The translations under genes and the position numbers were made by a program. A stretch of 64,000 nt of DNA from Caldisericaceae bacterium (GTDB taxonomy: Bacteria > Caldisericota > Caldisericia > Caldisericales > Caldisericaceae): NCBI GenBank assembly GCA_049967855.1, contig JBMFRX010000001.1, forward strand, positions 96,001-160,000, read 5' to 3'. Below the pieces are notes generated by a model. That model saw only the letters and a program-made list of their open reading frames with translations. It was not told the DNA's origin and ran no database searches. Positions 1 to 64,000 of this stretch are shown in pieces (within the stretch, counting starts at the first letter, position 1; each line of letters begins with the position of its first letter).

Positions 1-167
1 GCACTTTGATTTATCTAAATGAGAAAACCTCTTGACATAAAATGAGCATAGTAATTTGCAGTGCTGTCAAGTTGGTATTGCAATAAATAGCTTTTTCTTA
101 TAAACTTATAAAGTTATGTATAATAAGATTGAAGTAAATTTAAATTTAGTTTGTTGTAGGAGGAAAT

Positions 168-812
168 ATGGAAATTAAAACAATAAAGGGAGCACTTGCT
201 GCTGCCACAAGGACTATTAAAAAGTTCTTTGGAGAAGAAGCATTGAAGAAGAATGAGATCAATAACATAAGCGGTGTTATTCATACTAAATATTCCATTT
301 TTCTGGTGTATTTTGTAGAGCAGGTTGATAAGAAGTTCAGGTCTGCCTTTCCAGATATTGCAAAGCAGATTATGTGGGATGAAGGGATCAGGGTAAGCAA
401 GAAATCTGTGATAGATTTTGTTAACTTCCCCAACGTTGAGAAAAAGAAGCTTTCTATCGTTTTTGTGCTGCGAAATGGCGATATATTCCAGATATCTCCC
501 GTTTCTTTGATGAATTTCTGCGAAATTACAAACCTTGAAATTGAAGATAAGGGAGTGTACTACTTCTTTCCAACGATTTTCCTGAAGAAACTCGGGGGAC
601 AGGTTACTCAAAAAGAACAGAAAACTAAAAACAAATTGTCGCTTGTTTCTCAAATAAATTCTCTTGAAGAGCTCGACGAGGGTGATATGGAACTTGCTGC
701 GACTTTCAGAGATTTTGATGTGGATTTTTTTGGTGAAATTATCAGGACTCTTCAGAACATTGAGAAGCGCTTAGAGTCAATTGAAAACTATCTAAGCAGG
801 AGAAAAGTTTGA
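168..812 (+). CDS. hypothetical protein (214 aa)
   Basis: Strong RBS AGGAGG before ATG; stop overlaps the next start; no family recognised. Confidence 0.75.
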   Translation: MEIKTIKGALAAATRTIKKFFGEEALKKNEINNISGVIHTKYSIFLVYFVEQVDKKFRSAFPDIAKQIMWDEGIRVSKKSVIDFVNFPNVEKKKLSIVFVLRNGDIFQISPVSLMNFCEITNLEIEDKGVYYFFPTIFLKKLGGQVTQKEQKTKNKLSLVSQINSLEELDEGDMELAATFRDFDVDFFGEIIRTLQNIEKRLESIENYLSRRKV

Positions 813-1789
813 TGGTAAAATCTTTAAAAATTTTAATGATATTGATATTAACCATATTCTTTTCGTTCATAATCCTTGGGCATTCTTATATTCTATCAGA
901 TGATGGCACTGTGCATCAAGTTGTTTCAATTAGCTCTCTTGACTCAGCTGGCATAATAGAAAAAGCTTGTGTCGAAGTGCGCCCTGAGGATGTTATATAT
1001 TCAACGGACGAGTCCTTGACAAACTCGGAAGTTGTTACAATTAAACGCTCCAAGCCTGTGCAGTTGCAAGTAGACGGGAAGAAGTCAGTTTGCTACACTA
1101 CCGCCGAAACAGTTCAGGAGTTTCTACGGGAAAAGAAAATATCTCTTAATGAGAAAGACTATATAAGTGCTCCGCCTAATACCGCATTGAGCGCAAATGA
1201 GCTTATTTTAATAAATACTTATAAAGAGCAGGAAAAAATAGTTAAAGAGCCGATTGCCTATAAGACTGTATTTGAAAGCGATGCAAAAGTGGAGAAGGGA
1301 CTTGTTTTTTTGAAGCAAGTCGGCAAGGATGGCGTATTGGAAAAACATTACAAGGAAATATTCTTTGGCGGGCAGAAGAAAGGCGAGATTTTTGTTTACG
1401 ATAAGATTACAAAAGCGCCTCAGACTAAGATTTATGTAACAGGCGTTGCCTCATCTCCCAGAAATTACCTGAAAACCTACTCAATGGTATCGACGGCTTA
1501 CTCTCCAACGATTGCTGAAACTGACAGCAACCCCTGGATGACTGCAACAGGTTTAAGAAGCGGTTTTGGAGTTGTGGCGGTAGATCCAAAAGTAATTCCA
1601 CTCGGCAGTTTGCTTTATGTTTCAGGCTACGGTTATGCTGTTGCGGGTGACACCGGTGGAGCAATAAAGGGTAACAGGATAGATGTATTTTTCTACTCAA
1701 CAAGTGATGCCACAAAATGGGGAATAAAGAATGTTAAGGTTTATGTTTTGGAAGGTAAATGGAAATTTCCAGACAAATTAAGCTACTAA
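809..1789 (+). CDS. YabE/RpfB-like cell wall protein (DUF348, G5 and 3D domains)
   Basis: N-terminal TM; TTAETVQEFL DUF348-like repeat; G5-like GKDG segment; 3D motifs TAYS, VAVDPKVIPLGS, AGDTGGAIKGNRIDVF; usual position upstream of rsmA. Confidence 0.88.
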   Translation: MMVKSLKILMILILTIFFSFIILGHSYILSDDGTVHQVVSISSLDSAGIIEKACVEVRPEDVIYSTDESLTNSEVVTIKRSKPVQLQVDGKKSVCYTTAETVQEFLREKKISLNEKDYISAPPNTALSANELILINTYKEQEKIVKEPIAYKTVFESDAKVEKGLVFLKQVGKDGVLEKHYKEIFFGGQKKGEIFVYDKITKAPQTKIYVTGVASSPRNYLKTYSMVSTAYSPTIAETDSNPWMTATGLRSGFGVVAVDPKVIPLGSLLYVSGYGYAVAGDTGGAIKGNRIDVFFYSTSDATKWGIKNVKVYVLEGKWKFPDKLSY

Positions 1790-2574
1790 TCTCTGAATAC
1801 CAAATATTCCCAAGCGACAAACTTGGCCAAAACCATTTAATTGCAAGCTCTGGACTTAGCTATCTTGTAAATGCTATCAGTCCTAACGTAGATACAAGTT
1901 ACATTGAGATTGGGTCTGGCTTCCTGTTTTTGACAAGATTGGTAGCGCAGTTATCAAAAAAGGTATTTGCCATTGAGAAAGATACGCGCTTCAGCAACTT
2001 CTACAGAGATTTTTTTGAGAAGCCCGAGAATGCTAGCCTTAATATTGAGGTTGTGCAAGAAGATGCTCTGAAGGTTGACCTTGATGAATTTGAAGCCAGT
2101 CAGTTGTTTGGTAATATCCCATACTATATTTCAACTGAACTTTTTCTGAAGGTTGCATCTTCTAAAAATATAAATAGGGCAGTAATTCTTTTCCAGAAGG
2201 AGTTTGCTGACCGAATACTGGCTTTGCCTGGTACTCCAGAATACAGTTCAATAACTGTTTTTACGGATTTCTATTTTCAGAAGCACTTCTTGAAAACACT
2301 TCCTGAGAGTTTTTTTTATCCCCGTCCGACTGTTAGCTCATCACTGGTGGAACTGATAAGAAGAGATGTCCCTGATGTTAATCAGGAAGGCTTCTTCAGG
2401 TTAGTCAGAGCAGCTTTTGCTATGCGCAGGAAAAAGCTATCTAATAATCTTAGAAGCCTTTTTCCGCAGGGACAAGTTGTTGGGGCTTTAAGAAGGCTAG
2501 GACTTGATGAGCTAGTCAGAGCCGAGAAGCTCTCTTTAGACGACTTTGTCAAACTGTACAGAGTTTTGAATTGA
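1759..2574 (+). CDS. rsmA: 16S rRNA m6,2A dimethyltransferase
   Basis: LGQNHL, EIGSG, AIEKD, GNIPYYIS, FYPRPTVSS, F..RRKKL.N, RAEKLS motifs. Confidence 0.93.
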   Translation: MEISRQIKLLISEYQIFPSDKLGQNHLIASSGLSYLVNAISPNVDTSYIEIGSGFLFLTRLVAQLSKKVFAIEKDTRFSNFYRDFFEKPENASLNIEVVQEDALKVDLDEFEASQLFGNIPYYISTELFLKVASSKNINRAVILFQKEFADRILALPGTPEYSSITVFTDFYFQKHFLKTLPESFFYPRPTVSSSLVELIRRDVPDVNQEGFFRLVRAAFAMRRKKLSNNLRSLFPQGQVVGALRRLGLDELVRAEKLSLDDFVKLYRVLN

Positions 2575-2578
2575 ATAT

Positions 2579-2607
2579 TTGACTTTATTTAATTATCTAC
2601 TTATAAT
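2579..2607 (+). promoter_or_regulatory. sigma70-type promoter for the DUF296-valS-folC unit
   Basis: TTGACT-17 nt-TATAAT, followed by RBS AAGGAGG. Confidence 0.75.
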
Positions 2608-2634
2608 ATCACGAAATGAACTAAGGAGGTTTTT

Positions 2635-3057
2635 ATGATTATAAAAGAAGGAAATAGTACGATTGCAGTAAGATTTCAGGATGGTGAAGAGATATTTGAA
2701 TCTCTCAACATTCTGTGCAAAAACTATAACGTAAATTCTGCGGTTATATTAAGTGGTGTCGGAATGTTCAAGCATCTGGTAATAGGATATTGGAATGAGA
2801 AAGAATATGTTAAGAAAGAAAGAAACGAGCTGGTTGAAATTGTTTCACTTGAGGGCAATATTGGTGTAAGCGTTACAGAGGGGCAAACAATGATTCACCT
2901 TCATGTTGCTGTTGCTTTACCCGATTATTCAGTCGTAGGTGGCCATCTTGTGTCAGGCACGTTTTATAATGGAGAAGTCTTCATTGAAAAGCTGCACAAT
3001 ATTTCCATCTTAAGGAAGGAAGAAAGCAACGGTTTGGTCGGTTTAAACCCTGCTTAA
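2635..3057 (+). CDS. PPC/DUF296 domain protein
   Basis: EIVSLEGNI, HLHVAV and VVGGHL motifs. Confidence 0.88.
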   Translation: MIIKEGNSTIAVRFQDGEEIFESLNILCKNYNVNSAVILSGVGMFKHLVIGYWNEKEYVKKERNELVEIVSLEGNIGVSVTEGQTMIHLHVAVALPDYSVVGGHLVSGTFYNGEVFIEKLHNISILRKEESNGLVGLNPA

Positions 3058-3069
3058 TGAGCGTGCTTT

Positions 3070-5700
3070 ATGGAAAAGGCATACGATCATAAACTAGTTG
3101 AAGATAGAATATACTCTTTTTGGGAGTCTAATAACTGCTTTGCTTCAAAAATAACCCCTTCGAAAGATAAATTTGTCGTTATGATGCCTCCTCCAAATAT
3201 TACAGGAAGATTGCACATTGGGCATGCTCTCACTTTCACGTTACAGGATGTTTTCGTGCGGTTTAACAGGATGAATGGCAAAGAAACTCTGTGGCTCCCA
3301 GGGATGGATCATGCAGGCATTGCCACGCAATCGGTAGTCGAAAGAGAATTACTTGGAAGAGGCATCAAAAGAGAAGACCTGGGCAGAGAGAAATTCGTTG
3401 AGGAGATATGGAAGTGGAAGGAATCCTATGGGAATACTATTGTAGGACAACTAAAGAAAGTTGGCGCTTCTCCTGACTGGAGCAAATTACGTTTTACTCT
3501 CGACAAAGAATACGCAGATGCAGTTACAGAGGCCTTTGTTAGGTATTATAATGAAGGACTTCTTTACAGAGGCGAGAGAATTATTAATTGGTGTCCTCAT
3601 TGCCACACTGCCCTCTCAGATATTGAAGTCGAATACCAAAACGAAAGCGGGCATCTATATTTTATAAAGTATCCTTTTGAAGACGACCCTGAAAACTACA
3701 TAGTTGTTGCTACTACCAGACCTGAAACAATGTTGGGAGATACCGCAGTTGCCGTAAATCCAAATGATGAAAGATATAAGGAAGTTGTTGGCAAAACTGT
3801 TGTTCTGCCAATAATTGAGAGAAAAATTGAGATAATTGCTGATGACTCTGTCGACCCTGACTTTGGAACAGGCGCTGTGAAAGTAACGCCTTCTCATTCT
3901 ATGGAAGACTTCGAAACAGGTAAGAGGCATAATCTTGAATTTATTACTGTAATTGATGACAAAGCACGTATGATAAATGTTCCAGAAAAGTATCTTGGGC
4001 TTTCCGCAAGCGATGCGCGTAATACTCTTGTCGAGGACTTGCAAGAGCGGGGCTACCTTTTGAAGATTGTTGATTATGAACATTCTGTTGGACATTGTCA
4101 GCGTTGTGGAACAATTGTAGAACCGATTGTTTCCAAGCAATGGTTTCTATCTATGAAATCGCTTGCAGAAGTAGGTATGGATGCTGTCCAAAATGGGCTT
4201 GTCAAGATTACACCTGAGAAATGGGTCAAAGTCTACTACGATTGGCTGAGAAATATAAGGGACTGGTGTGTGTCGAGGCAGCTTTGGTGGGGGCATCGCA
4301 TTCCTGCTTACTATTGCGATGATTGCGGAGAAGTTATTGTATCTAAAACCAAGCCAGAAGTTTGCCCAAAATGCGGAAGTAAAAGAATAAGCCAGGACGA
4401 AGACGTTCTTGACACGTGGTTTTCTTCAGCACTCTGGCCTTTCGCAACTCTTGGTTGGCCAAACGATACGCCTGAACTGAATTACTATTATCCAACTTCT
4501 CTTTTGATAACAGGTTATGATATTCTTTTCTTTTGGGTTGCAAGAATGATAATGAGCGGCTTGCACTTTACAAACAAACAACCTTTTGATACGGTAATGA
4601 TTCATGGCTTGGTAAGGGACGAAAAAGGAAAGAAAATGAGCAAGTCTCTGAAAAACATTGTTGACCCTCTTACTTTGATTGATGAGTTTGGAGCTGATTC
4701 TCTAAGGTTTACGCTGGCTTCGCTTTCGACAGTAGGAGGGCAGGACATCAACCTCTCTAATGAAAAGCTAAAAGCCTCAAGGAATTTTATAAATAAGGTG
4801 TGGAATGCATCCAGATTTGTTATTATGAACCTTGAAGGTTTTGACCCTTACTCATTTGACGAGAGTGAAACTGAAATTGAGCTTGAGGATAGGTGGTTTT
4901 TGAGCAGGCTAAATAGGATGATTAAACGGGAAGTAGAGCTATTGTCAGATTATAACCTCGGAGATGCCTCAAGGGAACTGTATGATTTTGTTTGGAGTGA
5001 TTTCTGTGATTGGTATATTGAGCTTTCGAAGGTGAGGTTGTATGGAGAAAACGAGCACAGTAAACGCTCTGTGCAATTCACCCTTTTTGAGTCACTGTCA
5101 AAGGTTTTGAAAATGCTCCATCCATTTATCCCATTTGTTACTGAAGAGATTTATTCTTATCTTCCCCACAAAGACTTAGCACTCATTGTTTCTGAGTTTC
5201 CTAAAGAGGAATCTATATTTGAGAACGAAGATGTTGAGAAAGAAGCAAGTTTTATTTTCGAAGTAATAGGAGAATTTAGAAGCCTAAAAACAGAATTTGG
5301 ATTGCCAATTGTTAAGGGAGTTAGTGCCTACTTTACTTCTTTTGATCCAAACGAAGCTGCTTTGATTGAACAGCAAAAAAGCAAAATATCCAAGATTGCA
5401 GGCTTGACTGAATTGACATACGTTGAATCAAAACCTAAGAAAACTGTCAAAGGTGTCGTAGGGCAAACCACTGTCTTTATACAACTTCCTGAAACCGTTG
5501 ATTTGTCGAAAGAGAAAGCAAGTTTTATAAAGAAACTTGAAGCAACAGAAAAGGTTATTCGCAGTATTACAGGTAGATTGATGAACCAAACCTATTTACT
5601 TAAAGCCGACCCTGAGATAATAAAGAAAGATAGAGCCGATTTAGATGAGGCCGAGAAGCTTAAGAGAACAATACTGAGTCACATCGAGGATCTTGAATAA
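3070..5700 (+). CDS. valS: valyl-tRNA synthetase
   Basis: PPPNITGRLHIGH, DHAGIATQ, ATTRPETMLGD, KMSKS, C-terminal coiled coil. Confidence 0.98.
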   Translation: MEKAYDHKLVEDRIYSFWESNNCFASKITPSKDKFVVMMPPPNITGRLHIGHALTFTLQDVFVRFNRMNGKETLWLPGMDHAGIATQSVVERELLGRGIKREDLGREKFVEEIWKWKESYGNTIVGQLKKVGASPDWSKLRFTLDKEYADAVTEAFVRYYNEGLLYRGERIINWCPHCHTALSDIEVEYQNESGHLYFIKYPFEDDPENYIVVATTRPETMLGDTAVAVNPNDERYKEVVGKTVVLPIIERKIEIIADDSVDPDFGTGAVKVTPSHSMEDFETGKRHNLEFITVIDDKARMINVPEKYLGLSASDARNTLVEDLQERGYLLKIVDYEHSVGHCQRCGTIVEPIVSKQWFLSMKSLAEVGMDAVQNGLVKITPEKWVKVYYDWLRNIRDWCVSRQLWWGHRIPAYYCDDCGEVIVSKTKPEVCPKCGSKRISQDEDVLDTWFSSALWPFATLGWPNDTPELNYYYPTSLLITGYDILFFWVARMIMSGLHFTNKQPFDTVMIHGLVRDEKGKKMSKSLKNIVDPLTLIDEFGADSLRFTLASLSTVGGQDINLSNEKLKASRNFINKVWNASRFVIMNLEGFDPYSFDESETEIELEDRWFLSRLNRMIKREVELLSDYNLGDASRELYDFVWSDFCDWYIELSKVRLYGENEHSKRSVQFTLFESLSKVLKMLHPFIPFVTEEIYSYLPHKDLALIVSEFPKEESIFENEDVEKEASFIFEVIGEFRSLKTEFGLPIVKGVSAYFTSFDPNEAALIEQQKSKISKIAGLTELTYVESKPKKTVKGVVGQTTVFIQLPETVDLSKEKASFIKKLEATEKVIRSITGRLMNQTYLLKADPEIIKKDRADLDEAEKLKRTILSHIEDLE

Positions 5701-5702
5701 GT

Positions 5703-7037
5703 ATGTATTACTACAAGGATGCTCTTGATTACATCTACAGACTTGGTGGAAAGCAAGGCATCCCTGCTAAATATGACCTCAACAAAATAGAGAATCTATT
5801 AAGAATAATAGGAAATCCCCAGGACAAACAGAATTTTGTTCACATAACAGGGACAAAAGGCAAGGGTTCGACCACTAACTACCTTGCTTCTGTACTGAAA
5901 AGTACAAAGTACAAGGTTGGTATGTATATTTCACCTTCTCTCATTAACACATCCGAACGTATTTCAATAAACGGAGAGCTAATTGCACCGAAGGAGTTCT
6001 TATCTTATACAAATTTTCTCAAGGAGATTTATGATTCCCTGCCTGAACAAGATGTGCCTTCTACATTTGAGACATTTACGATTATTGCATTTTTGTATTT
6101 CCAAAAGCACTTAACGGATCTAAATATTCTTGAAGTTGGGCTAGGAGGGCGTTTAGATGCTACCAATGTTATCAAAGACCCGCTTGTCTCAATAATTACA
6201 GAGATAAGTTTTGATCATCAGAAGATTCTTGGTGATACACTCGAGAAGATCGCATTTGAAAAAGCAGGGATAATAAAAGACTATCACCCTGTTGTCATTG
6301 GAAGCGAAGTACCATCTGCTTACGAGACAATTATTAGAGTAGCTAAGGAAAGGAAGTCAAAATACTTTTTGCTCGGAAAGGACTTTTATCCCTCTAATGT
6401 TGTTTTGTCTGAAGAGGGCTCTATTTTTGATTTTATATCGCCTTCTCTTGGATGTAAAATCAGGAATGTCCAGCTGAGAATAGCAGGTTTGCACCAAGTG
6501 AGGAACGCTTCTGTTGCCATACAAGCTTCTATGATTCTTAAGTCGCTCGGTTACGACATAAGTGAAGATTCCATAAAAGTTGGCTTGAATAATGCATTTT
6601 GGCCTGCGAGATTTGAAATAATCAAGAAGCATCCGACTGTAATATTGGACGGAGCTCACAATGGGTCATCTGCAAAAGCTCTTGTAGAAACATTAAAGCT
6701 TTTTAGAAAAAATGTTGTATTTCTTTTTTCGATGCTTCAAGACAAGAATATTGAAACCGTTTTGGGAGTCCTTTCTCCTGTAGCTTCACGGTTTGTGATC
6801 ACAGAGGTCCCTTACTCTTATGGAAGGCGTTCTGACGCAGCAAGCCTTGATTTGTATTTGCGTAAATTTATAGAACCGTCCAGGATATACATTGAAAAAA
6901 ACCCTCGAGTTGCTTATGAGAAGGCAGTTAGGATGCTATCTTCCGACGAACTGCTTTGTGTTACGGGGTCTCTTTACCTTACGGGTTTTGTAAGAGAGTT
7001 CGAAAAAATTTTTACTTTTTCTTCTGATTTGCTATAA
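5703..7037 (+). CDS. folC: folylpolyglutamate synthase / dihydrofolate synthase
   Basis: HITGTKGKGS, LEVGLGGRLDATNV, DGAHN, TGSLY; follows valS. Confidence 0.96.
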   Translation: MYYYKDALDYIYRLGGKQGIPAKYDLNKIENLLRIIGNPQDKQNFVHITGTKGKGSTTNYLASVLKSTKYKVGMYISPSLINTSERISINGELIAPKEFLSYTNFLKEIYDSLPEQDVPSTFETFTIIAFLYFQKHLTDLNILEVGLGGRLDATNVIKDPLVSIITEISFDHQKILGDTLEKIAFEKAGIIKDYHPVVIGSEVPSAYETIIRVAKERKSKYFLLGKDFYPSNVVLSEEGSIFDFISPSLGCKIRNVQLRIAGLHQVRNASVAIQASMILKSLGYDISEDSIKVGLNNAFWPARFEIIKKHPTVILDGAHNGSSAKALVETLKLFRKNVVFLFSMLQDKNIETVLGVLSPVASRFVITEVPYSYGRRSDAASLDLYLRKFIEPSRIYIEKNPRVAYEKAVRMLSSDELLCVTGSLYLTGFVREFEKIFTFSSDLL

Positions 7038-7038
7038 T

Positions 7039-7524
7039 ATGGCGATGAATAGATTATACGATTTTTTGAACAGTTTTCTGCCGTGGCTTTCTAAGGGTGA
7101 CTTTTGGATAATAATTATCTCTATTATTGTGGCAATATTAGTTATGGCTTTTTATGTCTTTAATGATGCAAAAATGAGAGGCGGAAACAGTATTGTCTGG
7201 TTTGTTGTTACCATATTGCTCGGAGGAATTATTCCCTTTATCTTTTATTTGATGGTTCGTTCCCCTGTCACTCTTGACGAGCTTAAGGAAGAAGAAACAA
7301 AGAAGGAGGTGATAGAGCTAGAGCGAAAGTACTATGAGCTAATGATAGCTCGCGAGGTAAAGAAATGCCCTGTATGCGGAGAAGAAGTCAGTCCTGATTT
7401 TTTGTATTGTCCGCATTGTTTTACTCAACTTAAGAAACGTTGTCCTAACTGTGGTGCTGTAGTTGAGAAAGATTTGAAAATTTGTCCTTACTGTGGTTTT
7501 GTTTTTGAAGAAAGAAAGGAGTGA
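7039..7524 (+). CDS. membrane protein with C-terminal double zinc ribbon (alternative start 7045)
   Basis: Two N-terminal hydrophobic helices, then four CPxC motifs (CPVC, CPHC, CPNC, CPYC). Confidence 0.82.
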   Translation: MAMNRLYDFLNSFLPWLSKGDFWIIIISIIVAILVMAFYVFNDAKMRGGNSIVWFVVTILLGGIIPFIFYLMVRSPVTLDELKEEETKKEVIELERKYYELMIAREVKKCPVCGEEVSPDFLYCPHCFTQLKKRCPNCGAVVEKDLKICPYCGFVFEERKE

Positions 7525-7527
7525 ACT

Positions 7528-8943
7528 ATGAAACTATTTACTTATTCGCCTGGAGGAATATACCCAGACGAAGAAAAACTTACAAGGGAGAAAGCATTTG
7601 AACGTCTTCGTTCCCCATCTGTTGTCGTAATTCCTCTTTCGCAACACACGGGTGCCCCAAATACGCCGCTTGTAAAAGTCGGAGACCATGTTTTAGTTGG
7701 TACTTTAATTGGGAGCTCGAGTCAGTTTGTTTCAGCTCCAGTGCACTCATCTGTATCTGGAGACGTTATAGCGATAGAAGAAAGAATTGTCCCTTCAGGT
7801 AACAAAGTTCAGAGTGTGGTCATAAAGAATGATTTTAAAGACGAATGGGTTGAGCTTAAGGCTGTAGGGAATTTAGATTCAGTATCTAAAGAAGAATTAA
7901 TCAAAGTAATTCGTGACTCTGGGATAGTTGGTCTGGGAGGAGCAGCATTTCCAACAGCAGTAAAACTTTCTCCTCCAATGGGAAAAGTAATAAATACTGT
8001 TATTGCAAATGGTGCAGAGTGCGAACTTTACTTAACGACGGACCACCGGGTGATGCTTGAATTCACTGACGATGTAATAAACGGTCTATTAATTGAAATG
8101 AAGGCAACGGGTGCAAAAGAGGGTATAATTGCAGTTGAGAACAATAAAATTGATGCAGCAAATGCACTTGAACAGAGAGTCAAAGATCGCAACATCACAA
8201 ACGTTGAAGTTGTCCTGGTGAAGACAAAGTATCCCCAAGGTGGAGAGAAGCAACTTGTAAAGGCAATTCTTGGCAAGGAAATTCCTTCTGGTGGTCTTCC
8301 TCTTGATGTTGGGGTTGTTGTTCAGAACGTGGGCACTCTGAAGGCAGTTGCAGATGCTGTGCTGTCTGGACGCCCTCTTATAGAAAGAGGAATAACTGTT
8401 TCTGGGACGGCTGTCCAAAAGCCTGGCAACTACATTGTTCGTATTGGCACTCAAGTAAAAGACATAATAGACGAGCTTGGCTTAAATAGAAAACTTCGTA
8501 AGCTGATTTTTGGTGGTCCTATGACAGGAGTCGCTCAGTCAACCGTAGATGCACCTGTTGTAAAAGGCACATCAGGCATTCTAATGTTTGGAGAAGAAGC
8601 ATTTGATATGTCTCCTGATGAGGAATCCCCTTGCATAAGATGTGCAAGCTGTGTTGATAATTGCCCTATGGGGCTTTTGCCTACTTTGATTGATTATGCC
8701 TCGAGGCGTCAGGACCTGAAACTTGCAGAGGAATTGCATGCGCTTGATTGTATTGAATGTGGTGTTTGCTCTTATGTGTGTCCAGCGAATCGTCACCTTA
8801 CTGAAAATATCAAAAAAGCTAAGCAAGGTATTATAAAGCAGAAAAAAATCGAGGCTGCCAAGCAGGCTGCTTTTGAAAAATTGAAGGCTTTGAAAGAAAA
8901 AGAGAGACTCGAGAAACAAGCTCGCGAGGAGGTCCAGAAATGA
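7528..8943 (+). CDS. rnfC: Rnf complex subunit C
   Basis: QHTGAP, GIVGLGGAAFPT, KYPQGGEKQL, GGPMTG, two CxxCxxCxxxCP motifs. Confidence 0.96.
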   Translation: MKLFTYSPGGIYPDEEKLTREKAFERLRSPSVVVIPLSQHTGAPNTPLVKVGDHVLVGTLIGSSSQFVSAPVHSSVSGDVIAIEERIVPSGNKVQSVVIKNDFKDEWVELKAVGNLDSVSKEELIKVIRDSGIVGLGGAAFPTAVKLSPPMGKVINTVIANGAECELYLTTDHRVMLEFTDDVINGLLIEMKATGAKEGIIAVENNKIDAANALEQRVKDRNITNVEVVLVKTKYPQGGEKQLVKAILGKEIPSGGLPLDVGVVVQNVGTLKAVADAVLSGRPLIERGITVSGTAVQKPGNYIVRIGTQVKDIIDELGLNRKLRKLIFGGPMTGVAQSTVDAPVVKGTSGILMFGEEAFDMSPDEESPCIRCASCVDNCPMGLLPTLIDYASRRQDLKLAEELHALDCIECGVCSYVCPANRHLTENIKKAKQGIIKQKKIEAAKQAAFEKLKALKEKERLEKQAREEVQK

Positions 8944-9944
8944 ATCCCGATATGATTGACCTTTCAATATCAAGTGCTCCTTTTATCCGTGATAAGAGAA
9001 AAACCTTTCACATAATGCTTGATGTGCTGATAGCCCTTACGCCTGTAACAATTGGAAGTTTTGTGATTTTTGGTTTTAGGCATCCTTTTGGCATTATTCT
9101 TACAGCTGTATTGTCAAGCATTATAGCCGAATATCTCGGAGATATTGTTTTCAAGAAGAAACCTTCTATCTTTGATTTGTCGTCAGGCGTAACAGGACTT
9201 TTGCTTGCCCTTGTAATGCCGCCATCATCTCCTTATTGGCTCGTTGCCGTTGGAGCTTTTGTTGGTATATGGCTTGGGAAAGTTATTTTTGGTGGAATTG
9301 GTTCCAATCCTTTCAACCCTGCTCTTGTGGGGAGAGCAGTTTTGATGGTTTCCTGGCCGACTTTTATGACCCAGTGGATAAAGCCTAAGTTTCTTATGAC
9401 TGTTGCAGGTGCGACGCCGATTGATTCTATAACCACTGCAACACCTCTCGGCGTTTACAAGCTGCAGGGTTATGCTAAATTAATTGCGGACTTCGGCACT
9501 AAGAGCAATCTTTATAAGGCACTTTTCCTTGGCAATGTTGGAGGTAGTCTCGGCGAGACTTCAGCACTTTTGATTCTAATCGGTGGAATTTATCTTCTGG
9601 TAAGAAAAGTAATTGATTGGAGGATTCCTACTTCGTACATAGTTACTGTTTTCGTTTTTTCATGGATCTTTGGAAGAGATCCACTGTTCTCAATTCTTGC
9701 TGGAGGACTGTTCCTTGGAGCTTTCTTTATGGCTACAGATTACAGTTCTTCACCTATAACCCCAAAGGGCAAGATAGTGTACGGGGTTTTCATTGGTCTT
9801 ATGACAGTTATCATCAGGCAGTACAGTGCTTATCCTGAGGGAGTAATGTTCTCTATACTTCTTGGAAATGCATTTGTGCCCTTCTTTGATAAGATAGTAC
9901 CTCATGTGTACGGAGTTTTTAACAAGAAAGAGGTGAAACAATGA
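8940..9944 (+). CDS. rnfD: Rnf complex subunit D
   Basis: FGGIGSNPFNPALVGR, TATPL flavinylation site, GGSLGETS, AFFMATD, YPEGV. Confidence 0.96.
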   Translation: MNPDMIDLSISSAPFIRDKRKTFHIMLDVLIALTPVTIGSFVIFGFRHPFGIILTAVLSSIIAEYLGDIVFKKKPSIFDLSSGVTGLLLALVMPPSSPYWLVAVGAFVGIWLGKVIFGGIGSNPFNPALVGRAVLMVSWPTFMTQWIKPKFLMTVAGATPIDSITTATPLGVYKLQGYAKLIADFGTKSNLYKALFLGNVGGSLGETSALLILIGGIYLLVRKVIDWRIPTSYIVTVFVFSWIFGRDPLFSILAGGLFLGAFFMATDYSSSPITPKGKIVYGVFIGLMTVIIRQYSAYPEGVMFSILLGNAFVPFFDKIVPHVYGVFNKKEVKQ

Positions 9945-10531
9945 AAACAACCGTCAAATTTGTAGTTACTCTTGGTTTGATATGCGCCATAACTGGCGGC
10001 GCACTTGCGGTAGTTTACAGTATCACGAAGCCGATTATCGCTGTCCAGATGCAAAAGATTGTTCAAGAGGGCCTTACAAATGTTTTTCCAGGCAATTTCA
10101 CCTTCGAGAAGCTTGAGCAACCTTTAAAGTCCAAAGACCCATCTCTTACGATAGGAGATTGCTATACTGTGAAAAGTAGCGGGTCTACTGAGGGAGTTGT
10201 TGTTACTATAAGTAGCCCTGGAAGTCAGGGGCTTGTAACGATGCTTGTCGGTGTAAAGAAAGATGGCACAGTTAGTGGGGTTAGCATAACGGCAACTTCA
10301 GAGACGCCAGGACTTGGCGCAAATGCAGGTAACCCTAATTACTATGTTAACAAGCAAACAAAAACAACATTCCTCGGTCAATTTATAGGAAAAAGCGTAA
10401 ACGATCCTCTGGTGGTAAAGCAGGACATAGTAGCCATCACAGCAGCAACGATAACCTCAAAAGCAGTAACCGCTGGGATTAAAGAGGCACTTGATGTTGG
10501 CTATACTTATCTTAAGGAGGCGGGGAAATGA
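9941..10531 (+). CDS. rnfG: Rnf complex subunit G (FMN-binding)
   Basis: N-terminal TM, SETPGLG, ITAATITSKAV; operon position. Confidence 0.92.
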   Translation: MKTTVKFVVTLGLICAITGGALAVVYSITKPIIAVQMQKIVQEGLTNVFPGNFTFEKLEQPLKSKDPSLTIGDCYTVKSSGSTEGVVVTISSPGSQGLVTMLVGVKKDGTVSGVSITATSETPGLGANAGNPNYYVNKQTKTTFLGQFIGKSVNDPLVVKQDIVAITAATITSKAVTAGIKEALDVGYTYLKEAGK

Positions 10532-11136
10532 AAAAGAAAGCAAGTATTTTCTGGCAAGCCCTTATACCCAATAACCCTGTCTTGATAATCTCTATCGGAC
10601 TCTGTTCGGTTGTCGCAGTTTCTAATTCTGTGCAAAGCGCTCTACTTATGATTTTCGCCTTCGGCTTAGTCCAGATACCTTCAAACGTTATAGTTTCTGC
10701 TATGAGGAAAATTATTCCAAATGAAATCCGTGTACCTATCTTCGTAACAGTTATTGCTGCGTTTACTACAATCGCATCGCTTCTTTTGCAGGCATATTTC
10801 AGCGTTGTCTATGAAGCAATCAAACTGTACATTGCACTTGTTGTTGTTAATTGCATCATTATAGGAAGAGCCGAAGCTTTTGCTTATAAAAATGGCGTAC
10901 TTGATTCTTTTATTGATGGTGTAGGCAACACTATCGGTTACGGGCTTGTGCTTGTCTCGATTGCTATTGTAAGAGAGCTTCTTGGAAAAGGGACTCTTGC
11001 TGGCATTCAGATACTACCTGAAAGTTTTCAGCCTGCACTTATTATGGTTCTTCCGCCAGGAGGTTTCCTTATGATCGGTATTCTGATAGGAGCTCTTGAA
11101 ACCTACCTCAGAAATAAAAAGGAGGCAAAGAAATGA
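10528..11136 (+). CDS. rnfE: Rnf complex subunit E
   Basis: NNPVL..IGLC, VVNCIIIGRAEAFA, RELLG, LPPGGF. Confidence 0.95.
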   Translation: MKKKASIFWQALIPNNPVLIISIGLCSVVAVSNSVQSALLMIFAFGLVQIPSNVIVSAMRKIIPNEIRVPIFVTVIAAFTTIASLLLQAYFSVVYEAIKLYIALVVVNCIIIGRAEAFAYKNGVLDSFIDGVGNTIGYGLVLVSIAIVRELLGKGTLAGIQILPESFQPALIMVLPPGGFLMIGILIGALETYLRNKKEAKK

Positions 11137-11723
11137 CATACCTTGCGAACCTTGGGAAAATTTTCATAGCATCCACAGTAGTTAACAATATTGTTTTGAT
11201 TCAATTCCTTGCGCTTTGTTCCTATATTGGTCTTACCGATAATCTCAGCTCTGCAGTAGGAATGAGCTATGCAGTCATCTTTGTAACAGTCAGCTCAGGT
11301 ATTCTTACCTGGATTATTGACCACTGGATACTTATTCCGACAGGATTGCAGCCTGCCCTTCAGATCACAGCTTTTATTCTCGTGATAGGCTCATTTGTAG
11401 GGCTCGTTGAAATGTACCTTAAAAAGGCGTCTCCTAACCTTTACAAGGCAATGGGAATATACTTACCTTTGATTGCTACAAACTGTCTTATACTTGGAGT
11501 TACATTCATTAATTCAATGCATAATTACGACTTCATAGAGTCTGTTGTCTCTTCTTTTGGCGTACCCCTTGGATATATGCTTGCTATGATAATGCTTGCT
11601 GGAATCAGAGAGAGATTACGCAATTCAGACGTACCCCAGTTCTTTAAGGGTAAGGCTATTGCATTTATGGTTACTGGGATACTTGCTTTAGCGTTCCTAG
11701 GTTTTTCAGGAACGGTGAAGTAG
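11133..11723 (+). CDS. rnfA: Rnf complex subunit A
   Basis: NNIVLIQFLALC, GIYLPLIATNC, AGIRERL. Confidence 0.95.
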   Translation: MTYLANLGKIFIASTVVNNIVLIQFLALCSYIGLTDNLSSAVGMSYAVIFVTVSSGILTWIIDHWILIPTGLQPALQITAFILVIGSFVGLVEMYLKKASPNLYKAMGIYLPLIATNCLILGVTFINSMHNYDFIESVVSSFGVPLGYMLAMIMLAGIRERLRNSDVPQFFKGKAIAFMVTGILALAFLGFSGTVK

Positions 11724-11735
11724 AAGAGGTATGAT

Positions 11736-12029
11736 ATGAAAGATATAATAATTTCGGTTTTAACTATTGGTGGTTTTGGAGCTCTTTTTGGCTTGCTCCT
11801 TGGGATATTCAATGAGAAATTTAAGGTAGAGGAAGATCCTCTCGCTGTAGCGATTTACGAAGTCCTTCCACATGGAGAATGTGGTGCCTGTGGCTTTCCA
11901 GGTTGCTATCCGTGTGCCCAGGCGATTGCCGAAGGTAAGGCTCCTGTTACAGCATGTGTCGTAGGTGGAGATGAGACTGCTCAGAAAATCAAAAGTGTTC
12001 TGGATGAGTTTAAGGCAAAGGAAAGTTAA
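11736..12029 (+). CDS. rnfB: Rnf complex subunit B, short form (TM plus a single FeS domain)
   Basis: TM helix, KFKVEEDP, LP..ECGACGFPGC..CA...C.VGG; ends at 97 aa. Confidence 0.88.
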   Translation: MKDIIISVLTIGGFGALFGLLLGIFNEKFKVEEDPLAVAIYEVLPHGECGACGFPGCYPCAQAIAEGKAPVTACVVGGDETAQKIKSVLDEFKAKES

Positions 12030-12069
12030 TTTGAAATTTTATTAGTTGGTGGTATTATAAAAGTGGGGT

Positions 12070-15000
12070 ATGCTTAAAACAGAAATGGCTAAGAGAATAA
12101 AACTGGTTGTGTTTTTGATTGTTTTAGCAATTTTAATGAGCTTAAATGGAGTTGCTTACGGCAAGGCTTCTTTCAATGTAAGTGCCTCAAATAATCTTTC
12201 AGTTCCGTTTTATGGACCAGTCGATTTTAGCGTAAGCATCGAAAATGTCCCCGCTTCAACTCAGTTTGCTTTATTTGAGGGCAATTTGCAATTACCTCTT
12301 GAGTTTTTGTCACGCGACGGAAACACATTTAGATTCCGCACAATAGCAAGCTTTGCTGCTTCTGAAAAGAAAAGTCTTACTTTGGATTACGGGGATGATG
12401 TTTCAGCGAGTAGCGTAAGCCAATTACTCTGCCCCAGTTTCTTAGGCAATGTCTTTGTAGGAATTGGGAGCGGAAAGCTATACATTGTCCCTACGGAAGA
12501 TAACTCGGAGATAAAAGTTACAGACTCATCTGCAAGTGTAATTTACTCTGGAACTTTGAATGCTGGCGAGGAGAAGACTGTTTCTCTAAAAGACAACACA
12601 GTTTTTAAAATTGAAAGCAGCAAACCTGTTTTCGCTGAGGTCAGTTCTCTTCAGCCAAACTACGTAAGCAACAGCTCTGATGATGTTTCATCAGTTTATG
12701 GTGCTTATTTTAGACTATTTATTCCGAAGGAGATTTTTGTTTCTTCTGTGGAAGCGACTTCTCTTAAGATTGTTAATGACGAAGGTAAATCTATATATGA
12801 TGGTAAACTTTCTGAAAGAGGCGTATATGTCAATTTAAACCTTAATAGTGGCATTTATACAATTTCATCTGAAAAACCTGTGCTTGTACAATTTGGCTAC
12901 TCCGACGACAACATATACACCCTCAGCTACGGAGCTACTTCTTCTTTAAAGCTTTTCTCTTTTGGAGATATTGTTGTTTCTTCTCTGTATCCTGATACAT
13001 TGGTTACCGTAAAAACTGTTTCAGGCTCAAAGTCGCTCACTCTCAAAACCCCAGGCGATTTTTATCAATCGAATATAATCAGTAGTTTTGCTTCATCCAA
13101 AACTGAATATGCGCCCGTATATTTGACATATTCTAAACCGGTTATAATTTACACTGATGCCGACTTTGGCAATATTGGAGGGGAGCAGATTCCTTCATTA
13201 GAAGGAGATAACAAGAATTTTATTTTTAGAACTGGCAAAGTCTACAATTTTGAAAACGTCAAAAGATATAGACAGGTGGCAGTCATTGCAAAAGACGATG
13301 GAACAGAAGTCGAATTCAACGGCACTAAGTTTCAACTTAACGCTTTGGGCCTTAAAACATTTTCTTTCTATGATAGTTATTCGTTAGTGGAGATTAAGTC
13401 TAATAAAGCTATTTCCGTCTTTGAAACTGGATTAGGAACTGACAAAGAATTCCTGTCAATGCTTGTTCCGTTGCAGAGCAACAATGTGATATCAGCAGTT
13501 GTAACTGCAGGCAACAGCAACCAGAACTCTCAAGGGAATTCAACTTCAAATCCCACAAATCCTTCGAGCACTCCGAAGAGTAACTTCTTCAATGACGTAA
13601 TCAACAAAGTTGGGTCGTTTTTTGCCGGGTTATGGGGAACGGTCACGAAGGGAAACTGGATAAACGATATAAAGATTGCGGTAACTAATTCCTGGAATTC
13701 CGCTAAGCCATTATTCAATAATCTTTCTGTAAGAATAATAGTATTTTTCCTTCCATTGTCTAATCTACTGCTCCCTTATTTGCAGAAGGTTTTACCTTCG
13801 GTTACAGCTGAGCAACTTTCTGCATACATCTTTTTTGCAATCCTGTTGATTCTGATTTTATTGGTTATTCCGAAAGGAAGAAAGAAAAGAAAACCCATCC
13901 CCACTGTCTCTATAGGCGAAGTGAAAAAAAAGAGTCTTGATTTTAACGTAAAGACTCTTGAGGAAAAACAACTGTCTGGCAGTGAGACAACTTTTGAAGA
14001 GCAACCAATTACAATATCGAGAAAAGCTCAGAAAGAAGAACCTTCAACGATAGAAGCAAAAAAGGAAGAAGCTGGCAATTTGGCACCTTCAGTAATAGAG
14101 GCTCCTCACAAGCTTGAATTACCCAAGAAAGAGGAAGCAGAGCTCAAACTGCCTACTCTGAAAAAAGCGCAGAAAAAGCCTCTTTTTGGAAGAAAAACCG
14201 AAGAACCTTCTAAGGAAGCGATTGAGATTCCACCTGCCGAGGTTAACATAGTTAAAGAACCTGAGGCAAAAGAAACGCGAGGAGAAGTATTAGAGCAGAA
14301 AGAATCAATTCAAGCTGTTGAAGAGAAGAATGCTCCAGAAACTGAAGTTTCAGAGACCACTGCCAGTTTTGCTGACTTTGGGCAACCTCCAGAAGAAGCT
14401 TTAATAAAGGCAAAAGAAGAGGGCATTTTAGCTCCTGAAGAAGGCGGGAAAGTAAATATAGTGAAAACAGAGCCTGCTGTTGAAACACCTGCTGAAACTA
14501 AGGAAGAATCATCTTTCTTGAACAAGCTCAAGGAAACGATTGCTAAGGAGGAGTTAGGCGCCAACGCAAAACCAGAACAGCTTGAGGAACAAGTACCAGT
14601 AAAGCCGGAAGAGAAATTGCAGGAAGAGACTGTTGGTGGAGAAGTACGTGAAGAGAGCGAGCAGCCTGCTCCAGCTCCGCAAGCACCTGAAGAACCGTCC
14701 ACTATGGACGTACTGTTAAAGAAGATACAAAGCCAAACTGGCAAGACACCTCCTTCAGACCTCATTACAGTAAGAGAAGAGCGCACTGAGAAGGCTCCTG
14801 AAACTCCTAAGCAGGAGAGAGTAGTCACTCAATCAAATAAGAGGGTAGTTGATAGAAATTTCGTTGCGGATACTGAATCAGTTTTGAGTATTCTGAATTC
14901 AACGCTTTACGATGAAGACGAGAAGAAATCAATTGTGAGAAGAATTTATGTTTCTGCTCAGTCAAAAATCACCTTATCTGAAAAGCTTCCTCCTAATTTC

Positions 15001-15204
15001 ACTATTGGAGTAATTGCTCTTACGCCAATAGAACAGAGAATAGCTGAGGATATAGGAAAAAGGATAAGAGGAAAAACAACAACTGGAGAAGCCCTTCTTA
15101 TTGCTAAAAAGATTAGAATAAACGATGTTGTTGTAAGTGATAACCCGTCAATAACTACTTACCAGGGTATCATAATAAGTAGTATAGATCAGGTTCTCCA
15201 ATAG
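12070..15204 (+). CDS. large single-pass membrane protein: IgGFc-binding-like ectodomain, TM, acidic disordered linker, C-terminal PIN-like domain
   Basis: Signal peptide; repeated beta-rich units (IVPTEDNSEIKV..IESSKPV; VIAKDDGTEVEFNG..IKSNKAISV); TM followed by KGRKKRK; E/K/P-rich region; C-terminal VADT..GEALLIA..VVSDN. Domain names are by eye. Confidence 0.6.
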   Translation: MLKTEMAKRIKLVVFLIVLAILMSLNGVAYGKASFNVSASNNLSVPFYGPVDFSVSIENVPASTQFALFEGNLQLPLEFLSRDGNTFRFRTIASFAASEKKSLTLDYGDDVSASSVSQLLCPSFLGNVFVGIGSGKLYIVPTEDNSEIKVTDSSASVIYSGTLNAGEEKTVSLKDNTVFKIESSKPVFAEVSSLQPNYVSNSSDDVSSVYGAYFRLFIPKEIFVSSVEATSLKIVNDEGKSIYDGKLSERGVYVNLNLNSGIYTISSEKPVLVQFGYSDDNIYTLSYGATSSLKLFSFGDIVVSSLYPDTLVTVKTVSGSKSLTLKTPGDFYQSNIISSFASSKTEYAPVYLTYSKPVIIYTDADFGNIGGEQIPSLEGDNKNFIFRTGKVYNFENVKRYRQVAVIAKDDGTEVEFNGTKFQLNALGLKTFSFYDSYSLVEIKSNKAISVFETGLGTDKEFLSMLVPLQSNNVISAVVTAGNSNQNSQGNSTSNPTNPSSTPKSNFFNDVINKVGSFFAGLWGTVTKGNWINDIKIAVTNSWNSAKPLFNNLSVRIIVFFLPLSNLLLPYLQKVLPSVTAEQLSAYIFFAILLILILLVIPKGRKKRKPIPTVSIGEVKKKSLDFNVKTLEEKQLSGSETTFEEQPITISRKAQKEEPSTIEAKKEEAGNLAPSVIEAPHKLELPKKEEAELKLPTLKKAQKKPLFGRKTEEPSKEAIEIPPAEVNIVKEPEAKETRGEVLEQKESIQAVEEKNAPETEVSETTASFADFGQPPEEALIKAKEEGILAPEEGGKVNIVKTEPAVETPAETKEESSFLNKLKETIAKEELGANAKPEQLEEQVPVKPEEKLQEETVGGEVREESEQPAPAPQAPEEPSTMDVLLKKIQSQTGKTPPSDLITVREERTEKAPETPKQERVVTQSNKRVVDRNFVADTESVLSILNSTLYDEDEKKSIVRRIYVSAQSKITLSEKLPPNFTIGVIALTPIEQRIAEDIGKRIRGKTTTGEALLIAKKIRINDVVVSDNPSITTYQGIIISSIDQVLQ

Positions 15205-15219
15205 GTTTACAAGTTTTAT

Positions 15220-16047
15220 TCACTTTGAATTCAAAAACTCGTACAACTTCCCAGAGGTTTCAAACGTATCTGAGCTTGCCCTGGCGATTATTATTGAGTT
15301 TTCTTGAGCTTTCTTGATAGTATCATAGGGAACATTATTGTCCTCGGTGACTATGATTATCGGTATTCGTTTTATCACCGCGACTCCTATTATGTTCAGG
15401 TTTGTTTGAACTGTGAGCCAGGCGCTTTCTTCTTTTCCTTTTGCAAGTACGTTGCTTAATAAATCCGATGCATAGGCAGATAGAACTTCTTGTTCAAGGT
15501 AAGCATCTGTATTTTCAGTAAGTACTTTAAGTTTCAATTTTTCAATAATCTCTTTCACTTTCATTTGTATCCTCCGTGGGTCTCTTACAACTTCCTTCCA
15601 TATCTCAAAAAAAACGTATGTTCCCTTCCCTTTAACCGATGAAATTAAGGAGAAGTCTGCAACTTTTTGAATATTCTTAAGTCCCATTCCTGCTCCAAAG
15701 CCTAGTTCGCGTGCCTGTTTTGAAGCAGTCGAATAGCCTGGTGTAAGCGCTAATAGCAGTGATTCAATACCTGGCCCAATGTCAATTGCAACTGTTTTCA
15801 GTTTTTCGCACAGCACCGTCGTCTTTAGAATCCCGAAGTGTGAATGGATAATTATGTTTGACTCCGCTTCATATGCGCATATTCCGAAACAACGTAAGTA
15901 GTCTTTCTTTTCTTTAAAGTCTCTATAGCATTCGTATGTCCTTATTATCTCCTCTATACTCTTTCTTGAGGCGAGTGTTGCATCACCCAGGTGGTCATAA
16001 TCAGAAGCCTTTACTGTGTATTCAATAAATGCTAGTTTGTTTTCCAA
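15220..16047 (-). CDS. RsbT-like anti-sigma Ser/Thr kinase (HATPase) fused to a DRTGG domain
   Basis: YEAESNIIIHS, DIGPGI, GYSTA..ARELGFGAGMGL.NI; C-terminal YASDLLSNVLA..WLTVQTNLNIIGVA. Confidence 0.85.
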   Translation of the reverse strand: MENKLAFIEYTVKASDYDHLGDATLASRKSIEEIIRTYECYRDFKEKKDYLRCFGICAYEAESNIIIHSHFGILKTTVLCEKLKTVAIDIGPGIESLLLALTPGYSTASKQARELGFGAGMGLKNIQKVADFSLISSVKGKGTYVFFEIWKEVVRDPRRIQMKVKEIIEKLKLKVLTENTDAYLEQEVLSAYASDLLSNVLAKGKEESAWLTVQTNLNIIGVAVIKRIPIIIVTEDNNVPYDTIKKAQENSIIIARASSDTFETSGKLYEFLNSK

Positions 16048-16397
16048 GGTGCCCCCTGGAGCCCTGCTTTGTAAAGCAAACCGCAGGTAACAAAGACTAT
16101 ATATTCTGTCCTTAGAATGATTATTCTTTCGCTTCTTGCAAAATCTATTGTTTCCTGTGGGATGAATTTTCCTCTCGCAATAAGAATCGCAGGGATGTCA
16201 AGTATCTTTGCAGTTTTTATTACAGAAGTATTGGTTACGCCTGTTATGAGAAGTACTGGCTCATCTTCTCTGCTGATTATAAAAAGGGTATCGCTTAACA
16301 GATCTGCAGCAAATGCATATTTTATATCGCAATCTATGTCTCCCTGGTCCTGCACAATGCTACCGTTTACAATACTTACTATTTCCTCTATTTTCAT
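16032..16397 (-). CDS. DRTGG domain protein
   Basis: MKIEEIV, AFAADLLSDTL, LLITGVTN, ARGK, CGLLY pattern. Confidence 0.85.
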   Translation of the reverse strand: MKIEEIVSIVNGSIVQDQGDIDCDIKYAFAADLLSDTLFIISREDEPVLLITGVTNTSVIKTAKILDIPAILIARGKFIPQETIDFARSERIIILRTEYIVFVTCGLLYKAGLQGAPWKTN

Positions 16398-16413
16398 ACT
16401 TGATCTCCTTAAC

Positions 16414-19326
16414 TTAGAAGTATTTTTTGCTCAAGTAGAATTGCTTCAAGTTTTCGTTTTTAAAATGTGCAACGACTTGTATTTTTAACTTCTGCAACTC
16501 GGACTCATATAAGGCAACATCATTCTCCTTTTTCAAAATTTGAGCGGCTCTTTTTAACATTTCAAGAGCTTCTCTCCTGAGTTCAAGTTGCACTTTGTCA
16601 AGATTAAATTTATTTAAATCGCTGTACATTAAAGAAATTTCATTGATGCTCTTTTTTGCAATAAAGAGTTCCGTTTTTCTAAGCAAAAGTTGTATTTGTT
16701 CAGCCTCAGTTAGTTGAAGTTTTTGCAATTTCAGGAAAATACTTAGAGCTTTGTCATATAAACCCATCCTCACATAGAGTTTTGCAAGCTCAAGAGTGGC
16801 AGTTTTCCATTCTCTTTCGGCACCAAGTCTCTTGAATATTTTTTGGGCGCTTTTAATGTTTGCTTCAGCTCTTTTCAAATCACCCGTCAGCAAGGTTGCC
16901 ATTCCTATGCCAAGAGCACAGTAACCAATGCCTATTTCGTTCTTGATTGCTTTGTCGATTTTGATTGACCCTTCATAATATTTCAGAGCATCGGCATAAT
17001 CTCCAATTGTAAGATATGTGTCTCCTATGTTGTAGTTTGCAATTGATTCACCGTATTCATTATAAAGCCTTTTGTATTCTTCAAGGGTTTCTTTGAACAT
17101 CTCAAGGCTTTCTTCAATACTCCCTGTCTCCTGTAAGGCAATAGCCATATTGTTCTTTATTGATGTTACTTTCTGTGGGTTGTTCTCCAAAGCAATTGTA
17201 AGGCCTGCTTTCAAGAAACGCAAACTCTCATTGTATTTGTGTTCCTCCAGCAGCAATATGCCTTTTATATTGTAATAGTTTGCAAGAGTTGCTTCATCGC
17301 AACCATCAACGTCGATTTCCTTAAATATCTCTTCTGCCTTGTTATGCTTGCCCTGGGCGTATTGAATCCAGCACATTGAAAGTTTTATTTCCACGGAGGC
17401 ATTCTTGCTGCATTTCTTTTTTAGGGCTGTGTCCAAAATCGCCAGAGATTTGCTGTAGTTTCCTGTTTCCTCATACGCATCTGCTAACTCCTTCAAGAGG
17501 TTGCAATCTTGACTGTTTCTTAGATATTTGTAAGATTCTTCATAAAACTCAATTGCCTCATTTCCTCTATCAATTTTTACCAACAGAGAAATTATTTTTC
17601 GTGCAATCTTGCCTGTAGGTGGGCCATCCTGTACGAGCCCATATATTCTTTTGTAAACTTCAACAGCAGTGAAATAAGACATATTTTTTTCCTCAAACTG
17701 AGCATATTTTGTAAGGTAAGAAATACTTTGCTTCAGCTCTCCCGCAAGCAAAAGATGGTTGGCGACATTTAAATATATCTTTTCGTCTCCTAGCTGCTTT
17801 TCAAGCAAAGCTATCTTTTTGTGCATTAAACGTTTCTGAACGCTTGATAACCTTTGAGTGAGATAGTCACGTACTATAGGATAAGTAAAAAAGATGTAAT
17901 CGTTTTCCTCTCTGAGAATGTTTTTTTCTAAAAGTGATTTGTACTGCACACTGTAGTTAAAACCAAGCTCATCAATTATTCTGTACACAGTAACGCTTGG
18001 AATTTTTTCTTCTTCGAGAGCCAACCATTCTAAGAGTTTTCTTTCGTCGGGTTCTACTGAATTTAAGATAAACTGTGCAATTGAGTCTGTGTTTGCTCTC
18101 ATAAAATCAAAAGTTTTTGACAAGGAAAGTCCGTCCTTTGTTCTAATGAGATTTTTATTTTTCACTAAAGTCTTTACTATGTAGTTTATTAAAAGGGGAA
18201 TGCCTCCGCTGTACTTGTAGACGGTCTCAACAAAATCGCTTGATATCTGCCCGGCTACAAGCAAATCCGAAAGCATAATCTTTGTTTCTTCGAGGTTTAG
18301 TGGCCGCAGCTCTACATTAAATAGATTGACGTTATTCTTAAATAGATGTCCGAATTTCTCCTGTGAGGAGCCCTTGTATATTCCAATTAGGAGAATTTTT
18401 TTATTTTTTATTTTTTCTAGAAATTTAGGTAAGAATTCCAATGAAACTGCATCAATGTAATTGATGTTCTGCAAGGAAATCAGTATAGGTTTCTTTGATG
18501 ACTCTTCAATCAACAATTCTGTAACTATGTTGAAAATAATATCCTCGAATTTTCCTAATTGTTTGAATTTGCTGAAACTATGGATTTTCTGATCAAATTG
18601 AGTTTGCATTTTCTCATTCATAAGATGTTTGAAGAATCCCATTGCTTCTTGCTCATCCTTTACGGTTAAAACGCTTTCTATCACCTCAAAACTCAAAAAT
18701 TTTGCTTGTTCAACAATTGTATTGGCAAAAAATTTCTTTCCAATCCCTTCTGAGCCAGATATAACAAGGAGGCTCCCTTTTGAGTTAAGGGAATCTTTCA
18801 ATTTTGAAAAAGCGAGTTTCTTTTCAATAGACCGACCTGCAAGCCTTGATTTTCCTTTTCTCTCTTCCAAAACTGTTACATTCCCTTGCATTTTGCCTTC
18901 ATACATTTTTTTATCAGCCTTATCTATCAATTTTGCAAAGGACGTGCCATCTTTTGGGAAAATTGCTATACCATAGCTAAAGTCTATTTTGAATGATGCA
19001 AACTCAGTTGAATTTGTCTTTGACAGAAAACGGTTAACTATTTTTGTTGCATTTGTAAGAGAAGTTCTAGGTAAAATGATGATAAACTCGTCTCCGCCAA
19101 ACCTTCCGACAATATCCTCGCTTCTAAAGGATTTATTTAAAAATGAGCCAAACTGGGCAAGCACGATATCCCCAGTACTGTGCCCATGAACGTCATTTAT
19201 GAGTTTGAAGTTATTTAGGTCGATAAAAACAAGGGCAAAAGGAGTCCTATGAGATATTAGTTTATCTACATATCCCTCAATCGCTTCTCGGGTTCTTACG
19301 TTGGTTAAAAAGTCATTTTCTCCCAT
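16414..19326 (-). CDS. diguanylate cyclase (GGDEF) - STAND/AAA-like ATPase - TPR protein
   Basis: IDLNNFKLINDVHGHSTGD, RSED I-site, RFGGDEF, ADKKMY; LAGR..E, GSEGIGK, LRPL, SGGIPL STAND motifs; C-terminal TPR repeats. Confidence 0.88.
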   Translation of the reverse strand: MGENDFLTNVRTREAIEGYVDKLISHRTPFALVFIDLNNFKLINDVHGHSTGDIVLAQFGSFLNKSFRSEDIVGRFGGDEFIIILPRTSLTNATKIVNRFLSKTNSTEFASFKIDFSYGIAIFPKDGTSFAKLIDKADKKMYEGKMQGNVTVLEERKGKSRLAGRSIEKKLAFSKLKDSLNSKGSLLVISGSEGIGKKFFANTIVEQAKFLSFEVIESVLTVKDEQEAMGFFKHLMNEKMQTQFDQKIHSFSKFKQLGKFEDIIFNIVTELLIEESSKKPILISLQNINYIDAVSLEFLPKFLEKIKNKKILLIGIYKGSSQEKFGHLFKNNVNLFNVELRPLNLEETKIMLSDLLVAGQISSDFVETVYKYSGGIPLLINYIVKTLVKNKNLIRTKDGLSLSKTFDFMRANTDSIAQFILNSVEPDERKLLEWLALEEEKIPSVTVYRIIDELGFNYSVQYKSLLEKNILREENDYIFFTYPIVRDYLTQRLSSVQKRLMHKKIALLEKQLGDEKIYLNVANHLLLAGELKQSISYLTKYAQFEEKNMSYFTAVEVYKRIYGLVQDGPPTGKIARKIISLLVKIDRGNEAIEFYEESYKYLRNSQDCNLLKELADAYEETGNYSKSLAILDTALKKKCSKNASVEIKLSMCWIQYAQGKHNKAEEIFKEIDVDGCDEATLANYYNIKGILLLEEHKYNESLRFLKAGLTIALENNPQKVTSIKNNMAIALQETGSIEESLEMFKETLEEYKRLYNEYGESIANYNIGDTYLTIGDYADALKYYEGSIKIDKAIKNEIGIGYCALGIGMATLLTGDLKRAEANIKSAQKIFKRLGAEREWKTATLELAKLYVRMGLYDKALSIFLKLQKLQLTEAEQIQLLLRKTELFIAKKSINEISLMYSDLNKFNLDKVQLELRREALEMLKRAAQILKKENDVALYESELQKLKIQVVAHFKNENLKQFYLSKKYF

Positions 19327-19439
19327 TTATTTAATTATAGGCAAATTTCCAAAATGCAAAAGTACTTAGCACTACAGTAACAGAAAAAATATATTGAGAA
19401 TTTGCAAGCAATTTAGTTACTATTTTATCAAAATAAAGC

Positions 19440-19467
19440 TTGTATTTATAGATTAATTTGCTATAAT
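19440..19467 (+). promoter_or_regulatory. sigma70-type promoter of the FDH/diaphorase operon
   Basis: TTGTAT-16 nt-TATAAT with extended -10 (TGcTATAAT). Confidence 0.65.
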
Positions 19468-19482
19468 ATAGGAGAAGTAAAA

Positions 19483-19500
19483 CTGTGAAAAAATACTCAA
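19483..19500 (+). promoter_or_regulatory. candidate Rex operator
   Basis: CTGTGAA-AAAA-TACTCAA matches 11 of 14 positions of TTGTGAA-N4-TTCACAA; lies between the -10 box and the RBS. Confidence 0.4.
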
Positions 19501-19511
19501 AGGAGCGGCAT

Positions 19512-19976
19512 ATGGAAGAAACTAAATTTCCTCAAGTGGATTTGGAAGTCAGAAAATGGGGCGCTAAACCAGAATCGCTGATTCAGGTGTTGCACGGGAC
19601 ACAAGAAAGGATTGGCTACTTGCCAAAAGAGTCTTTAAATTACATAGCTATGAAGTTGAACGTCCCTCTATCGAAAGTCTTTGGTGTTGTTACGTTTTAT
19701 AACTTCTTCAAGACCGAGAAAGACGCCGACCATGTTATTATGACTTGTATGGGCACTGCTTGCTATGTTAAAGGTGGGGAAGAAGTAATCAAAGCTCTTG
19801 AAAATTATCTCGGAATAAAAACAGGTGAGATAACTGCTGATAGAAAATTCTCGTTGCGGATTGTCCGATGTCTTGGAGCATGTGGGCTTGCACCTGTTAT
19901 TTCGGTTGACGGAAAAGACATTTATGGGAAGCTAACTCCCGAAAAGGCAATCGAAGCTGTTAAGAGATACCAATAA
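19512..19976 (+). CDS. NuoE/HydC/HndA-like [2Fe-2S] subunit, copy 1
   Basis: LIQVLH, GVVTFYNFF, CMGTAC, RCLGACGLAPV; RBS AAGGAG before ATG 19512 (ORF track start 19485). Confidence 0.93.
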   Translation: MEETKFPQVDLEVRKWGAKPESLIQVLHGTQERIGYLPKESLNYIAMKLNVPLSKVFGVVTFYNFFKTEKDADHVIMTCMGTACYVKGGEEVIKALENYLGIKTGEITADRKFSLRIVRCLGACGLAPVISVDGKDIYGKLTPEKAIEAVKRYQ

Positions 19977-19992
19977 ACAGGATTTTGCTTCT

Positions 19993-20538
19993 GTGAAAGA
20001 GCTTTCTTTGAATGTTCTTGACATAATTGAAAATTCCATTAATGCGAAAGCAAAGAACATTCACATTGTTGTTAATGAAGATGATTCCGTTGACTTGCTT
20101 GAGATTATCATCAAAGATGATGGCGTTGGAATGGACGATGAATTTTTGAAGACTGTTTGTGACCCGTTCACTACCAGTTCGACAAACAAGAAAGTAGGGC
20201 TTGGATTGCCGCTTTTAAAGCAGGAGGCAGAGCTTACAAGCGGAGGCTTGAGAATAAAGAGTAAGAAAGGTATAGGAACAGAAGTGCAGGTCTCTTTCAA
20301 AAAATCTTGTGTTGATACACCACCATTAGGAGACCTTGTCTCTACTATAATCTGCGTATTTGCAACTCATCCTGAGGTAAATTTGTACTATAAACATACC
20401 GTAAATGGGAAGACTTTTGAGATTTCGACAGATCTAATCAGGAAAGAGTGTGGGGACAATTATTGTAACCCTGTCATATTAAAAGGTATTAAGGAATTTT
20501 TTCAAAATAGCATAGAATCATTATATGGAGGTGAATGA
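19993..20538 (+). CDS. stand-alone HATPase_c (histidine-kinase-like ATPase) of hydrogenase operons
   Basis: ELSLNVLDIIENS, DDGVGM, DPFTT, VGLGLPL, PPLGD; no HisKA domain. Confidence 0.88.
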   Translation: MKELSLNVLDIIENSINAKAKNIHIVVNEDDSVDLLEIIIKDDGVGMDDEFLKTVCDPFTTSSTNKKVGLGLPLLKQEAELTSGGLRIKSKKGIGTEVQVSFKKSCVDTPPLGDLVSTIICVFATHPEVNLYYKHTVNGKTFEISTDLIRKECGDNYCNPVILKGIKEFFQNSIESLYGGE

Positions 20539-20915
20539 TGGATAAGATAAAGTCCATTGAAGAATTAAGAAGGCTTCGCGAGCACGCCAAAGAGTCTCTA
20601 AAAACTCGTTCGGGAGAAGCAAAGGTAAAGATAATGATTAGCATGGGAACAGTTGGTATTGCAGCTGGAGCAAGGGATGTACTGATGACAATCCTTGAAG
20701 AGCTTGAGAAAAGAGGCTTTACAGATGCACAGATTATTGAAAGAGGCTCTTTGGGACTTGACCAAGAGGAGCCAGTTGTAGCTATAGAGATGGGAGGCGA
20801 CCTGGTTTACTATGGCAAGGTTACCCCAGAGATGGCACGAACGATCATAGCCTCTCATGTTGTTAATGGGCAGATTGTTAGTGATTGGGTAATAGCGAAA
20901 GGAAACAAAAAATGA
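20535..20915 (+). CDS. thioredoxin-like ferredoxin (HndB/HydD-like), without cysteines
   Basis: KIKSIEEL, MGTVGIAAGAR, GSLGL..EEPVV, YGKVTPE, HVVNG. Confidence 0.85.
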   Translation: MMDKIKSIEELRRLREHAKESLKTRSGEAKVKIMISMGTVGIAAGARDVLMTILEELEKRGFTDAQIIERGSLGLDQEEPVVAIEMGGDLVYYGKVTPEMARTIIASHVVNGQIVSDWVIAKGNKK

Positions 20916-22546
20916 AAATCTTTAGAATTCATGCACTAATTTGTGCTGGTGCCCAGTGCATTGCAGCTGGTGGCAATGGCTTTGAAGATGCTTTGAAACT
21001 TGAGCTCAAAAATCATAATATTGAAGAGGAAATAAGTGTTATTGAAACAGGTTGTATGGGAGCCTGCCAGCTTGGTCCACTCCTTGTGGTTTATCCTGAA
21101 GGCATTATGTATACCAAAGTGAAGCCTGAAGATGCAAAGGAAATTGTGGAGGAACACTTTCTGAAGGGCAGGCCCGTGAAGAGACTTATGTGGAAGTCTG
21201 AAAAAAAAGAACTGCCAAACATATCTGAAATTCCATTTTTTGCTAAGCAGACTAAAATTGTTTTGAGGAACTGCGGTGTTATAAATCCTGAAGACATCAA
21301 TGAATATATCGCAAATGATGGTTATGAAGCGTTATCAAAAGCAATAACAGAAATGGAACCACAGGATGTGATAAAGGTCGTCAAAGATTCCGGCCTTCGC
21401 GGAAGGGGAGGTGCAGGATTTCCAACTGGCTTGAAATGGGAATTTGCGGCAAAGCAGAATTCCGAAGAGAAATACATCATATGCAACGCAGATGAGGGAG
21501 ACCCTGGTGCCTATATGGATAGGTCAGTCCTTGAAGGTGACCCGCATTCTGTACTTGAGGGTATGGAAATTGCAGGTTATGCTATAGGTGCTACAAAAGG
21601 TTTTATCTATGTTAGAGCCGAATACCCCTTAGCAGTTGAAAGGCTGCAGATTGCCATAAAACAGGCTCATGAAGCTGGACTTCTTGGTAAGAATATTCTG
21701 GGGACCAATTTTTCTTTTGACATAGAACTAAGGATGGGAGCAGGTGCTTTTGTATGCGGTGAGGAGACAGCATTAATCAATTCAATAGAGGGTAAACGCG
21801 GTGAGCCTCGAAAGAAACCTCCTTTCCCTGCGGTAAGTGGGCTATTTGGAAAACCTACTGTCATAAATAATGTTGAAACTCTTGCTAACTTGCCTGTTAT
21901 CATTGACAAGGGCGCGCAATTCTTAAGGCAGTTTGGTACTGAGAAGAGCCCTGGGACCAAGGTTTTTGCTCTTGCAGGGAAAGTGAACATTACTGGACTG
22001 GTCGAAGTTCCTCTGGGGACTCCTCTAAGACAGATTGTTTTTGACATCGGCGGAGGCATGCCAGAAGGTCATACTTTTAAAGGGGCTCTCACGGGTGGGC
22101 CTTCAGGTGGAGTTATACCCAAAGAGTATCTCGATGTACCTATGGATTACGAAAACCTACCAGCTCTCGGAACTATTATGGGTTCTGGAGGGCTTATAAT
22201 AATTGATGAAACAAGTTGTATGGTTGATGTGGCAAAGTTCTTCCTGAAGTTTACTGTTGATGAATCTTGTGGCAAGTGTACCCCATGCAGAGAAGGAACG
22301 AGGCAGATGCTTGCTATACTTGAGAGAATTTCGACAGGCAAAGGAAAGGCAGGCGATATTGAGAAGCTTGAAAAGATGGGTGAAATTATAAAGCTCACCT
22401 CTCTATGCGGTCTTGGGCAGACTGCCCCTAATCCAGTGCTAACTACTATAAGATACTTCAGGGATGAGTACACTGCGCACATCGAAAAGAAAGAGTGTCC
22501 TGCTCATGTTTGCAATATGCCAAAAAAAGCTGAAGTTAAAGTATGA
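20912..22546 (+). CDS. NuoF/HydB/HndC-like flavoprotein, copy 1
   Basis: N-terminal Trx-like 2Fe-2S cysteines; GLRGRGGAGFPTG, NADEGDPGAYMDR, GAGAFVCGEETAL, GGPSGG, ESCGKCTPCREG; ATGA overlap with the upstream gene. Confidence 0.95.
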   Translation: MKIFRIHALICAGAQCIAAGGNGFEDALKLELKNHNIEEEISVIETGCMGACQLGPLLVVYPEGIMYTKVKPEDAKEIVEEHFLKGRPVKRLMWKSEKKELPNISEIPFFAKQTKIVLRNCGVINPEDINEYIANDGYEALSKAITEMEPQDVIKVVKDSGLRGRGGAGFPTGLKWEFAAKQNSEEKYIICNADEGDPGAYMDRSVLEGDPHSVLEGMEIAGYAIGATKGFIYVRAEYPLAVERLQIAIKQAHEAGLLGKNILGTNFSFDIELRMGAGAFVCGEETALINSIEGKRGEPRKKPPFPAVSGLFGKPTVINNVETLANLPVIIDKGAQFLRQFGTEKSPGTKVFALAGKVNITGLVEVPLGTPLRQIVFDIGGGMPEGHTFKGALTGGPSGGVIPKEYLDVPMDYENLPALGTIMGSGGLIIIDETSCMVDVAKFFLKFTVDESCGKCTPCREGTRQMLAILERISTGKGKAGDIEKLEKMGEIIKLTSLCGLGQTAPNPVLTTIRYFRDEYTAHIEKKECPAHVCNMPKKAEVKV

Positions 22547-22570
22547 CGACAACATTTTAAAGGAGGCGAG

Positions 22571-22999
22571 ATGAAAGAACATTCGCTTATTGATAGCTTG
22601 CACGAGCTTCAAGATGCTGACAGGGAGAACTTCATTAAAGGTAAAGATGCCATTTCTGTTGCAAGAAAAAGCAAACTGCCTTTGTCAAAAGTCTACGGGG
22701 TAGCGACGTTCTATACAATGTTTTCCGTATACCCGAGGGGTAAGCATATTATAAGGGTTTGTAATAGTCTTTCTTGTCATATGGCTAAAGCAGAAGACAT
22801 TGTTGAAAAGCTGAAAGAAGTCCTTGGTGTAGAGATGGGAGAAACTACACCTGATAAAGAATTCACGCTTGAAGAGTCAAGCTGCCTCGGGATGTGTTCT
22901 GTTTCTCCTGCTATGATGATTGATGATATGCCTTTTGGAAATCTTTCGACCGATGACATCCCCTTGATACTTGAGAAAGTTAGGGAGGGTAAATTATGA
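22571..22999 (+). CDS. NuoE/HydC-like [2Fe-2S] subunit, copy 2
   Basis: YGVATFY, VCNSLSC, SSCLGMCSVSPAM; RBS AAGGAGG. Confidence 0.93.
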   Translation: MKEHSLIDSLHELQDADRENFIKGKDAISVARKSKLPLSKVYGVATFYTMFSVYPRGKHIIRVCNSLSCHMAKAEDIVEKLKEVLGVEMGETTPDKEFTLEESSCLGMCSVSPAMMIDDMPFGNLSTDDIPLILEKVREGKL

Positions 23000-24639
23000 A
23001 GATTGTCAGGACACATGTTCTTGTTGCAGAGGACACTAAAAGTATTCTTAAAGGAGCCAAGGAGATAGAAGAACAGCTTAACAGAGCTATAAGAGACGCA
23101 GGTCTTGAAAATGAGATACTGGTCACTCCAACAGGAAGCCTCGGTTATGAAGATGTTGGAGTAGCAGTAGCGGTTTACCCTGAGGGAATAATCTATGTGC
23201 CTGTTACCAAGGGCAACATCAAAGAAATCGTGACAGAGCATTTTTTGAAGGGACGCGTTGTTGAAAGACTTGCAAAGAAGATAGAATCGACTTCTGTAAA
23301 GCTTGGAGTTACTAAGTCAGAACAGATAATCTCAACACAGGTAAGAGTTGTCTTGAGAAATGTAGGTATGATAAATCCAGAAAGCATTGATGAATATATT
23401 GCAAGAGATGGGTATACAGCACTTGAAAAAGCTATCTCAAAAGGTCCACAGTGGACTCTCGATGAGGTCAAGAATTCAGAACTTAGAGGTCGAGGTGGTG
23501 CTGGTTTCCCAACGGGGAAAAAATGGGAATTCACTGCTAAAGCAAATAGCACGACTAAATTCTTGATTTGCAATGCAGATGAAGGGGAACCAGGGACTTT
23601 TAAGGATAGGGAAATAATGGAAGGGGATCCGCATTCTCTGATTGAGGGGATGATTATTGCAGCATTTGCAACAGGCTGTACTTACGGATACATCTACATT
23701 AGAGGTGAATATGACCTTTCTATCAAGCGTCTCGAAAAAGCCATTATCGATGCAAAAGCGCTCGGTTTACTGGGAGAAGATATCCTTGGAAGCGGGCTCT
23801 CCTTTGATATTGAAATCAAGAAAGGAGCAGGTGCGTATATTTGTGGTGAAGAAACAGCTCTAATCGAATCAATCGAAGGTCATCGTGGAGAACCACGCAA
23901 AAAGCCTCCATATCCTCCAACTTTCGGATTATGGGGAAAGCCAACTGTCATTAACAATGTGGAAACGCTTGCAAATATACCTCCAATCATTGCTAATGGA
24001 GCAGAGTGGTTTAAAACAATTGGTGTTCCTGGAACCTATGGAACGAAACTCTTTAGTCTTATGGGTGATGTGAATTGGAAAGGTGTTATAGAGATTCCTT
24101 TTGGCACGCCGCTTTCTTACATAGTGAATGATTTAGGAGGAGGCGTCAAGGACGGCAAGGCTCTGAAGGGCATAATACTTGGAGGAGTTTCAGGGAGTCT
24201 TATAACTCCATCTAAACTTGATACTCCAGTTGACTTCAATTCTCTTGCACTTATTGAAGCAGGTCCTGGTTCGGGTGCAATAATTGTAATGGACGAAAGA
24301 CGTTGCATTGTTGATATTATGAAGAACATTGCGTATTTTTTCAGGCATGAAAGTTGCGGAAAGTGCACTCCGTGTAGAGTTGGTACTGAGGAACTGTATG
24401 CAATGATAGATGGCATATCAAAAGGTCGCGGCGACTTGAAAGATCTTGACAAAATCAAGAGCTTAGGTCAAGATATGAATCTAACATCTTTTTGTCCTTT
24501 GGGGCAGACTGCGCCTAACATAATTCTTCAGTCAATAAGAGAATTTAAGCAAGAGTGGCTTGAGCATATTAAAGACAAGAAATGCAGAGCAAATGTATGT
24601 AAATTTGAACCGATTGAAGAGGAGGTCTTAGATGAGTGA
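22996..24639 (+). CDS. NuoF-like flavoprotein, copy 2
   Basis: LRGRGGAGFPTG, NADEGEPGTFKDR, GAGAYICGEETAL, HESCGKCTPCRVG. Confidence 0.95.
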   Translation: MKIVRTHVLVAEDTKSILKGAKEIEEQLNRAIRDAGLENEILVTPTGSLGYEDVGVAVAVYPEGIIYVPVTKGNIKEIVTEHFLKGRVVERLAKKIESTSVKLGVTKSEQIISTQVRVVLRNVGMINPESIDEYIARDGYTALEKAISKGPQWTLDEVKNSELRGRGGAGFPTGKKWEFTAKANSTTKFLICNADEGEPGTFKDREIMEGDPHSLIEGMIIAAFATGCTYGYIYIRGEYDLSIKRLEKAIIDAKALGLLGEDILGSGLSFDIEIKKGAGAYICGEETALIESIEGHRGEPRKKPPYPPTFGLWGKPTVINNVETLANIPPIIANGAEWFKTIGVPGTYGTKLFSLMGDVNWKGVIEIPFGTPLSYIVNDLGGGVKDGKALKGIILGGVSGSLITPSKLDTPVDFNSLALIEAGPGSGAIIVMDERRCIVDIMKNIAYFFRHESCGKCTPCRVGTEELYAMIDGISKGRGDLKDLDKIKSLGQDMNLTSFCPLGQTAPNIILQSIREFKQEWLEHIKDKKCRANVCKFEPIEEEVLDE

Positions 24640-27349
24640 ATTAGTTAACGTCAAAATTGATGGCAAAAGTTACCAGTTTGAAAGAGGGACTACAATTTTA
24701 AAGGCATGCAAATCTGTAGGCTACGATATACCTACGCTTTGCTATCTTGAAGGGATATCAGAAGAAGGTTCCTGTGGAGTGTGTGTTGTTGAAGTTAAAG
24801 GTGCAAAAACTCTACAGCGTTCCTGTATAACTGAAGTCACTGAAGGGATGGAAATAAGTACGAATACTCCAATAGTTCGTGAAGCAAGGAAGATGAATCT
24901 TGAACTTGCACTTGCACACCATCCACTTGACTGTATGACCTGTGATGCAGATGGAGATTGTGAACTGCAAGAACTTGCATATGAATTCAACATTAAGAAA
25001 AGCCAATTTCTTGACGAGCGTGAGGCTTTTGAGTCTCCTAAAGAAACCGCTTGGGACACAAATCCGTTTATTCAATTCGACCCTCAGAAATGTATCTTGT
25101 GCAGGCGTTGTGTTGAAGCTTGTGAGAATCAGTCGATAGTCGAAGCAATTGGAATTGCTATGAGGGGATATAAATCAACTGTTTCAACTCCTTTCAATCT
25201 TCCGCTCGAAGAAACAGATTGCCAATTCTGTGGGGCTTGCATTCAAGCTTGTCCAGTAGGGGCTCTGGTTGAAAAACCGCGCGTCGGGAAGGGCAAAATC
25301 TTTAACCTCGAAAAAACCGAGACAATTTGTTCTTACTGCGGAACTGGTTGCGAACTTACTCTTTACAGAGATAAGAACAACAAGCTGATTATGGCAAGAG
25401 GAAATGAGGATTCTGTTGTTAATAAGGGCAGGCTTTGCGTCAAGGGACGTTTTGGATTTGAGTACGTCAATTCCCCGGACAGGTTAACTACTCCTTTGAT
25501 TAAAGAGAACGGCAAATTTAGGGAAGCAAGTTGGGATGAGGCTCTCGAATACACATCGCGGAGGTTGTCTGAAATAAGGGAGAAATATGGGCCAGATTCA
25601 ATTGGAGTGCTCGGCTCATCAAGGTGCACAAACGAGGACAACTATGTGGTGCAGAAATTCGCAAGAGCTGTTATTGGTACAAATAACGTTGATAACTGTG
25701 CAAGGTTATGCCATTCTTCCACTATTGCTGGTCTTGGAAAGGCACTTGGTGCTGCAGCTGCAACAAACCCAATTGAGGATATTGCAAATATCGATGTAAT
25801 GTTTGTGATTGGTTCTAATATGACTGAGACTCACCCAGTGATTTCGCAATTTATCAAAGAGAATCAGAAGAAACGTGGAGCGAAGCTCATCGTCTGTGAT
25901 CCAAGGAAAACCTATCTTTCGACTGTTTCTGATGTGTACATTCAGCATAACCCTGGGACGGATGTGGCACTGCTGAACGGTATTATGAAAGTCATTGTAG
26001 ACAAGGGGTTGCTTAATAGAGAATTTATTGAGTCTCATACTGAAGGATATGATGAATTTGTCAAAGTAGTGTCAAATTACGACCTTGATACTGTCGCCAA
26101 AATAACAGGGGTGGACAAGTCTCTGATTGAGAAGGCTGCAATTATGTATGCTGAAGCAAAGAATGCGACCATTTTCTATACTATGGGCATTACACAGCAC
26201 TCCGTAGGCACTGATAATGTACTGAGTGTCGCAAACTTGGCGCTCTTAACAGGACATATTGGTCGCGAGGGTAATGGGATTAACCCATTAAGAGGCCAGG
26301 CAAATGTGCAAGGAGCTTGTGACATGGGAGCACTTCCTGATGTGTACACTGCTTACCAAAAAGTTACCGATGCGGCTTCCAGGGAGAAATTTGAAAAAGC
26401 ATGGAATGTAAAATTGCCTGACAAGGTCGGATACGCTGTCAGTGAGTTTGGTGACCTTGCCTTTGATGGAAAATTGAAAGCAGTCTATGCTATGGGCGAG
26501 AATCCTCTTATGACAGAAGCAGACATAAAGCATGTTAGAGAAGGTTTTGAGAAGCTGGAGTTTCTTGCTATTCAGGAAATTTTCCTCTCCGAAACAGCTG
26601 AGCTTGCAGATGTAATTTTCCCTGCGGCTGCTGCCTACGAGAAAGAAGGGACTTTTACAAATACCGAGCGAAGAGTACAGCTTCTGAGGCCTGCTTTAGA
26701 GAAGCCATCCAATGCAAAGTTTGATTGGGAAATTGTTTCTCTTCTTGCAGCAAAGATGGGTTATCAAATGAACTACAAAAAAGCCTCTGATATTATGGAC
26801 GAAATAGCTTTGCTTTCACCATCTTATGCTGGCATTCACCACTATAGACTCGAAAAAGGCGGAATTCAGTGGCCTTGTCCCAACGATGAACATCCTGGAA
26901 CAAAGATATTGCACTATGGCGGTGTATTTAAGAGACCAAACGGAAAAGCTCTAATGAACCCTGTTGAATACAAAGAGGCAAAAGAGCTCCCTGATAAAGA
27001 ATATCCGCTTGTTCTTACTACTGGAAGGATTCTCTACCACTATCATTCTGGGAATGAATCGAGAAGAGTTGAAGTGCTTGAAGCTTTTGTACCAAAGAAT
27101 TATGTTGAGATAAGTCCTTTAGACGCTAACAACCTTGGAATTAAGGATAGGGACGTTGTAAGAGTGTCAACCAGACGCGGAAGCATAGAGGTTGAAGCTC
27201 GTATCTCTGAAAAGCCCAAGAAGGGGATTGTATTTGTCAGTTTCCATTTTAGCGAAGCAAATGCTAATGTTTTGACTAACGCAGCACTTGACCCTATTGC
27301 AAAGATACCAGAATTTAAAGTAGCAGCTTGTAAAATTGAGAAAATTTAA
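24632..27349 (+). CDS. fdhF: Mo/W-bisPGD formate dehydrogenase alpha subunit with NuoG-like FeS N-terminus (Cys-type)
   Basis: 2Fe-2S motif, HxxxCxxC, two 4Fe-4S motifs, CSYCGTGC, LCVKGRFG, NCARLCH, PLRGQANVQGA, LDPIAKIPEFK. Confidence 0.95.
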   Translation: MSELVNVKIDGKSYQFERGTTILKACKSVGYDIPTLCYLEGISEEGSCGVCVVEVKGAKTLQRSCITEVTEGMEISTNTPIVREARKMNLELALAHHPLDCMTCDADGDCELQELAYEFNIKKSQFLDEREAFESPKETAWDTNPFIQFDPQKCILCRRCVEACENQSIVEAIGIAMRGYKSTVSTPFNLPLEETDCQFCGACIQACPVGALVEKPRVGKGKIFNLEKTETICSYCGTGCELTLYRDKNNKLIMARGNEDSVVNKGRLCVKGRFGFEYVNSPDRLTTPLIKENGKFREASWDEALEYTSRRLSEIREKYGPDSIGVLGSSRCTNEDNYVVQKFARAVIGTNNVDNCARLCHSSTIAGLGKALGAAAATNPIEDIANIDVMFVIGSNMTETHPVISQFIKENQKKRGAKLIVCDPRKTYLSTVSDVYIQHNPGTDVALLNGIMKVIVDKGLLNREFIESHTEGYDEFVKVVSNYDLDTVAKITGVDKSLIEKAAIMYAEAKNATIFYTMGITQHSVGTDNVLSVANLALLTGHIGREGNGINPLRGQANVQGACDMGALPDVYTAYQKVTDAASREKFEKAWNVKLPDKVGYAVSEFGDLAFDGKLKAVYAMGENPLMTEADIKHVREGFEKLEFLAIQEIFLSETAELADVIFPAAAAYEKEGTFTNTERRVQLLRPALEKPSNAKFDWEIVSLLAAKMGYQMNYKKASDIMDEIALLSPSYAGIHHYRLEKGGIQWPCPNDEHPGTKILHYGGVFKRPNGKALMNPVEYKEAKELPDKEYPLVLTTGRILYHYHSGNESRRVEVLEAFVPKNYVEISPLDANNLGIKDRDVVRVSTRRGSIEVEARISEKPKKGIVFVSFHFSEANANVLTNAALDPIAKIPEFKVAACKIEKI

Positions 27350-27365
27350 TACAAAGGAGGCAAAA

Positions 27366-28220
27366 ATGAATGAGATGAATCTCTTTCCACCAGCTCAAAT
27401 AGCTGAGAAACTGAGAGATGTATGTGTTGGAAAATGCAAGATTCCTATGAAGAAGTTTTTTGTCCTGGCAATTCTTGCAGGTGCGTTTATTGCTTTTGGA
27501 GGTGAATTGTCAATTCTGGTTGGCTCTGACGCCTCACTCGGGTTTGGTTTTACCAAGTTCCTTGCAGCAAGCGTATTTACTGTTGGTCTCATTTTAGTTG
27601 TTGTTGCTGGGGCAGAGCTTTTTACGGGGGATAACCTCATAGTAATCTCAGCTCTGGATAAGAAAATCCGATGGAGCGAATTGCTTAAGGCCTGGGTTGC
27701 CGTATACATCGGCAACTTCATTGGCTCTCTGCTTATTGCTGCGTTTCTCTTCTGGGGAGGAACATGGTCATTGAATTCAAACGCAGTAGGAGCGGCGGCA
27801 CTGAAGATAGCAAGTGCAAAAGTGAGTATTCCTTTCTGGCAGGCATTCTTCAGAGGAATACTCTGTAATTGGTTAGTGTGCCTTGCTGTATGGATGGCAA
27901 CATCCTCAAAAGATGTTATAGGAAAGATATTTGCAATCTATTTTCCTATTATGGCTTTTGTTGCTTCAGGTTTTGAGCACTCTGTTGCAAATATGTTTTT
28001 CATTCCTTACGGAATTTTCTTGAAAAGTGTACCCAAAGTTGTCGAAGCAACAGGCAAAACTCTTGCAGACTTTGCTAATCTGAATTGGGGAACACTTTTT
28101 ACAATGAACCTGATACCTGTTACGCTTGGTAATATAATAGGCGGAGCGTTCTTTGTGGGGGCTATATACTGGTATGTGTATCTGAGGAAGGAGCCAGAAA
28201 CTTTTGAACCCAAAAAATAA
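27366..28220 (+). CDS. fdhC: formate/nitrite transporter (FocA/FdhC family)
   Basis: AILAGAFI, GAELFTGD, GILCNWLVCLA, FVASGFEHSVANM, VTLGNIIGG; RBS AAGGAGG. Confidence 0.93.
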   Translation: MNEMNLFPPAQIAEKLRDVCVGKCKIPMKKFFVLAILAGAFIAFGGELSILVGSDASLGFGFTKFLAASVFTVGLILVVVAGAELFTGDNLIVISALDKKIRWSELLKAWVAVYIGNFIGSLLIAAFLFWGGTWSLNSNAVGAAALKIASAKVSIPFWQAFFRGILCNWLVCLAVWMATSSKDVIGKIFAIYFPIMAFVASGFEHSVANMFFIPYGIFLKSVPKVVEATGKTLADFANLNWGTLFTMNLIPVTLGNIIGGAFFVGAIYWYVYLRKEPETFEPKK

Positions 28221-28851
28221 TTCCTACAAAGATAAGTTGCGTTCAAAGAAAGTAAAACCTGTTATCCTTGTTGGTGGCAAGAGCAGGCGCTTTGGGCGCG
28301 ACAAGTTTTATCTTGAATTTAATGGGAGATTAGTCATAGAAAGGACGTATTCTTTGCTTAAGCGGGTCTTCAACGAAGAGCCTCTGTTTGTAGGAAGAGA
28401 GGCTCTTCCACCTCCTTTTATTTCTATCCCCGATGTTACGATAGGACTGGGTCCGATAGGAGGGCTTTATACTGCGTTAGACTGTGTTGATGCAGATTTT
28501 GTCTTCTTGACTGCCTGCGATATGCCTCTTATAAATGAAGATGTCTTGCGATATATGTTCAACAACCTGAATTCAAATTGCCAGGTTTATCTCCCGCGAT
28601 TTAGAAACGGTATGATTGAGCCACTTTTTGCATTCTATAGTGTTGGGCTTAAGTACAAGGTTAAGCGTAGCATTGAAGCAAGAGACTTTAGAATGCGGTC
28701 ATTGCTTGAAGGAAGCCTGGTGGAATATCTCGATGAAAGCGAGATTAAATCTATTGACGAAGAGCTACTGAGTTTCCTAAATATTAACACCAAAAACGAC
28801 CTTGATAAGATTATCGGTAAATTGCATTGTGAAAGAAATAGAGATTATTAG
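28204..28851 (+). CDS. mobA: molybdenum cofactor guanylyltransferase
   Basis: ILVGGKSRRFGRDK, GPIGG, ACDMP, EPLFAFY, FLNINT. Confidence 0.92.
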   Translation: MNPKNNSYKDKLRSKKVKPVILVGGKSRRFGRDKFYLEFNGRLVIERTYSLLKRVFNEEPLFVGREALPPPFISIPDVTIGLGPIGGLYTALDCVDADFVFLTACDMPLINEDVLRYMFNNLNSNCQVYLPRFRNGMIEPLFAFYSVGLKYKVKRSIEARDFRMRSLLEGSLVEYLDESEIKSIDEELLSFLNINTKNDLDKIIGKLHCERNRDY

Positions 28852-29512
28852 GTTTGAGAATGGTATTTTTCAAAAACGTAAAGACTCAGTGGTGAGAGAA
28901 AGGATTCTAAATATTTTTGTGGGTGGAGAATTCTTGAACTCTATCATCTATTCGTCGGGATTCTCCAAGGAGCTTCTTTTTGGATACTTATACCTTGAAG
29001 GGCTTATCAATTCGGTTCACGATGTAACCGAATACAGAGAAACAGAAAGTGAATATTCCGTTAATTACTTCGTTGAAGTTAGAAAGTCGGAGATTGCCTC
29101 AATAAGCAAAGAAAGGATTACAGTGAACAGGAACACCCTGTTTAGCTTAATGGAAGAACTCCTGTCGAAAGGAGAAATATTCTCAAAAACTGGTGGCACG
29201 CATATCGCAGGATTAGCTGAAGATAACAAATTAAGTGTTTATTTCGAAGATATATCCCGACGAAGTGCAATACAGAAGTGCGTTGGTTTTTCAATCCTAA
29301 ACAAGCTAAGGCCTGACTTTCTTTTTCTAAGCGGAAGGGTTGGTTTTAATACGGTGCTTTATGCTAAACGTGCAGGTATAAATTTCATAGTCTCGCAATC
29401 ATCTGCCTCCGATCTTGCTATCAGGACAGCCACAAGTGAGGGTATAACGCTAATTGGTTTCCTGCGCGGAAAACGTTTCAATATTTATTCTCACGCTGAA
29501 TACGTTGAATAA
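28829..29512 (+). CDS. fdhD: FDH accessory sulfurtransferase FdhD-like, degenerate (start uncertain; ORF from 28802)
   Basis: ELLFGYLYLEG, FSKTGGTH, SGRV, DLAI..A..GITLIGFLRGKRFNIYS. Confidence 0.85.
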   Translation: MKEIEIIRFENGIFQKRKDSVVRERILNIFVGGEFLNSIIYSSGFSKELLFGYLYLEGLINSVHDVTEYRETESEYSVNYFVEVRKSEIASISKERITVNRNTLFSLMEELLSKGEIFSKTGGTHIAGLAEDNKLSVYFEDISRRSAIQKCVGFSILNKLRPDFLFLSGRVGFNTVLYAKRAGINFIVSQSSASDLAIRTATSEGITLIGFLRGKRFNIYSHAEYVE

Positions 29513-29681
29513 GTTTAGCTTAAATTCAATTACGCGAACTATTTTTAGTTGCTATTTTTGAACCACATTGTATGGAATTACTTGCCTTTGAGCCTTGTAT
29601 AAACTTTATAGTGAGTTTTATCTAAAACATTTTAACTGTTTTTATAGTGAAGAAGCAACATTCTTTTTTTAGGTTTTGAGG

Positions 29682-30809
29682 CTATCTCATAATCAGGTAG
29701 TATACATCTTTAAGATCGTTTGGAAGGATAACTGATTTTCTATCTGAAGTATGTGCACAATACAGAGTTGTGTAGCCATCATTTTCAACAATTACTATAG
29801 CATGGTCTGGTGAATCATTGCTGTTCCAATCAATCAATGCAATTGTCCCAGGAATTGACACCACTCTCGCTTCTGAAACCGAAGCATAGTATGTGGTGAC
29901 AAATGAAAATAAATCTATCCCGCCTTCTTCTCCGTCAGTAAAGTCAACGTAGTTCCAAGCAACTGCAGATGGATTCCAGGTGCTGCTGTATGGAACTCCT
30001 CCTGCGTGGAGTGACTGCGATGCGTAGTTTGCGCAATCATAACCTACTGCGAATTCATATTCTTGATTGTAAAACGCTGTGTCTTGATTTGTAGGGTCAC
30101 CTTCACAGCATATCTTGTTTGTGTTGGATGTATATGTCTTTGCATATTCTGAAGCTTTCTCTCCGCTATAGTTAATCCCTGACAGCCCTGTTTTAGCAAT
30201 GGTAAGCATAAGAGAAGATAGTGCATTGTTCATTTCTGATTTAATTTCTGCATCTGAAGGCAACTTCAAAGCGCTTTCTATTGTTTCATACATTCCACCT
30301 CTTGGTGTTTCTGCCAGCATTTCAATTTTGCCATCTTTATATTCGACTTTGATTCTGATGTATGCTTCAAGCCCGTCCTTGATGTATCTCTCAATTGCCG
30401 ACCTATAATTTGCTTCATAGTTGTTAATAAAAGACTCTTCCACAGGCAGCAACTGATTATTTTTCTTAAAATTCTCAATTGCCAAAATGACAGGATGAAG
30501 TGAGGAGTTTTTGATTTTTAGCTTCAGATTCAAATTTACCAGCACTACTAGATTGTACGAATTACCGTCTGTCTCGAAGCTCTCTTTATTGAGAGAGACA
30601 CTTGCTGTGTATATTGGGCTGTAATGTGCAATAAGGTAATTCTTCACATAATCTTCAAGGTAATTCTCGTCAACCTCTTCAAATTGCAAGGTATGGTTAT
30701 CTGCAGGAGAATCTCCCTCCAGAGTGCTGTTGTGGAAAATGATTCCTGTTCCTCCAAGAACAAGAGTCATTATTATAGTAATTATTAGAGAAATATTTAG
30801 TTTCTTCAT
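29682..30809 (-). CDS. membrane-anchored or secreted protein with C-terminal Amidase_6-like (NlpC/P60-type) domain
   Basis: N-terminal hydrophobic helix; Y.GEKASEYA, DCANYASQSLHAGG, DHAIVIV, YCAHTSDR. Confidence 0.78.
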   Translation of the reverse strand: MKKLNISLIITIIMTLVLGGTGIIFHNSTLEGDSPADNHTLQFEEVDENYLEDYVKNYLIAHYSPIYTASVSLNKESFETDGNSYNLVVLVNLNLKLKIKNSSLHPVILAIENFKKNNQLLPVEESFINNYEANYRSAIERYIKDGLEAYIRIKVEYKDGKIEMLAETPRGGMYETIESALKLPSDAEIKSEMNNALSSLMLTIAKTGLSGINYSGEKASEYAKTYTSNTNKICCEGDPTNQDTAFYNQEYEFAVGYDCANYASQSLHAGGVPYSSTWNPSAVAWNYVDFTDGEEGGIDLFSFVTTYYASVSEARVVSIPGTIALIDWNSNDSPDHAIVIVENDGYTTLYCAHTSDRKSVILPNDLKDVYYLIMR

Positions 30810-30895
30810 TAAATTTAATTATAATAAACAATAGTGTATAAAATATGAAGAGAGTTTTGCTTTAAGTTATTCGAAATGTTAGTATAATATTAAAT

Positions 30896-31771
30896 ATGGA
30901 AATATACCACACGCCGGTTTTGTTGGAAGAAAGCATCGAACTGTTAAACATAGCAAGAGGAAACACTGTATTAGATGCAACAGTAGGAGAAGGCGGGCAC
31001 AGCGTTGAGTTGCTTAAGCGAATTGGACCAGAAGGCCTCCTTGTTGGGATTGACCTTGATACCGAAGGCCTCAAAAAAGCTTCGAGCCGCCTAAGAGAAA
31101 TCGGAAACAACTTTGTACTGATAGAAGGTAACTTCCGTGACTTAATAGTTAATATTAAACCTATAGTGTCTCGGGTCGACGCAATTATAGCAGATTTAGG
31201 TTTATCGTCTCTACAGCTTGAAGAAGGATACAGAGGTTTTAGTTTTATGAAGGAAGGCCCTCTCGATATGAGAATGTGTCCCCCGTGCACACGTTGCTCA
31301 GCGTACGATGTTGTTAACAGCTTTAAAGAAGATGAAATTGCGGATATACTTTTCTATTACGGCGAAGAATTAAATGCAAGGAAAATAGCAAATAGAATTG
31401 TTTCCGAGCGTAAGATTGCACCAATTGCAACCACAACACAGCTTTCAGAACTTGTAAAAGGCGTTTTTCCTAGAAGCTACTACAGAATTAATCCTGCAAC
31501 AAAGACGTTTCAAGCATTGAGGATTTTTGTAAACGGAGAAATTGATAATCTCAAACGTTTCCTGAAAGATGCGCCAGATGTTTTAATTTCAAAGGGACGT
31601 ATTGCAGTTATTTCATATCATTCCCTTGAAGATAGGCTTGTTAAGGAAGCATTCAGAAATGATTCCAGGTTAAGCAGAATAAATAAGCACGTAATAGTTC
31701 CAGGAAAGGAAGAAGTGCTTGCAAATAGAAGGTCGCGAAGCGCAAAATTGAGGGTTGCCGAAAAAGTATGA
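30896..31771 (+). CDS. rsmH: 16S rRNA m4C1402 methyltransferase
   Basis: HTPVLLEE, DATVGEGGHS, DLGLSS.QL, PLDMRM, TFQALRIFVN, SYHSLEDR, RSRSAKLR. Confidence 0.97.
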   Translation: MEIYHTPVLLEESIELLNIARGNTVLDATVGEGGHSVELLKRIGPEGLLVGIDLDTEGLKKASSRLREIGNNFVLIEGNFRDLIVNIKPIVSRVDAIIADLGLSSLQLEEGYRGFSFMKEGPLDMRMCPPCTRCSAYDVVNSFKEDEIADILFYYGEELNARKIANRIVSERKIAPIATTTQLSELVKGVFPRSYYRINPATKTFQALRIFVNGEIDNLKRFLKDAPDVLISKGRIAVISYHSLEDRLVKEAFRNDSRLSRINKHVIVPGKEEVLANRRSRSAKLRVAEKV

Positions 31772-32031
31772 AGAAAAATGTTGTTTTAATTTTTGTGGTT
31801 TTGGTTTTATTCTTGTGCTATGGAGCGGTTTATCTTTCTACCGTAAGATTGCAGAGACAGCTTGATGCAATTAATAAACAATTAGACTCTCTTTCTTTTG
31901 AACAAGAGGCTTTGAGAGAACAATTGTTTTACTATTCGTCTCCTGAGAGAATAAATGAGATTGCAACCAAAAAACTGGGAATGATTGCTCCCAAGAATTT
32001 TTATATTGTTGATTTGGAACATGGAAAATAG
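31768..32031 (+). CDS. ftsL: cell division protein FtsL-like
   Basis: TM, coiled coil and SPERI..IA..KLGM; lies between rsmH and the PBP gene. Confidence 0.8.
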   Translation: MKKNVVLIFVVLVLFLCYGAVYLSTVRLQRQLDAINKQLDSLSFEQEALREQLFYYSSPERINEIATKKLGMIAPKNFYIVDLEHGK

Positions 32032-33718
32032 AGAAGACTCTTTTCTTAAAAGAATTAGGCTTGTTTTCTACCTGATTATTTTTTTGCTTGCTCTAATATT
32101 TGTTAGACTTATTCTCATTCAGGTAGTTGAAAGACCGAATTTCCTTGCCGAACTTTCACCGCAAATTGACACCCAGTACGATACTATAAAGGCAGAACGT
32201 GGTGACATTTTGGATAGAAATGGCAGATATCTTGCCGTAAGCAGGACTTTTTTCCAGCTTGATGTCAACCCGTCATTTCTGAGCAGTGCCGAAAAGGGCA
32301 TTCTCAAAAATGATTTGCCGAAGATTTTGGGAGTGACCTCAAGCTATGTCAATAAACTTCTGTCTGAAACTCAATACACTTTGGTTTCATCTTCCCTTAC
32401 GAATGAGCAAAAAAGCAAAATCGAACAACTCGGCATTGCTAATGGTATCTCATTCACAAAGGTAGTTAAAAGGACTTATCCTTTAGGCGATTATTCTTCA
32501 ACTATTCTTGGTGCAGTTGGTCTTGATGGTAATGGACTTTCAGGAGCAGAGCTTTATTTTGAGTCTTATCTCCAGGGACTGAACGGAAGGGTTTTTAGAG
32601 ATTTTACATCTACAAAGCCTTTATTGCCAGGAGAAACATCTTTCTCTGTTCAGCCTGTCAAAGGCGACAATGTAACTTTGACTATTGATTCGAATGTTCA
32701 GTATGAGGTTCAAAATCTGCTTGAAGATAAAGTGAAAGAAGTGTCAGCGAAACGTGGGCTTGCAATGGTAATGGATGTCCACTCAGGAGAGATACTTGCT
32801 TTGGCAAATTATCCGACATTTGATCCAACTAGTCTCGCTGGTTTTTCCAATGCTACCAATATGGCAGTCAACTACAACTATGAGCCTGGTTCGGTCATAA
32901 AGCCGATTGTTGCGGCAATTGCGCTCGAAAACGGAACTCTTCATACAGATGATAGTTTTTATTGTAGTGGCAGCATAAGAGTAAAAGACCGTGTCATAAA
33001 CTGCTGGCAGAAACACGGAGAGGAGCACGGCTTAAACGAAATTATGAAAAATTCCTGCGATGTTGCATTTGTTCAAATTGGGCTTAAACTTGGAAAAGAA
33101 AAGCTTCTCGAAGGATTCAAATCTTTTGGCTTTGGAGAGCCTACAGGCATAGAGTTGCCTTCAGAGGAAAAAGGTATCATTCAGGATGTCAATAACGTTG
33201 GGGATGTGGAGCTTGCAAATATGTCCTTTGGACAGGGTATCGCAGTAACCCCATTGCAACTTATCTCGGCTTTTCAGGCGATTGCTAACAAAGGAGTTCA
33301 GCTGAAACCGACCATTGTAAAGAGCATCAAGGACTCAAATGGCAATATGGTTTTTCAGTCTAAGCCACTGGTGGAACGCTCGGTTGTCTCTGAAGAAACA
33401 GCTTCAAAAGTGATGGATTCGTTGAGAGCCGTTGTACAAGATGGTGGAGTGCCTCAAGCAAAAATTTCAGGGTATGTTGTAGCTGGCAAAACGGGGACAG
33501 CTCAAAAAGTTTTACCCTCAGGAGGATACTCAAGCCAGAAGCTTATCTACAGTTTCTGCGGTTTGCTTCCTGGGGATAACCCTGAGTTTGCAGTTCTTGT
33601 TGTCCTTGATGAAACACCGAATCCTACATATTCTTTGAATTTAACTGCCCCCTTATTCAAGCAAATTGGAGATTACTTAATACGATATGAAAGAATTGAA
33701 AAGTCAACCCCTCAATAG
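32021..33718 (+). CDS. ftsI: class B penicillin-binding protein (FtsI/SpoVD family)
   Basis: RGDILDRNG, G.SGAE, YEPGSVIK (SxxK), SCD, SFGQG, AGKTGTAQK. Confidence 0.9.
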   Translation: MENREDSFLKRIRLVFYLIIFLLALIFVRLILIQVVERPNFLAELSPQIDTQYDTIKAERGDILDRNGRYLAVSRTFFQLDVNPSFLSSAEKGILKNDLPKILGVTSSYVNKLLSETQYTLVSSSLTNEQKSKIEQLGIANGISFTKVVKRTYPLGDYSSTILGAVGLDGNGLSGAELYFESYLQGLNGRVFRDFTSTKPLLPGETSFSVQPVKGDNVTLTIDSNVQYEVQNLLEDKVKEVSAKRGLAMVMDVHSGEILALANYPTFDPTSLAGFSNATNMAVNYNYEPGSVIKPIVAAIALENGTLHTDDSFYCSGSIRVKDRVINCWQKHGEEHGLNEIMKNSCDVAFVQIGLKLGKEKLLEGFKSFGFGEPTGIELPSEEKGIIQDVNNVGDVELANMSFGQGIAVTPLQLISAFQAIANKGVQLKPTIVKSIKDSNGNMVFQSKPLVERSVVSEETASKVMDSLRAVVQDGGVPQAKISGYVVAGKTGTAQKVLPSGGYSSQKLIYSFCGLLPGDNPEFAVLVVLDETPNPTYSLNLTAPLFKQIGDYLIRYERIEKSTPQ

Positions 33719-33735
33719 AAAAGGGAAAATGAATT

Positions 33736-35187
33736 ATGAATGGGAATGAAATTAAAAACTACTTCAGAGAATTCAACTGCTCTCAGAATTTGCAAAGGTC
33801 AATTTCTGGAATTTCAATTGATACCAGGAGTTTAAAACCTGGGGATTTGTTCATTGCTATCCGTGGAGAAAGCTTTGACTCACATCTTGCGATTGATGAA
33901 GCTATCCAAAGAGGCGCTTCTGGGGTAGTACTCGAAGAAGACAGGGAAATCCCAGAAAACCTCTTGAAAGCAAAAGTGGCTGACTCACGTGTAGCCTATG
34001 CTTTAATTTCAGCGCTTTTTTTCAATTTTCCATCTGAGAAGCTCAAACTCGTTGGCATCACGGGAACAAGTGGAAAAACTACTACTGCCTTCTTACTTTA
34101 TAAATTATTCAACAGTCTTGGTATCAATTCTGGTTTTATTGGAACCCTGGGTGTTGGCATTAACGGTAATTTCACCAGAATGGAATTGTTTCCTCCGACA
34201 ACTCCTGATGCATTTAATTTAAGTGAAATTCTTGCAAAGATGGTATCAGACAATGTCAAATACGTATTCTTAGAAGTAACGTCGCATGGAATTAAACAGA
34301 AGAGAGTATATGGCAATAAGTTTGCATACAAAATCCTCACAACAATGGGGGTCGACCACCTTGATTATCATAAAACCTATGAAGATTACTTGGAAACAAA
34401 ACTTTCTTTCTTCAGCGACTCAGGCTACACCGCTATACTGAACAGCGACAGCAAGGAGATTGATAAATTCTTTTCTGTCTGTAAAGCAAGGAAACTAACG
34501 TATGGGATACGTAACTCGTCTGATTTTATGGCAGATAACATCGTTTTTGATGAACAACGCTCTTCTTTTTTGCTCACTGCTAATGACGGTAAGTCAATTG
34601 AAATCGAGTTGCCGATCGGTGGCTATTTTAATGTGTATAATTTCCTGGCAGTTTCTTCTTTAGCCTTTAACGAGGGTATATCCCTTAAGTCGTTGCAGGA
34701 ATTTGCATCGCACGCACCTTTGATTGCAGGAAGACTGGAATTCCATAAAATAAATGGGCGTACTGTAGTTGTTGATTTTGCTCATAACCCTTTTGAGATA
34801 GGTGAAGTGTTGCATTTTTTACGCAGTGTAAAATCAAATGGAAGGCTAATTACTGTTGTCGGGCCTGTCGGCGGTTCTGCAAAGGAAAAACGTATTGAAA
34901 TAGGAAGAGTTGCTTCAAGCTTGAGCGACTACGTTTTTATTACAACTGATGACCCTCGTGGCGACAGTCCAGAGGAACTTGCCTTTGATGCTTTTCAGGG
35001 AGTAAACGGCAACGGGGAGGTTTATGTGGATAGAAGTGAAGCTATAAGGAAAGCCTGCAAATTGTCAATATCAAATGATACGATTGCTTTGCTTGGCAGA
35101 GGCGACGAGGAAGAAATGCACTTGAAAGAGGGAATCCAATTTTTCAAAGATATAGAAATCGCCCAGGAGGCCCTTCGTGAAGGTTGA
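33736..35187 (+). CDS. murE: UDP-MurNAc-tripeptide synthetase
   Basis: GITGTSGKTT, TTPDA, EVTSHG, DHLDYH, GRLE, VDFAHNP, DDPR. Confidence 0.93.
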   Translation: MNGNEIKNYFREFNCSQNLQRSISGISIDTRSLKPGDLFIAIRGESFDSHLAIDEAIQRGASGVVLEEDREIPENLLKAKVADSRVAYALISALFFNFPSEKLKLVGITGTSGKTTTAFLLYKLFNSLGINSGFIGTLGVGINGNFTRMELFPPTTPDAFNLSEILAKMVSDNVKYVFLEVTSHGIKQKRVYGNKFAYKILTTMGVDHLDYHKTYEDYLETKLSFFSDSGYTAILNSDSKEIDKFFSVCKARKLTYGIRNSSDFMADNIVFDEQRSSFLLTANDGKSIEIELPIGGYFNVYNFLAVSSLAFNEGISLKSLQEFASHAPLIAGRLEFHKINGRTVVVDFAHNPFEIGEVLHFLRSVKSNGRLITVVGPVGGSAKEKRIEIGRVASSLSDYVFITTDDPRGDSPEELAFDAFQGVNGNGEVYVDRSEAIRKACKLSISNDTIALLGRGDEEEMHLKEGIQFFKDIEIAQEALREG

Positions 35188-36559
35188 TTTATCCAAGTTT
35201 TTCAACTCATACGGTGGATACCTTTCTAAGCAGCCAGATTTTTCAAAGTTTGGCAAGTTTGTGATTGATTCAAGAAATGCGCAGGAAGGAGATATTTTTG
35301 TAGCTTTAAAGGGCAATAATACAGATGGGCACAAGTTTGTTCACGAAGTAATTGATAAAGGAGTATCAGGGGTAATTGTGGAACATAAAATGGAAATTGA
35401 ACATAGCTTCCAATACGTTGTTCATTCAACAACCGACTTCCTTATTGAACTTGGTGCTTACGTTAGAGAAAATTTTAAGGGAGACTTCATTGGAATAACT
35501 GGGAGCTCAGGGAAAACCACTACCAAAGAATTACTGGGTCTCATTCTGTCAACAAAATTTTCAATTTCTAAGGCTTTTGCGAATATGAATACTGATATTT
35601 CGTTGCCTCTCTTCTTAATAAACGATGCAGACCCTGACAGTGATTTTGTTATACTCGAACTTGGCGTTCAAAAACCTGGAGATATGGATAGATTACTGAA
35701 AATTTCGAAACCCAGTGAAGGCATAATTTTGAATATTGGAGACTCTCATTTGGAATACTTGAAAGATACGAAAGGCGTGTTGAAGGAGAAAATTAAGCTT
35801 GCATATTTTGTAGCAAGCAGAGGAGGAAAAGTTTTCCTTAATTCAGATGATCATTTATTAAAGTCTTATGGTGATAAGATTGTCCCAGAGCCAATATATT
35901 TTGGTTTAAATGGAGAGGCTCACGTAAAAGGTTTCGTAGAGGATATGTCTCTCGGTCATATGAGGATGAGATTTGAAAAGGACCTTGAGACAGTAGATGA
36001 GGTTTTTCCTTTTTCTGGAGTAAACCTTGCGATGGATATGCTTGCCGCAGTGGCGCTTGCGGCATATTCGGGTTTTTCACTGCAGGATGCCGTTTCTCCT
36101 TTAAAAACATTCGAGCCTGTGAAGGGCAGAGGTAATTTAATCAACTTGGCTCATAACATAACATTGGTCGACGAAACTTATAACTCTAACCCTCTGTCTG
36201 CTGTAGTATCTCTTGAAGCACTTAAGAGCAGGAAAGACCGTAAACTTGTTGTAATATTGGGTGATATGCTTGAACTTGGCGACGAGTCCATTTCAGGGCA
36301 TGCTAAAGTAGGTAAAGCAATATTGCAGCTCAGACCAGACATTCTTGTTACATATGGCAGTTTCAGCAAGGAAATTGCAAGAATTGCCAGAGATGGCGGT
36401 TTGGAAAACGTGTTTTCATTTGAGAACAGGACGGAAATTATGAATTTTCTGAAAGAGCTTGAAATTTTTGAAAATTCCATTATATTCGTCAAGGGTTCAC
36501 GAGGAATGAAAATGGAAGAATTTGTCGAGACGATAATAGAGAGGTTTAGAAATGAGTAG
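35177..36559 (+). CDS. murF: UDP-MurNAc-pentapeptide synthetase
   Basis: IDSR, DGHKF, GITGSSGKTTTKE, DETYNSNP, LGDMLELG, VKGSRGM. Confidence 0.95.
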   Translation: MKVDLSKFFNSYGGYLSKQPDFSKFGKFVIDSRNAQEGDIFVALKGNNTDGHKFVHEVIDKGVSGVIVEHKMEIEHSFQYVVHSTTDFLIELGAYVRENFKGDFIGITGSSGKTTTKELLGLILSTKFSISKAFANMNTDISLPLFLINDADPDSDFVILELGVQKPGDMDRLLKISKPSEGIILNIGDSHLEYLKDTKGVLKEKIKLAYFVASRGGKVFLNSDDHLLKSYGDKIVPEPIYFGLNGEAHVKGFVEDMSLGHMRMRFEKDLETVDEVFPFSGVNLAMDMLAAVALAAYSGFSLQDAVSPLKTFEPVKGRGNLINLAHNITLVDETYNSNPLSAVVSLEALKSRKDRKLVVILGDMLELGDESISGHAKVGKAILQLRPDILVTYGSFSKEIARIARDGGLENVFSFENRTEIMNFLKELEIFENSIIFVKGSRGMKMEEFVETIIERFRNE

Positions 36560-37484
36560 GCAAACGCTTATTATACTTTTTATAGTCAGTTTTCTTGTGT
36601 CTTTTGTCTTTCTTAAGCTGTATATTCCTTTTTTGAGGAAGCGTCATTTTGTGCAGTTTGTCCGTGACGAAGGTGTTAAAGTACACAAGGCAAAAGAAGG
36701 TACTCCAAGAGGTGGAGGGCTCGTTTTCTTACTTGCTCCATTATTTCTTATCCCGTTTTACCATAGCAGTCAGTTCTTTTTTCTTATTTTTGCACTATTT
36801 ACATTTGGCGCGATAGGGGCAATAGACGACCTAAAGAGTATTACTAACAAGGAATCAATGGGTCTTTCAATTAGGAGCAAGCTGATTCTCTACACTTTAA
36901 GTTCTGTTGCTCTATTTTTTATTGGTAGGAACAACCTATCGTTTAGCGTTGAGATTGCTTCCCTTAAAATTCAACTTGGCGGCATTCTTTATTTCTTGCT
37001 TTTTATTGCAATAATGCTTGGTTCTGCAAATGCTTTCAACCTTACGGACGGAGTTGATGGATTGCTTGGGAGCGTTTCTTTGCCTATTTTTCTTACCGTT
37101 ATGCTTATAACTTCTGGAGTGATAAGAGATTTTTCGTTGATGCTTATTAGTACTATCCTGGTGTTTCTGTGGTTTAACAGTCCCAAGGCGTCAGTTTTTA
37201 TGGGAGATAGTGGAGCTAGTGCTCTTGGAGGTATAGCTGGTGCGATGGCTATACTTGGCAAATTTGAATTACTGTTTGTGCTCATTGCAATAATCCCTGT
37301 TGTTGAAGCTTTATCAGTGTTCATACAGGTTGGTTATTTCAAGTTGACGCATGGGAAAAGAGTTTTCAAGATGGCTCCCATTCACCATCATTTTGAACTT
37401 TCAGGATGGAGTGAACCAAAAATTGATTTTAGGTTCTTTATTGTGACCGTGATTTTTTGTGCAATAGCTTTGTTGTTAAGATAA
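36552..37484 (+). CDS. mraY: phospho-MurNAc-pentapeptide transferase
   Basis: K.GTP.GGG, IDD, NAFNLTDGVDGL, FMGDSG, FKMAPIHHHFE. Confidence 0.96.
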   Translation: MSRQTLIILFIVSFLVSFVFLKLYIPFLRKRHFVQFVRDEGVKVHKAKEGTPRGGGLVFLLAPLFLIPFYHSSQFFFLIFALFTFGAIGAIDDLKSITNKESMGLSIRSKLILYTLSSVALFFIGRNNLSFSVEIASLKIQLGGILYFLLFIAIMLGSANAFNLTDGVDGLLGSVSLPIFLTVMLITSGVIRDFSLMLISTILVFLWFNSPKASVFMGDSGASALGGIAGAMAILGKFELLFVLIAIIPVVEALSVFIQVGYFKLTHGKRVFKMAPIHHHFELSGWSEPKIDFRFFIVTVIFCAIALLLR

Positions 37485-37498
37485 AGGAGCTGGGTTAA

Positions 37499-38842
37499 AT
37501 GGAAAAAGTTTTGGTAGTCGGTGGAAGAAAAAGTGGGTTATTTGCGGCTTTGTTAGCTAAGAAACTCGGATATTCGGTTTTTCTCACTGAAAATAGCGTG
37601 AATGAAGAAGTATTAAAAAATGTGAACGTTTTGAAAGAGAATGGAATTGATTATGAAATTGGCAAACATTCTTTTGGGCTTTTTAAGAGCTTTGATTTTG
37701 CAGTTCTCTCTCCAGGTGTCCCCCTTGGTTCGGAAATAGTCCTTAGCCTTGAAAGAGATGGGATACCTTTTATTGGCGAAACTGAATTTGCTTACCGAAG
37801 TTCCCCTGAAACTGAAATTGTTGCTGTAACAGGCTCTAACGGTAAAAGCACTACAACTTCATTAATAGGACATATCCTCGAGCTCTTTGATGGAAGCACT
37901 ATTACAGGAGGGAATCTTGGCAATCCTTACTCGGAATTGCTTTTGAATATGCCCTCTCCGCACTTCGCCGTCCTTGAAACAAGTTGTTTCCAACTTGAAA
38001 CTATTGAAAAATACAGACCGAAAGTCGCTGTATTTCTTAATATTATGGAAAATCATCTTGACAGGTACAAAACGATTGATGAATATGTTTCGGTTAAGAA
38101 AAGAATTTTTGAAAATCAGGATGCAAATGATTTTGCCGTTCTAAATTACGATGACAGAATTGTTTCTGATTTTTCCAAATCAATCAGGAGCAAAACTTAT
38201 TTCTACAGTCTGTATCAAGAAGTGCCTGTTGGAGCCTATTTTGAGGGGGGTAACATTTATGTTGTGGATAGCAAATCAAAGCTGTTATTAACTGACGTAA
38301 GCAAGATAAAGCTCAGGGGAATGCATAATGTTTCAAATGTTCTTGCAGCAGTTGTTGCCGCTAGTGTTTTAAAAGTTCCAAATGAAGTTGTAATAAAAGG
38401 AATAGAAACTTTTCGTGGCTTGCCTCACAGGTTGGAAGAAGTGAGGACAATTGACGGAGTCTTATATGTCAATGACTCAAAATCAACTACCCCAGACTCT
38501 ACAATAAAAGCTCTTGAGTCTTTCAACGCTCCAATTATTCTCATTGCAGGAGGCAGCAGCAAGAATAATGACTTCACCAACCTATCTCAATATTTTAGTG
38601 GAAGGGTGAAGAAGCTGATTCTTTTAGGCGACACTGCTCGAGCAATTGGTGATGCAGCCGTGAGAGCAGGCTTTGGCAATTTTGTCATCGTTAACTCGCT
38701 TGAGAATGCCGTAAAAAAAGCAAAAGCGATATCTAGCTCAGGAGATGTAGTCCTTTTGTCTCCTGCTTGCGCAAGCTTTGATATGTTTAATGATTTCGAG
38801 CATAGGGGAGAAACGTTCAAGCAAATCGTAAATAAATTATGA
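37499..38842 (+). CDS. murD: UDP-MurNAc-L-Ala:D-Glu ligase
   Basis: SPGVP, AVTGSNGKSTTT, ETSCFQLE, HLDRY, HRLE, NDSKST, LLSPACASFD. Confidence 0.96.
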   Translation: MEKVLVVGGRKSGLFAALLAKKLGYSVFLTENSVNEEVLKNVNVLKENGIDYEIGKHSFGLFKSFDFAVLSPGVPLGSEIVLSLERDGIPFIGETEFAYRSSPETEIVAVTGSNGKSTTTSLIGHILELFDGSTITGGNLGNPYSELLLNMPSPHFAVLETSCFQLETIEKYRPKVAVFLNIMENHLDRYKTIDEYVSVKKRIFENQDANDFAVLNYDDRIVSDFSKSIRSKTYFYSLYQEVPVGAYFEGGNIYVVDSKSKLLLTDVSKIKLRGMHNVSNVLAAVVAASVLKVPNEVVIKGIETFRGLPHRLEEVRTIDGVLYVNDSKSTTPDSTIKALESFNAPIILIAGGSSKNNDFTNLSQYFSGRVKKLILLGDTARAIGDAAVRAGFGNFVIVNSLENAVKKAKAISSSGDVVLLSPACASFDMFNDFEHRGETFKQIVNKL

Positions 38843-39918
38843 CCAACGAGAAAAAGTTGTTAATTTTGGTACTTATTATTGCGGTGTTGCTGCTTACAAT
38901 CGTTGGTTTGTTGATGAGCTTCAGCATAAGTTTCAGCCAGAGCAGCAGTCTCTCGATAGAAATGTTCGTGCGGCAAATTGTATATGTCGTAATTGGTGCA
39001 GGCGCAGTTGTATTTTTTGCTTTCTTTAACCACAACAAATTACGTGGTTTTGCCAAGATTTTTGCAATTATAATATTCATTTTGCTTCTTGTGCTTATGG
39101 TAAAAGGGTTTGATGTCTCCAAGCGTTGGATTCCAATTGGTGTAATATCAATTCAGCCATCTCAGTTTGCCTATATTGCTTGTGTCTTGCTTATTGCTCG
39201 TGTTTTCTCCGGTCAGATAGAGGAGAAAAATGCTTTTAAGGCTTATGCAATAGTGTTCATATTTGTGGCTATAATCTCGCTTCTGATTGCTTTGGAGCCA
39301 GATATGGGAAGTGCGGTTGTAACGTTTGCTTCGGCTTTTTTGTTGCTCTTTATAAGTGGAATGCCAGTTGGAGAGTTCCTGTTATTTTGCTTGATAATGG
39401 TTTTAGGCGGAGTCCTTATACTTCCGTTTAGCTCTGAATGGGCAGCACGAATAAAAGCGTGGCTCAATCCTTATGCTTACCAAACAACTGACGGCTTGCA
39501 AATGCTTCAGTCTTTCAGGGCTTTAGCAAGAGGGGGGATAACGGGTGTTGGTTTTATGCGAAGTTTGTTGAAATTTCCTGGATACCTGCCTGTAAGCTCT
39601 TCTGACTTTGTATTTGCAATCTTTGGAGAGGAAATTGGCCTTTTGGGCTGTGTAGTTTTGATTGTTCTCTATGGAGTTGTCGCTTACGTGGGCTTCAGGA
39701 TAGCAAGAAAGGCAAAGTCGAACTTCTCACGGTTGCTTGCCCTTGGGCTGACCATTGGGATTCTAACGTGGGCAATTGCAAATATGGCAGTGAATGTTGG
39801 ACTTATGCCAGTTACGGGGGTACCCCTTTCCTTCGTAAGTTTTGGTGGCAACAATATGATAGCCAATTTTATAAGTGTTGGTATTTTGATAAATATCGCA
39901 AGAAAAGAGGTTAGCTAA
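38839..39918 (+). CDS. ftsW: SEDS peptidoglycan polymerase
   Basis: RWI....IQPS, EPDMG, SDFVFAIFGEEIG, PVTGVPLSFVSFGG. Confidence 0.93.
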   Translation: MTNEKKLLILVLIIAVLLLTIVGLLMSFSISFSQSSSLSIEMFVRQIVYVVIGAGAVVFFAFFNHNKLRGFAKIFAIIIFILLLVLMVKGFDVSKRWIPIGVISIQPSQFAYIACVLLIARVFSGQIEEKNAFKAYAIVFIFVAIISLLIALEPDMGSAVVTFASAFLLLFISGMPVGEFLLFCLIMVLGGVLILPFSSEWAARIKAWLNPYAYQTTDGLQMLQSFRALARGGITGVGFMRSLLKFPGYLPVSSSDFVFAIFGEEIGLLGCVVLIVLYGVVAYVGFRIARKAKSNFSRLLALGLTIGILTWAIANMAVNVGLMPVTGVPLSFVSFGGNNMIANFISVGILINIARKEVS

Positions 39919-39919
39919 C

Positions 39920-40993
39920 TTGAAAGTAATAATTGCTGCTGGGGGTACAGGTGGACATTTTTATCCTGCCATTGCTCTTGGAGAAGCATTTAAGAGCTCT
40001 GGAAATGAGGTAATTTTTGTTGGAAGAAAGGGAAGTATAGAAGAGGAAAAGTATTCTGAATATGGTTTCATAACGAAAACAATACATGCTTCTCAGTTTG
40101 ATTATGCTCCTCGATATCTTTTTAGGTTCCTGCCAAACTTGCTTAGGGGCATATTTGACTCTTTTAGAATAGTTGGAAGAGAAAATCCAGACGCTGTAAT
40201 AGGGTGTGGTGGCTACGTTTCGGCACCAATCATCCTTGCAAGCCTTTTGATGGGCAAGCCATATTTCCTCTATGAGCAAAACATCATTCCAGGCCGCGCA
40301 AATAAAATATTCAGTCGTTTTGCGAGGAAAGTTTTCTTGGGTTTCAAAGATGAGTATAACTATTTTGGCTCAAAAGGAATTTTTACAGGAAACCCAATCA
40401 GAGCCAAGATGATTATACTCGACAGAAGAGATGCTCTTAATGCATTGGGACTAAGAGATGTTCCCACTTTGCTTGTTTTTGGGGGGAGTGGCGGGTCAGA
40501 TAAAATAAACAAAGTCGTAGCAGCTGCCGTTCAAGAGATTCTCCAAAAAGCCAATCTTCAAATAATTTTTGTAACAGGTAATAGAATGTATGATGAGATT
40601 AGAAATAAGATAAACATTCCGCAAGTGAAGGTACTAAGATACCTTGAAGATATGCAACTTGCTTATTCTGCAGCGGATTTTGCGATTACGAGAGCAGGAG
40701 CTATGACTTTAACCGAGCTTGCCCATTATAAGATACCTTCAATTTTGATTCCTTTTCCATTTGCAACTTATGACCATCAAAAAAAGAATGCCTTTTATCT
40801 TGCAAACAAGGGTTGTGTTGAAATTATTGATGAGAATGATTTCACGGAAAGGCTAATTGTAGATAAAATAGTTTACTATTTTACTCATAATGATATAATT
40901 AATAAGATGAAAGAATGTTTCAAGGGAAGCATTTTCCCTGAAAACAGTGCGGAGTTAATTGTAAGCGAGGTTATGGATATTGTCAAAGGATAA
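39920..40993 (+). CDS. murG: lipid II GlcNAc transferase
   Basis: GGTGGHFYPA, GGYVS, EQN..PGRAN, GNPIR, FGGS.G, TRAGAMT. Confidence 0.96.
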   Translation: MKVIIAAGGTGGHFYPAIALGEAFKSSGNEVIFVGRKGSIEEEKYSEYGFITKTIHASQFDYAPRYLFRFLPNLLRGIFDSFRIVGRENPDAVIGCGGYVSAPIILASLLMGKPYFLYEQNIIPGRANKIFSRFARKVFLGFKDEYNYFGSKGIFTGNPIRAKMIILDRRDALNALGLRDVPTLLVFGGSGGSDKINKVVAAAVQEILQKANLQIIFVTGNRMYDEIRNKINIPQVKVLRYLEDMQLAYSAADFAITRAGAMTLTELAHYKIPSILIPFPFATYDHQKKNAFYLANKGCVEIIDENDFTERLIVDKIVYYFTHNDIINKMKECFKGSIFPENSAELIVSEVMDIVKG

Positions 40994-42338
40994 GGTGTTT
41001 TTCGTTGGTATAGGTGGCGTTGGCATGAGCAGGCTTGCTATTATAATGAATCAATTAGGTTTTGAAGTATATGGTAGCGATGCTGAGAGTCTTTCTGCAA
41101 TTAAAATGCTGTCTCCTTATGGTATTAACGTAGTCAATAGCGATTTTTCGCTTGACAAAAGTTTTGCTTATGTTGTTTACTCTTCAGCTATCCCCCCAAC
41201 AGACGTTTTTATACAACGTGCTAAAGCACTTGAACTAAATTTAAAGTCACGTGGAGAAATGCTCGCTGAGATTGCAATGCGATACAAAGAGGTTGTTGTT
41301 TGTGGCACTCACGGGAAAACTACAACAACAGCAATGATTGGAACGATATTGGGAACGGAGTATAAGACCAACGTTTATGTTGGTGGCAAGTCCCTGGCGA
41401 ATACTTTTGCTGAGGATGCAGAGTATTTTGTAATTGAGTCAGATGAAAGTGATAAGACTTTTCTACTTTTTTCTCCACATCTGTTAGTTGCTACAAACAT
41501 TGATGCAGATCATCTTAATGCCTACGACAACAATATGGATAATCTGAAGGATGCCTTCAAGACGCTTTTAAGCAAGGCCTCTATTAGGGTAGTGTCACTC
41601 GATGATACAAATGCTTTTACAGTGAGCTTGGGCGTAGCTGGAAAGACCTATTATTTCAGCCTGAACAACAAAAATGCAGATGCATTTGCAGAGAGCGTTA
41701 GCTATGAGCCTGACGGAGTTCGTTTTGATTTACGCACAAACCGTGAGTTGATTAGAGGAATCAAGATGGCCGTCTATGGTCCTAAGAATCTAAGTAATGC
41801 TGTTGCAGCTGCACTTAGTTGTCATTTACTGGGAGTTCCTTACGAGAAAATTGTAAAAGGGTTGGAGAAATTTGCTATGCCTTCAAGAAGGCTTGAAAAG
41901 AAAGGTGAAGTGCGAGAAATTGTTTTATTTGACGATCATGCAGACCATCCTACCGAAGTTGAAGCCACACTTAATGCTCTGACGATTCACTTTCCTTCGA
42001 AGCGTATTGTTGCTGTTTTTCAACCTCACAGATACTCGCGAATGAACCTTCTTAAAGAAAATGTTGCAAAGCCTTTCTATCTTGCGGATATTGTTGTAGT
42101 CTCTGAGATTTTTCCTGCGTTTGAAGCCCCCATTGAAGGTATCTCAGGAGAAGCAGTTGTATCCTGGATAAAAAAGCAAAATCCAAACAAAGCCGTCTAT
42201 TTTGAAAAGGAAACTGACAACATACCTGCACTTATCGCAAAAATTGCCCAGCCTGGCGATATTGTTGTGCTGCTTGGACCTGGTGACGTAGGCAAGATTT
42301 CGGATAAAATACTACAGCAACTTAAGGAGAGATTATGA
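40980..42338 (+). CDS. murC: UDP-MurNAc:L-Ala ligase
   Basis: GIGGVGMS, GTHGKTTT, ESDESD, NIDADHL, HPTE, FQPHRYSR. Confidence 0.96.
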   Translation: MSKDKVFFVGIGGVGMSRLAIIMNQLGFEVYGSDAESLSAIKMLSPYGINVVNSDFSLDKSFAYVVYSSAIPPTDVFIQRAKALELNLKSRGEMLAEIAMRYKEVVVCGTHGKTTTTAMIGTILGTEYKTNVYVGGKSLANTFAEDAEYFVIESDESDKTFLLFSPHLLVATNIDADHLNAYDNNMDNLKDAFKTLLSKASIRVVSLDDTNAFTVSLGVAGKTYYFSLNNKNADAFAESVSYEPDGVRFDLRTNRELIRGIKMAVYGPKNLSNAVAAALSCHLLGVPYEKIVKGLEKFAMPSRRLEKKGEVREIVLFDDHADHPTEVEATLNALTIHFPSKRIVAVFQPHRYSRMNLLKENVAKPFYLADIVVVSEIFPAFEAPIEGISGEAVVSWIKKQNPNKAVYFEKETDNIPALIAKIAQPGDIVVLLGPGDVGKISDKILQQLKERL

Positions 42339-43273
42339 TAACAAGAGAAATAGATGTTTTGAGAAGCTCCGTAAAAGGAGAAGTGCTTACAAACGAATTG
42401 ATGTCAAAGCACACTTCGTTTAGAATCGGAGGGCCTGCAGAAGTCTTTGTTAAGCCGAGCAGCACAGATGATTTGAAAAAAGTGCTTGAATGGGCAAAAA
42501 GAAATTCACAGAACATATTTGTTATGGGAAACGGAACCAACCTCATAGTCTCTGATGATGGCATTGAAGGCGTAGTTATAAAGATGGCTGATACATTCGC
42601 CAACATTCAGTATGATGGAAGTGAAGCAATGGTAGAATCTGGCACATCGATGCAGTACTTCCTCGAGGAGTCCCTCAGGAAAGGACTTGGTGGGATGGAA
42701 TTTGCCTGGGGTATTCCAGGCGCTGTTGGAGGTTCGATTGTTATGAACGCTGGCAGCAACTCGCACTTCATAAGTACGAAAATAAATTATGTTGACGTAA
42801 TGGATTTCAACGGCAGAAAACTGAGGCTTAGTCACGACGATTTGAAATTTGATTATAGATATTCTGTTCTTCAAGAGGAACCGCTCATACTTCTTAATGC
42901 TCTGTTTACTCTCGACAAGAAAGACGTTGCGATGATGAAGGTTGAAAGAGAATCTTTTATAAAATCGCGCTGGGAGAAACAGCCGATTGATTTTCCTTGT
43001 GCGGGAAGTGTTTTCAAAAACCCACCTACAACTTATGCTGGTAAAGTTCTTGAAGAAGTTGGCTGCAAAGGTATGCAGGTAGGTGGCGCAAAAATATCCG
43101 AAAAGCATGCCAATTTTATTGTTAATCTAGGCAATGCAACTGCTTCTGACGTGTTATCTCTAATCAAGGAAGCTCAGCAGAGGGTATATAAACAGAAGGA
43201 CCTTATACTTGAGCTTGAAATCAAGCTCGTTGGTAATTTTCAGACCTCATATTTGCTTGAGAGAAACAAATGA
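42335..43273 (+). CDS. murB: UDP-N-acetylenolpyruvoylglucosamine reductase
   Basis: HTSFRIGGPA, GNGTNL, GIPGAVGG..MNAG, AGSVFKNP, SEKHANF. Confidence 0.96.
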   Translation: MITREIDVLRSSVKGEVLTNELMSKHTSFRIGGPAEVFVKPSSTDDLKKVLEWAKRNSQNIFVMGNGTNLIVSDDGIEGVVIKMADTFANIQYDGSEAMVESGTSMQYFLEESLRKGLGGMEFAWGIPGAVGGSIVMNAGSNSHFISTKINYVDVMDFNGRKLRLSHDDLKFDYRYSVLQEEPLILLNALFTLDKKDVAMMKVERESFIKSRWEKQPIDFPCAGSVFKNPPTTYAGKVLEEVGCKGMQVGGAKISEKHANFIVNLGNATASDVLSLIKEAQQRVYKQKDLILELEIKLVGNFQTSYLLERNK

Positions 43274-44199
43274 AAGAGCGTGTTTTAGTCATTGATGGTG
43301 GGCTCTCAAATGAAAGGGAAATATCCCTGAGAAGTGGAAGGGCTATTTTCAACAGTTTAAAGGGACAGGGTTTCGAGGCATTGGAGTTTGATTTCAGAGG
43401 TTCTATTGAGCCAATTATAGAGCAATTCAAACCCGATGTTGTGTTTATAGCTTTGCATGGCATCCCAGGAGAAGATGGAACTGTTCAGGGAATGCTTGAG
43501 ATAGCAAACGTTGCTTATACTTTTTCTGGCGTTTTACAGAGCTCGCTTTGCATGAACAAGCTCTTTACAAAATTAGTCTTCAGACAGATAGGCATTAAGA
43601 CTCCAAATTTCATAAGCCTGAGGAGAGGAGATTCTCTGACATTCGAGAAAGCTTCCGAAGAGTTGAATTCTCCAAAAGTTGTTGTAAAACCAGTGGACCA
43701 GGGCTCTGCAATAGGGGTTGGCATTGTAGACAATGAAGCAGGCTTCAACGATGCAATTAGAGAAGCGTTTAAGCTTTCAAGCAAAATCATCATTGAAGAG
43801 TTTATAAAAGGAACGGAAATTACAGTAACTGTCATCGGAAATTATCCTAACATAAAGGTCCTTCCGATTATTGAAATCATTCCCACTCACTCTTTCTACG
43901 ACTTCTACTCAAAATATACGCCTGGCAAATCAACTCACAGAATACCTGCGAAGATAAGCGCCAAAGCATACAAGAAAGCAGAGGAGTTTGCGTTTTCTAT
44001 CTACAAGGACTTTGAACTGAGAGACCTTGCTCGGATTGATATGATTGTTGATAATGAAGATGTTTTTGTGCTCGAGGTTAACACAATCCCAGGTTTTACT
44101 GAGACAAGCCTTGTTCCAGATTCAGCAAGAGCCGCAGGGTTGAGTTTTGATGAGCTTACCAGTTTCATTGTAGGGGAGGCTCTGTCGCGCAGAAAGTGA
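43270..44199 (+). CDS. ddl: D-alanine-D-alanine ligase
   Basis: GGLSNEREIS, ALHGIPGEDG, KP..QGSAIG, FYDFYSKY, EVNTIPG. Confidence 0.96.
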   Translation: MKERVLVIDGGLSNEREISLRSGRAIFNSLKGQGFEALEFDFRGSIEPIIEQFKPDVVFIALHGIPGEDGTVQGMLEIANVAYTFSGVLQSSLCMNKLFTKLVFRQIGIKTPNFISLRRGDSLTFEKASEELNSPKVVVKPVDQGSAIGVGIVDNEAGFNDAIREAFKLSSKIIIEEFIKGTEITVTVIGNYPNIKVLPIIEIIPTHSFYDFYSKYTPGKSTHRIPAKISAKAYKKAEEFAFSIYKDFELRDLARIDMIVDNEDVFVLEVNTIPGFTETSLVPDSARAAGLSFDELTSFIVGEALSRRK

Positions 44200-44801
44200 A
44201 AAGACTGCTAAGCATTTTGTTGGTTTTTGTTCTATTATTGATTGCAGTGCTTGTGGCCTTTTCTCCTTTACTCCCTGAAAGCAGCATCACCGTTTCGAGC
44301 AATATTCCTTTGAATACTGAAGACATTTTCTTGAAGACAGGTTTATTTTACTTTACCTATTTTCCTAAATTACCTGTTTCAGTTGACCGCAAATTGCTGA
44401 AAGTTTCAGTATCTTATGTTGAAGCCGCCAAGTATAACATTAAGTTCAGTGATGGTATATTTGGCATTACTAAGGATGGCTGGGTTGTCAAAGAACCGCA
44501 GCCAGGTCTAAAAACAATTAATGCAAAATTCGAAAGTAGCAAATGGAATTCAAGTTTTAGGGAACTCTTCTTAGTATTTGAAAGCAATGATTTTATGGAC
44601 AAAGTGAGTTCATTTTGTTTTTTTCAAAATTATGTTGCATTTTTTGATAAAAACGATATTCTTAATATAATGGGAGATAGAAATTATAGCGAAAAAATTC
44701 AGGAATATTTGAAAACAATCAGCTTGTTTACTGGTAAACTGGAGGCAATCAAGCAGATTGATTTTAGATTTGATAAGCAGTCTGTTATTATTTGGAGATG
44801 A
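44196..44801 (+). CDS. divergent FtsQ/DivIB-like protein
   Basis: N-terminal TM, C-terminal IDFRFDKQ (FtsQ DLR-like); position between ddl and ftsA. Confidence 0.6.
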   Translation: MKRLLSILLVFVLLLIAVLVAFSPLLPESSITVSSNIPLNTEDIFLKTGLFYFTYFPKLPVSVDRKLLKVSVSYVEAAKYNIKFSDGIFGITKDGWVVKEPQPGLKTINAKFESSKWNSSFRELFLVFESNDFMDKVSSFCFFQNYVAFFDKNDILNIMGDRNYSEKIQEYLKTISLFTGKLEAIKQIDFRFDKQSVIIWR

Positions 44802-44802
44802 G

Positions 44803-46011
44803 ATGAACGAAAGAACCATTTCAGTGCTCGATTTAGGCAGTAGCAGTATAAAGTTCCTTATTGCAGAAATTGCTGAGGATAATGCTTCTATTGTTGGCGT
44901 GGGCAATGTTACCTCTAAGAGCGTTAACAAAGGAGTGGTTGTTGATTTGAACAAGACAAGCGATGCTATTGCTCAGGCAGCCAAGGCTGCGGAAACTATG
45001 TCTGGCAAGAAACCGACCTCTGTTTATGTTTCTGTAAGCGGCGGGCACATCTATTCGCTTAATAACAGGGGCATTGTAATTATATCGAAAGAGGGGCGGG
45101 AGATTAGCAAGGATGACATAAGAAGAGTGGAAGAATCGGCAAAGGTCCTGTTGTTGCAGGCAAACCAGAATATTATTCATATTCTTCCGAGGCAATTTGT
45201 AATAGATGGTCAGGGAGGCATAAGGAATCCTGTAGGAATGTCTGGAATAAAACTTGAGGAAGAAGTTCATATTGTTACTGGTTCTTCAACAGCACTCTAC
45301 AATATCAAGAAGGCGATTGCTATGGCTGGGCTTGATTTTGGAAGTTTTGTCCTTCAATCACTTGCATCATCTCTGTCTACTTTGAAAGAGCCGGAGAAAG
45401 AATTAGGCGTGGCTCTTCTTGACATTGGCGCAGGAACAGGAGACCTTATTGTGTATTCCAATGGTAATATTTCTCATACGGCTGTATTGCCTATGGGAGG
45501 AGAGTACATAACAAAAGATTTGGCGTATGGCCTTAGAATATCATTTGAGGAGGCCGAAAAACTCAAGAAGGAGCATGGCTTTGTTATTACAGCTCAAGGC
45601 GAGATACCTTCAGGAGAAGTTGAAATAGAAAAAGTTGCAAGTTCTGAAAAACTCTTTGTTCCATACACTGAGGTCGGTGAAATAATTACTTCAAGAGTTG
45701 ACGAGATTCTTGAAGGAGTAAGGCTTGAACTTATGAAGTCTGGCTATTGGAATTCTATTCCTTCTGGAATTGTTATTACTGGTGGATGTGCTGCTCTCAA
45801 AGGATTTTCTGAAAGAGCAAGCGAGATTCTTGAGATTCCTTCAAGGGTTGGCTATCCAAAGGGCGATTTTGCCTTGTCGAACCTGCTAAGCACTCCAGAA
45901 TACTCTACTGCTGTTGGACTCGTGCTTTATGCAATGGAGAACGAAGAGACTGGAAGGAAGAGGTCTGATTTTTTGAAAAGCCTTTCTTGGCTTAAAGACA
46001 TTTTTGAATAA
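44803..46011 (+). CDS. ftsA: cell division protein FtsA
   Basis: LDLGSSSIK, NPVGMSG, LDIGAGT, ITKDL, AEKLK, VITGG; start refined to ATG 44803. Confidence 0.96.
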   Translation: MNERTISVLDLGSSSIKFLIAEIAEDNASIVGVGNVTSKSVNKGVVVDLNKTSDAIAQAAKAAETMSGKKPTSVYVSVSGGHIYSLNNRGIVIISKEGREISKDDIRRVEESAKVLLLQANQNIIHILPRQFVIDGQGGIRNPVGMSGIKLEEEVHIVTGSSTALYNIKKAIAMAGLDFGSFVLQSLASSLSTLKEPEKELGVALLDIGAGTGDLIVYSNGNISHTAVLPMGGEYITKDLAYGLRISFEEAEKLKKEHGFVITAQGEIPSGEVEIEKVASSEKLFVPYTEVGEIITSRVDEILEGVRLELMKSGYWNSIPSGIVITGGCAALKGFSERASEILEIPSRVGYPKGDFALSNLLSTPEYSTAVGLVLYAMENEETGRKRSDFLKSLSWLKDIFE

Positions 46012-46023
46012 GGGGGATAAGTT

Positions 46024-47073
46024 ATGATTGATCCTTGGAAGGGAGCTCAGGCAAGAATAAAGGTAATAGGCGTTGGCGGCGGTGGAGGAAACGCAATAAA
46101 TCGTATGATAGACGAGGGTGTTGATGGCGTTGAATTTATTGCTGTGAATACCGACGTGCAGGTTCTTTCGCTTAATAAAGCCGACAGAAAGGTTCAAATC
46201 GGGCCTCGCACAACGGGAGGCTTAGGGGCAGGTTCATATCCTGAAATTGGCAAAAAGTCTGCAGAGGAAAGCAAAGAAGAACTGAAGAAAATGATAGAGG
46301 GAGCAGACCTTCTGTTCATAACTGCAGGTATGGGCGGAGGGACAGGAACTGGTGCCTCTCCTATTATTGCAGCTATTGCCAAGGAGCTCGATATTCTCAC
46401 TGTCGCCGTTGTTACAAAGCCCTTTTCCTTTGAAGGAAGAGCAAGGAACAGAGTCGCAGAGGACGGAATCAAAGAAATAGTTCCAAACACCGACACTGTT
46501 ATTGTGATATCAAATGATAGACTTCTCAAAATAGTTGACAAGAAAACCCCTTTGAATGAGGCATTTAAAGTTGCCGATAATATACTTCTTTATGCAGTAA
46601 AAGGAATTGCTGACCTCATTACTGTTCCTGGACTCATTAACGTTGATTTTGCAGATGTTAAGACCACCCTGAAGGAAGCAGGTACAGCCTGGTTTGGAAT
46701 TGGGGTGGGTAGAGGAGAAAGCAGAGCGACAGATGCTGCCAGGAAGGCTGTTTCAAGTCCACTTCTTGAATTTTCAATAGACGGAGCTACTCGCGTTCTT
46801 TACAACATCACTGGTGGCAAGAATTTTGGCATCGGTGAGGTTAATGAAGTTGCTACTGTAATAGCTGATGCCGTTGCTCCAGATGCAAACATCATTTTTG
46901 GTACTGCAATTGACGAAAACCTTGAGGACGAAGTCCGTATCACAGTGATTGCTGCAGGATTTGATAAAAAAGTTGAATCAAAGTACGAGAAGAAGCATTT
47001 TGAGACAAAGAGCGAGAATCTGGAAAACTCTGATTTTGAAATCCCAGCTTTCCTTCGCAAAAGAGGTAAGTGA
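46024..47073 (+). CDS. ftsZ: cell division protein FtsZ
   Basis: [26 protein letters not shown]-terminal EIPAFLRK. Confidence 0.99.
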
Positions 47074-47082
47074 CCATAAACA

Positions 47083-47958
47083 GTGTTTAAAAAACTGCTA
47101 GGTTTTTTTGTCATTTTTTTTGTAAGCTTTTTTGTGCTCATAGGTTTAATGAAGGATGTATTTTCATTTGCAAGATCTGAAACTCTAAAGATAGAAAGTG
47201 TAAACGTTGATTCTGTTCCAATTGCTCAAACTGTTTCTGGAAAAGTTGTTTTTGCTGCAGAGAAAGTTGTTTCTCCTTCAAGTGGGCAGATTGTTTTTGT
47301 AAAAGATAATGGAGCGTATGTTGACAAAGGAACGCTTATTGCAAGAATACAGGGGAAGGAATTTTCTACTGACGTATTAAGCCCTGCAAGGGGAATTTTT
47401 ATCTGGGATGAGCTTGCCAATTATATTAGATCGTACAAGGAGATTGGCCAGATTAGTGATAGCGACTTCATTTGTGATAGGCTCAAGCAAGGACAGAGTG
47501 TCAAATCCTCTCAGATTATAGGCTCTATTGCAACTAATGACGATTTTTATTTGATGCTGGATACGAATTCATTTACCAACGTCAAAATTGTTCAGGTAGT
47601 TATAGACTCAGTCTTTACTTCTGCTTCAGGAAGCGTTGTGCAGAGCAATGCTACTGGCTTAGTGGTGGATATGAGCAAATTCTTTAACGAATTGTACGAC
47701 AAAAAACAGTTTACAGTAATTTCAAAGGTAATTAACGGCTTTAGGGTGAATGCAAACGATATAGTGAAATCTGGAGGGGTATCTGGTATCTACATTGTAA
47801 ACGGCAACAGACTGAAGTTCCTGCCAGTTGAAGTTTATGATGTGTCTCACCAAACATACGTCTCTGTGAAGGATGAGAATTTTGCATCTTTCAGTTCTTT
47901 TCTTATAGTGAGGTCTCCTTTAATGGTTAGAGAAGGGGAAGTTATTGGAAGTTTTTGA
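47083..47958 (+). CDS. membrane-anchored protein, HlyD/membrane-fusion-adaptor-like
   Basis: N-terminal TM; lipoyl-like halves VSPSSGQI..G.YVDKGTLIA and SPARG; C-terminal GIYIV..VREGEVI. Confidence 0.55.
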   Translation: MFKKLLGFFVIFFVSFFVLIGLMKDVFSFARSETLKIESVNVDSVPIAQTVSGKVVFAAEKVVSPSSGQIVFVKDNGAYVDKGTLIARIQGKEFSTDVLSPARGIFIWDELANYIRSYKEIGQISDSDFICDRLKQGQSVKSSQIIGSIATNDDFYLMLDTNSFTNVKIVQVVIDSVFTSASGSVVQSNATGLVVDMSKFFNELYDKKQFTVISKVINGFRVNANDIVKSGGVSGIYIVNGNRLKFLPVEVYDVSHQTYVSVKDENFASFSSFLIVRSPLMVREGEVIGSF

Positions 47959-48000
47959 TGATGTAACCTTTTTACTAAAATTACGTTTATAGAGGTAAGA

Positions 48001-48573
48001 GTGAACAAGTACGGGGATGAGGATCTCGTAAAAAGAATCAAAGATGGAGATGAGGTGGCATTCCGTCAGTTTTACGAGAGGTTCTTTCTTAGAGTTTACA
48101 AGTATGCTTCAAGAAGGGTTAGGAATAGAGAATCCTCTGAGGACATTACTTCAGAAGTGTTCTTGAGGATACTCAAAGGAATTAAGAATTTTGAAGTGAG
48201 AGGAAAAGATTCTCTCGATGTATGGGTGTATAGTATAGCGCGAAATGTGGTTTGCGATTGGTTTAGGAAGAATGCAGGCGTTGAGGTCCTCCCTCTGGAG
48301 GAAGGTTTTATAGAGGTACTTGCCCCTATTCTGAACGACCCTTATTCAACGGCTGAGCGAGAAGAAGTTGAAAGGTATATAAAAGAAGCTTTGAGTGAGT
48401 TGCAAGAGAATTATCGAGAAGTTATTGAAATGAGGTTCTATAGGCGTAAAAAACTTGCTGATATTGCATTTGAATTAGGAAAAAGCGTTGATGCAGTAAA
48501 AGTTATGCAATTTAGGGCCCTCAAGAATTTAAAAGATAAAGTGGAGGAAAAAATAAAAAGTGCAAAAAGATGA
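48001..48573 (+). CDS. ECF sigma-70 factor
   Basis: DEDLV...GDEVAF, EDITSEVF, W.YSIARN...DWFRK, region 4 IA..LGKS..AVK..QFRAL. Confidence 0.93.
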   Translation: MNKYGDEDLVKRIKDGDEVAFRQFYERFFLRVYKYASRRVRNRESSEDITSEVFLRILKGIKNFEVRGKDSLDVWVYSIARNVVCDWFRKNAGVEVLPLEEGFIEVLAPILNDPYSTAEREEVERYIKEALSELQENYREVIEMRFYRRKKLADIAFELGKSVDAVKVMQFRALKNLKDKVEEKIKSAKR

Positions 48574-48997
48574 AGATTCGATTAACTTAATAATCAGCGA
48601 TCTATTTGATGAAAAATCGCCAGACTTGTCAAGTTGTGATTCAAGAGAAATGCTTTCTCTTTTTGACATTGTACTTTTGTTGAAAGAGGATGAACAATTT
48701 GATCCTTTGTTTAAAAAGAGCCTTGAGATTCAACTTGAAAAAACTTTGAGAGATGGCAAAGAGAAGAGCAAAGATTCTTACTATAGGTTGTTCTGGAAAT
48801 CAATTCTACAGGTTTTGGGTTTCATAGGTATAAATGGCAATTCAGAAAAAGCCGAGCACGTTGGTATTTTCGAAGACGGTATTGACGCTTCCTTTATTAA
48901 AGCTTATTCTTTGCACGCTTTGAATTTAGATACTCTTCTGTATAATTATAGCAGTGTAGGTTACTGGTTTCCAAAATCTACTTTTGCTTTACAGTGA
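48560..48997 (+). CDS. hypothetical protein, possible anti-sigma partner
   Basis: Overlaps the ECF stop; DP.FKK.LE..L segment like anti-sigma N-termini; no family recognised. Confidence 0.5.
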   Translation: MQKDEDSINLIISDLFDEKSPDLSSCDSREMLSLFDIVLLLKEDEQFDPLFKKSLEIQLEKTLRDGKEKSKDSYYRLFWKSILQVLGFIGINGNSEKAEHVGIFEDGIDASFIKAYSLHALNLDTLLYNYSSVGYWFPKSTFALQ

Positions 48998-49070
48998 GGA
49001 GGTGTAGCCTGTTAAAAGTTTCCTGAAAAGTAAGTTAGCAAAAATCCAAAAAACAAGGAGGTTTTAAGAA

Positions 49071-51317
49071 ATGAAGAAGTTACTAACTGCAGTATTGGTA
49101 CTAGCAATGGTTCTTACTGTGTTTGCAGTAAGGCCTATGTCAGTCTCAGCAGCAGGCTTTGGAGATGTTCCAGCAAGCTACTGGGCAAAAGACCAAATTG
49201 ATTACCTGGTAAGCAAGGGTGTAATAACTGGATATCCTGATGGCACTTTCAAGCCAGAGACTCCAGTTACGAGAGAGCAATTCGCAAAGATGATCTGCAT
49301 TGCGAAAGGGCTTAAAGAGTACAAGCCTGCAACGGCAACATTTAAAGATGTTGATTCTTCACGTTGGTCTTATGGCTTTGTGGAAGCAGCTGTTAAAGCA
49401 GGTTACATCAAAGGCTATTCAGATGGTACTTTTGGTCCTGCAAAGAACATTACAAGACAAGAGCTCGCTGTTCTTGGTGTGAGAGTGCTCGGTAAAGAAG
49501 CAGAAGCAAATGCTTTTACGGGTCCTGCACTTGTCTGGGCAAATGACCTAACTAAGATTGCAAGCTGGGCAGTAGGTGCAGTAACACTTGCGTACAGGCC
49601 TGACATTCAGATTCTTACCTACAGGCTTCCTGAAGGAGTTGTCGCTCCAACAGCAGGCTCAACAAGAGCAGAATGTGCTTATGCAATTTATAAAATTATG
49701 GTGCCTCCACAGGTTGGAGGAGTCGTAAAGATTGCACAAACTCAGGAACCAGATGCTCTGCCTTCTTGGCTGTCCTCGATGATGGCTGCAAGAGAAATTG
49801 AGATGCAGTTTGAGGACGGGATGATTTATGAGTTCCCAAATGGCACTCTTGCCCCAAGACTTTCTCTTAATGTTCCTAACGTTGCCGATGGAAGTTGGAA
49901 GGTTTATCAAGTAAATGGACAGGATTATATGCAAACCACATACCACCTCAGGAAAGGTGTGAAATGGTCCGATGGTGTTCCTGTTGATTATAAAGCAGAT
50001 GTCACTTTCGCAGTTGGTGACGGAACTGAAGCAAGCAAGGCAAAGAGCGTGTATCTCTCTGGTAAAGTTGAGCAGATACCTTCAACTGACCCATATGACA
50101 AGATTGAGAAGATTGAATTCCCAGATCCATATACGATGGTTGTAACGTGGAATGCATTAACCCCATATGCAAATATGGGACTTCCAATCATTGCTTCGCA
50201 CTACTACAGTAAAGTAGCCCTTGAAGACCTCAGTGCGTCCGATCTCGTTAAGAAACCTCTTGCTTTAGGTCCTTATATGGTTAAAACTTGGTCTGAGGGC
50301 GCTTATATCTCCGTGGTGCCAAATCCAAACTGGTTTGGGTGGGCTGGTTCTAAGTCGCTTGTTCAGGAATATGACTACATATGGTATCCTGACACAAATA
50401 CAATGCTTATGAACGTTCAGGCTGGCACTTGCGATGTTACTCTCATTGGCCTCGGTGCAAAAGAAGCAAAACAAGCTGCAAATATTAAGACAATTAAGGT
50501 GCAGTATGTTCCTTCTACCTATTGGGAGCATTTTGACTTCAACGTTGATGACCCAATCCTAAGCGATGTTAATGTGAGAAAGGCAATTGCCTATGGAATT
50601 AACTACCAGGATATTATTAACAGGGTCCACCTTGGTATTAGGAAAGTCAACAACACATTCATTTTCTTCCCTGGTTCTCAGTTTACTAAACCCAATACTT
50701 ATACGCCTGGCTATGACCCTGCAAAAGCAAAACAACTCCTTGATGCCGCAGGATGGGTAGTAGGGGCAGATGGCTACAGGTATAAGAATGGGAAGAAGTT
50801 GACTCTTGAGCTATCAACAACCACAAGGCAGGATAGAAAAGACTCTGCTGTTGTAATTCAATCTGAGATGAAAGACATTGGAATCGAGATTGTTCCTAAA
50901 TTCTTATCCGCTACTTATTTCTTTGGCACATATTGCACCCATAGGATGTTCCAGATTGCAATGTTTGCTTGGGGTGGAGACCCAGTTGACCCGTCAGGCT
51001 ACACTATGTACGGATCTGATCAGATTCCAACTGAAGCAAACGGTTGGGCTGGGCAGAACTATACAGGCATTGTTGACAAAACTTTGAACGACGCATTCTA
51101 CAATGCAACTCACTCAGTTGATACGGCAGTAAGAATTAAGAATTACTATGTTGGTTTGCAGAGGCTTGTCGACCTTCTGCCTGAGCTTCCTTTGAACTGG
51201 TGGGTAGATGTTTATACGCCAAAGACGAATCTTGCTATGGCAGGCTTCCAGTATAGTCTTTCTTCTTCACTCGGCTACACTTACAACTCCGAACTCTGGT
51301 ATTGGGAGAAGAAGTAG
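49071..51317 (+). CDS. oppA: SLH-domain peptide ABC transporter substrate-binding protein (family 5)
   Basis: Signal peptide; SLH repeats (FGDVP..YWA..I..L..GVITGYPDGTFKP..VTREQF; GYSDGTFGP..ITRQE; TRAE); SBP5 motifs LRKGVKWSDG, GPY, VRKAI, YDPAKAKQLLDAAGW. Confidence 0.9.
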   Translation: MKKLLTAVLVLAMVLTVFAVRPMSVSAAGFGDVPASYWAKDQIDYLVSKGVITGYPDGTFKPETPVTREQFAKMICIAKGLKEYKPATATFKDVDSSRWSYGFVEAAVKAGYIKGYSDGTFGPAKNITRQELAVLGVRVLGKEAEANAFTGPALVWANDLTKIASWAVGAVTLAYRPDIQILTYRLPEGVVAPTAGSTRAECAYAIYKIMVPPQVGGVVKIAQTQEPDALPSWLSSMMAAREIEMQFEDGMIYEFPNGTLAPRLSLNVPNVADGSWKVYQVNGQDYMQTTYHLRKGVKWSDGVPVDYKADVTFAVGDGTEASKAKSVYLSGKVEQIPSTDPYDKIEKIEFPDPYTMVVTWNALTPYANMGLPIIASHYYSKVALEDLSASDLVKKPLALGPYMVKTWSEGAYISVVPNPNWFGWAGSKSLVQEYDYIWYPDTNTMLMNVQAGTCDVTLIGLGAKEAKQAANIKTIKVQYVPSTYWEHFDFNVDDPILSDVNVRKAIAYGINYQDIINRVHLGIRKVNNTFIFFPGSQFTKPNTYTPGYDPAKAKQLLDAAGWVVGADGYRYKNGKKLTLELSTTTRQDRKDSAVVIQSEMKDIGIEIVPKFLSATYFFGTYCTHRMFQIAMFAWGGDPVDPSGYTMYGSDQIPTEANGWAGQNYTGIVDKTLNDAFYNATHSVDTAVRIKNYYVGLQRLVDLLPELPLNWWVDVYTPKTNLAMAGFQYSLSSSLGYTYNSELWYWEKK

Positions 51318-51331
51318 AATTTAGTATTTGA

Positions 51332-51366
51332 AGACTTCATTGGGGGGCTTCAGCCCCCCAAAGTCT
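51332..51366 (+). terminator. GC-rich stem-loop between oppA and oppB (mRNA stabiliser or attenuator)
   Basis: TTGGGGGGCT-TC-AGCCCCCCAA inverted repeat extended by AGACT/AGTCT; no U-tract. Confidence 0.7.
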
Positions 51367-51386
51367 GGTAAGGAGGTTTTTCTACT

Positions 51387-52355
51387 GTGAGAACTTATTT
51401 GACGAGAAGAATTTTGCAAATGATTCCGCTTTTTATTGGAGTTGCCCTTGTTACATTCCTTGTATTGAGCCTTGTTGGCGACCCTTTTACTGAAATGCTG
51501 CTCAACCCGCACATCAAACCTGCTGATGTTGAGAGACTCAGGCATGCCTGGGGGTTTGACCTTCCAATCTATCTAAGGTTTTTCAAATGGTTTTGGGCAA
51601 TGCTTACAGGGAACTGGGGGCTCTCTATATTTGCGGGTGGAAGGCCCGTAACTGAACTTGTAGGTAATGCAATTGGATGGACATTGAAGTTTTCTGTGGC
51701 ATCTTTTATTCTTGCTTTCATAGTTGCAGTCCCTATTGGGATTTATTCTGCGTTACGCCAATACACTATTTTTGATTATGTTTCAACTGGGTTTGCATTT
51801 TTTGGTATGTCTATGCCTACGTTCTGGTTTGGGTTTATTTTGTTGATGATATTTGGACTGAGGCTTCATTGGCTTCCAATCGGCGGAGTAATGACCCCTG
51901 GAATGGAGAGCGCCCCTTTTATGGCGAGGGTTTTAGACCAAACCAAGTATTTTATACTGCCAGTTATTGTTCTTTCTCTTTTTGAAATGGGCTCCTGGAT
52001 GAGATACACTCGAAGTTCTATGCTTGAAGTAGTTCACCAGGATTATCTGAGAACTGCACGTGCCAAGGGACTTCCAGAAAGAACTGTAATAGTTAAGCAT
52101 GCACTGAGGAATGCTCTAATCCCAATAATAACCCTGCTTGGGTTAGCTCTGCCTGCGCTTATTTCTGGCGCTATGATCACAGAGCAGGTTTTTTCAATAC
52201 CTGGAATGGGCCGCTTAACTCTGCAGGCGATGTTAAGCAATGACTTTCCACTTGCGATGGTATGCCTTCTGCTTGAATCATATCTGTTGATTTTCGGTAA
52301 CCTGGTTGCAGACCTTTTGTATGCAGTCGTTGACCCTCGCATTAAATACAGTTAG
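51387..52355 (+). CDS. oppB: peptide ABC transporter permease
   Basis: YLTRRILQ, SMPTFW, RYTRSSMLEV..QDYLRTARAKGL, DLLYAVVDPRI. Confidence 0.94.
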   Translation: MRTYLTRRILQMIPLFIGVALVTFLVLSLVGDPFTEMLLNPHIKPADVERLRHAWGFDLPIYLRFFKWFWAMLTGNWGLSIFAGGRPVTELVGNAIGWTLKFSVASFILAFIVAVPIGIYSALRQYTIFDYVSTGFAFFGMSMPTFWFGFILLMIFGLRLHWLPIGGVMTPGMESAPFMARVLDQTKYFILPVIVLSLFEMGSWMRYTRSSMLEVVHQDYLRTARAKGLPERTVIVKHALRNALIPIITLLGLALPALISGAMITEQVFSIPGMGRLTLQAMLSNDFPLAMVCLLLESYLLIFGNLVADLLYAVVDPRIKYS

Positions 52356-52364
52356 GAGGGTGAG

Positions 52365-53258
52365 ATGACTGAAGAATTAACTCAACAGAAAGAAGTATCG
52401 ACAAGAGTCGAAGGTTACTGGTACCTTGTAGTTAAGCGTTTGAAGAAACACAAATTAGCTGTTTTCTCTCTGTTTGTGCTGATAGCAATAATTTTGCTTT
52501 GCATTGTTGGGCCATACTTCACAAGGTATTCAATGAATGAAATGGGGAATGCGACGACTGATGTTTTGCAGGCACCTTCTTTAAGACACTGGTTTGGAAC
52601 AGATGAACTGGGAAGAGATGTTTTTACAAGAGTTCTCCTTGGTGGAAGGGTTTCGCTCCTGGTTGGTTTTGCGTCTGTCTTCTCTGCGCTTCTTGTTGGA
52701 ATAATAGTTGGAGCATATGCAGGATACTATGGAGGGATTCTTGATACTGTATTGATGAGATTTACCGACATAATGTTCTCAATTCCAGTGCTTCCTTTGC
52801 TTGTTGTTCTTTCCTCGGTTATTCCTGGAGCAGGTGTTTGGAAAATTATTATGGTAATAGCACTTTTTGGTTGGATGACCGATGCAAGAATCATAAGAGG
52901 ATTATTTCTTTCACTTAGAGAAAGCGAATACAACGAAGCAGCGCGTGCAATTGGCGTATCAAGCACAAGAATCATATGGAGACACCTTCTTCCTAACGCA
53001 CTTGCTCCGATTATTGTGTCTGCTACGCTTGGAGTGGGCGGAAATATAATCTACGAAGCAGCACTGAGCTATTTGGGTTTTGGCGTTATGCCGCCTGACC
53101 CTTCTTGGGGAAATATTCTGCAGAATGCTCAGTACGCAATGGCAATTGCACCGTGGCTTGTTTGGGCGCCTGGGCTGGCGATTCTTATTACAGTTATCGC
53201 TTTCAATTTCCTTGGCGACGGTTTACGTGATGCTATGGACCCGAAGCTTTATAGGTAG
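52365..53258 (+). CDS. oppC: peptide ABC transporter permease
   Basis: HWFGTDELGRDVFTR, EAARAIG, HLLPN, PSWG, NFLGDGLRDAMDP. Confidence 0.94.
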   Translation: MTEELTQQKEVSTRVEGYWYLVVKRLKKHKLAVFSLFVLIAIILLCIVGPYFTRYSMNEMGNATTDVLQAPSLRHWFGTDELGRDVFTRVLLGGRVSLLVGFASVFSALLVGIIVGAYAGYYGGILDTVLMRFTDIMFSIPVLPLLVVLSSVIPGAGVWKIIMVIALFGWMTDARIIRGLFLSLRESEYNEAARAIGVSSTRIIWRHLLPNALAPIIVSATLGVGGNIIYEAALSYLGFGVMPPDPSWGNILQNAQYAMAIAPWLVWAPGLAILITVIAFNFLGDGLRDAMDPKLYR

Positions 53259-53265
53259 GTGTTGA

Positions 53266-54264
53266 ATGGATAAAAGCGAAGTTTTGTTGGAAGTAAAAGA
53301 CTTACAAACATATTTCTATACTGACGACGGTGTTGTAAAAGCTGTCGATGGAATGAGTTTCACTATTCATAAGGGCGAAGTGCTCGGCCTTGTTGGAGAA
53401 AGCGGTTGCGGAAAGTCCGTTGCCTCTCTTTCCATTATGCAGCTTGTTGATGCCCCAGGTAAAACTGTGGGTGGCGAAATAATATTCAAAGGCGAAAATC
53501 TACTCACAAAAACGCCAGAGCAAATGAGGAAAATTCGTGGAGCAGAGATTTCTATGATATTTCAGGAGCCAATGACTTCTCTTAACCCTGTATACACCAT
53601 TGGAGACCAGATTATGGAAGCAATTCTTGTGCATCAGGATATAGGGGAAGAAGAGGCTAAGAGAAGAACAATTGAGCTTCTTCATCTCGTTGGCATTCCA
53701 GAGCCAGAAAGGCGATTTAACCAGTATCCACATGAGATGAGTGGAGGAATGAGACAGAGGGTTATGATTGCAATGGCAATGTCCTCTAATCCAGATTTGC
53801 TTATCTCTGACGAGGCGACTACAGCTCTTGATGTAACAATTCAGGCGCAGATCCTTGAACTGATGAAGGACCTTCAGAGGAAAACTGGAATGGCAATTCT
53901 CTTTATTACTCATGACCTTGCAATTATTGCAGAACTTGCCGATAATGTCGCCGTTGCTTACACTGGGAAGATTGTGGAGTATTCTGATGTTCACACAATA
54001 TTTAAGAACCCAAAACATCAGTATACTTATGGACTTCTTATGTCGGTGCCAAGCCTTGTTTCTGTTCAGACAAAAGTTGAGCTTCCTGCAATTGAAGGAA
54101 TGGTTCCCAACCCCTATCATATGCCGAAGGGATGTCATTTCAATCCCAGGTGTCCATTTGCTACTGAGCGCTGCCGCAAGGAAATGCCAGAACTTATAGA
54201 ACTCGAGCCAAATCACCTTGTAAGGTGTTTCCACCCTGTAGAGTCTGCTAAGGAGGTCGTATGA
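53266..54264 (+). CDS. oppD: peptide ABC transporter ATP-binding protein
   Basis: [36 protein letters not shown]-terminal GC.F.PRC. Confidence 0.95.
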
Positions 54265-55259
54265 GAAAGTTAATTGAAACTGATAATCTGACTAAATATT
54301 TTCCAGTCTTGGGTGGAGTTTTCTCGCGGCCTGTTGGCTATGTAAAGGCAGTTGACGGTGTTTCGTTTCATATTTTTGAGGGAGAGACTTTTGGCCTCGT
54401 TGGAGAAAGCGGGAGTGGAAAAACAACTGCTGGCAAAACACTGATCAAGTTGCTTGAACCAACCAAAGGAAGTATTATTTTTGATGGAAAAGACATTTCT
54501 AAACTATCTGTCTCGGAGATGCGGCCTTTGAGGAAAAGCATGCAGATTATCTTTCAGGATCCTTACGGCTCGCTTAACCCGAGGCTTCCTATAGGAGAAA
54601 TTATTAGAGAACCACTTCTTGTTCATAAGATTGGCACAAAGAAAGAGCAGGAAGAGCGAGTTGTTGAAATAATGAAGCTTGTTGGACTGAGGCCTGAATA
54701 CCTGCACAGGTATCCTCATGAATTTTCTGGTGGACAACGCCAGAGAATCGGCATTGCAAGGTCCATTGTAATGAATCCCAAATTCATTGTGGCTGATGAA
54801 CCTGTTTCGGCTCTTGATGCATCCGTGCAAGCCCAGGTTTTGAACTTGTTGTTGGAGCTTCAGCAGAAGCTTGCCTTGACTTACTTGCTTGTTGCACATA
54901 ACCTTGCTGTCGTTAGGCACGTCTCTGATAGAATTGGTGTTATGTATCTGGGCAAACTTGTGGAAGTTGCAGAAACTAAGGAGCTATTCGACAAGCCTTA
55001 CCATCCTTATACTCAGGCTCTGCTTTCTGCAATTCCTATTCCAGACCCTGATATTAAGAAGGAAAGAATCCTTTTGCAGGGTGATATCCCATCACCTATT
55101 AATCCTCCATCTGGATGCAGGTTCAGGACGCGATGCAGGTATGCTAAGGATATCTGTGCTGAGAAAGAACCCCCAATGATCGAGGTTACGCCTGGTCATT
55201 TTGTAGCCTGCCATTTTGTTAAGAAAGGCGGAGTTACTGATTACACGGTAAGTAAATAG
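54261..55259 (+). CDS. oppF: peptide ABC transporter ATP-binding protein
   Basis: [43 protein letters not shown]. Confidence 0.95.
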
Positions 55260-55280
55260 CTATATTCAACAAGATGTTTC

Positions 55281-55316
55281 AAACAGAGAGGATAGTTTTG
55301 TCCTCTCTGTTTTTTT
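55281..55316 (+). terminator. intrinsic terminator after oppF
   Basis: AAACAGAGAGGA-tagttttg-TCCTCTCTGTTT followed by a T-run. Confidence 0.88.
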
Positions 55317-55535
55317 ATTAGAATTATCTACTTCATCGTCGTTGCTTTTGAATTTAAGCGTAAATTTTGCGATACTGAAACAGTCAAACTTAATTTATAA
55401 AAGGTTGTTCAACTGTTCTGCGTTTGCTAAGGGTTGCTTTACGAAGAGGCTCTATTATGAACATAATGCGTTAATAGACGATTGTTGGGAATTATGAACT
55501 GAAATCTGCCTAACGCTCTGTGAGTGTACAAGGTC

Positions 55536-55563
55536 TTGACTATAATTATTTTTTGTGTAAAAT
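55536..55563 (+). promoter_or_regulatory. sigma70-type promoter of the tRNA-Ile2 / zinc-ribbon / rnpB unit
   Basis: TTGACT-16 nt-TAAAAT, 15 nt upstream of the tRNA. Confidence 0.65.
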
Positions 55564-55578
55564 ATGTTTGCTATACTA

Positions 55579-55653
55579 GGGCCCGTAGCTCAAAGGTGGA
55601 GCGGTTGGCTCATAACCAATTGGTTCTTGGTTCGAATCCAAGCGGGCCCACCA
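55579..55653 (+). tRNA. tRNA with CAT anticodon, probably tRNA-Ile2 (lysidine)
   Basis: Acceptor stem GGGCCCG/CGGGCCC, anticodon loop CTCATAA, TTCGAAT, encoded CCA; no fMet features (no C1:A72 mismatch, no three G:C pairs). Confidence 0.92.
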
Positions 55654-55669
55654 AAATTTGGAGGTTTGA

Positions 55670-56386
55670 ATGTACATTAAACTACTCTGGGAACTCGAGC
55701 AAATGCATCAACTCACGCAACAGAAGGAAGTTAGAGTTAAAGAAATCCAGGAAGAACTCAAAATAGAAGAGGAAATTAAGGGTCTTGAAAACCAGATTGC
55801 TGAATCAAATTCACTTGTTGAAAGTTTTTTGAAGCGCAAGAGAGAGCTTGAGAGTGAAAAAGAGGCTATACAGTCACAGCTTGTAGCGATTAACGAGGGA
55901 CTTGAGAACAATAAGTTTAAAAATGCCAAGGAGCTCAAAATTGCTAAGAAGAATCAGGAGACCTTGGTTGTAAAAAGCGAAGAGATTAACAGAAATTTGA
56001 ATTTTGTTATCGCGGAAATCGAGGAAAAAAAGGCATTCCAGAAGTCTGTTTCTGACAAGATCGATAACTACAAGGAAAAGATTGCCAGTGTTCAGCAAGA
56101 GTACGAAAAGCTTGAGCGTGAAATTGCTTTTGAAAACGAGAAATACGAGAAGGAATTTGCCGCACAATCGCAGTCAATCCCTTTCAGTATACTTCACCGT
56201 TACCTTGAAATCCAGCAGCAGTTTCCTCATGGGGCTATAGCGACTGTGGAGCACGGTCATTGCTCTTATTGCGGAGCGATGGTGCCACTCGAGGTCCTTG
56301 AAAAACTGAAGAATGAAAGCAAAGAAGAAGTTATACAGTGCGAAGTTTGTGGAAAGATTCTTTATCTTCCCTCTAAAGATAAATAG
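55670..56386 (+). CDS. coiled-coil plus C4 zinc-ribbon protein (DUF164/CT398-like)
   Basis: LWELEQM, long coiled coil, GAIATV..GHCSYC...QCEVCGKILY. Confidence 0.88.
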   Translation: MYIKLLWELEQMHQLTQQKEVRVKEIQEELKIEEEIKGLENQIAESNSLVESFLKRKRELESEKEAIQSQLVAINEGLENNKFKNAKELKIAKKNQETLVVKSEEINRNLNFVIAEIEEKKAFQKSVSDKIDNYKEKIASVQQEYEKLEREIAFENEKYEKEFAAQSQSIPFSILHRYLEIQQQFPHGAIATVEHGHCSYCGAMVPLEVLEKLKNESKEEVIQCEVCGKILYLPSKDK

Positions 56387-56713
56387 CCTTAAGTAAAGCA
56401 TGTGATCGCAGGGGATTATTCGCCTGAGGAAAGTCCGGACTCCTGGGAGCAAGGTGCTTGGGAAACCCAAGTGGGGGCAACCCCAAGGAAAGTGCCACAG
56501 AAAATAGACCGCCTGTTTTTGCAGGCAAGGGTGAAAAGGTAGCGTAAGAGACTACCGGTGGCTTTGGTGACAGAGCCATGCTTGGTAAACCCCACCTGGA
56601 GCAAGGCCAAATAGGGCAGTAAAGGAAGCTCCCCCTGCGCTGTCGGGTTGGCCGCTTAGATAAATGATCACGACCTTTTAGGTGACAGAATCTGGCTTAC
56701 GCTTTGCTTAAGG
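56387..56713 (+). ncRNA. rnpB: RNase P RNA, type A, lacking P18
   Basis: GAGGAAAGTCCGGACTC, GAAAGTGCCACAGAAA, GGTAAACCCC, GAGCAAGGCC, ACAGAATCTGGCTTA; P1 CCTTAAGTAAAGC/GCTTTGCTTAAGG. Confidence 0.96.
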
Positions 56714-56821
56714 TTTTTTTGATTTATCATGTGAGAAACTATTGCAAAATTTGTCTTGTTTTATATATTATATGTGATGCAAAATTTAAAATCTGTTTAG
56801 TCTTTGAGCCTTATTTGTTGT

Positions 56822-56899
56822 CGGGGCGTGGCGCAGTTTGGTTAGCGCACCTGCATGGGGTGCAGGGGGTCGGAAGTTCGAATCTTCTCGCCCCGACCA
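56822..56899 (+). tRNA. tRNA-Pro(GGG)
   Basis: CGGGGCG/CGCCCCG acceptor, CCTGC-ATGGGGT-GCAGG anticodon arm, TTCGAAT, CCA. Confidence 0.95.
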
Positions 56900-56902
56900 T
56901 TT

Positions 56903-56979
56903 CGGGATGTGGCTCAGCTTGGTAGAGCGCTTGGTTCGGGACTAAGAGGTCGTGGGTCCGAATCCCACCATCCCGACCA
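56903..56979 (+). tRNA. tRNA-Pro(CGG)
   Basis: CGGGATG/CATCCCG acceptor, CTTGG-TTCGGGA-CTAAG anticodon arm, T-loop TCCGAAT, CCA. Confidence 0.93.
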
Positions 56980-57003
56980 TAAAATTTAACATAGGAGGAC
57001 TAA

Positions 57004-58449
57004 GTGGAACAGGACAGTGCGCCACTTTATGAAGCAGTAAGAGAGTATATTAAACGTGATATGGTGCCATTCCACATGCCAGGTCATTCACAGGGCAAAG
57101 GGGCACCAAAACTTCTGAAGAAGCTTTTTGGACAAGAGTTTTTTGATTTCGACCTTACGGAAGTCTCTGGTCTTGATTATTTGCACTACGCTCACGGTGT
57201 TATAAGGCAGGCAGAAGAGTTAGCAGCAGACCTCTACGGGACAAAAGCAACTTTCTTTTTGGTAAACGGTACAACTGCTGGAATTCATGCAATGATTCTC
57301 TCAACGGTGAAGAAAGGTGAGAAAATAATCATAGGAAGAAACTCTCACCGTTCTGTTATCGGCGGCATCATTGAAGCTGGAGCCATACCTATTTTTGTTC
57401 AACCAGAGTTCAATAAAGAGTTTGGGATTATCACTAACATCACTCCCGAATCATTGGCCAGTGCAATAGAAGAAAATCCAGATGCTAAAGCAGTGCACAT
57501 TACTACGCCTAATTATTACGGTTTTCAAGGCAGAATCAAAGAAATGATTGACCTTGTACACAGAAACAATATGTATGCACTCGTTGATGAAGCACATGCA
57601 GCGCATTTTCCATTTAATAAGCAATTCCCTAAGTCAGCCATAAAATACGGAGCCGACATTGTTGCACAAAGCGCTCACAAAACACTGCCTACGCTTACTC
57701 AGACATCTTTTCTTCACGTCGTATCAGATAAAGTTAACATCGATAGAGTTGAACAGGTTCTTGGCTTGATTGAGAGTTCCAGTCCTTCATACATATTTAT
57801 GATTTCAATGGATATTGCTCGTAGAGAGATGGCTCTTCGTGGAGAAGAACTTTGGGATAAGGCTATCGGAGTTGCTGAATACGCAAGAGAAGAAATCTCC
57901 AAAATTCCAGGTTTCAGAGTTACCTCCTCATCTTTGGTGAACTATGATGATATCAATGCATTTGATCCAATAAAGCTTACAATAAACGTTCAAGAACTTG
58001 GCTACTCTGGTTTTGAATTTGAATCATATCTCAATGATAGGAACATCGAAATTGAATTATCAGATCTCCAGAATGTATTGTTATTTATTACCATTGGAAC
58101 AAGGTACAAGGACGTTGATTCGCTGCTTTCTGTTTTGAAAAAAGTGCCTGCAAAGAAGCGAAAGAATTCTGTTAGAATGCCGAATTTTCCTCCTGCAAGC
58201 AGATTTGCAATGACCCCTAACGATGCATTTAGCAAGCAGTACGAAAATGTGCGCTTAAAGGAAGCAGTAGGCAGAATAAGCTGGGGAATTGTTGCTCCAT
58301 ACCCTCCTGGGATACCTGTGTTTGTGCCAGGAATGGAGATTACTCGTGATGCAGCCGATTTTATTGATGAGGTATATAACAAGGGTGGCCTTGTTCAAGG
58401 GTCGCTCAAGGAAAAAAATGGTATCAGAATAAGAGTAGTTAAGGAATAG
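57004..58449 (+). CDS. PLP-dependent Orn/Lys/Arg decarboxylase (SpeA/YaaO-like)
   Basis: FHMPGH, FLVNGTT, RNSHRS, VDEAH, QSAHKTL, SSSPSY, PYPPGIP. Confidence 0.93.
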   Translation: MEQDSAPLYEAVREYIKRDMVPFHMPGHSQGKGAPKLLKKLFGQEFFDFDLTEVSGLDYLHYAHGVIRQAEELAADLYGTKATFFLVNGTTAGIHAMILSTVKKGEKIIIGRNSHRSVIGGIIEAGAIPIFVQPEFNKEFGIITNITPESLASAIEENPDAKAVHITTPNYYGFQGRIKEMIDLVHRNNMYALVDEAHAAHFPFNKQFPKSAIKYGADIVAQSAHKTLPTLTQTSFLHVVSDKVNIDRVEQVLGLIESSSPSYIFMISMDIARREMALRGEELWDKAIGVAEYAREEISKIPGFRVTSSSLVNYDDINAFDPIKLTINVQELGYSGFEFESYLNDRNIEIELSDLQNVLLFITIGTRYKDVDSLLSVLKKVPAKKRKNSVRMPNFPPASRFAMTPNDAFSKQYENVRLKEAVGRISWGIVAPYPPGIPVFVPGMEITRDAADFIDEVYNKGGLVQGSLKEKNGIRIRVVKE

Positions 58450-58458
58450 AGGTGGTGT

Positions 58459-58794
58459 ATGAAAGAAACAGATTTGCTTAACATAATCAAGAAAAGTGAA
58501 GATGAGGCAGAGTCTATAACAAAAGCTGCTGTGAATAAAATTGATGAGTTAAGAAAACACTTTGATGAAGAAAAAGAAAGAATAAAGAAAGAAAATGAAG
58601 AGAAGTTGGTTGAAGAAGCAGATTCATATAGAACTGATAAAGAGAAGTCTTTTGATGAATTGCTGAAAAAACTGAACAGCGAAAAGGAAGAAAAGCTTAA
58701 CAAATTGAGAGCAAGTTACAAAAAGAATTTTGAAACTGTGTTACGGGAATTTCATAGTCTTATTCTGGAGCAGAAATGGCAATCGAGAAAATAA
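58459..58794 (+). CDS. V/A-type ATPase subunit G/H
   Basis: Charged helical 111-aa protein (IIKKSEDEAE) at the head of the ATPase operon. Confidence 0.75.
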   Translation: MKETDLLNIIKKSEDEAESITKAAVNKIDELRKHFDEEKERIKKENEEKLVEEADSYRTDKEKSFDELLKKLNSEKEEKLNKLRASYKKNFETVLREFHSLILEQKWQSRK

Positions 58795-60776
58795 AAAAGG
58801 TACTCATCGTCGGAGATAAAGCTAAGGAAAATTTAATATCTGATTCGATATTTTCCCTTGGCTTAATTCACGTTGACGAATTTGACAGAGACGTTCTTGA
58901 AGATATAGGCCACTTTAAGCAAGCAGTTTCGTCTTTCACCTACGACGAAGAGAATATGCAGGTGAACTTTATACTTGAGAATTTCAAGAAGTTTGGCATT
59001 GACACAAAAGGGTTCTTTAAATCATTCTTTCCTGACGATATAGAAGTTTCCAAAGCTGATTTTGAACGTATCAGCCAAACATTTGATTTAAACGGAATAT
59101 ATGAATCCATTTCAAGGCTCAGTGGAAGGTTTGCTGAGCTTTCCGAAGAGGAAGTTTCACTCTCAGAAGAAAAGAAATTCCTTCTTTCTTTCAAAGATTT
59201 TCCTTTTCAGTTCTCAATAATGCAGGGCACGGCAACAACGAAGTCTGTTATTTGCACTGCAAAGACTGTCAATCTTAATTCTTTGCTGGTTAAAGAGAAG
59301 GATACAATTGATAATATTTACCTTGATGTATTCGATAGTGACAAGAACATTTCAAACATATTCATCCTCTTCCTTAGGGAAGATGAGGACAAAATCCTGT
59401 CGCTGCTTAGAAGTTATGATATCGAACAAGTAAGCCCGCCCGAGAACCTTTTGGGATTTGCGAATGAAGAGGCGAATAGGATAAGCTCAAGATTGAGCAG
59501 TATAGAAAAGGAGAAAAATGTTATCCTTTCTAAAATGCGTGAGCTTTACAACCTAAAAAGAGAACTGATTGTTTATAAGGATTATATCGACTCATTGAGA
59601 GTTAAAGAGCAAAAGAAGACAAACTTCCTTGATGGCACTGATGTATTTGTTTTAAAGGGCTTTGTGAAGGAAAGGCAATTAGAAGATCTTAAGAAGCTTG
59701 ACGGTATTGAGGGAGTTGAAACTTTCATTTCGGATCCTGAGGCAAGTGACTTTGTACCAGTTGCTATAGCTAATAATCCTATATTCAGGCCGTTTGAATT
59801 TTTGGTTCGTTTGTTTGGTTTGCCAAGCTATTCCAATATTGACCCTACACCAGTTATTGCAGTTCTGTTCTCTGTTTTCTTTGGGATGGCCCTGGGAGAT
59901 GCTTTTTATGGATCGCTTCTTGCCATTTTTGCATTCTATTTCTTGAGAAAATATAAAGATAATCCAGGGTCAAATGGTTTTTTCTCAATTCTTCTTTATG
60001 GAGGAATCTCTGCTACGATTGTGGGTATACTAACTGGTTCTTTTGCAGGGAATTTCTTTGCTACTTATTTCCCTTCCTCTGCAATAACGCATATATTGAA
60101 GTCTCTTACTGTTATTGATACTAATTCACCAAGCGGGTCTGTGGAATTCCTGGTTGTTGCGTTGGCTATAGGTATATTTACTCAACTGCTTGGTGTGTTG
60201 ATGAGCATCGTCGCTAAAGTTAAGAATAAAAATTACCTTGATGCTCTTTTTAATGGGGTGGGCTGGCTTGCTTTTTTGCCAGGGTTAATGGGACTCTTTG
60301 TTGTTGGTAAACTGCCTTCTTTAAGGATCTATGACAGTATTTTGCTTTATAGTGGACTCGGGCTTTTATTCATTGGCGGGTTTATGTCAATTCGAACACC
60401 CCTTTTCAAACCAATAGCAGCATTAGTTAATATCTATGGAATCAGAAGTTCGTATGGCATTTCAAGTTTTCTTGGAGATGTTTTATCGTATTTACGTCTA
60501 TTTGCGCTTGGCTTGAGCAGCTCTATACTTGCTTCTTCCTTTAATTTGATGGCAAAGGTTATTGGAAGTCTATTTGGAAATTTCGGAATTGTTCCGCTTA
60601 TATTGATTCTTTTAGCTCTCCATACTCTTGCTTTTATGATGAACATACTCGGAGCATTTATCCATTCTATGCGTCTTAATTTCCTTGAGTTTTTCGGAAG
60701 ATTTTACGATATTGGTGGCAGTTCGTTCAGTCCTTTTGGGATTGAACTTAAGAATACTAGAATTAAAAAGGAATAA
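58776..60776 (+). CDS. ntpI: V/A-type ATPase subunit I (a)
   Basis: PFE.LV..FGLPSY..IDPT, FFGMALGDA.YG, GDVLSYLRLFALGL, IHSMRLNFLEFF. Confidence 0.95.
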   Translation: MAIEKIKKVLIVGDKAKENLISDSIFSLGLIHVDEFDRDVLEDIGHFKQAVSSFTYDEENMQVNFILENFKKFGIDTKGFFKSFFPDDIEVSKADFERISQTFDLNGIYESISRLSGRFAELSEEEVSLSEEKKFLLSFKDFPFQFSIMQGTATTKSVICTAKTVNLNSLLVKEKDTIDNIYLDVFDSDKNISNIFILFLREDEDKILSLLRSYDIEQVSPPENLLGFANEEANRISSRLSSIEKEKNVILSKMRELYNLKRELIVYKDYIDSLRVKEQKKTNFLDGTDVFVLKGFVKERQLEDLKKLDGIEGVETFISDPEASDFVPVAIANNPIFRPFEFLVRLFGLPSYSNIDPTPVIAVLFSVFFGMALGDAFYGSLLAIFAFYFLRKYKDNPGSNGFFSILLYGGISATIVGILTGSFAGNFFATYFPSSAITHILKSLTVIDTNSPSGSVEFLVVALAIGIFTQLLGVLMSIVAKVKNKNYLDALFNGVGWLAFLPGLMGLFVVGKLPSLRIYDSILLYSGLGLLFIGGFMSIRTPLFKPIAALVNIYGIRSSYGISSFLGDVLSYLRLFALGLSSSILASSFNLMAKVIGSLFGNFGIVPLILILLALHTLAFMMNILGAFIHSMRLNFLEFFGRFYDIGGSSFSPFGIELKNTRIKKE

Positions 60777-60792
60777 TAGGAGGTACTAAAAA

Positions 60793-61293
60793 ATGAACAC
60801 AGCGATTAGTCCGTTGAACAATGGCCCTCTGTGGGTGGCAGCTGGTGCTGCTATCGTTGCAGTGTTAGGTGCAATAGGATCAGGTATGGGTATCGAAAGA
60901 ACAACAGCACATGCTGGCGGTATCCTTTCAGAAAAGCCTGAACTATTTGGTAAGATGCTTGTTATTATGGCTCTTCCAGGAACGCAGGGTTTTTATAGCT
61001 TTGTAGTTGCATTCCTTATTATGCAGTTTTTCGGCTTTATCGGCGGAAACCCTCATGCAACTATTGCTCAAGGTGTTGCAATATTTATCCTTGGGCTATT
61101 TGTAGGCCTTGATGAATTCAAGACTGCTTTAGACCAGGCTCATTCTGGAATTGGTGCTCTTGACCTTACCGCAAAACGCCCTGAAGAAGGTGGAAGAGCA
61201 ATTCTTCTTCCAGCTCTTGTTGAGACTTATGCTATTCTTGGTTTGCTTGCAGGGTTCCTTTTAACATTGTGGATCAGTGGCAAACCATTCTGA
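60793..61293 (+). CDS. ntpK: V/A-type ATPase subunit K (c), four-helix form with Na+ motif
   Basis: GSGMG, EKPELFG, LPGTQGFY, Q in helix 3, VETYAI. Confidence 0.95.
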   Translation: MNTAISPLNNGPLWVAAGAAIVAVLGAIGSGMGIERTTAHAGGILSEKPELFGKMLVIMALPGTQGFYSFVVAFLIMQFFGFIGGNPHATIAQGVAIFILGLFVGLDEFKTALDQAHSGIGALDLTAKRPEEGGRAILLPALVETYAILGLLAGFLLTLWISGKPF

Positions 61294-61887
61294 GTGAATA
61301 TGAGTATAGAAAAAGTTCAAGAAAGAATTATCAAGAATGCCAACCTGAAAGCCTCCGAAAGCATTAAAAACGAGGAGGAAAGGCTTAATAAACTTATGAA
61401 TATATTCCTTGATGATTCTCGCCTCGACTTTGAGCAGAGAAAAGCCAGGATGTTTGAGGAAATTGACAGGCAGTTTAAGAGGAAGGAAGAAACTGAATCG
61501 GTTGGTTTAGAAAGAGCAATTCTTGTTGAAAAAACGAGACTGATTGATGTTTTCTTTGAAGCCTTGCTTGATGACCTTGTGAATATGAATGATGAAGATT
61601 ACTACAGTTTCCTGTGTAGTCTTGTTGAGAAAAGTTCTATCAAAGATAGCTTTGAAGTCCGCTTGAATGAAAGAGATCTTCTAAGATTTGGTAAGAAAAT
61701 GAGCTCTTTTTTATCAAAACACTACAGAGAAGCTGGAAAATTGTCAGACAAAGGAGCAGATATCAAGGGAGGCTGTATTGTTGTTGGTAATGAAGTTGAG
61801 CTAGATTATTCGTTTGAGTCTATCATAACTGAATTGAGAGAAAACTACGAGGTTGGTCTTAATGAATCACTTTTTAAGGAGAGTTAA
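61294..61887 (+). CDS. ntpE: V/A-type ATPase subunit E
   Basis: MSIEKV..RI, helical stalk, DIKGGCIV...ELDYSFE. Confidence 0.85.
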   Translation: MNMSIEKVQERIIKNANLKASESIKNEEERLNKLMNIFLDDSRLDFEQRKARMFEEIDRQFKRKEETESVGLERAILVEKTRLIDVFFEALLDDLVNMNDEDYYSFLCSLVEKSSIKDSFEVRLNERDLLRFGKKMSSFLSKHYREAGKLSDKGADIKGGCIVVGNEVELDYSFESIITELRENYEVGLNESLFKES

Positions 61888-62825
61888 TGAGGAAAGAATT
61901 TGCTTTGAATATTGATGCTCCCAACGAGTATGATTTCATTAACGGCAGGATAAGAGTCCTCGAGTCTTATCTGTTCTCTTTAGATGAGCTAAACCGTATC
62001 TCTACGCTCAATTATGATGATATCCTGAAGGAATTGGAGACTTCTCCCTACGGCAAATTCATTAAGTCTGGCGAGGTAAATGAAGTTGCTGCAGGACTAT
62101 CGTCGAGATACAAAGATGAAGTGAAAGAACTATCAAAGTATGTAGCTCCAGGTTTCATAAATGTGTTTGGTAACAGTAAAGAACTTTTCCTCAAGCTAAA
62201 GCGCTGGGGACTCTCAGAGCAAACAAACATAAGCGTCGAAGACAAGCTTTTGTTTGACTTTGTGCACACAGGAAGAGGAGATTTCCCCTTGATTTTGAGA
62301 GAATTCTTTGGTGCGATTGAAGATCATAAAGAGTCTCCATTCATAGTTTCTGTGCTCACTGATGTTTATCACTTGAGTTATCTTGACGAATTTGCCAGGA
62401 AAACAAAAAGTGAATTTATCATTAATTATTTTGAGGAATACGTTGAAATTTATTCTTTAGTTCTAGTGAGCCGTGCTTCTGAGCTTTTAAGATTGAAGGC
62501 TATAACGGAGAAAGATTTCAGCCTCTTATTGAAGGCTATTTCAGAAAAATTCCTGAAGTATGGGTTTGCTAGTAAGTTGAAAGAAATCAAAACATACGAT
62601 GACTTTGTAGTTTTCTCGAAAGCTCAAAGAGAACTCTATGGAGAAATAGATCAGCAAAATCTTGAAACTGTAGTCAGGGAGAAGCTGTTTGCGTTAATCG
62701 AAAAAGGCAGGTTTGTTTTGGAAGGAATTGAACCAGTTTTTGCATACCTTGAGCGTCTGAATTTCGAGCTTGAGTTCCTTACAAACAGTGTCTACACTGC
62801 CTATGGAAGAGTAAAGGAAATGTAA
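61887..62825 (+). CDS. ntpC: V/A-type ATPase subunit C
   Basis: Y.FINGRIRVLES.L, LETSPY, GIEPVFAYL; operon position. Confidence 0.85.
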   Translation: MRKEFALNIDAPNEYDFINGRIRVLESYLFSLDELNRISTLNYDDILKELETSPYGKFIKSGEVNEVAAGLSSRYKDEVKELSKYVAPGFINVFGNSKELFLKLKRWGLSEQTNISVEDKLLFDFVHTGRGDFPLILREFFGAIEDHKESPFIVSVLTDVYHLSYLDEFARKTKSEFIINYFEEYVEIYSLVLVSRASELLRLKAITEKDFSLLLKAISEKFLKYGFASKLKEIKTYDDFVVFSKAQRELYGEIDQQNLETVVREKLFALIEKGRFVLEGIEPVFAYLERLNFELEFLTNSVYTAYGRVKEM

Positions 62826-62830
62826 AATAT

Positions 62831-63151
62831 ATGAGCAAAATTGCATTTGTAGGTGAAAATAGATTAGGTTTATTCTTGAATAGCTTCGATGTCAAAATTT
62901 TCCCTGTTCAGGATGGAGATGAGGCACTAGAGAAAATTATCGAGCTTTCCAAGACCCGTGAATTTGTGCTTATCATAACAAGTGAAGAATACAGTGATTC
63001 CCTTAGAGACTTTCTCACAGAAAGGAAAGACATCTCACCTGTAATTTTTATGTTACCTTCAGGCACTCATAAGGGTGAAAGTATTTCTAACATAAGGGAT
63101 GTTGTTGAAAAAGCAGTCGGAATAGACATTCTTTCAAAGAATAAGCAGTAA
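62831..63151 (+). CDS. ntpF: V/A-type ATPase subunit F
   Basis: KIAFVG, IIITSE-like strand, P.I..LP, VEKAVGIDIL. Confidence 0.9.
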   Translation: MSKIAFVGENRLGLFLNSFDVKIFPVQDGDEALEKIIELSKTREFVLIITSEEYSDSLRDFLTERKDISPVIFMLPSGTHKGESISNIRDVVEKAVGIDILSKNKQ

Positions 63152-63163
63152 GGAGAGTGACTT

Positions 63164-64000
63164 ATGGAAGATCGTTCTGGAACAATAGTAAAGGTGTCAG
63201 GGCCACTTGTGGTTGCGCAAGGGATACCTGGCGCAAGAATGTACGAAATGGTTTTCGTTGGAGTGAAGAGGCTTTTTGGCGAGATAATTGAAATAAAAGG
63301 CGATAATGCTTCAATACAGGTGTATGAAGATACAAGTGGAGTAGGTCCAGGTGAGCCTGTTTATTCAACTGGAACGCCTTTAAGCGTTGAACTTGGACCT
63401 GGCTTGATTGGTTCAATATATGATGGGATTCAGAGGCCGCTTGATGTCCTTATGTCTAAGTACGGCAATTTCGTTGCAAGAGGTCTTTTTGAACCGGCTC
63501 TAAAAAGAGATAAGAAATGGGTTTTTAATCCTGAAGTCAAAGTTGGCGATAAGCTTGCTGGTGGAGACATAATAGGTACTGTTGATGAAACTCCTTTAAT
63601 CAAGCATAGAGTTCTGTTACCTCCAGATGTTGAAGGGACGGTGACTTTTGTTGCAGAGAGTGGAGAGTATACGGTTGACGAGATTGTGGCACGGATTAAA
63701 TCTTCAGCTTCTGAAGTTGATGTAAAGCTTTATCAGAAATGGCCTGTTAGAACTCCTCGACCTGTAAAAGAGCGTCTTGCTCCTTATGAACTTCTCACGA
63801 CAGGGCAGAGAGTTATTGACTCCTTTTTTCCTATCGCAAAAGGGGGTACTGCCTGTATCCCTGGGCCTTTTGGCAGCGGAAAGACAGTGGTCCAGCACCA
63901 ACTTTCTAAATGGGCTGATGCAGATATTATAGTTTTTATTGGTTGCGGAGAGCGCGGAAATGAGATGACAGATGTTCTAATGGAATTCCCTGAACTCAAA
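63164..64000 (+). CDS. ntpA: V/A-type ATPase subunit A, 5' part cut by the window end (not in the ORF track)
   Basis: Translated by eye from ATG 63164: [18 protein letters not shown]...[24 protein letters not shown]...[19 protein letters not shown]. Confidence 0.96.

Follow-up and report, generated by a model that had tools for sequence, protein, structure and literature searches.

In Type 1 Fdh-Bfu systems, the enzyme is BfuABC and the pterin domain lies inside BfuA, a Carboxydothermus enzyme being the predicted example (PMC9304861). HydABC(D) and NiFe-HydABCSL hydrogenases (A. mobile 7T2R, A. woodii 7Q4V, T. maritima 7P5H) have one diaphorase head per catalytic subunit, with the B3/B4 domain present. 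The Gottschalkia acidurici HylABC-FdhF2 enzyme (Type 3 Fdh-Bfu) links formate with NAD plus ferredoxin through separate HylA and FdhF2, a full-length HylB and one head. Cyanobacterial HoxEFUYH (bioRxiv 10.64898/2026.06.25.734504; PMC11647496) has a NiFe head, a plant-type ferredoxin and a single diaphorase, the flavoprotein of which carries an N-terminal [2Fe-2S] cluster and the signature motifs, with no ferredoxin-like domain. The non-bifurcating NADH-linked enzymes S. aciditrophicus HydAB and FdhB-2/4, S. wolfei Hyd1ABC and Hydrogenedentota sub-type II (PMC7311640, PMC8805022, PMC11406978) show T/K and Y, lack GGPSG, B5, B3 and B4, and have their own catalytic subunit.

The window analysed here, a stretch of 64,000 nucleotides from an assembly of 42 contigs estimated as 99.99% complete, contains what is, judged by its genes, an operon of the Bfu/HydABC kind with a two-head layout. 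As a previous sequence-only reading had stated, ten genes follow the order nuoE1-HATPase-D-nuoF1-nuoE2-nuoF2-fdhF-fdhC-mobA-fdhD, all on the + strand and with families assigned by Pfam and NCBIfam. NuoE1, NuoE2, NuoF1 and NuoF2 are abbreviated E1, E2, F1 and F2, and the HATPase gene HK.

15220..16397, - strand: a pair of DRTGG-type genes, with an anti-sigma/kinase-like domain fused to one of them (weak PF07085 matches)
19512..19976, + strand: NuoE1, HydC-HoxE-like [2Fe-2S] subunit (C1 cluster) of the bifurcating-type head (PF01257; start chosen from the N-termini of relatives)
19993..20538, + strand: stand-alone HATPase_c protein, hisK/hydE-type accessory gene (PF02518)
20535..20915, + strand: D, HydD/BfuD-like thioredoxin-fold protein, cysteine-free (alignment to HydD homologues)
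20912..22546, + strand: NuoF1, 544 aa, BfuB/HydB-type flavoprotein, no B3/B4 domain (Pfam, alignment, motifs)
22571..22999, + strand: NuoE2, [2Fe-2S] subunit of the non-bifurcating head (PF01257)
22996..24639, + strand: NuoF2, 547 aa, HydB-like flavoprotein, non-bifurcating signature (Pfam, PDB match, motifs, tree)
24632..27349, + strand: FdhF, 905 aa, NuoG/HydA-type Fe-S N-domain plus Mo/W-pterin formate dehydrogenase domain (TIGR01591)
27366..28220, + strand: FdhC, formate/nitrite transporter (PF01226; TIGR00790 above cut-off)
28204..28851, + strand: MobA-like pterin guanylyltransferase, start uncertain (PF12804; NF001457 below cut-off)
28802..29512, + strand: FdhD sulfurtransferase-like maturase, start uncertain (PF02634)

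The tight coupling also proposed was borne out by overlaps of 4 nt (HK/D, D/F1 and E2/F2) and 8 nt (F2/FdhF), the gaps being 16 nt (E1/HK), 24 nt (F1/E2) and 16 nt (FdhF/FdhC). No convincing or conserved Rex-type box was found upstream of the operon. As in Type 1 Fdh-Bfu, a NuoG-type subunit is fused to a pterin domain and accompanied by BfuC and by a BfuB with the signature, B1, the B2 site and B5; in contrast, F1 has no B3/B4 domain, and a non-bifurcating E/F pair is inserted between F1 and the catalytic gene. The hydC-hisK-hydD-hydB front is shared with the HydABC(D) and NiFe-HydABCSL group, from which the best PDB matches of both flavoproteins come (A. mobile HydB, 778 bits for F1 and 587 bits for F2). 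In A. mobile, the hisK homologue of HK does not belong to the holoenzyme (PMC9304861).

The product of 20535-20915 had been read as a ferredoxin, a label that did not survive: D contains no cysteine, gives no Pfam match and, aligned to the canonical HydD homologues with three cysteines, has these positions replaced. This rules out an Fe-S protein ligated through Cys. Its dN/dS among relatives is 0.017-0.031. Having no cluster, D probably serves as a structural partner.

The bifurcating-type residues of F1 (NADEGDPGAYM, GAFVCGEET and GGPSG) were found as reported, and correspond to the bifurcating beta signature (A/E232 with M234, F367 and GGPSG; PMC7311640). When aligned to 7T2R_B, F1 showed the FMN/NAD site of BfuB, the ligands of B5 (C11, 16, 48, 52) and B1 (C453, 456, 459, 499), and the B2/Zn site with His and Cys (C436, H523, C529, C534), with Ser at the position of A. 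mobile C476. Similarly, E1 has the PF01257 domain and four Cys of a BfuC with the C1 [2Fe-2S] cluster. However, the B3 and B4 [4Fe-4S] clusters of BfuB are absent from both F1 and F2: F1 terminates directly after its H-x-C-x4-C tail, and a check of CxxCxxCxxxC ORFs revealed no stand-alone 2x[4Fe-4S] gene adjoining the operon.

In its N-terminal [2Fe-2S] cluster, its signature and its lack of a C-terminal ferredoxin-like domain, F1 has the architecture of HoxEF (HoxF being compared by the description in the preprint), and HoxE is the best NCBIfam model of E1. Orthology to HoxE/HoxF was not supported, as E1 scores 175 bits, below the cut-off of 224, the closest relatives of F1 are HydB-type, and no NiFe gene that could belong to a HoxUYH partner was found in the source genome. 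F1 also differs from HoxF in having the B2/Zn tail.

Strong purifying selection acts on F1, with a dN/dS of 0.021-0.025 for two pairs of relatives. Homologues without B3/B4, here called short F1, include one from Thermodesulfobium narugense (P0164); L054 (masked C-terminus) and five contig-edge rows were dropped from this set, and L086 was a pattern miss. The net charge of the F1 N-domain was tried as an indicator that ferredoxin docks there directly and rejected, the crude median being -3 in short and -2 in full-length proteins. Basic C-terminal tails were disregarded, as they overlap the nuoE2 start in several relatives. The missing B3/B4, held necessary in PMC11406978 and PMC12018979, and the absent charge gain would suit a model in which F1 shares FdhF but has lost bifurcation, being a second, differently regulated NADH head that kept the signature for flavin and NAD binding. 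We consider this unlikely, because 67/69 short F1 homologues retain all three motifs plus B5, whereas the other B3/B4-less heads in the set (64 nBF rows) carry non-bifurcating residues, and because HoxF offers a precedent.

F2 was confirmed to carry NADEGEPGTFK, GAYICGEET and GGVSG, which agree, together with its fewer clusters, with the non-bifurcating NADH beta type (T/S232 with K/S/A234, Y367, no GGPSG; PMC7311640). The complex I-like label, given for this motif set, does not extend to the protein as a whole, which is not simply a complex I subunit: F2 has an N-domain of the HydB type with a thioredoxin fold and no Cys, retains B1 and the B2/Zn tail, lacks B5, B3 and B4, and matches A. mobile HydB better than Nqo1 (~395 bits), although the extra N-domain explains part of the gap. 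It was placed in the non-bifurcating group (SH-aLRT 99) of a quick, unrooted tree built without characterised references, which does not tell whether it was B3/B4 or a GltD domain that F1 lost. E2F2 resembles the non-bifurcating enzymes mentioned above, except that it would share its catalytic subunit with a bifurcating-type head.

Both flavoproteins look NAD-type, as each carries NADEG and CGEET, the latter being the acidic motif that determines NADH use in E. coli NuoF. The NADEG loop has been tied to NAD and GDEG to NADP as a hypothesis (PMC9431212). An NADH/NADPH coupling, one of the options first suggested, is therefore unsupported, and it is very improbable that each head has a pyridine nucleotide of its own, so that formate would be coupled with both NADH and NADPH. 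An NADP-linked version does exist in L044, L045 and L065, where a DPD_II-FAD (GltD/NfnB-like) domain replaces B3/B4 on F1; here this domain is missing, and the source genome has a separate NfnAB-like pair (labelled by inspection) on contig C3.

FdhF scored 867 bits against TIGR01591 (cut-off 666), which identifies it as a Mo/W formate dehydrogenase alpha subunit, and moaA, for pterin biosynthesis, was above cut-off in the same genome. It bears an RLCH motif at residues 358-361, which we take to be the active site of a Cys-type pterin domain. Cluster motifs in its N-domain correspond to A1-A4, with a His-ligated A4 (H-x3-C-x2-C-x5-C). The N-domain has the A1/A2 clusters of BfuA and is encoded in the cluster (Bfu family, PMC9304861). 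FdhF is classed as a Type 1 BfuA-like subunit; it contains the sole NuoG-type domain detected in the source genome.

The claim that no hydrogenase is present was extended to this genome, in which neither an [FeFe] (PF02906) nor a [NiFe] large subunit (PF00374) was found. An orphan hydA, which would have spoken against the earlier reading, was likewise not detected there, so that neither the H-cluster subunit of an Hnd/HydABC [FeFe] hydrogenase nor a NiFe partner was found. Among relatives, G002, G008, G015, G020, G022 and G024 gave no [FeFe] match, and the first four no [NiFe] match above cut-off. Pyruvate formate-lyase (PFL) as a formate source was not found in the source genome, in which an FTHFS gene was.

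The block recurs in 15 of the 20 relative loci fetched, picked for tandem NuoF matches, and is therefore not due to chance. All 5 two-head genomes tested, including the single-contig G008, have a single NuoG-type gene. G001 (same genus), G007, G016 and G017 contain a fused E2F2, matching the E-F fusion of S. aciditrophicus HydB, with an FdhF whose domains are 73-84% identical; E1-HK-D-F1 is absent from the locus and D was not found in any of the four, so these genes are, on this distribution, lost as a unit. Conversely, L049 has the bifurcating-type head alone, as E-D-F(B3/B4)-FdhF, with an FdhF 78% identical.

A complex model of F1 with the FdhF N-domain scored 0.80, compared with 0.00 for the best of 3 controls, with at least 97% of contacts shared between runs and partner pLDDT of at least 88. 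The docking mark was reached by 116/157 solved pairs and 2/215 mismatched pairs, but the model that passed looks like the solved HydAB complexes, from which the predictor may have learned it. F1 is thus predicted to dock on FdhF, and on this model both heads keep the NuoG-binding surface (17/28 interface residues common to F1 and F2; interface conservation in F1 of 0.86 compared with 0.82 for the whole core).

Of the two options of the sequence-only reading, swappable diaphorase heads fit best, owing to the single NuoG-type gene in 5/5 genomes, to each head type being found alone with a close FdhF, and to the NuoG-binding surface kept in both; a single complex with both flavins is possible. 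We give an even chance to interchangeable heads on one FdhF, E2F2 being NAD-only and E1F1 using NAD plus soluble ferredoxin. That E1-D-F1 works without FdhF, and instead feeds Rnf or an Mbx-type complex as an NADH/ferredoxin module or senses redox state with the HATPase, is quite improbable. Its loss as a unit, the proposal of BfuA-less Type 4 cores (PMC9304861) and an rnfB of 97 aa, lacking ferredoxin domains, 7.5 kb upstream of the operon would agree with such a role; however, F1 retains the NuoG interface, short F1 occurs in G028, G036 and G040 despite RnfB frames of 273-293 aa, and the F1-less G001, G016 and G017 also have a short RnfB. No correlation between short RnfB and short F1 was seen among the genomes compared.

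Every complete short F1 gene seen (24/24, from two clades only and with biased sampling) sits immediately upstream of E2-F2, and F1 could depend on E2F2 instead of replacing it. An obligate mixed particle, in which an FdhF dimer holds E1F1 on one half and E2F2 on the other, their flavins wired through the His-ligated A4 clusters and possibly bridged by D, with E2F2 supplying or draining electrons for the truncated head, would explain this adjacency and is consistent with the conserved A4 motif, the A4-A4 distance of 8.8-9.0 A between protomers of T. maritima HydABC (PMC9499530), the joint loss of D and the F2 N-domain with E1F1 in four genomes, and the existence, in Syntrophales and others, of clusters where the two heads are accompanied by a pair of HydA genes. 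It is decidedly unlikely, as a homodimeric FdhF has no evident means to enforce asymmetry, StnABC protomers are not connected (PMC10482914), G012 has no F1 yet retains a D-like gene and the N-domain of F2, and F1 in the phylum of G041 retains B3/B4 beside E2F2, which is thus not simply a B3/B4 replacement.

With interchangeable heads, E1F1 and E2F2 would likely compete for a single docking site on FdhF. E2F2-FdhF would be a complete NAD-linked, non-bifurcating enzyme that connects formate with NAD(H) alone, and its genetic sufficiency is indicated by the four genomes with fused E2F2 and no E1-HK-D-F1. E1F1 would bind the same surface via the B1 region of F1 and split or merge electrons between NAD(H) and soluble ferredoxin, which would take the low-potential electron directly off the C1/B5 [2Fe-2S] clusters, a path reported for HoxEF. 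The source genome has a ferredoxin of its own (C2:126242-126436). The NAD-only head might serve when formate is very scarce and the NADH-plus-ferredoxin head once it accumulates. As no hydrogenase or PFL was found, CO2/formate is proposed as the electron valve of the cell, through FdhC. Against bifurcation by E1F1, F1 does not match the Bfu definition of FMN plus six clusters (PMC9304861), ferredoxin has been seen at the B3/B4 domain in NfnABC (PMC12018979), B3/B4 loss is equated with bifurcation loss in PMC11406978, and HoxEF as a precedent comes from a single preprint dealing with a plant-type ferredoxin. That preprint invokes an electropositive surface, of which the crude net charges of short F1 N-domains gave no sign.

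The pairing of two heads with one catalytic subunit, be it FDH, [FeFe] or [NiFe], extends to further Caldisericia, to an Elusimicrobia bin and to a different phylum. The block stands beside HydA in L040, L048, L052, L053, L070 and L126, in G004, G026 and G030 it goes with an operon of NuoG-like and NiFe genes at another place in the genome, and 18/20 loci of the G041 phylum (picked for tandem matches, NiFe labelled by motif) have both heads, one HoxU-like gene and a NiFe large subunit. The layout was not described in the literature searched (mostly outside subscription papers), although supplementary gene-cluster figures of PMC11406978 and PMC9304861 may show such clusters. A widespread, undescribed design of two heads for one socket is doubtful but conceivable: an FDH, [FeFe] or [NiFe] subunit would switch between NAD-only and NAD-plus-ferredoxin by diaphorase exchange, in Caldisericia with bifurcation lacking B3/B4 and with mixed dimers wiring both flavins via the A4 bus-bar. 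Exchangeable heads would let one enzyme choose between the NADH-only route, which thermodynamics limits, and confurcation boosted by ferredoxin, for which separate enzymes are usually assumed to be needed. The natural B3/B4 deletion and the natural bifurcating/non-bifurcating pair on one catalytic subunit would make the minimal requirements for Bfu-type bifurcation directly testable, and an FDH that reduces CO2 and can exchange its electron inputs would be of interest to biocatalysis.

Homologues of both heads were found in the cultured Caldisericum exile (P0026, P0156). The two DRTGG-type genes accompany the operon in relatives, close to the block in most fetched loci.

The operon and two genes upstream of it lie as follows in the window.

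19512-29512, one orientation: ten genes with overlapping or closely spaced junctions
16414-19326, minus strand: GGDEF-TPR gene between a DRTGG pair and the operon
11736-12029, plus strand: rnfB, of 97 aa only, with a membrane helix and one PF04060 cluster domain and without ferredoxin-like domains

The order previously read, nuoE1-HATPase-D-nuoF1-nuoE2-nuoF2-fdhF-fdhC-mobA-fdhD, was borne out, and Pfam and NCBIfam gave the families expected. Named homologues assign the stretch to Caldisericia. D had been called a ferredoxin, a name that must be dropped, as the protein has no cysteine and aligns to HydD-type proteins with the Cys positions replaced. All six motifs quoted for NuoF1 (F1) and NuoF2 (F2) were found. 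F1, of 544 aa counted from the ATG at 20912, carries ligands for an N-terminal [2Fe-2S] cluster (B5), then B1 and finally the B2/Zn tail, where it ends, without the C-terminal 2x[4Fe-4S] domain (B3/B4). For F2 the motifs stood but the architecture needed correction, being HydB-like as in F1, with a Cys-free N-domain; its best PDB match was A. mobile HydB. The GGDEF-TPR gene has the same place in the related locus L032 and is missing from L031 and L033, where a small ORF seemingly lies upstream of nuoE1. The best rnfB frames were of 96-132 aa in the examined genomes of family f1; in families f2, f3 and f5 they reached about 273-299 aa.

The bifurcation signature of the beta subunit, as defined in an excerpt of PMC7311640, was found in F1 and not in F2, whereas the Bfu definition by FMN plus six clusters (excerpt of PMC9304861) does not describe F1. 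According to further excerpts, GltD-fused forms (sub-type I) and forms that lack B3-B5 (sub-type II) make up separate clusters (PMC11406978), bifurcation is located at B1-FMN-C1 with ferredoxin bound at the B3/B4 domain (PMC12018979), formate near 20 uM is required for NADH-only CO2 reduction (PMC8805022), and HoxEFUYH bifurcates with soluble ferredoxin, its HoxF keeping the motifs without a B3/B4-type domain (2026 preprint, bioRxiv 10.64898/2026.06.25.734504), ferredoxin reactivity being attributed to HoxE (PMC11647496). Our confidence is evenly balanced on a reading with interchangeable heads, in which E2F2 would use NAD only and E1F1 NAD plus soluble ferredoxin. Against it stand the lack of B3/B4 in F1, a precedent for ferredoxin use without B3/B4 that is a single preprint, the absence of a charge signal in F1, and the constant co-occurrence of F1 with E2F2. 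That F1, with its signature and without B3/B4, is a plain second NADH head appears rather improbable.

By its substitution rates F1 is not decaying: dN/dS was 0.021 and 0.025 in two unsaturated relative pairs (F2, 0.032-0.072; FdhF, 0.033-0.063; D, 0.017-0.031). The short form, without B3/B4, accounted for 69 of the best 120 F1 homologues, and 67 of these 69 had all three bifurcation motifs. Each of the 24 complete genes for short F1 lay directly before E2-F2, in a sampling biased to such loci; this count leaves out one row that was masked, one that was mis-parsed and five at contig edges. In a quick, unrooted NuoF tree without characterised reference sequences, 45 non-bifurcating rows formed a single group (SH-aLRT 99), short F1 took two positions, one as a clade of 17 rows and the other as two rows among the GltD-fused forms, and F2 of locus L107 was sister to that of L054. 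A short F1 of 537 aa with all motifs, 76% identical, occurs in Thermodesulfobium narugense (P0164).

When F1 (105-537) was modelled in complex with the FdhF N-domain, the score was 0.80 and that of the best control 0.00, with contact agreement of at least 97% and partner pLDDT of at least 88, but this indicates likeness rather than binding because such complexes are already solved. Of the reference pairs, 116 of the 157 solved ones and 2 of the 215 mismatched ones attained the score mark. The predicted interface is the B1 region, and 17 of its 28 residues are common to F1 and F2; thus both heads, of which F1 was modelled, would use the same FdhF site. Either head can probably stand alone, judging from gene content. 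In G001 (same genus), G007, G016 and G017 a fused E2F2 that has lost N-domain and tail lies near FdhF; E1-HATPase-D-F1 is absent from this locus, D was not found in these genomes, and an E1 remnant of 75-100 aa is retained in G007 and G017. Conversely, in L049 a canonical E-D-F(B3/B4) head is paired with an FdhF 78% identical. HydABC protomers are linked via A4 (PMC9499530, excerpt) and Stn protomers are not (PMC10482914, excerpt). An obligate mixed dimer carrying both heads is unlikely.

NuoF matches were present in 33 of 41 related genomes. Of the 20 loci retrieved because their matches were tandem or strong, 15 contained E1-HATPase-D-F1-E2-F2 and one more F1-E2-F2 at a contig end; the block was followed by fdhF in 10, hydA in two, unrelated genes in two and a contig end in two. 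G004, G026 and G030 have their NuoG-like gene elsewhere, accompanied by a NiFe large subunit. The 78 loci gathered by the F2 N-domain were mostly ordinary single-head operons, and also included short F1 with E2F2 and one HydA (four more, one titled Elusimicrobia), GltD-fused F1 with a NuoG-like gene (one), and several Syntrophales, Armatimonadota and Halanaerobiales loci where each of two heads has its own HydA. Paired matches were the criterion for choosing 20 loci from the phylum of G041; 18 of them combined two heads with a single HoxU-like gene and a NiFe large subunit, and in these F1 retained B3/B4 in 17 loci and had GltD in one. One NuoG-type gene was found in two of five two-head genomes tested there and more in three. 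The two-head block is therefore portable across three catalytic chemistries, with an F1 C-terminus that is variable (B3/B4, GltD or nothing). Coupling of NADH to NADPH, raised in the sequence-only reading, is very improbable for the present heads. The component parts are already known; no description of two heads on one catalytic subunit, or of a bifurcating-type head without B3/B4 on a formate dehydrogenase, was found in the literature searched, whose supplementary cluster figures could contain one.

Syntrophales-type clusters (L076, L077, L090, L095) read HATPase-D(no Cys)-E-F2-HydA-E-F1(GltD)-HydA, each head with its own HydA, and are a possible precursor of the form with one catalytic subunit. 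In L161 (779-8191, plus strand) and L133/L134, hydA and fdhF both come after E2-F2, so one head, or head pair, may serve two catalytic subunits. Separate E-F(B3/B4)-NuoG/GltD operons of Stn/Nfn-Bfu type occur in L141 (7463-11769, G007), L142 (7509-11818, G014) and L145 (7424-13305, G040). The single 1400-aa nuoF2-fdhF frame of L039 (6558-10760, minus strand, G020) is probably a sequence error, because both genes are separate in L149.

The source genome (G000; 99.99% complete, 42 contigs) gave no match to an [FeFe] or [NiFe] large subunit, and so no orphan hydA of the kind that would have told against the initial reading. Its only NuoG-type gene is FdhF, and a single such gene was counted in all five genomes tested (G000, G002, G004, G008 in one contig, and G026). 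Activity of E1-D-F1 apart from FdhF is quite unlikely. Searches of G000 further detected moaA and FTHFS but no PFL, and by inspection we take other ORFs to be a ferredoxin, Por-like and Kor-like operons, an NfnAB-like pair and an Mbx-like operon. The last gene of this Mbx-like membrane oxidoreductase operon encodes a 618-aa Fe-S/GltD-like fusion (contig C12, 25134-26987, minus strand), which suggests direct NADPH input to the complex.
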